From an uncultured virus (IMG/VR IMGVR_UViG_3300025404_000001) (Duplodnaviria; Heunggongvirae; Uroviricota; Caudoviricetes), in IMG/VR virus record IMGVR_UViG_3300025404_000001: a stretch of DNA of 20,000 bases, one strand, 5' to 3'. The notes beneath the pieces are model-generated. The model saw only the letters and a program-made list of their open reading frames with translations, made no database searches and was not told the DNA's origin. The position numbers and the translations under genes are program-made. Within the stretch, counting starts at the first letter, position 1. The number at the start of each line of letters is the position of its first letter. Positions 1 to 20,000 of this stretch are shown here, in pieces.

Positions 1-111
1 GGCAGGGGATGCAGAGCGCTTCACCGTTGCTTGCTACATCTTGCCCACCGGAGGCTACCGCTGTCTTGTGATGGGCGTGCCAGCGCCCGGCCACAAGTTT
101 TGTGGGACAGC

Positions 112-216
112 GGTACTCTTTGCGACTCCCGTCATGCGGACGATGGAATTTATGCTGCTCCCTTCCACGAGGGCGGCAACCACTTGGACACGTTTTGCAG
201 TCTAAAGCCGATTCAT
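112..216 (-). pseudogene. N-terminal fragment of an IS1-family-like transposase (HTH region); in-frame TAG at codon 5 and truncated after codon 35
   Basis: Manual translation MNRL*TAKRVQVVAALVEGSSINSIVRMTGVAKST resembles the MNxL...R.Q...L.EG.S..S..R.TGV.K.T N-terminus of IS1-family transposases; the resemblance stops abruptly at ~112. Confidence 0.7.
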
Positions 217-225
217 AATGAAATT

Positions 226-254
226 ATTATAATAAAATTATTATGCGCTGTCAA
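226..254 (-). promoter_or_regulatory. Perfect sigma70 consensus promoter TTGACA-N17-TATAAT in front of the transposase remnant
   Basis: Plus strand tgtcaa 249-254 and attata 226-231, 17-nt spacer; ATG at 216. Confidence 0.8.
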
Positions 255-281
255 GAGGGGAGATAATAATTTTGTGATATT

Positions 282-674
282 ATGAGCAAGTGGACGATCT
301 TCGACTACGTCGATCCGGCGGAAGGGAACCTATTCAGGGAATGGTCCGCCCGACTCCAGAAAAAGGAACTGGCCAAGCTGAACCAAAGGCTAGATTCGCT
401 GGCCATTCACGGGCCGGGACTGATCCCAGGAATTCTTTCGCCTACTGGTATGCCGTCAATCTTCAAATTGAAAATCCACGGCAAGGTTCAATTGAGGCCG
501 ATGTTATGCGAAGGTCCGGGCCGGGACGAAGAGTCTTTCACTCTTCTACTTGGGGCGAAAGAGGTGTCTGACGATTACGACCCAATCGGAGCACCACTGA
601 TAGCATCACGGCTACGTGAATGCTTGATCAAAGACATGCGAAGGAGGGTATTTCATGAGCGAGTTAGTTGGTAA
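282..674 (+). CDS. RelE/ParE-superfamily (HigB/Gp49-like) toxin
   Basis: 130 aa; W.I..Y.D..G.N.F.EW...L start, IFKLKI..KVQLRPML core and FTLLLGAKE strand; overlaps a downstream XRE HTH gene. Confidence 0.7.
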   Translation: MSKWTIFDYVDPAEGNLFREWSARLQKKELAKLNQRLDSLAIHGPGLIPGILSPTGMPSIFKLKIHGKVQLRPMLCEGPGRDEESFTLLLGAKEVSDDYDPIGAPLIASRLRECLIKDMRRRVFHERVSW

Positions 675-1221
675 ATTACGTTCCGAATTTCAAGATGAGG
701 AATACAGGCATTCATACGCTGAAGAGTGCCTGAACACGATGATTGCAACCCAAATCAAGGTGCTGAGAGAGCAAAGAGAAATGACGCAATCTACCTTAGC
801 TAAAAAAGCTGAGATGCTCCAGCCGCGCCTCTCCGTGATGGAGAACGCAGATTACTCAAGTTGGAGTGTAAGCACTCTAAAGAGATTGGCGCGGGCGTTC
901 GATCTAGCTATTACGGTGAAGTTCGAGGAGTTCTCGGAAGTGGTGCTCGATTTTGAGGAGATGAGTAAGGAGACACTTTCGCGTCTTTCGTTCAAAGATG
1001 ATCCGATGTTTCGATCTGCAAAAGTGAAGACTCATCGAGCTTTCCGTCGGAGACGGTATTCAGAATCCGACAGGCAAACAGCCGAGGGCCTACAAATGAA
1101 TAGCCCATTCATGGGGCAGGTGGTTGAATTGCCTCATCCTGTTTCCAGAAACAATGCGGAGTACTCCCAAAATCTAGTAAGAGAGGATTCAAATGAATCT
1201 TGCGTCGGTATCGCTGGCTAG
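655..1221 (+). CDS. XRE-family HTH antitoxin (HigA-like) with a long C-terminal extension
   Basis: IATQIKVLREQREMTQSTLAKKAEMLQPRLSVMEN...SVSTLKRLARAFD is an HTH_3 pattern; N-terminal F.DEEYR..Y helix; ~90 aa tail. Confidence 0.85.
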   Translation: MSELVGKLRSEFQDEEYRHSYAEECLNTMIATQIKVLREQREMTQSTLAKKAEMLQPRLSVMENADYSSWSVSTLKRLARAFDLAITVKFEEFSEVVLDFEEMSKETLSRLSFKDDPMFRSAKVKTHRAFRRRRYSESDRQTAEGLQMNSPFMGQVVELPHPVSRNNAEYSQNLVREDSNESCVGIAG

Positions 1222-1852
1222 ATATTACGGATTGGTTCAAATCGAGGATCTGAATCTTGGGGGAACCGTCTATCTCCCCGAGGTCGGAGCTGCACTGGTT
1301 CAACGATACGGGTTTCTAAAATATCCCACCAAGCCTGAAGAGTTTAACGAAGGCAAGGGAATTGAATTCTTGAATGGCCGCTTGGGTAAACGTGTAATCG
1401 ATAAGCTCATGATCATCGATAGCGGGGTGTACCTCGATACGCAAATCGATACAGCGGCATCGGAAGAACTTTGGTATGAACTGATGAACTGGGCGGTAGA
1501 GACATTCGGTGTCACGTTTAAAAGGGAAATGGTGAAGCACGCTGCCTATGTAAGCACCGTCACGTTCTTTTCGGATGCTCCTATGCTGAAGTTGAATTCG
1601 ATATTTGACGAGATTGGATCTGTCGTGACTTCTGAAGTGGAAAGAAATTTCGGGCGGAAACTAGAATATCAGCCGGCGGTGGTGAGCATTACCTATGACC
1701 AACTTCTAACGAAGTTTGGAACTGCAGCATTCACAGTGCAAAGAAGAGAGGGCGTGTCATTTGGAGATGGGAAATATTTCTCTACCGCCCCTGTAAAGAC
1801 AGAAATCCATCTTGAACTATTGGAGAAATGGGAGAGGGCCGTGGCTCACTAG
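1193..1852 (+). CDS. Hypothetical alpha/beta protein, third gene of the TA operon
   Basis: 219 aa with globular-protein composition, GAGGA RBS, 29-nt overlap with the antitoxin gene. Confidence 0.8.
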   Translation: MNLASVSLARYYGLVQIEDLNLGGTVYLPEVGAALVQRYGFLKYPTKPEEFNEGKGIEFLNGRLGKRVIDKLMIIDSGVYLDTQIDTAASEELWYELMNWAVETFGVTFKREMVKHAAYVSTVTFFSDAPMLKLNSIFDEIGSVVTSEVERNFGRKLEYQPAVVSITYDQLLTKFGTAAFTVQRREGVSFGDGKYFSTAPVKTEIHLELLEKWERAVAH

Positions 1853-2082
1853 AGACGATTCGTCGCTTCTGTAACGATCCGCGCGGCGGCCTGGTTCACG
1901 TCCTCTTTGATAAGATGAATTGCGCTAAACGGGATGCCTTGCAAATGGATTGCTGCATTGCTTTCCAATTTGAGAACGGCAACGCCCCCGGTTTCATCGA
2001 CGCTACCGATGACGTATACGCTCTTTCCGTGTCCGTCTACTAAGTTCTTTTCGCCTATGCGTGGAACGCGTGGAGATGTCAT
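1849..2082 (-). CDS. Small hypothetical protein (IS cargo)
   Basis: 77 aa ORF convergent with the operon (overlapping stop codons); C-terminal helix EDVNQAAARIVTEAT. Confidence 0.55.
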   Translation of the reverse strand: MTSPRVPRIGEKNLVDGHGKSVYVIGSVDETGGVAVLKLESNAAIHLQGIPFSAIHLIKEDVNQAAARIVTEATNRL

Positions 2083-2130
2083 GCCTTAATCATCCCACCG
2101 CCAGACCAAACGCGCTAGACCTGTGGAAAT

Positions 2131-2148
2131 CCAAACTGCACCACTACC
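2131..2148. repeat. Putative terminal inverted repeat of an IS1-family-like element (reads GGTAGTGGTGCAGTTTGG inward)
   Basis: GGTAGTG start resembles IS1-type GGTRATG ends; lies at the cargo/endolysin boundary; the partner IR is not in the window. Confidence 0.55.
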
Positions 2149-2169
2149 AAGCGCTGACATGGGAGCAAG

Positions 2170-2706
2170 GTGGCAAACTGGAAGACGTGTTACGACTTCA
2201 TGATGCAGAACGAAGACTCGCGCCGCGAGCACGCGATAGAGCCGGACGCGGGCGGGCAGGCGATCAGCGGGATTAACTCGGCTGCGTTTCCGCTTCAGTT
2301 CGCCAAGATAGCGGCGCTTCCCCAGGCCGAGCGCGGGCCGGAGGTTGAGGCTTTCTACAGCGCGGCGTTCTGGAACCTATGGTTTGACAAGATCGATAGC
2401 GATGAAGTCGCAAAGCGCGTGTTTGACGCTGTGGTAAATATAGGAATCGTGCCGGCGGTGAAGTGCCTGCAGATCGCGATTAACAGCCTAAAGAGGAAAG
2501 ATCCTTCCGGTCTGCCTGCGGAGATGATGATTGATCAGGATGGTCATTGGGGTCCAGATACCGTCTCTCATGCGAACTACGCGCCACCGGACCAGCTCGT
2601 ATCTGCTTTCCGCACCGCCCGAGAGGCCCACTACCGCGCTATCGTCGCCGCGCATCCTGAGAAGGCGGTCTACCTCGACGCTTGGCTGGCGCGGGCGAGG
2701 AAGTAG
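2170..2706 (+). CDS. Endolysin, glycoside hydrolase family 108-like lysozyme with C-terminal peptidoglycan-binding domain
   Basis: N-terminal ..NE..., D.GG...GI, Y...FW, FD.VN.G, LQ.A.N, DG..GP.T and terminal WL.RA motifs; GGAG RBS before GTG. Confidence 0.85.
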   Translation: MANWKTCYDFMMQNEDSRREHAIEPDAGGQAISGINSAAFPLQFAKIAALPQAERGPEVEAFYSAAFWNLWFDKIDSDEVAKRVFDAVVNIGIVPAVKCLQIAINSLKRKDPSGLPAEMMIDQDGHWGPDTVSHANYAPPDQLVSAFRTAREAHYRAIVAAHPEKAVYLDAWLARARK

Positions 2707-2843
2707 ACTATGCGGCTTCTTCGTATGCGTCCATTGAATCAGTAAGGTAGCAGGACCCATTGCCACGCTTCATATTGGCCCTTGCGGCCAAACTGAGCGC
2801 CACACGCCGAAGCCAAATCCTCCGAACCACCATATAGCCCAAA

Positions 2844-3734
2844 TCACTTCTGCTCCTTTGCTAGTTCGGCGCACAACCCAGCGGCAGATGCTTGAGCTTT
2901 GTATTCCGTGTCCAAGGTCGCCCACCACTTTCCGTCAAGCACTACAATCCAAGACTGTCCGCTTTGTTCCACTATCACGCGCTCCACCGGCTTGCGCGGC
3001 GCGGTGAGACGGGCGCAAAGTTCATCTGTTATATCCTGAGAACAATTTATACCCACATGATTCGAGCGTAGTACTTCTTGCAGAGACTCCCGCACAGCAT
3101 CTAGTGTGACCATGCCGGCGGTGGCGACCTTCGTTCTCGGACAAGGATCCGTTTGCGTGTTCTCTATCCGCTTCGCCGCTCGCCGTCCAATCGCCATCTC
3201 AGCGATTGCTATCGGATCCGACAAACCTTGATACTCTCTGTGGTCGCGTATGGCCATTAGGGCGGAGATTAGGGGGTCGAGCATAACTGGTTTAGGTGTC
3301 TCCTGCGGCTCTGGCGCTTCCTCTCCTGTCGCGTAGGCGATTTCCTGGTCAGTGAGCGCGGTTTTCTGCGGGCTGTGTGTTGGGCAGAAGCCTTTGCCGT
3401 CGCTATCACCACACACTGAGCACGGGCCGTTTGTCTGCGGCTGCGCGATGCGGCGGGATAACACGCCGCGTACTGCTTCTCGTATATCACCAATGAGTTG
3501 GTTGCGCGATTCTTTTGGACCCCAGCTACACAAGTCCTGAAAACGATTGATGCGCGCGCATACCTCATCCGTCAGTGTGGTCGGCTGGGGTTGCCGAACT
3601 ACTGTGAAGCTCACCGAGTTAAATTTCTTGTCGGGGAATTCCTTGACCGTCAGCAATTGACGAGGATCGTCGTTTCCTCCCCAATTTACTTGTGCGTCGT
3701 CTGCTCCGTTGAAAATCACTTTAGTAACTTCCAT
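2844..3734 (-). CDS. Hypothetical mosaic phage protein (CxxC...C..H cluster in the middle)
   Basis: Long ORF (track 2844..3752); likely start ATG 3734 after GAGGA; its stop overlaps a downstream GTG. Confidence 0.6.
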   Translation of the reverse strand: MEVTKVIFNGADDAQVNWGGNDDPRQLLTVKEFPDKKFNSVSFTVVRQPQPTTLTDEVCARINRFQDLCSWGPKESRNQLIGDIREAVRGVLSRRIAQPQTNGPCSVCGDSDGKGFCPTHSPQKTALTDQEIAYATGEEAPEPQETPKPVMLDPLISALMAIRDHREYQGLSDPIAIAEMAIGRRAAKRIENTQTDPCPRTKVATAGMVTLDAVRESLQEVLRSNHVGINCSQDITDELCARLTAPRKPVERVIVEQSGQSWIVVLDGKWWATLDTEYKAQASAAGLCAELAKEQK

Positions 3735-3785
3735 CTCATCCTCCTGCCGCATCGCGCGGCGGTTACGGTCCTGGTCAGGACACAG

Positions 3786-3881
3786 CTATCGGCAAGACCT
3801 CAACAAAAACGGCGCGATAAACAGAGTAAGAAGACCTATAGCTATCGCGACAATCCCGGAGTAATTATCAGTTTTGCTCAC
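3786..3881 (-). CDS. Small membrane protein (31 aa), possibly truncated by TAG
   Basis: MSKTDNYSGIVAIAIGLLTLFIAPFLLRSCR; GTGA overlap with the upstream stop, GGAGG RBS. Confidence 0.45.
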   Translation of the reverse strand: MSKTDNYSGIVAIAIGLLTLFIAPFLLRSCR

Positions 3882-4315
3882 AACCCCTCCTTGTCCCGCG
3901 CCTCTGCGACCGGGGGCGCGAATCCGAACTGCCGCAATTCATGTTTCAAACGCTCCACCTGGGCCTTCAGTGCGGAGTAAGTCGGTGCGTTAACCACCCC
4001 ACCAAGGACCTCGTCGCGCAACTGTTTCGCGCACTCGCCAGCATCCAGAGCGCCGAGTTCATTAGCGAAGAGTTCAATCCGTTCCTTCAGCGCCCCCACC
4101 TGAGCCTCTGCTCGCTCAAGCTCATTTTCCAAATCGCAGGTGTGACAGGAAGGAACCGCGCCAATTTCTGTGCAAGCGTGGCAAAGGCACTCCACATGCC
4201 AATCCTTACCACAAACACCTTTGTTCTTCTTAGCCATCTCCGCGAGGTAGTCGGTGTGCTTGACCCAAGGACCACCCTCATCGAACTGCTGCAATGAATC
4301 ATAACGCTGTATCAT
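3878..4315 (-). CDS. Hypothetical phage protein with Cys-rich segment and coiled coil
   Basis: MIQRYD...GPWVKH.DY start, several CxxC-like motifs; ATGA coupling to the upstream gene. Confidence 0.6.
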   Translation of the reverse strand: MIQRYDSLQQFDEGGPWVKHTDYLAEMAKKNKGVCGKDWHVECLCHACTEIGAVPSCHTCDLENELERAEAQVGALKERIELFANELGALDAGECAKQLRDEVLGGVVNAPTYSALKAQVERLKHELRQFGFAPPVAEARDKEGL

Positions 4316-4692
4316 CCCCGCCACCCCTTCCGTAACTCGGCCAGCCGCGCCTGCTCGTGCACGAGGACTCTAGCTTGCCAGCAGCGCCGCCTGATGCATT
4401 CAACATGATCAAGGCATTCGCGGTGCGATAGTAAATCTTCGAGTTGCTTTATGTTCTCCCCCCCCTGCCGAATCTCTTCCTCGCGCTCGACGGTGAAGTC
4501 GTAGGCGGCTTGCCAACACTCGTTCGCAGTCTCCTTGATGAACCGCTTGCCGGTGCCAAGAAGATACAGGCACCACTCGCCGTCGAAGTCTACTGTCGTC
4601 GGTTGTGTGCTTACCACCCGCTCCCAACGCTCCCGCACATACTCTTCCATCTCGCGCACACTTAGATCGGCCATCACTTCACCGCCCCTCAC
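4312..4692 (-). CDS. Hypothetical phage protein
   Basis: 126 aa ORF coupled on both sides; alternative start ATG 4674. Confidence 0.6.
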   Translation of the reverse strand: MRGGEVMADLSVREMEEYVRERWERVVSTQPTTVDFDGEWCLYLLGTGKRFIKETANECWQAAYDFTVEREEEIRQGGENIKQLEDLLSHRECLDHVECIRRRCWQARVLVHEQARLAELRKGWRG

Positions 4693-4916
4693 TGCTCAAA
4701 CCAGTTCACCAGCCATCCCAACGCAGGCAGGATCACGAACACAACGAACAAACACGCCAACGCGAAAACGCACCGCCGCGCCCAGACCGGCCACGGCCTG
4801 TCCTCGCCCTCCACGCCGTCGTCGCTCAATCCCACCTCGCGCAATGGATCGGGCTCAGTGTCAACGTCATATTCCCTGTGTTGCCACGCTGCGTCTTGAT
4901 GCTCTCTAGGTGTCAT
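4689..4916 (-). CDS. Small membrane protein with C-terminal transmembrane helix
   Basis: CVFALACLFVVFVILPALGWLV hydrophobic stretch after an acidic N-terminus. Confidence 0.55.
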   Translation of the reverse strand: MTPREHQDAAWQHREYDVDTEPDPLREVGLSDDGVEGEDRPWPVWARRCVFALACLFVVFVILPALGWLVNWFEQ

Positions 4917-5127
4917 TGCTTTTCTCTTTCAGCGCCTTGGTCGATAGTTTGACCGTAGGCGCATGAATTGTGTTCATCAACTCAGCCCTTCAATTCTGCG
5001 CTACCACACGTCCTGCCGAAACTGCTGCGGGCGCCTACACCCTTCCAGTGATCGGTAGGCTTGCATCATTTTCCGGCCTGCACCGGCCCGAGTCATAAAC
5101 CTGAATAGTGGACTCGGATGGAAGAAA

Positions 5128-5466
5128 TTACTGGCTAGCCGCTCGATCGCGTGCTGGTATTTGGCCTGGCTTGGCCGGCCACGTTGCTTTTTCTGGTGCA
5201 TTGCGATTGCCCTCGCATAGTGGTTGCTTTGCTCGACCTGCCTGCGCCTGCTCGACCCTGACCCAGCGCAACTCATACCCCAGAGCCCGCGCTACCTTCG
5301 CGCTCATCCGCTGCCCGCCATACAACATTCCCTGCACGTACTCGTGTGTGAAACCTACGCGCCTTGCGAACCTGACCACTCCGCCATACCCCTTGGTAGC
5401 GGCGCAAAGAGCCGTGTGCACTTCACCTTCGTTGACGGCTTCGCGAACGGAATAACCGTGAGGCAT
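5128..5466 (-). CDS. Putative Cro/XRE-like HTH protein
   Basis: GVVRFARRVGFTHEYVQGMLYGGQRMSAKVARALGY resembles an HTH; the C-terminal part looks less protein-like. Confidence 0.55.
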   Translation of the reverse strand: MPHGYSVREAVNEGEVHTALCAATKGYGGVVRFARRVGFTHEYVQGMLYGGQRMSAKVARALGYELRWVRVEQAQAGRAKQPLCEGNRNAPEKATWPAKPGQIPARDRAASQ

Positions 5467-5472
5467 GGCTGG

Positions 5473-5688
5473 TTATATCTCGGATGTGGGTTGTACGGGT
5501 GAGGATGTGAGTGCAGACGACGAGGGCGGCGCGGATGCGGACATGAGCGCAGTCGTCTTACCTGGCTCCCCCGGCTCAAAGTTACCATCCGGGTTATGCT
5601 TGCCTGCATGCCCTCTCTCGCGCATGCAGTAAGTGTTATGACGGTGATTAGAATCGAACCACACCAGTTCCTGACAAAGTTTGAACAT
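5473..5688 (-). CDS. Small hypothetical protein, possible Zn-binding C...GH.G.H motif
   Basis: GGAGG RBS, TAATG coupling; YCMRERGHAGKH. Confidence 0.5.
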   Translation of the reverse strand: MFKLCQELVWFDSNHRHNTYCMRERGHAGKHNPDGNFEPGEPGKTTALMSASAPPSSSALTSSPVQPTSEI

Positions 5689-5903
5689 TACTGTCCCTCC
5701 CAACGTGCGCGTGCCTCAGGTGTGTCGTGAATGAATCCGAGGACGGCTAGAAGCTCGGAGCAAAGGCTACTCTTTTTATCGCCTTGCGCCACAGCGATCA
5801 ATTCTCCCAGTCGCTTGATCTCTGCCTCGCGTTCTGCTTGGAGGTCAACAACCTCTTTGCGCGAGCCGGTGGACATCGTAGTGAACTCAGTTGATGACAG
5901 CAT
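5688..5903 (-). CDS. Small hypothetical protein
   Basis: GGAGG (5912-5916) 8 nt before ATG 5903; helical composition. Confidence 0.55.
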   Translation of the reverse strand: MLSSTEFTTMSTGSRKEVVDLQAEREAEIKRLGELIAVAQGDKKSSLCSELLAVLGFIHDTPEARARWEGQ

Positions 5904-5919
5904 AAAGTGTTCCTCCATT

Positions 5920-6216
5920 TATTCCCGCGGCTCCCGCTTCAAGAACCGGGCCACGCGCGGAAGGTTCGCCAGAACCCTTACTCGTAGCCCGGCTCCTCGT
6001 CGCAGCCGTCAACCTTCCCAAGCGGGGAGTTGAGGTCCGGGCAAGACCTGCGCTCGGAGAGATCGTCGTTCCGCCCCGTGGGCACGCGGAGGGGCTGCGA
6101 AGCCTGTTCGTAAACAGTCTGCCAAAACCACTAGTCCGTTCATCAAGTTTTCCGTTGCCTTCGGTCCGCTCGATAGGTTGTTTACCCGGCTCTGTTATCC
6201 CTAGTGATTCTGACAT
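5920..6216 (-). ncRNA. Candidate structured ncRNA or long structured 5' leader
   Basis: Consecutive stems: 15 bp (6201-6215/6120-6134), UACG hairpin (6101-6120), 8-bp-closed multibranch domain (6093-6100/6000-6007), 13 bp (5983-5995/5943-5955); G-U pairs form only on the minus strand; begins at a predicted TSS. Confidence 0.6.
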
Positions 6217-6222
6217 ACCACC

Positions 6223-6251
6223 AACCTACACCCATTTCTTTCTCTTGTCAA
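6223..6251 (-). promoter_or_regulatory. sigma70-like promoter TTGACA-N17-TAGGTT
   Basis: tgtcaa 6246-6251 and aaccta 6223-6228 on the plus strand, 17-nt spacer. Confidence 0.65.
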
Positions 6252-6291
6252 CCCCCAGAACGTCTTCGATACTGATTTTATTTGCAAACTT

Positions 6292-6486
6292 TCATTTCTT
6301 TGTTCTCGGCCTGACAAATTCCGCGGCGATTCGCCGATCCAATTCGTACTGTTTTACATCCGACACGCAGTACACCACTCGCCGCCCGAGTTTGATATAA
6401 GGGCAGCCTTTCCTTTGGTTCCGCAGATTCGCAAGGTAACCGACGCTGGTGTGCCATCTAGCGGCGAGTTGCTCGGGTGTAATCAT
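6292..6486 (-). CDS. HTH_17/AlpA-type excisionase-like DNA-binding protein
   Basis: MITPEQLAARW..S..YLAN.R....G.PYIKLGRRVVY...DV..Y; ATGA overlap with the primase stop. Confidence 0.85.
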   Translation of the reverse strand: MITPEQLAARWHTSVGYLANLRNQRKGCPYIKLGRRVVYCVSDVKQYELDRRIAAEFVRPRTKK

Positions 6487-8654
6487 TCGGTCCACGGCAC
6501 ACCTCCTCCGATATACTTATCAAACTCTCGTCGCAGGTCGTCGAGTGGAACTTTGAAATGCGCGTAGCTCGTATCGCTTTCCGTCATTCGCGCGCTGATC
6601 TTTCTCTTCTTGAAACTCGGAGCCATCTGGCAGAGTATCTTTCCGAAGTTCACGTCGTTAGGCAACCGGCCTTTGATGTTACGATTGCCAACCCAACGGC
6701 GAAGCGCGTCTCGCAATCTGTTGGTTGGTATTGACTCCGGCCACTCTCCTCCCCAGTCTCCGCCGGCGATCGTGCCTGCTGCTAGGGTGTCGTACCACCA
6801 TTGAGGTACGGGTTCTAAAGATGAGATCTTCTGGGATACGAGGCCAACCGTATTGGGAGCCAGATTCACATCCTGGGTGATTTTGTAATCCATCAGATAA
6901 CGGAGCAGATAAGCCGCTCCTCCCTGTTCGTCGAGACCGAGGCGCATCTCCTCGAAATACTTCCGGTCCTGTTTCCTGCCTTCACCGACCTCAAAAACCG
7001 CCCAACGGCGCTCGTCAGCGCTCGCCGGCACAAGCCATTCCTCATTGCCGATCACAACCACTCTGGTCAAGTTCCGAACCGTATACGACTCCTTACCTTT
7101 CGGCTCGATCAAATGCTCTTCACCTGTCACCAGATCCTTAACTACACCTTCGGCCTCTTTATCTCCGCTCCAGAACGCTTCGTCAAGAATGAACAGCAAT
7201 GTCTTCTGCAAATGCCCGGTAAAGTTGCTGACAAGGTATCGGCGCCGCGCCGTGGTCATGGCGTGACCACCGAGCAGCTTGCTAATCCTTTCAACACAGG
7301 CGTTTTTACCCACACCTTTCCCGCCGCGGAAGACGATCGCCACTAAGGGCTTCTCAAAAGGCCGTTGAATTAAATGAGCGAACCAACAAGTTAACCAATC
7401 GGCCAATTTCTTATCTCGGCCGCAAACATTCTCAAGGACGTGTTCTTTCCATCGCTCAACCATCGGATGATCCCCGGTATCCGCTGGGTTGACGGCAAAA
7501 CCGCGCCACATGTTGAACCAGCGGGCGCCGACATCCAAACCCGGTTCAAAAACCAGACCGTCGAAACTTCGTCTCCCGAGCCACTCCATCCACATCTGAG
7601 CGGTAGGCTTGGTCTTGTCTCCGACCTGCATCTTGTTGGCTGCGTGAAGGTCTAAAAACGACTGCTTGCTCATCAAATGAAACGCGTAGTCGCCCTTACG
7701 ATCAGTGGTCTCCCACAAAATGTTTCCGGTACCTCCAGCGAAGACGAACGCAAAACTCTGATTAAGTTTATCGAAAGGGTGGAGTTTGTCCTCGATTGAT
7801 TTGACTTCTTCAATCGGAGGAAAAACCGCCTCTGGAGCGGCAATGCCCGCGGGATCTTTTCCATACTTGAACGCGTTGCGAACTTTTGTTTCGAGTTCTT
7901 CCTGGCTCCAAGGAGGAGAACACCGTTCGTTCCATGAAGTCATCAGCTCAAGAGTCTGGTCGACGTCGCATCCGAAGTCTTTCAAATGTGCGGCAACTTT
8001 GTATGTCTCGGCATCTCCCCCCTGGCCTTCGGTTGCCGTGGGAGCGTAAGATGCAAGCCACGCGGCGGCGCGCTGCGCGGCCCGGCCGGGCTCGATACCA
8101 GTAAGAGGCTTAGAAGCGGTGCTAACGTGATTGCGGGCGGCGCCAAGCCGTCGAACAAGCCACTCAGGAGCTGGTGCGATGTGGGCTTTGTGAGAGATGA
8201 TGTACTCTTTGCCGTCAATGTTTGATCCCGGCCCCAAAACATATCCGCCTCTACTGCGGATGTCTAGTCCGTTCCCCAAGGTGTCGGTCCCTTGCCTCAA
8301 CGCTTTGGGAACCCGATAGTAGAGATGCCGGCCCTTCGACGGCGTGGTAATTTCAAAAGTCTCCGGCAGCTCGAAGCCATCCATCTCCAATTTAAGGAGG
8401 CTGATATCACCTCTCTTTTTGGCTTTCACATCGACATCCACCACCACCAGCGCCTCATTTTCTCCAAAATGAGTTGTGGAGATGCCAACATTTTTCGGCT
8501 GGCCGTTCCACCAAGCTTCGACTTGCGCTGGGTCTGTAGTCGCGCGGTTGGGAAAGTCTTTAATTGCTGGAAGCTTGGAATTTACAGCGCACGGAAAAAC
8601 ATGGAGGCCTCCAGCAGCCAGGCGGAGCGCGAATTCTGATTGAGGAGTTGACAC
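6483..8654 (-). CDS. Bifunctional DNA primase/polymerase (Prim-Pol) fused to a D5/DUF5906-like NTPase helicase domain
   Basis: VFPC...K.P, N.GI.T, VVDVD, TPSKGRHLYY, DIRSRGGYVLGPGS; Walker A GGKGVGKN, Walker B ILDE, GN and DERRW motifs. Confidence 0.93.
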   Translation of the reverse strand: MSTPQSEFALRLAAGGLHVFPCAVNSKLPAIKDFPNRATTDPAQVEAWWNGQPKNVGISTTHFGENEALVVVDVDVKAKKRGDISLLKLEMDGFELPETFEITTPSKGRHLYYRVPKALRQGTDTLGNGLDIRSRGGYVLGPGSNIDGKEYIISHKAHIAPAPEWLVRRLGAARNHVSTASKPLTGIEPGRAAQRAAAWLASYAPTATEGQGGDAETYKVAAHLKDFGCDVDQTLELMTSWNERCSPPWSQEELETKVRNAFKYGKDPAGIAAPEAVFPPIEEVKSIEDKLHPFDKLNQSFAFVFAGGTGNILWETTDRKGDYAFHLMSKQSFLDLHAANKMQVGDKTKPTAQMWMEWLGRRSFDGLVFEPGLDVGARWFNMWRGFAVNPADTGDHPMVERWKEHVLENVCGRDKKLADWLTCWFAHLIQRPFEKPLVAIVFRGGKGVGKNACVERISKLLGGHAMTTARRRYLVSNFTGHLQKTLLFILDEAFWSGDKEAEGVVKDLVTGEEHLIEPKGKESYTVRNLTRVVVIGNEEWLVPASADERRWAVFEVGEGRKQDRKYFEEMRLGLDEQGGAAYLLRYLMDYKITQDVNLAPNTVGLVSQKISSLEPVPQWWYDTLAAGTIAGGDWGGEWPESIPTNRLRDALRRWVGNRNIKGRLPNDVNFGKILCQMAPSFKKRKISARMTESDTSYAHFKVPLDDLRREFDKYIGGGVPWTE

Positions 8655-8966
8655 TTACTCACCCCGAGAAAAGTAGAATTCCATCATGCAATTGAAAGCC
8701 GCTGCAGCCAGATGTGCCTGCAAAGTCCCTAGCTTGTCGTGTGGAACCCTAAGCAAGTAGTTCGTCAGATGGCCTCGGGCGTGGTAGATGTTTGAGTCTG
8801 TCTGGTGACGCGGAATCCTTCGTATTCCGTCGTTCGCTTCAAATGCATCGGCGCCGAACTTCTCGTGGCCCAGGCGGCCGATGTCGTTCATGAGGGTGAG
8901 AAAATCGTTGTCGAGAAATTCGTATTGTTTTCCACTACCTGTGGATTTGATGTTGATTTCGTCCAT
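8655..8966 (-). CDS. dATP/dGTP diphosphohydrolase-like protein (DUF5664-like)
   Basis: G.LG.EKFG, H...HL, HLAAAAFNCMM motifs; GGAGA RBS. Confidence 0.6.
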   Translation of the reverse strand: MDEINIKSTGSGKQYEFLDNDFLTLMNDIGRLGHEKFGADAFEANDGIRRIPRHQTDSNIYHARGHLTNYLLRVPHDKLGTLQAHLAAAAFNCMMEFYFSRGE

Positions 8967-8975
8967 CAATTCTCC

Positions 8976-9227
8976 TTACCGATTCGCCAGCCTAACAAGC
9001 ACATCGCCGTGGCAAGACTTTGGGCTGCACCAGCAGCCGAGAACTTTTCCCCGCAATTCCGGCAAAGCGTTCATAAGCTGCGGTTGTGTTTCGATCCACG
9101 TTTCATACTTGGCGATTACATCCTCGCGCGTGCCGTCTTTCCCGATGACGAACGGATTACCCCATTTGGACGGCCGTCCGATGTACACGTCGAAAGTTTC
9201 CCTTTTACAATGCACTACCCGTTCCAT
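8976..9227 (-). CDS. DUF4326 family protein
   Basis: VYIGRPSKWGNPF...LRGKVLGCWC.PK.CHGDVL signature. Confidence 0.9.
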   Translation of the reverse strand: MERVVHCKRETFDVYIGRPSKWGNPFVIGKDGTREDVIAKYETWIETQPQLMNALPELRGKVLGCWCSPKSCHGDVLVRLANR

Positions 9228-9379
9228 TGCTTCCTCTTCGGATCCGGTTTGATCCGCTCACCGCACTTACTGCAATATGCTTCGCGCTCCTCGAAGTCAA
9301 ACAGAATACGCTCTCCTGGGTCAATGTCACGAGTGCAACTTACGCATTCACCTTTGAATTTGGCGTTCATCCAGTTCAT
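9215..9379 (-). CDS. Small zinc-ribbon protein (54 aa, absent from the ORF track)
   Basis: MNWMNAKFKGECVSC...I..GERI...YCSKCG; two CxxC; ATGA coupling. Confidence 0.65.
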   Translation of the reverse strand: MNWMNAKFKGECVSCTRDIDPGERILFDFEEREAYCSKCGERIKPDPKRKQWNG

Positions 9380-9483
9380 CGGTTTTTTCCCTTCGTTGCC
9401 ATTATGAATCTGTGCATGGCCACCGCTTCCTTCTTTCGGATAGCCACTTTAGCTCGCTTTGACTTGCGATTTGCTTTATACAT
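9376..9483 (-). CDS. Small basic peptide (35 aa, absent from the ORF track)
   Basis: GGAGG RBS; MYKANRKSKRAKVAIRKKEAVAMHRFIMATKGKNR; coupled to the next ORF. Confidence 0.45.
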   Translation of the reverse strand: MYKANRKSKRAKVAIRKKEAVAMHRFIMATKGKNR

Positions 9484-9492
9484 TCGAGCCTC

Positions 9493-11541
9493 CTACTTGC
9501 GATATCTCTTTGCGTGGAATCCTTCTGCGGCCAACGGCAACCCTTTCGCCCATGCAGGCGTTTCCGACATGATCGCTGTCATCCGCTCCAACACATACTG
9601 GGCGCGAAACTTTTGTACCTCGGCCACAATTTCGTCGTGAACGTGAAAAATTACAGAAAGATCCTCAGCTTCAGTCCTCACCATTGCCTCGGCCAGCAGA
9701 TCCCGCGAGATCGCCTGAGTCATGTTCTCAGCGAGCGACCCCCCGTATGTAGAAACTCTCTGCCACCGTCCTTTGGAGTTCGGATCGGGCAGGATCTTCG
9801 CCTTTTTCTTTTGAGTCTGGTCAACCACGGTCATGAAGGTGAGTTGCTCTTTTTCCTCACCCCAAGGGGTTGTGACCATTCTCAACTCAGGATAGGGATA
9901 GCACAGAACGCGGCCGGAGGGAAGCAGAGCCCACAGGAAGGAACCAGCCTTGCGGAACTTCACTTCCCGACCGCGCGCGCCGGCACTCGTGACGTTTCCG
10001 TTGCGCATGGCGCCAAGGACGGCCTCTTCAAGGTCGTACCAGTAACCGACGATCTTTTGATTCGCAGCGCGCCATGCTTTTTTAATCTCGTCAGCTTGCT
10101 CATCCGGGACATGAACGCTATAGGTTCGGGCCATCGCCTGAAAAGCGCCTAAGCCTCCTTGATATGCCATACTGAGCCGCACAACCTTGCCTATTTGACG
10201 TTGAGCCTTGGTAACCTCTTCCATCGGTACATGGAAGACACTCGCGGCATCATGCTCGTATATCTTCCCGTGTGTTCTGAAGACTTCCAGAACTGACTCT
10301 TGCCCGGCCAACCAGGCGACAGCGCGCGCCTCGATGGCAGAGAAGTCACAGGCGACCAACTCATTTCCTTCGCCCGCAATCAGCATCCCGCGGATACAGT
10401 CAGAGATCGCCGCCATGCTCGGGCCATAGAACAGATCGAACATATCTTTGTCGCCGAGCATCGAGAACATGGACTCTATATCTTCCTGCGTGATCCTGGC
10501 ACGAGTCCTAAAAAGATTGTGTGGCTGTATCCCCCGACCGGCCCACCGGCCTGTCGATGCGGTATGGAACTGGTGCATGTTGCGGATACGGCCGTCGGCC
10601 GAAGCCTTCTCTCTCATGGCGATCAGTTTAGCCGTGGAGGACTTAGCCGCCTCCTGGCGGAGTTCGAGAGCGCGACGGACCGCTAGAGGAAGGCCGATAG
10701 GCGCAATATCGCCTTCGTCTGAAAGACCGTCTTCGTCTTCAACCCCAGCCAGCGCATTCAACACATCCGCCTTGGCCAGGCCGTCCATCTGAACACCTTG
10801 CGCAGCGATCCACTTGCCAAGCATTTGGACTTCGTTGCAGGAGCCAACAACTCCGCCCGTGACCTGATACATCTCGGCGTTCAAACGCTTCTGCTCCGAT
10901 TGGATGATTGCAATCGCTTTGTCAACTGAAGCGAGATCGCACATGACGCCGCGGTTGTTGATCTTGTGATCCAACTCCCAAAGATCAAGTTCCGAAGGAC
11001 TGAGTTCCATCAACCGATCGAGACAACCCAGCTCCGTGCGAACATCTTGCTTGTTGTAGGCGTAGAGAATCAGAAACTTGTCGAAGTCATCTTCGCGGCG
11101 CCACATTGAGCCGTCTTTTTTCGGCTTCGACAGTTGCAGCATGATCCTGTGACCAACGGCATCCTTGCGCTGGTCCACACCAAGCGCTGGCGCGGCGTCC
11201 TCCAAAGCGCCGGGCAGCGCCATGGCATAGGCCCGGACCATTGAACAGCGGACCTGAGTGATCGGTAGAGAAGGCCAGCCGTATTTGGGAACACAACAGA
11301 GATTCCAGATCGACCACTCAAACGCGGCATTCCATGCCGTGATGATACCGCCGGCGGCGATGTGAGCCCTTAGATCTTCAGGGAAAGGCTCACCCTCCAC
11401 CCAGGTTTTAATGTGCTCTGGATCAGGGCCATACGAGAAACAATGCGCTCCGGTGGAAGGATGGGTAGCATAGTTATGCAAGCCTGATTTCTTCAGGTCT
11501 ACTTCGGAATAGGTTTCAAAATCACCACCGAGGCTTTGCAT
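9493..11541 (-). CDS. Phage DNA polymerase, family A, with 3'-5' exonuclease domain
   Basis: ExoI DFETYS, ExoII WNAAFE, ExoIII YNKQDV, TGRWAG, motif A DFSAIEAR, motif B RQIGKVVRLSMAY, motif C HVHDE. Confidence 0.96.
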   Translation of the reverse strand: MQSLGGDFETYSEVDLKKSGLHNYATHPSTGAHCFSYGPDPEHIKTWVEGEPFPEDLRAHIAAGGIITAWNAAFEWSIWNLCCVPKYGWPSLPITQVRCSMVRAYAMALPGALEDAAPALGVDQRKDAVGHRIMLQLSKPKKDGSMWRREDDFDKFLILYAYNKQDVRTELGCLDRLMELSPSELDLWELDHKINNRGVMCDLASVDKAIAIIQSEQKRLNAEMYQVTGGVVGSCNEVQMLGKWIAAQGVQMDGLAKADVLNALAGVEDEDGLSDEGDIAPIGLPLAVRRALELRQEAAKSSTAKLIAMREKASADGRIRNMHQFHTASTGRWAGRGIQPHNLFRTRARITQEDIESMFSMLGDKDMFDLFYGPSMAAISDCIRGMLIAGEGNELVACDFSAIEARAVAWLAGQESVLEVFRTHGKIYEHDAASVFHVPMEEVTKAQRQIGKVVRLSMAYQGGLGAFQAMARTYSVHVPDEQADEIKKAWRAANQKIVGYWYDLEEAVLGAMRNGNVTSAGARGREVKFRKAGSFLWALLPSGRVLCYPYPELRMVTTPWGEEKEQLTFMTVVDQTQKKKAKILPDPNSKGRWQRVSTYGGSLAENMTQAISRDLLAEAMVRTEAEDLSVIFHVHDEIVAEVQKFRAQYVLERMTAIMSETPAWAKGLPLAAEGFHAKRYRK

Positions 11542-11570
11542 CGCTCATCCTCTAGTCCTCTTTCTCGCTC

Positions 11571-11599
11571 AAAAATCAAGGGCCGTGTGACCGGCCCCT
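11571..11599 (-). terminator. Probable intrinsic terminator between the SSB and polymerase genes
   Basis: Minus strand AGGGGCCG-gtcaca-CGGCCCTT followed by GATTTTT. Confidence 0.6.
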
Positions 11600-11615
11600 A
11601 AATAGCTGCGATTCC

Positions 11616-12191
11616 TCAGCCGAAGATCGAAGTCGCTGTCTTTCCCAGACCTGATGCTTCGGCGGGAACATCAACCGGTTCGAAGACCTTCGATGCTGGA
11701 ATGCGGCCGCTGCCGAGAGGATCGTCGTCGCGCAGTTTCTGCACATTCTGAAGCCCGAAGCTGACGCCTTTGTTACCGGCGTTCTCGTAAGCAAAGGCGC
11801 GAACCTGGGCACGATACCAGGCGCCCGAGTACACATCGCTGTCGTCGATGATGTCCTGCAGCTTAGCATCGACGATGCCGGGCCGGCGGTCTTCGTTAGC
11901 GGAGAAGCTCATGATAATCCAATCGTCTCCAATGCCGACAACCGGATTCTCCAGTTCATCGTTGGTGCGGAAGGGGGAACGTAGGGTCTTCGGAATCTTG
12001 TCTCCCCACTTCTCTTGAGCGGCGGTTTTAGCTTGCTTTTTGAGCGCATCCAGCTTGGCCGTCGGCGGAAACGCGGCGCGGATAGAGTACTTCGCTTTGT
12101 TGACGGTGCCATCCGCGTTCTTCATGCTTGTTGCCTTGAAGACGCTGATGAAAGCCGCGCGGAATTCGGGCGTGATAACGTTGTCGACCAT
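11616..12191 (-). CDS. Phage ssDNA-binding protein (DUF2815 family)
   Basis: KYS, P..VD, VYSG.W.R..V..FAY...GNKGVSFGLQNVQKLRD.DPL signature. Confidence 0.92.
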   Translation of the reverse strand: MVDNVITPEFRAAFISVFKATSMKNADGTVNKAKYSIRAAFPPTAKLDALKKQAKTAAQEKWGDKIPKTLRSPFRTNDELENPVVGIGDDWIIMSFSANEDRRPGIVDAKLQDIIDDSDVYSGAWYRAQVRAFAYENAGNKGVSFGLQNVQKLRDDDPLGSGRIPASKVFEPVDVPAEASGLGKTATSIFG

Positions 12192-12282
12192 TTTGAACTA
12201 CTCTCCTTTGTGAGTTTTTGTTGGCAGTTGTCAGTGTCGGTTATCGGCTAGAGAGCGCAAATGCTCAGGCCTTACGAGATTG

Positions 12283-13518
12283 TCAATCGAGAATACCGAC
12301 TCCGGCCGCAATTGCCGGAGTCTCGGCACCAGAGAACGCAGCTTTCGCATCGATCCGAATCGGATCGCGCTTATCGCTCACGTGAACCAGAGTGTGACCG
12401 CTCGACTCTTTTTTGACAAACGGTTCGAGCATAGCATCCCGTTCCTTGGCGTTTTTGCCCGGCGCCAGTTTCACAGCATCGGTGATGCCGATCAGTTCTT
12501 TCGGCTTGTAGAGCAATTCCTCTTTGCATCCGAGATGCTTCGCCAAAGCGTAACCTATGTCCGGAAGTCCCTCTTTCCACTTACGGACGGCCTGCTTCTC
12601 GACCAGTTTGTAGTCGGGAATCTCCGTTCCCTTCTCAGCCTCGCTGTAAGCGAATTCGCGGGTATTCTTGATCCAGCCTTCCAAGATCGGAAGGAAGTCA
12701 AGGGTCCTCGCCAAGGACATGGGATCATAAGGAAGACCGGGGGCAAAGACCTGTTTGGCCAAAGACTGCGCCCTGCTTTTAAGCGCGGGACACTTGGGAG
12801 CGGCTAGGCACCAGCGACATCCTTTCTCTGAGGGCTTGAGAAAATTTCCCTCCCAATCTTTCGACCCTTTAGCCAGCTCCGCCAAGGCGACGCGCTCGAC
12901 GGCTTCCAAGACATCCGCGTGCAAGTCCAGGAGTTCAGCCGCATCGAAGTCAACGCTACGCACCAGGCCATCGGGATGGTCATAACGTGGTTGGACGATA
13001 CCGATGTTGACCACTCGCGCCGGCAGCTTCATGGTCATCAATGCCGCCAAAGCGTAAATATGGAGTTGGACATTCCGCTCCACATTGACCGGCACACCGG
13101 CGCCATATTTGAAATCCCGGATGTAAAGCGTAGCTGTCTCCGGATGCCAAACAACAAAATCCGCAGTCCCGTAAACATCCTCATTGACCGCGACTTTCTT
13201 CTCGATGAAGACTTTGGAATCCCGAATCGCAAGACCGAGGCATTCGTCGATATAAACCTTGACGTGCTTCTCCATCTCCTGTTCTTCGGCATTAGCGGGG
13301 GAGGGTTTCCCCCCATGTTGCGCGAAGTGCATAATGAGCCATCGCTCGGCGAAGGCATGCGCACGGGTGCCTTCCGCCGCATACTCAGACTCATCCTGCG
13401 GCATCCCGGCACTCAGAACGACCGAGCCAGGGCAGGTCATCCAACGCTCCGCCCCGGAAGGAGGGAGTTTGGAGTGAGCGCTTGGACGGACTAGAGCGAG
13501 ACCGGCCGCGCTATCCAC
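12283..13518 (-). CDS. DUF2800 family PD-(D/E)XK (Cas4-like) nuclease
   Basis: HSKL.PS...RW..CPGS, A.EGT.AH, GTAD, DFKYG.G, QL..YAL, CRWC...C. Confidence 0.92.
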   Translation of the reverse strand: MDSAAGLALVRPSAHSKLPPSGAERWMTCPGSVVLSAGMPQDESEYAAEGTRAHAFAERWLIMHFAQHGGKPSPANAEEQEMEKHVKVYIDECLGLAIRDSKVFIEKKVAVNEDVYGTADFVVWHPETATLYIRDFKYGAGVPVNVERNVQLHIYALAALMTMKLPARVVNIGIVQPRYDHPDGLVRSVDFDAAELLDLHADVLEAVERVALAELAKGSKDWEGNFLKPSEKGCRWCLAAPKCPALKSRAQSLAKQVFAPGLPYDPMSLARTLDFLPILEGWIKNTREFAYSEAEKGTEIPDYKLVEKQAVRKWKEGLPDIGYALAKHLGCKEELLYKPKELIGITDAVKLAPGKNAKERDAMLEPFVKKESSGHTLVHVSDKRDPIRIDAKAAFSGAETPAIAAGVGILD

Positions 13519-14188
13519 GGAGGGCCTCAGCGAGAGCGTTCAGTTTGAGAGGTTCCAAAGCAAGCGCCTCGGTGACACGATTGCAACCGAAGGTCTTGAG
13601 CTGATTGATCGCCTCTTCCATCGAATGCTTGGCGATGTAACCGTTGAGCAGGGATCGCAGATCCTCCGCGGAAATCGGCTTGGCGGCAAGAGCGTCAGCA
13701 ACGGCCTGGACGGCGGGTTGAGCCTGGACGGCAGGTTGAGTTTGGACGGCGGGTTGAGCCTGGACGGCGGGTTGAGCCTGGACGGCAGGTTGAGTTTGGA
13801 CGGCGGGTTGAGCCTGGACGGCAGGTTGAGCCTGGACGGCAGGTTGAGCGACTGGAGATCCGGAGGCAAGAGCAGCCGCGGCTCGCGCTTGCGCTTCGTC
13901 AGCCGCAATCTCCGCCTTGGTACGCCGAGTGCGCTTAGGAGGGTCGGGGACCGGTCCGGCAGAGGGAACGGCAGGAGCGGTGTTAGGAGAGACTTCAGTG
14001 ACAGCTGTCACAACGGAAGATCCAACTGAAGTGACTGCCATCACAGGAATGTCAGATCCCGTGGAAGGTAAGGCTTGTTGTGGATTGAAGCTGACCAGTT
14101 GAGAATTTGGAAACAAGGAAGACAAGAGGGCAACAATTCCCTGAACTTCCGCCAGATTCATATAGTCGGTGTCGAAACTGATGTTCAT
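13511..14188 (-). CDS. Hypothetical phage protein with Pro/Ala-rich linker and helical C-terminal domain
   Basis: AAAGGT RBS before ATG 14188; KRTRRTKAEI, QPAVQA repeats, C-terminal L..FG..RV.E; usual position upstream of DUF2800. Confidence 0.75.
   Translation of the reverse strand: MNISFDTDYMNLAEVQGIVALLSSLFPNSQLVSFNPQQALPSTGSDIPVMAVTSVGSSVVTAVTEVSPNTAPAVPSAGPVPDPPKRTRRTKAEIAADEAQARAAAALASGSPVAQPAVQAQPAVQAQPAVQTQPAVQAQPAVQAQPAVQTQPAVQAQPAVQAVADALAAKPISAEDLRSLLNGYIAKHSMEEAINQLKTFGCNRVTEALALEPLKLNALAEALRG
13703..13846 (-). repeat. Eight 18-bp coding tandem repeats (QPAVQA/T)
   Basis: Units such as agcctggacggcgggttg read directly from the sequence. Confidence 0.95.
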
Positions 14189-14228
14189 TTTTACCTTTCG
14201 AATTTGTTCGTTGTGAAGATTCCAGTTC

Positions 14229-14257
14229 ACTGTAGATCACGTATGTTGCGGCGTCAA
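14229..14257 (-). promoter_or_regulatory. sigma70-like promoter TTGACG-N17-TACAGT
   Basis: cgtcaa 14252-14257, actgta 14229-14234; intergenic, upstream of ATG 14188. Confidence 0.6.
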
Positions 14258-14268
14258 GAAGAAAATTT

Positions 14269-15618
14269 TCAGAAGATTTTTGCAAGCTCCTTGACCTTGC
14301 GCATAAGTGCCTCGGAGACCCTTTCATCCGAGGATTTGAACAACGAAAACACCCTGACACGGACGAGGGATTTCTGATTGACTCCCTGCAATCGTTTGAT
14401 CGCCTGAGCGTTATCCCCAGGAACGAAAGAGCATTCAAGGAGAGCGCATTCAGTGCACGGAGTAAGATCGATGCCCACACCGGCGGCGATCAAATTTCCA
14501 ACAAACACGCGCGTGTCTTTTTGGCGCTTGAAGGCGTCGATATTTTCCTGGCGCTTCTTCGCGGGTGTTTCACCGTTGAGGGTTACCACACCGAACTTTT
14601 TCAAGCGCTCGGCCATCCAGGTGACACCTATTTTGAACACGCAGAAAATCACGATCTTGTCGATTTCGCCGCTTTCCAGATCAGCTTCAAGTTGATCGCC
14701 GATTGACGGCAGCTTCATCATCAGAGTGAAGCGCCTTAAAGTTGTTAAGCTGCTCGCGGTACGCTCGATCATGCTGACCTGCTTATCTGGTGCGAGAGCG
14801 GCCAGAGCCGCCTGCAAGTCCTTGTCCTCTTGAGCGAGCTTCGGCAGTAAGGGGATGAAGGACGGGTCCAAAGCGACGTCCGACCGCGGCACGGTGACGA
14901 TCTCGAAAGTGACAGGAGGCAGGTCGGGCATAACTTCCGCAAGAGTGCGCCTGCGCATGAACCCAGAGAGCCGGGCTTTCAACTCTTCAATGTTTTTGTT
15001 TCCGGAAATTTGGAATCCCCAATTCGTGTCAAACCCAGAACAAAAATGAAACGTAAAGTCCCAATAACTTTCCGGCGCCAGGCCAGCAGAGTGGAGGTGG
15101 GTCCAGAGTTCGGACGCATTATTCGGGCAAGGCGACCCGCTGAGACGCCAACAACGATCGGCGCTCGCGATGATACCAGGAGAATGCTTTCCATGGCCAT
15201 AGAAAGCGCGAGTGCGCTTTGCCGTGCGCTCCTTGCATAGATGGATCTCATCCCCAACTACCAAGTCCCATCGGACTGATCTAAGAAGGTCTTTGTAAGT
15301 CACAAGCGTATCGTAGCTGACGATAACTATGTTAGAAGTGTTCGGCCTCATTCCTGGAAAGACCACCTGTGTCGGCCGATCTAAAGGCGAGAACCTCTGG
15401 ATCTCCCTGGCCCAGTTGGCCCGCACACTCGCGGGACAAACAATCAGGCAATTCTTCAAGCCAAGCATATCGATTGCTCGAATCACACTTGGAGTTTTCC
15501 CGACTCTCATCTCATTGGCCAGAAAGGCTGAAGTCTTGGAAGTCAGCCATTTCGCGTCATCAATCTGAAAAAGGAACGGCGCTGCAAGTTCAGGGCGGAA
15601 GTCGGCGGTGAGAGTCAT
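14269..15618 (-). CDS. SNF2-family (SF2) DEAD/DEAH-box helicase
   Basis: EMRVGKT, LIVCPAS, DEIH, LSGSP..N, MRRR, G.GIDLT, QA..R motifs. Confidence 0.93.
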   Translation of the reverse strand: MTLTADFRPELAAPFLFQIDDAKWLTSKTSAFLANEMRVGKTPSVIRAIDMLGLKNCLIVCPASVRANWAREIQRFSPLDRPTQVVFPGMRPNTSNIVIVSYDTLVTYKDLLRSVRWDLVVGDEIHLCKERTAKRTRAFYGHGKHSPGIIASADRCWRLSGSPCPNNASELWTHLHSAGLAPESYWDFTFHFCSGFDTNWGFQISGNKNIEELKARLSGFMRRRTLAEVMPDLPPVTFEIVTVPRSDVALDPSFIPLLPKLAQEDKDLQAALAALAPDKQVSMIERTASSLTTLRRFTLMMKLPSIGDQLEADLESGEIDKIVIFCVFKIGVTWMAERLKKFGVVTLNGETPAKKRQENIDAFKRQKDTRVFVGNLIAAGVGIDLTPCTECALLECSFVPGDNAQAIKRLQGVNQKSLVRVRVFSLFKSSDERVSEALMRKVKELAKIF

Positions 15619-15755
15619 GAAAGAGCCTCATTTAGGCGCTTGGCTTTCTTAACTGCCATGTCGCCCATTAGTATCTCGTGCAGATCGTCGCGCGTGACCA
15701 AATCCGGAACTTCATCAATCGAGGCTGAGTAAACTTCAAATAATTCCGATTTCAT
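15615..15755 (-). CDS. Small hypothetical protein (46 aa, absent from the ORF track)
   Basis: ATGA overlaps at both ends, GGAGG RBS; MKSELFEVYSASIDEVPDLVTRDDLHEILMGD... Confidence 0.55.
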   Translation of the reverse strand: MKSELFEVYSASIDEVPDLVTRDDLHEILMGDMAVKKAKRLNEALS

Positions 15756-16306
15756 ATCTTTCCCTCCGTTTTGTTCGCAAAATACCTAGCAATCAGGCAC
15801 GCCTCAGCGCGGCCGTCGTCTTTGATCCGCTTGAAATCCGCCACACGCTCCGGCCATAGCTTGGTTGCCACTTCTCTGGCCCGCGACTTGACATCTGCCT
15901 GGGTCTCTCCTAGTATCCTATGCAGGCCCATCGCGTTTTTCCAAACGCTTGGGGGCACCAAGGTAAAAAGCAGGCCCAAGGCGCCAAGGACTCCATGGAC
16001 CACGCCGGCGGAAACACCGAAATTAAATGCACCAGCCTGCCGCGGCATCGAAGAGACCAGCTCGACCGCAGCACGAATCGATCCTTGGATCTTGCACATC
16101 TCGATGATCCCCGCCAGTTTCGCCGGATCAACCTTGCCGTCAGTGACAGGCATATCGAATACAGCTTTTACAGCTTTAGTCTCAAAGTCGAGCAACGCTA
16201 GGGCGCCTCCGATTCCGGGGTCGACGCCCAACACATATTGAGGACACAGCAGAGGTTGACGCAGAGACTGGGACTGTGCTTCCTGCCCTCGCAATGAATG
16301 TCTCAT
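15752..16306 (-). CDS. RuvC-like Holliday junction resolvase
   Basis: VLGVDPG..GALA, AVE.V, FNFG...G, V.P..WK, DDGRAEA.LIA. Confidence 0.9.
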   Translation of the reverse strand: MRHSLRGQEAQSQSLRQPLLCPQYVLGVDPGIGGALALLDFETKAVKAVFDMPVTDGKVDPAKLAGIIEMCKIQGSIRAAVELVSSMPRQAGAFNFGVSAGVVHGVLGALGLLFTLVPPSVWKNAMGLHRILGETQADVKSRAREVATKLWPERVADFKRIKDDGRAEACLIARYFANKTEGKI

Positions 16307-16554
16307 TCAAAAATACTCTTGACTGCAGGTTGTGCAACACCGTCGACCCGCCAGACCATTACGGTGCCCTCGCCGGTGTTGCGAGTCTTCACCTTGGCGC
16401 CGACGCGCCGCGCACATGTATGAACGCTCGCGTGTTGTTCGAGCGGTATTACGATGCTGTCCCCGCATTCCATCTTGCGAAGGGTCGCGCACAAGCCGGC
16501 GGTCCGGCCTACAGGTATCCCTTTGCAAATTTCATAAATGTCTGCCAAAGTCAC
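16303..16554 (-). CDS. Small phage protein, putative DNA-binding
   Basis: L.KME.GDSI.IP ... ARR.G.K..TR ... V.VWRV pattern seen in small phage proteins; coupled to the RuvC-like gene. Confidence 0.65.
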   Translation of the reverse strand: MTLADIYEICKGIPVGRTAGLCATLRKMECGDSIVIPLEQHASVHTCARRVGAKVKTRNTGEGTVMVWRVDGVAQPAVKSIFE

Positions 16555-16585
16555 CTCTCTTCTGTGTCATACACAGGCATACACA

Positions 16586-16614
16586 AACGTACATGATCAG
16601 TAACAGGAGGTCAA
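16586..16614 (-). promoter_or_regulatory. sigma70-like promoter TTGACC-N17-TACGTT for the replication operon
   Basis: ggtcaa 16609-16614, aacgta 16586-16591; upstream A/T tract; CATACACA direct repeats downstream. Confidence 0.5.
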
Positions 16615-16654
16615 ATAAAAAAGAAAATGCAGGCTGGGGTGACTCGGATTCGGA

Positions 16655-16950
16655 GTAAGACCTAGAATCATTCGGGGTAGATTCTGGGTCGATTCTAGGT
16701 AGTTTGTTCTTTAGAATCAAAGACATGCGAAAAGTTCTAAGTAAACCCCGTTTTTGTTCGAATTGCTGGAGGAAAAACAGGTGCACAGCTTTTGTATAAT
16801 GTATACAATGTATTACAGTGTATTACAAAGTACAATTGTGTAAAGTTCTTCTATATATTTTGATATAATCTCTTCTCTAAGAATAAAGAGAATCTAAAGT
16901 AAATTGCTGATTCTAAAGATGTAATTTGTTCTAAGTAAAAGAGTTAATTC
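16655..16950. other. AT-rich, repeat-dense intergenic region (candidate origin or recombination site)
   Basis: IR acctagaatc 16660-16669 / 16691-16700; IR ctttagaatca 16709-16719 / 16908-16918; DR gttctaagtaaa at 16734 and 16928; tgtattaca-like repeats 16793-16827. Confidence 0.55.
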
Positions 16951-17114
16951 TCAGTGGCCCTTGGAATGAGATTTCGCCTCTCCCGCGCATGGTGATTGAT
17001 TGCGTTTATTTTCAATAGTTTGCGTGGTTTAATGTGAAGCAGAGTTTCCCGTCCCTCCAGCGCCTGCGGAGCTGACCAGGATCACGAGTACCGAGAGGAT
17101 GAAGACTAGGTCGC

Positions 17115-17429
17115 TCATTGGCGTCCCTCGGCGTGCGCGATGGCTGCGTGAATATCCACGAGATGTTCCCGAAGCTATTCCGGTATATCTCGTCCATCGC
17201 ACGCGCTGTTGCTGAGTTTATTCAGCGCCGCGAGCATCTCGTCTTCGAGCGGGCGTGTGTTTCACCATGCAACCGGATCGTCAGACCCCATCGGTGATTT
17301 GTACTCAGCCGATCTCGCGCCGCACTTGCGACACTGAACCCAGCTCATCATGCAGTCTTCTGCGACTTGCTCATGTTTGAGAACGGCCTTGCCACCGCAC
17401 CAGCACGGCTTCAACTTTGCGTCTGCCAT
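17115..17429 (-). pseudogene. Lar-family restriction alleviation-like gene with two in-frame stops
   Basis: LKPC.CGG.A...VQC..CGA...AW*NTR...EMLAAL...PE*LREH...AAIAHAEG; TGA 17262-17264, TAG 17175-17177; final TGA overlaps the next ATG. Confidence 0.7.
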
Positions 17430-17440
17430 CTCACTCCCCC

Positions 17441-17542
17441 TCAGTTTGTCAGCGCCCACGCGCCAGCGAGTAGTACCACGAATGCGAACAACGGAATGAT
17501 TCCGTCGCGATGATCTTCTAGCCAGTCGTACACGGGCGTCAT
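17441..17542 (-). CDS. Small membrane peptide (33 aa)
   Basis: GAGG RBS; IIPLFAFVVLLAGAWAL hydrophobic helix. Confidence 0.45.
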   Translation of the reverse strand: MTPVYDWLEDHRDGIIPLFAFVVLLAGAWALTN

Positions 17543-17576
17543 GCTGTGCCTCTTTCTGAGCTTCTTGCACTCCCAG

Positions 17577-18155
17577 TTATTTGAAGGGGTAGTGGATGAT
17601 TTTTCGGATAGTCGCAGCCGTCACGCGCTGGTATTTGGCCAACGCCGGAGCCGTCACGCGCTCGTATTCGGCCCACGCCGGAGCCGTCACGCGGTCGTAT
17701 TCGGCCATCGCCGCAGCCGTCACGCGGTCGTATTCGGCCGACGCCGCAGCCGTCACGCGGTCGTATTCGGCCAACGCCGGAGCCTTCACGCGCTGGTATT
17801 CGGCCAACGCCGCAGCCGTCACGCGGTCGTATTCGGCCAACGCCGGAGCCGTCACGCGCTGGTATTCGGCCAACGCTGGAGCCGTCACGCGCTGGTACTC
17901 AGCCCACGCCGCAGCCGTCACGCGCTGGTATTTGGCCGACGCCGGAGCCGTCACGCGGTCGTATTCGGCCGACGCCGGAGCCGCCCATTGATAGTTGCAT
18001 TCGGAGAGCAACCATTCAAGCCAATCGCCACGTTCGCAACTGTCCCAAGTTTCGCGCAGTGTCCTGCCGCGCTGCCATTTCAAAGCCTCTCTGCAAGCTT
18101 CCTGATCGTTCAGCCACTTCGCAAATGCAGCAGCGTCTTCCGGTGGGTTCTTCAT
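17577..18155 (-). CDS. Phage protein with 11-aa Ala-rich helical repeats
   Basis: N-terminal AC.EAL.W...W..CERGDWL.WL domain followed by A(P/A)AxA(E/K)Y(D/Q/E)RVT repeats. Confidence 0.8.
   Translation of the reverse strand: MKNPPEDAAAFAKWLNDQEACREALKWQRGRTLRETWDSCERGDWLEWLLSECNYQWAAPASAEYDRVTAPASAKYQRVTAAAWAEYQRVTAPALAEYQRVTAPALAEYDRVTAAALAEYQRVKAPALAEYDRVTAAASAEYDRVTAAAMAEYDRVTAPAWAEYERVTAPALAKYQRVTAATIRKIIHYPFK
17619..17981 (-). repeat. Eleven 33-bp coding tandem repeats
   Basis: Units such as cgtcacgcggtcgtattcggccaacgccggagc read directly, no spacers. Confidence 0.95.
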
Positions 18156-18207
18156 AAATCTCTCTTTCCGGTCTCTGCGACCGCTCCGTCGCCGGTTGTG
18201 CTGTGGG

Positions 18208-18525
18208 TTAGTTCATCTTCCGGATGTCGTTGATCGAGAACGGTTTCTCGGGCTCGTCGAACACAGGAGCGCCGATTGCCAAGTTATACCTCTCGCTGTC
18301 GAGCGGATGCTTGGCCTCGGGAAACCAGGTGCCTGCGGGAGGCCCCGCGTGCATGATGTCGCGACGAAGGCGGTCATAAGCGCGGCAACGCCGCTCGTGC
18401 TCATCCCGACGCGCCTTGCGATCACGCAGAGCCTCACGAATCGAGACGGCCGCCAGTAGTGCGATGGTGAACAAACTGAGAATTAGTGATGCTGCGCCGA
18501 CGAGTGCGAGTAGTGTGATGATCAT
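18208..18525 (-). CDS. Hypothetical membrane-anchored protein
   Basis: AAGGAG RBS; N-terminal hydrophobic helix. Confidence 0.6.
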   Translation of the reverse strand: MIITLLALVGAASLILSLFTIALLAAVSIREALRDRKARRDEHERRCRAYDRLRRDIMHAGPPAGTWFPEAKHPLDSERYNLAIGAPVFDEPEKPFSINDIRKMN

Positions 18526-18610
18526 TTCGTGTCTCCTTTGACTGTTTGTTGACTGCCTTGTGGATGTATGCCTGCTCGTTCTTTACTCGGGGCCCGTGCC
18601 AGCCCGTGTC

Positions 18611-18721
18611 CTACCCCAGCACCAGCGCCACCATCCCCAGCACCACCGCCAGCGTGAACCAGAACAACGCGCGAAGCAGGTGACAGCGGTCACGGACGTC
18701 CGAATCGATGGTGTGGCTCAT
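18611..18721 (-). CDS. Small membrane peptide (36 aa)
   Basis: ATGA coupling; LFWFTLAVVLGMVALVLG. Confidence 0.45.
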   Translation of the reverse strand: MSHTIDSDVRDRCHLLRALFWFTLAVVLGMVALVLG

Positions 18722-19059
18722 CTACGATCTCCCATCAACGTAACCACACGCAAGTTGGCCAAGTCGTTGTTGCTGAGGTCGCCGTCGATGTGGTCTACCG
18801 CCCGCCCCGCTGCGTGCGCCTCGTCTACCAACCGCTGTGCCTCGATTCGAGTCATTTCCACGACGAACTCGGCCGCCGTTCGAGTTGAGCACAGGTACGA
18901 CTTCTCCCGGTTGGAGTACGTGGCTCCTGGCATTTGACTGATAATCAGAGCTGCCAGGGTCTTCCATCCTGTCCCGTCTGGGATGCAGCGTACGGCCAGC
19001 TTTCCCTTGGCGTATCGGCTCGGGCGGATCTGGTAGGTTGGTTGCAATTGTTCGTTCAC
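18718..19059 (-). CDS. Hypothetical protein with a C-terminal partial HNH motif
   Basis: VDHIDGDLSNNDLANLRVVT; GTGA coupling with the resolvase stop (track ORF 18718..19302 is over-extended). Confidence 0.6.
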   Translation of the reverse strand: MNEQLQPTYQIRPSRYAKGKLAVRCIPDGTGWKTLAALIISQMPGATYSNREKSYLCSTRTAAEFVVEMTRIEAQRLVDEAHAAGRAVDHIDGDLSNNDLANLRVVTLMGDRR

Positions 19060-19673
19060 GCTGCCACCGCCTGCCCTACTGCCTGTTTTGCCGCCGCCAT
19101 ATTCGAGTACACCGTCTGTCTCGAAACGTTCAGCCGTCGCGCGATCTCCGCCACTGGCACTTTCTCCTCGATCAGTTTGGCCAGTTCCGCCGCTTTCCCA
19201 TTCCCGGTGCGGATTGCCGGCAATCTTCCACGATAACGCCCGGCCTTCTTCGCCAGCGCCACGCCCTCCCTCTGCCGCTCCCTGATATGCCCCAACTCGC
19301 ACTCATACACCGCAGAGAGCACAGTCAGTATCAGCCGATTCATCGGCGAGTCATCTCCACGAAAGGTCAGATGTTCTTTGACGAACTCGATGCTTACTCC
19401 CTTGGCAGTCAAGTCGTCGATAATTCTCAGCATGTCTCGGGTTGATCGTCCAAGGCGGTCCATACTCCACACTACTAAGGTATCTCCAGCCCGAGCCCAG
19501 TCCATTGCGGACTGCAACCCAGGACGATCAGTATTTTTTCCGGTCGCGTGGTCCTCGAAGCAACGATCCAGAGCAACACCTTCTAACTGCCGGTCAGTAT
19601 GCTGATCTGCTGTCGATACCCTGCGATAGCCTATCCGCTGCCCCTTGTTTGTCATTACTTCAGATGTCTCCAT
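19056..19673 (-). CDS. Serine recombinase (resolvase/invertase) with C-terminal HTH
   Basis: RIGYRRVSTADQ, DRPGL, GDTLVVWSMDRLGRS, E...I.ERQREG, EIARRLNVSRQTVY; AAGGAG RBS. Confidence 0.95.
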   Translation of the reverse strand: METSEVMTNKGQRIGYRRVSTADQHTDRQLEGVALDRCFEDHATGKNTDRPGLQSAMDWARAGDTLVVWSMDRLGRSTRDMLRIIDDLTAKGVSIEFVKEHLTFRGDDSPMNRLILTVLSAVYECELGHIRERQREGVALAKKAGRYRGRLPAIRTGNGKAAELAKLIEEKVPVAEIARRLNVSRQTVYSNMAAAKQAVGQAVAA

Positions 19674-19684
19674 GTGACTCCTTT

Positions 19685-19735
19685 CCGCGCGGTGTTCTGG
19701 TCCAAGGTGCTGACGCGTTTGTACGCTATACGTAT
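19685..19735 (-). pseudogene. Relic N-terminus of a second serine recombinase
   Basis: Translates IRIAYKRVSTLDQNTAR (catalytic YxRVST motif); no start codon, different frame from the intact gene. Confidence 0.65.
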
Positions 19736-19745
19736 TGGTTGTTCC

Positions 19746-20000
19746 TTAGCGGTAGATTATTGCGCCTTTTTTGGCTTTGATGATGAGCTTTGGGTTGCAT
19801 CCCCTCGCGTAGATGTTTTTAGCCGCATCGGCCTTCAACTCCGTCAGGGCTGTGCATCCCCTTGCGTCGATGGTTTTAGCCGCATCGGCCTTCAACTCCG
19901 TCAGGGCTGTGCATCCACTCGCGTAGATGTAGTCAGCCGCATCGGCCTTCAACTCCGTCAGGGCTGTGCATCCACTCGCGTAGATGTAGTCAGCCGCATC
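19746..20000 (-). CDS. LRR-like repeat protein, 5' end outside the window
   Basis: Open frame to the window edge with 19-aa repeats DAADYIYASGCTALTELKA. Confidence 0.8.
   Translation of the reverse strand, partial: DAADYIYASGCTALTELKADAADYIYASGCTALTELKADAAKTIDARGCTALTELKADAAKNIYARGCNPKLIIKAKKGAIIYR
19797..20000 (-). repeat. 57-bp coding tandem repeats (3 full + 1 partial visible)
   Basis: gccgcatcggccttcaactccgtcagggctgtgcatcc recurs every 57 bp. Confidence 0.92.

What the first reader, a model, noticed from the sequence alone, without database searches (positions are those of the whole stretch)
5920..6251. Promoter-driven ~300-nt multi-domain structured RNA candidate with a possible long-range pseudoknot
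Seen: a TTGACA-N17-TAGGTT promoter on the minus strand puts the TSS at ~6216, and the transcript folds almost end to end. Domain 1 is closed by a 15-bp stem (UGUCAGAAUCACUAG/CUAGUGGUUUUGGCA, 3 G-U) and has an inner AUCGAG/CUUGAU stem. A UACG-capped hairpin follows (6101-6120). Next is a ~100-nt multibranch domain closed by UCGCAGCC/GGCUGCGA with at least 3 hairpins. Then comes a 13-bp stem (GAGCCGGGCUACG/CGUGGCCCGGUUC) with a nested 7-bp hairpin, and finally the GGAGG RBS of the next gene. CCGGGUAA in domain 1 (6182-6189) is complementary to UUGCCCGG in a domain-3 hairpin (6037-6044). GAGCCGGG occurs twice, which would allow alternative pairing. The G-U pairs form only on the transcribed strand. 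Inference: this is a phage ncRNA or cis-regulatory leader (antitermination or switch element) controlling the accessory operon. I do not recognise it as a known family.
Basis: partly seen in the sequence, partly recalled or inferred. Interest (0 to 1): 0.8.

Follow-up and report, generated by a model that had tools for sequence, protein, structure and literature searches.

The report
New conserved phage structured RNA element
A stretch of phage DNA between a conserved promoter and a row of small genes encodes a folded RNA of a family not yet catalogued, kept in shape by matching mutations in six related phages, but its job is still unknown.

Summary
In the window alone the fold is only modestly better than shuffles (z -2.2).

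The decisive evidence comes from five other phage contigs that carry a homologous core of about 160-245 nt. The core is a three-way junction (P1 GCAGCC/GGCUGC, P2, P3) followed by a long hairpin P4.
- 25 of 46 pairs show compensatory double changes, and 95% of cells are paired against 73% in shuffles.
- Swapping stem arms between homologues destroys the pairing.
- The gene strand folds better than its complement in 6 of 6.
- The overlapping 109-aa ORF is not conserved.
- Rfam has no match.
- The promoter recurs at the same place in 6 of 12 relatives.
- Metatranscriptome contigs from three runs cover 5841-6200 and stop short of the promoter.

The element always sits upstream of the same small-gene operon (a Lar-like or a 76-aa protein, then an HTH), yet relatives keep these genes without it. 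Function is unresolved. A cis-acting leader is my best guess (~0.45) and a stable trans-acting RNA is the main rival.

The parts
6223..6251 (-). Sigma-70-type promoter-like site: TTGACA (6251-6246), 17-nt spacer, TAGGTT (6228-6223). The predicted start is near 6216.
   Evidence: Sequence. The same TTGACA-N17/18-TAnnnT motif follows the HTH_17 gene in 6 of 12 sequences examined (window, L016, L006, L003, L004, L274). RNA-library contigs end at 6200, 6188 and 6187, and none crosses the promoter. The consensus scan did not list it because the -10 is weak.
6120..6215 (-). It is specific to the window in sequence.
   Evidence: MFE fold. No sequence homologue. L274 and L286 have non-homologous upstream domains closed by stems of 11 or more bp at the same place.
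6104..6117 (-). Not conserved.
   Evidence: MFE fold. Absent from the homologues' flanks.
5930..6106 (-). Conserved core of the RNA family (match to covariance model R1).
   Evidence: Covariance-model (CM) scores in bits: window 187.6, L024 213.9, L016 61.2, L274 43.2, L286 27.4, L004 23.2. Covariation. Arm-swap test.
6000..6100 (-). Three-way junction. P1 pairs 6100-6093 with 6007-6000 and has the invariant GCAGCC/GGCUGC. P2 is the hairpin 6092-6071 with loop UGCCCA at 6084-6079. P3 is the hairpin 6065-6010 with the conserved unpaired CUCAACUCCCC at 6034-6024.
   Evidence: P1 never varies in sequence (GC, CG, AU, GC, CG in 5 of 5). P2 has 5 of 7 pairs and outer P3 has 4 of 5 pairs with double changes.
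5941..5997 (-). P4 long hairpin (15 bp, an internal loop, then 7 bp) with loop UGGC at 5971-5968. UCUGGCGA is invariant in 5 of 6 homologues and GGCGA in 6 of 6.
   Evidence: In helices 5 and 6, 14 of 21 pairs have double changes. The native arm is the best partner in 6 of 6 rows and columns, at -37.0 against -20.5 kcal/mol.
5931..5945 (-). Conserved pyrimidine-rich 3' flank ending in UGA(A/U) (UUCUUGAAG here).
   Evidence: Seen by eye in 5 of 6 homologues. Meaning unknown.
5688..5916 (-). Shine-Dalgarno GGAGG (5916-5912), the likely start ATG at 5903, and the first downstream gene (71-76 aa, ending ...GFIHDTPEARARW).
   Evidence: Homologues follow the element in L286 and L024.
5128..5466 (-). 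HTH-like gene with the G[FWY]ELRWV motif. It lies downstream of the element in all six phages.
   Evidence: The only Pfam hit is a sub-threshold YdaS match.
6292..6495 (-). Upstream HTH_17 (excisionase/AlpA-like) gene, the last gene of the replication block.
   Evidence: Pfam HTH_17 E 1.9e-4, below the cutoff, and phrog_2528. Conserved in 15 relatives.
5887..6216 (-). 109-aa ORF that overlaps the element. Judged not to be a gene.
   Evidence: No family match. No tblastn hit in the homologues. L016 has stops in all six frames of the core. Window against L024 has indels of 1, 2, 1 and 4 nt, and substitutions of 20/58, 16/58 and 24/57 by codon position.

Best explanation
SHOWN. The window is part of an uncultured phage record of 40,454 bases that CheckV rates about half complete. 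Between its replication genes and a row of small genes lies a transcribed, strand-specific, non-coding structured RNA. Its conserved core (window 6106-5930, minus strand) has these parts:
- a three-way junction whose closing helix P1 has an invariant sequence (GCAGCC/GGCUGC);
- two variable hairpins, P2 (loop YGCCC) and P3 (unpaired CUYNACUC in 5 of 6);
- a long hairpin P4 whose tip carries GGCGA in all six homologues.
The stems are kept by compensatory mutations, while the junction and loop nucleotides stay fixed. The core is always co-oriented with, and upstream of, the same operon: a Lar-type zinc-ribbon protein or a 76-aa protein, then an HTH protein with an ELRWV motif. This holds in two phage lineages that have different replication genes.

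INFERRED (my commitment, about 0.45). The RNA acts in cis, as part of the operon transcript. It folds into a compact body, perhaps with the P4 tip GGCG docked on the P2 loop YGCC. Its fixed loops would be the binding surface for a trans factor, either a protein or the transcribing or translating machinery. That factor would set how much of the downstream anti-restriction/regulator operon is expressed, through transcript survival or elongation rather than by a simple terminator or Shine-Dalgarno hairpin, since neither is present.

In the window the transcript would start at about 6216, from the conserved promoter, and the window-specific 5' stem-closed domain would protect the 5' end.
For: Homology and structure:
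- Six distinct homologues were found with model R1.
- 95.2% of cells are paired against 73.4% in shuffles. 25 of 46 pairs have double changes. 0 of 500 shuffles reach any of the five measures. Slid controls give 34-43% paired.
- RNAalifold recovers the same helices, with 29 of 53 pairs compensatory.
- In the alignment-free arm-swap test, the native arrangement is the single best of 720 permutations for each of P2, P3 and P4.
- Dinucleotide-shuffle z-scores of the cores run from -1.9 to -6.3, and the sense strand is more stable than the antisense strand in 6 of 6.

Not coding.

Transcription:
- The promoter is conserved in 6 of 12 sequences examined.
- 8 metatranscriptomic runs from 7 studies hold part of 5400-6600.
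- In the four runs that were laid, contigs identical to the window cover 5861-6188, 5841-6020, 5999-6200 and 5938-6187. Nothing covers 6201-7500, the promoter, HTH_17 and primase region.

Cis link:
- The element is upstream of the same operon in 6 of 6, although the upstream neighbour differs. It follows the promoter in the window and L274, other small genes in L004 and L016, and a 264-270-aa gene in L024 and L286.
- The contigs of X2 and X3 run from the element into the next gene.
- No terminator follows the element.
Against: - No mechanism is demonstrated.
- Relatives carry the same downstream genes without the element (the L013 group, L008, L273, L281, L283 and L003). It is therefore dispensable for their expression.
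- The distance to the next start codon is not fixed. It is roughly 35-65 nt in five homologues and 170 nt or more in L024.
- No conserved pairing with the Shine-Dalgarno region was found, and native pairs are no better than swapped ones.
- Terminator-like sites downstream are no more frequent than in shuffles (8 against 6.8 +/- 2.7), so an antitermination role has nothing obvious to act on.
- One RNA run (X1) covers only 5479-5892, the downstream genes without the element.
- Contigs cannot show strand, ends or abundance.
- The sample is small (six sequences), and the covariation alignment was fitted to the model.
Confidence: 0.45

Rival explanations
1. An independent, stable non-coding RNA. 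It would be cut out of the operon transcript, or would simply outlive it, and would act in trans. One example is a decoy or sponge for a host factor, within a locus that also carries an anti-restriction (Lar-type) gene.
For: - Presence is facultative among relatives that keep the neighbouring genes. There is one copy per phage record.
- The RNA is shared by two lineages with different replication modules.
- Invariant loops on variable stems suit recognition by a partner.
- RNA-library contigs pile up on the element: three of the four laid runs cover it, but not the flanking primase/HTH_17 region. In X3 the 5999-6200 contig has depth 15 against 5 for 5841-6020.
- Both flanks are U-rich and single-stranded.
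- Lar_restr_allev genes lie next to it in 3 of 6.
Against: - No terminator or other defined 3' end was found.
- No promoter of its own in 4 of 6.
- The contigs of X2 and X3 continue into the downstream gene.
- No target or partner is known.
- Contig depth is not a measure of abundance.
Confidence: 0.3
2. An RNA processing module. It would be either a new self-cleaving ribozyme or a substrate for host RNase III or RNase E that splits the long early transcript, with P4 resembling phage RNase III sites.
For: - It is intercistronic in L004, L016, L024 and L286.
- P4 is a 20-25-bp hairpin interrupted by internal loops.
- Junction and loop nucleotides are conserved.
- In X3 the two contigs overlap at 5999-6020 but were not merged, and they have different depths.
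Against: - No known ribozyme family is matched, even at E up to 5-10.
- A plain RNase III site needs no three-way junction.
- Nothing here tests cleavage.
- X2 has one contig across the whole element, 5861-6188.
Confidence: 0.1
3. A DNA-level element: single-stranded DNA hairpins or protein-binding inverted repeats, such as a replication, priming or recombination site.
For: - It lies next to the primase gene in the window.
- P1 is an invariant inverted repeat.
- Inverted repeats covary in DNA hairpins too, and the arm-swap test cannot tell RNA from DNA.
Against: - In L024 and L286 it is not near any homologue of this primase.
- It is always co-oriented with transcription.
- The sense strand is more stable in 6 of 6, with 5-10 G-U pairs per core.
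- It is covered by RNA-library contigs while the neighbouring DNA is not.
- It is not AT-rich (GC 0.54-0.56).
Confidence: 0.05
4. A small protein-coding gene (the 109-aa ORF 6216-5887), or chance folding of GC-rich DNA.
For: - The frame is open in the window and its ATG sits at the predicted start.
- One sense frame is also open through the core in L024, L274 and L004.
- The window fold alone is only z -2.2.
Against: - No Pfam or PHROG hit, and no tblastn hit in the homologues.
- There are stops in all six frames in L016, frame-breaking indels and no third-position bias.
- The covariation and arm-swap results exclude chance.
Confidence: 0.03

Closest known systems
HK022 put RNA (cis-acting RNA that makes RNA polymerase resist pausing and termination)
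   Same: It is a phage-encoded structured RNA transcribed just downstream of an early promoter, on the operon transcript, and it acts without a terminator of its own. PMC9378689 was seen only as a search listing and abstract. The abstract says put is a cis element that suppresses pausing and termination of early phage genes.
   Different: From recall, put is two adjacent stem-loops of about 70 nt. This element is a three-way junction plus a long hairpin, 160-245 nt in all. It is promoter-proximal in only 2 of 6 phages. No excess of terminators lies downstream. There is no sequence similarity to test.
Lambda nut / rrn leader antitermination sites (boxA plus boxB hairpin)
   Same: A hairpin is followed by a conserved single-stranded pyrimidine-rich stretch. 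In L016 this stretch (UCUUUGAAACAAUU) resembles boxA as I recall it.
   Different: The resemblance is by eye, against a consensus recalled from memory, and is good in 1 of 6 only. Part of the stretch is paired within P4. No N-like protein is known here. The boxA papers (PMC3177189, PMC2800207) were seen as listings only.
Orphan phage-associated structured RNA motifs (Rfam motifs from comparative genomics; the 8,495 IMG/VR 'csRNAs' of PMC10690425)
   Same: The kind of object and of evidence is the same: an intergenic, covarying structure in uncultured phage contigs, consistently upstream of particular genes, with unknown function.
   Different: It matches none of 4,227 Rfam models. According to passages read, the published csRNAs are 29-151 nt long (mean 67), which is shorter than this core. 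A search of the held supplements for Lar terms found nothing, but 3 files could not be searched. Overlap with that catalogue is therefore not excluded.
Translational or transcriptional riboswitches and protein-binding leaders
   Same: It lies in a 5' leader or intergenic position. A junction with fixed nucleotides on variable helices looks like an aptamer.
   Different: No expression platform was found. There is no terminator and no conserved anti-Shine-Dalgarno pairing. The downstream genes are regulators or anti-restriction genes, not metabolic ones.
T7-type RNase III processing hairpins in phage early transcripts
   Same: P4 is a long, imperfect hairpin between cistrons of an early operon. 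The comparison is from recall.
   Different: P4 is always coupled to a conserved three-way junction and has an invariant tip sequence. Cleavage was not tested.

Membership tests
Any Rfam 15 family | Score at or above the family's gathering threshold | tested here: not met
   There were 0 matches in the 20-kb window. At E up to 10, the 1-kb region gives 3 hits of 13.5-15 bits against thresholds of 49-53. There were 0 matches at E up to 5 in five homologue loci totalling 19,896 bases.
Protein-coding gene (109-aa ORF) | A frame kept open in homologues, indels in multiples of three, a third-position excess of substitutions, and detectable protein similarity | tested here: not met
   L016 has stops in all 6 frames. 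Indels are 1, 2, 1 and 4 nt. Substitutions by codon position are 20/58, 16/58 and 24/57. No tblastn hit. No Pfam or PHROG family.
Conserved structured RNA (generic criterion) | Helices supported by compensatory changes beyond controls | tested here: met
   25 of 46 pairs have double changes and 0 of 500 shuffles reach the observed values. 29 of 53 pairs are compensatory by RNAalifold. The native arms are the best of 720 permutations for P2, P3 and P4.
Conserved structured RNA (generic criterion) | Transcribed, on the predicted strand | tested here: inconclusive
   RNA-library contigs cover 5841-6200 in 3 of the 4 runs laid, and none covers 6201-7500. Contigs carry no strand or ends, and DNA carry-over is not formally excluded. 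The strand is inferred from the sense/antisense energy asymmetry in 6 of 6 and from gene orientation.
Riboswitch / cis switch | An expression platform: an intrinsic terminator or Shine-Dalgarno-sequestering alternative pairing | tested here: not met
   No terminator-like site at or after the element. The best core-to-Shine-Dalgarno duplexes fall at different places in each homologue and are no better than swapped pairs.
Riboswitch / cis switch | Specific ligand binding | not testable with these tools
   This needs in-line probing or a similar assay.
HK022 put-like processive antitermination RNA | Two-hairpin architecture of about 70 nt directly after an early promoter (recalled) | tested here: not met
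   The architecture here is a three-way junction plus a hairpin, 157-243 nt long. It is promoter-proximal in the window and L274 only.
HK022 put-like processive antitermination RNA | Makes RNA polymerase read through downstream terminators | not testable with these tools
   The only finding is that terminator-like sites downstream are not enriched.
Nut-type site (boxA/boxB) | A conserved boxA next to a small boxB hairpin | tested here: inconclusive
   By eye, one of six 3' flanks (L016) is boxA-like. The consensus is recalled, and no model was run.

The most novel reading that the evidence does not exclude
The core is a new class of self-contained functional RNA carried by phages. The candidates are a catalytic RNA, a ligand-sensing RNA, a polymerase-modifying RNA, or a decoy that disarms a host defence. 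It would fold through a P2-loop/P4-loop contact (GGCG:YGCC, extended to GGGGCG:CGCCCC in L286) and would move between phage lineages together with an anti-restriction/regulator gene cassette.
Probability: 0.2. Interest if true: 0.85.

Novelty: new variant of a known kind. Interest (0 to 1): 0.62.

Why it matters
Conserved structured RNAs in phages with good covariation are still rare, and most of them have unknown functions. This one has an unusually clean signature for so few sequences. It has a conserved promoter in front of it and support from environmental RNA libraries. It is also consistently linked to an operon that includes a Lar-type restriction-alleviation gene and a small HTH regulator.

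If it controls that operon, it adds an RNA layer to how temperate or soil phages time their early anti-defence and regulatory genes. If it acts in trans, it could be an RNA-based counter-defence or host-manipulation factor. In either case the core is small (about 180 nt) and well enough defined to be tested directly in vitro and in reporter constructs.

Tried and rejected
- **Direct DNA similarity.** blastn against 50,697 phage records found nothing. blastn against 18 related loci found only the HTH_17 gene and one 25-nt hit, which led to L004.
- **Exact-pattern scans.**
  - The 20-nt P4 pattern found only L004's contig.
  - Two composite patterns in viral contigs gave L024 plus chance hits L021-L023 and L027.
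  - Of these, only L054 and L087 (identical to L004) and L121 (the same record length and score as L024) are real. L126 and L137 score 12 bits, E 0.06-0.08, which I read as chance. 0 of the 120 genome loci match.
- **Protein-guided retrieval.** The downstream 76-aa protein gave none. The Lar alignment gave no new locus. The 264-aa protein gave L293, which lacks the element.
- **Cultured relatives.** Ralstonia phages RpY1 and C22 (primase 60.6% identical) have no model match in the 16,126 bases fetched.
- **Shine-Dalgarno sequestration.** No conserved site was found.
Both are real in the window, but domain 1 is absent from the homologues, so they cannot be tested.
- **Alignment quality.** MAFFT alignments of the homologues were poor in P3 and P4. 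The model also misplaces L004's P1 3' arm, so L004 was left out of the pair counts.
- **Faulty scripts.** The first two arm-swap scripts were faulty (an empty half gave 1e5, or a whole hairpin ended up in one half) and were replaced.
- **Earlier findings.** The look-ups returned nothing.
- **Published catalogue.** The supplements of PMC10690425 held no Lar term, and 3 files were not searchable.
- **Parts without RNA cover.** No contig covers 6201-7500 or 4736-5478 in the four laid runs. This is used only as context for the covered part.

Full report
**Context.** The window is bases 20406-40405 of an uncultured virus record of 40,454 bases.
- Its minus strand carries a replication block: an SNF2 helicase, a DUF2800/PD-(D/E)XK exonuclease, an Enc34-type ssDNA-binding protein, a family-A DNA polymerase and a Prim-Pol/DUF5906 primase at 8654-6483. 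A small HTH_17 gene follows at 6495-6292.
- Next comes a gap of about 370 nt that holds the finding, and then a row of small unknown genes.
- The closest cultured relatives by primase are Ralstonia phages C22 and RpY1, at 60.6% identity.

**The observation.**
- The minimum-energy fold of 6216-5920 reproduces the description almost stem for stem.
- On its own the fold is only moderately unusual: z -2.18, with 5 of 200 shuffles as good, against z +0.55 for the other strand.
- The promoter has a perfect -35, but its -10 is too weak for the consensus scan to list.

**Homologues.**
- blastn found no similarity beyond the HTH_17 gene in 18 related viral loci, apart from a 25-nt match in L004.
- That match sits in a 276-nt stretch that folds at z -6.5 into the same architecture with different stem sequences.
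- nhmmer then found L016. Motif scans found L024. Retrieval through the downstream HTH protein found L274 and L286.
- Covariance model R1 was built from the window and L024. It scores the window at 187.6 bits, L024 at 213.9, L016 at 61.2, L274 at 43.2, L286 at 27.4 and L004 at 23.2.
- All other pattern hits in viral, metagenome and genome contigs are negative, or are copies of L004 or L024.
- There is one copy per phage record. Two near-complete relatives (the records of L003 and L009) lack it.

**What is conserved.**
- P1 (GCAGCC/GGCUGC) never varies.
- P2 is a hairpin whose loop holds YGCCC in 6 of 6.
- P3 is one or more hairpins, with an unpaired CUYNACUC stretch in 5 of 6 (not in L274).
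- A short purine-rich linker follows.
- P4 is a long hairpin whose tip reads UCUGGCGA in 5 of 6 and contains GGCGA in 6 of 6.
- A pyrimidine-rich flank ends in UGA(A/U) in 5 of 6.
- L004 has an extra 17-bp hairpin between P1 and P4.
- The window's domains 1 and 2 have no sequence homologue. L274 and L286 do have unrelated upstream domains closed by stems of 11 or more bp.

**Tests of structure.**
- On the model-derived alignment of five sequences, 95.2% of cells are standard pairs against 73.4% in shuffles. 25 of 46 pairs have changes on both sides. No shuffle out of 500 reaches any of the five measures, and sliding the partners drops pairing to 34-43%. L004 was left out of this count because the model misaligns it.
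- RNAalifold on the same alignment predicts the same helices, with 29 of 53 pairs compensatory.
- That alignment is fitted to the model, so I added an alignment-free control. I paired the 5' half of each hairpin with the 3' half from every homologue. The native combination is the single best of 720 permutations for each of P2, P3 and P4. For P4 the native partner is best in 6 of 6 rows and columns, at -37.0 against -20.5 +/- 3.9 kcal/mol.
- Core z-scores against dinucleotide shuffles are -1.9 (window), -3.7, -4.5, -4.9, -5.4 and -6.3. The gene strand is more stable than its complement in 6 of 6.

**Coding rival.**
- The 109-aa ORF has no family and no tblastn match in the homologues.
- L016 has stop codons in all six frames inside the core.
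- The window and L024 differ by indels of 1, 2, 1 and 4 nt.
- Their substitutions are spread 20/58, 16/58 and 24/57 over the codon positions.
- It is not a gene.

**Transcription.**
- The motif TTGACA-N17/18-TAnnnT follows the HTH_17 gene in the window, L016, L006, L003, L004 and L274. That is 6 of 12 sequences examined, and L002's contig ends just after a TTGACA. The promoter is therefore a feature of this phage group, with or without the RNA behind it.
- Eight metatranscriptomic runs from seven studies hold part of 5400-6600.
- Four runs were laid on 4500-7500. Contigs identical to the window cover 5861-6188 (X2), 5841-6020 and 5999-6200 (X3) and 5938-6187 (X4).
- X1 covers only 5479-5892, and X2 and X4 also cover about 4520-4735.
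- Nothing covers 6201-7500.
- Contigs cannot give strand, ends or level, and the runs were chosen for holding this stretch. Even so, the covered part ends 16-29 nt inside the predicted start in three runs, and the adjacent genes are bare. This fits a transcript that begins at the promoter, and it is hard to explain by contaminating DNA.

**Genomic logic.**
- In all six phages the element is co-oriented with its neighbours.
- It lies upstream of one of two genes. One is a Lar_restr_allev zinc-ribbon gene in L004, L016 and L274 (33-39 bits against a cutoff of 28.6). The other is a 59-76-aa protein ending in IHxxP...W, in the window, L286 and L024.
- An HTH-like gene with a G[FWY]ELRWV motif follows.
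- The upstream neighbour differs between phages.
- The L024 and L286 records (87% and 93% complete) have no homologue of the window's primase. The RNA and its downstream genes are therefore shared across two phage lineages.
- Other relatives carry the same downstream genes with no element.

**Mechanism.**
- No terminator follows the element, and terminator-like sites downstream are at shuffle level.
- No conserved pairing with the ribosome-binding site exists.
- A classic riboswitch or attenuator platform is therefore missing, and an antiterminator has no evident target.
- What remains is a compact fold with fixed loops.
- I note, as inference only, that GGCG at the P4 tip can pair with YGCC in the P2 loop in all six. 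In L286 both loops are enlarged and the complementarity grows to GGGGCG:CGCCCC.
- My best reading (0.45) is a cis-acting leader or intercistronic domain that recruits a factor and tunes expression or stability of the operon transcript.
- The main rival (0.30) is a stable RNA acting in trans. Its facultative presence and its prominence in RNA libraries favour that view.
- A processing or ribozyme role (0.10) and a DNA-level role (0.05) are less likely. Coding or chance (0.03) is essentially excluded.

**Known families.**
- Rfam 15 has no match for the window or for five homologue loci.
- HK022 put, nut/boxA sites, riboswitch leaders and RNase III hairpins share position or single features, but each fails at least one defining feature that could be tested.
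- A 2023 catalogue of IMG/VR structured-RNA candidates describes motifs of 29-151 nt (passages read). The supplements I could search hold no Lar-linked entry, but three files were unreadable. Prior listing of a fragment such as P4 therefore cannot be excluded.

**Verdict.** This is a real, apparently uncatalogued structured RNA family of narrow known distribution: six distinct sequences from uncultured phage contigs, with the window's sequence also seen in wetland RNA libraries. The structure is well supported and the function is open.

Noticed in passing
window 6223-6251 and the matching places in L016, L006, L003, L004 and L274: A promoter-like motif (TTGACA, a 17-18-nt spacer, often GTGATAnnGT) is conserved right after the HTH_17 gene in several related phages. 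It is preceded by a conserved GTTTGCAAATA box that overlaps the gene's end. It looks like a dedicated promoter for the small-gene operon.
   Followed up: partly
L274 1985-2098, L286 2030-2080, window 6120-6215: Three of the six phages have a non-homologous domain closed by a stem of 11-15 bp directly 5' of the conserved core. In the window and L274 the 3' arm is preceded by ACGGAC. It could be an analogous 5'-protecting module.
   Followed up: partly
window 5128-5466 (-) and homologues (alignment A5): This is a small HTH-like protein family with an invariant G-[FWY]-ELRWV C-terminal motif. It has no Pfam family, only a sub-threshold YdaS hit. It is the one gene always found downstream of the RNA.
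   Followed up: partly
L004 8202-8414, L016 7366-7602, L274 2287-2496, L281 2309-2488: Lar-type restriction-alleviation zinc-ribbon genes sit in the same operon slot that the window fills with an unrelated 76-aa gene. The slot looks like an exchangeable early or anti-defence position.
   Followed up: partly
window 16700-17010: An AT-rich gap (GC 0.38) lies between divergent-looking gene blocks. It has a 12-nt direct repeat (GTTCTAAGTAAA, twice, 194 nt apart) and a 12-nt perfect inverted repeat 188 nt apart. It may be a regulatory or origin region.
   Followed up: no
window 2706-2844: Plus-strand genes (a cro/cI-like HTH at 655-1221 and an endolysin-like gene at 2170-2706) converge here on the long minus-strand operon.
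   Followed up: no
window 4517-4735: Two of the four RNA runs (X2, X4) also have contigs here, inside the small-gene row, with two base differences from the window (G>A at 4552, C>A at 4610). A close variant of the phage is present in those samples.
   Followed up: no
L024 1680-1700 and L274 2250-2262: Simple runs follow P4 in two homologues: (GA)n in L024 and A9 in L274. Their meaning is unknown.
   Followed up: no
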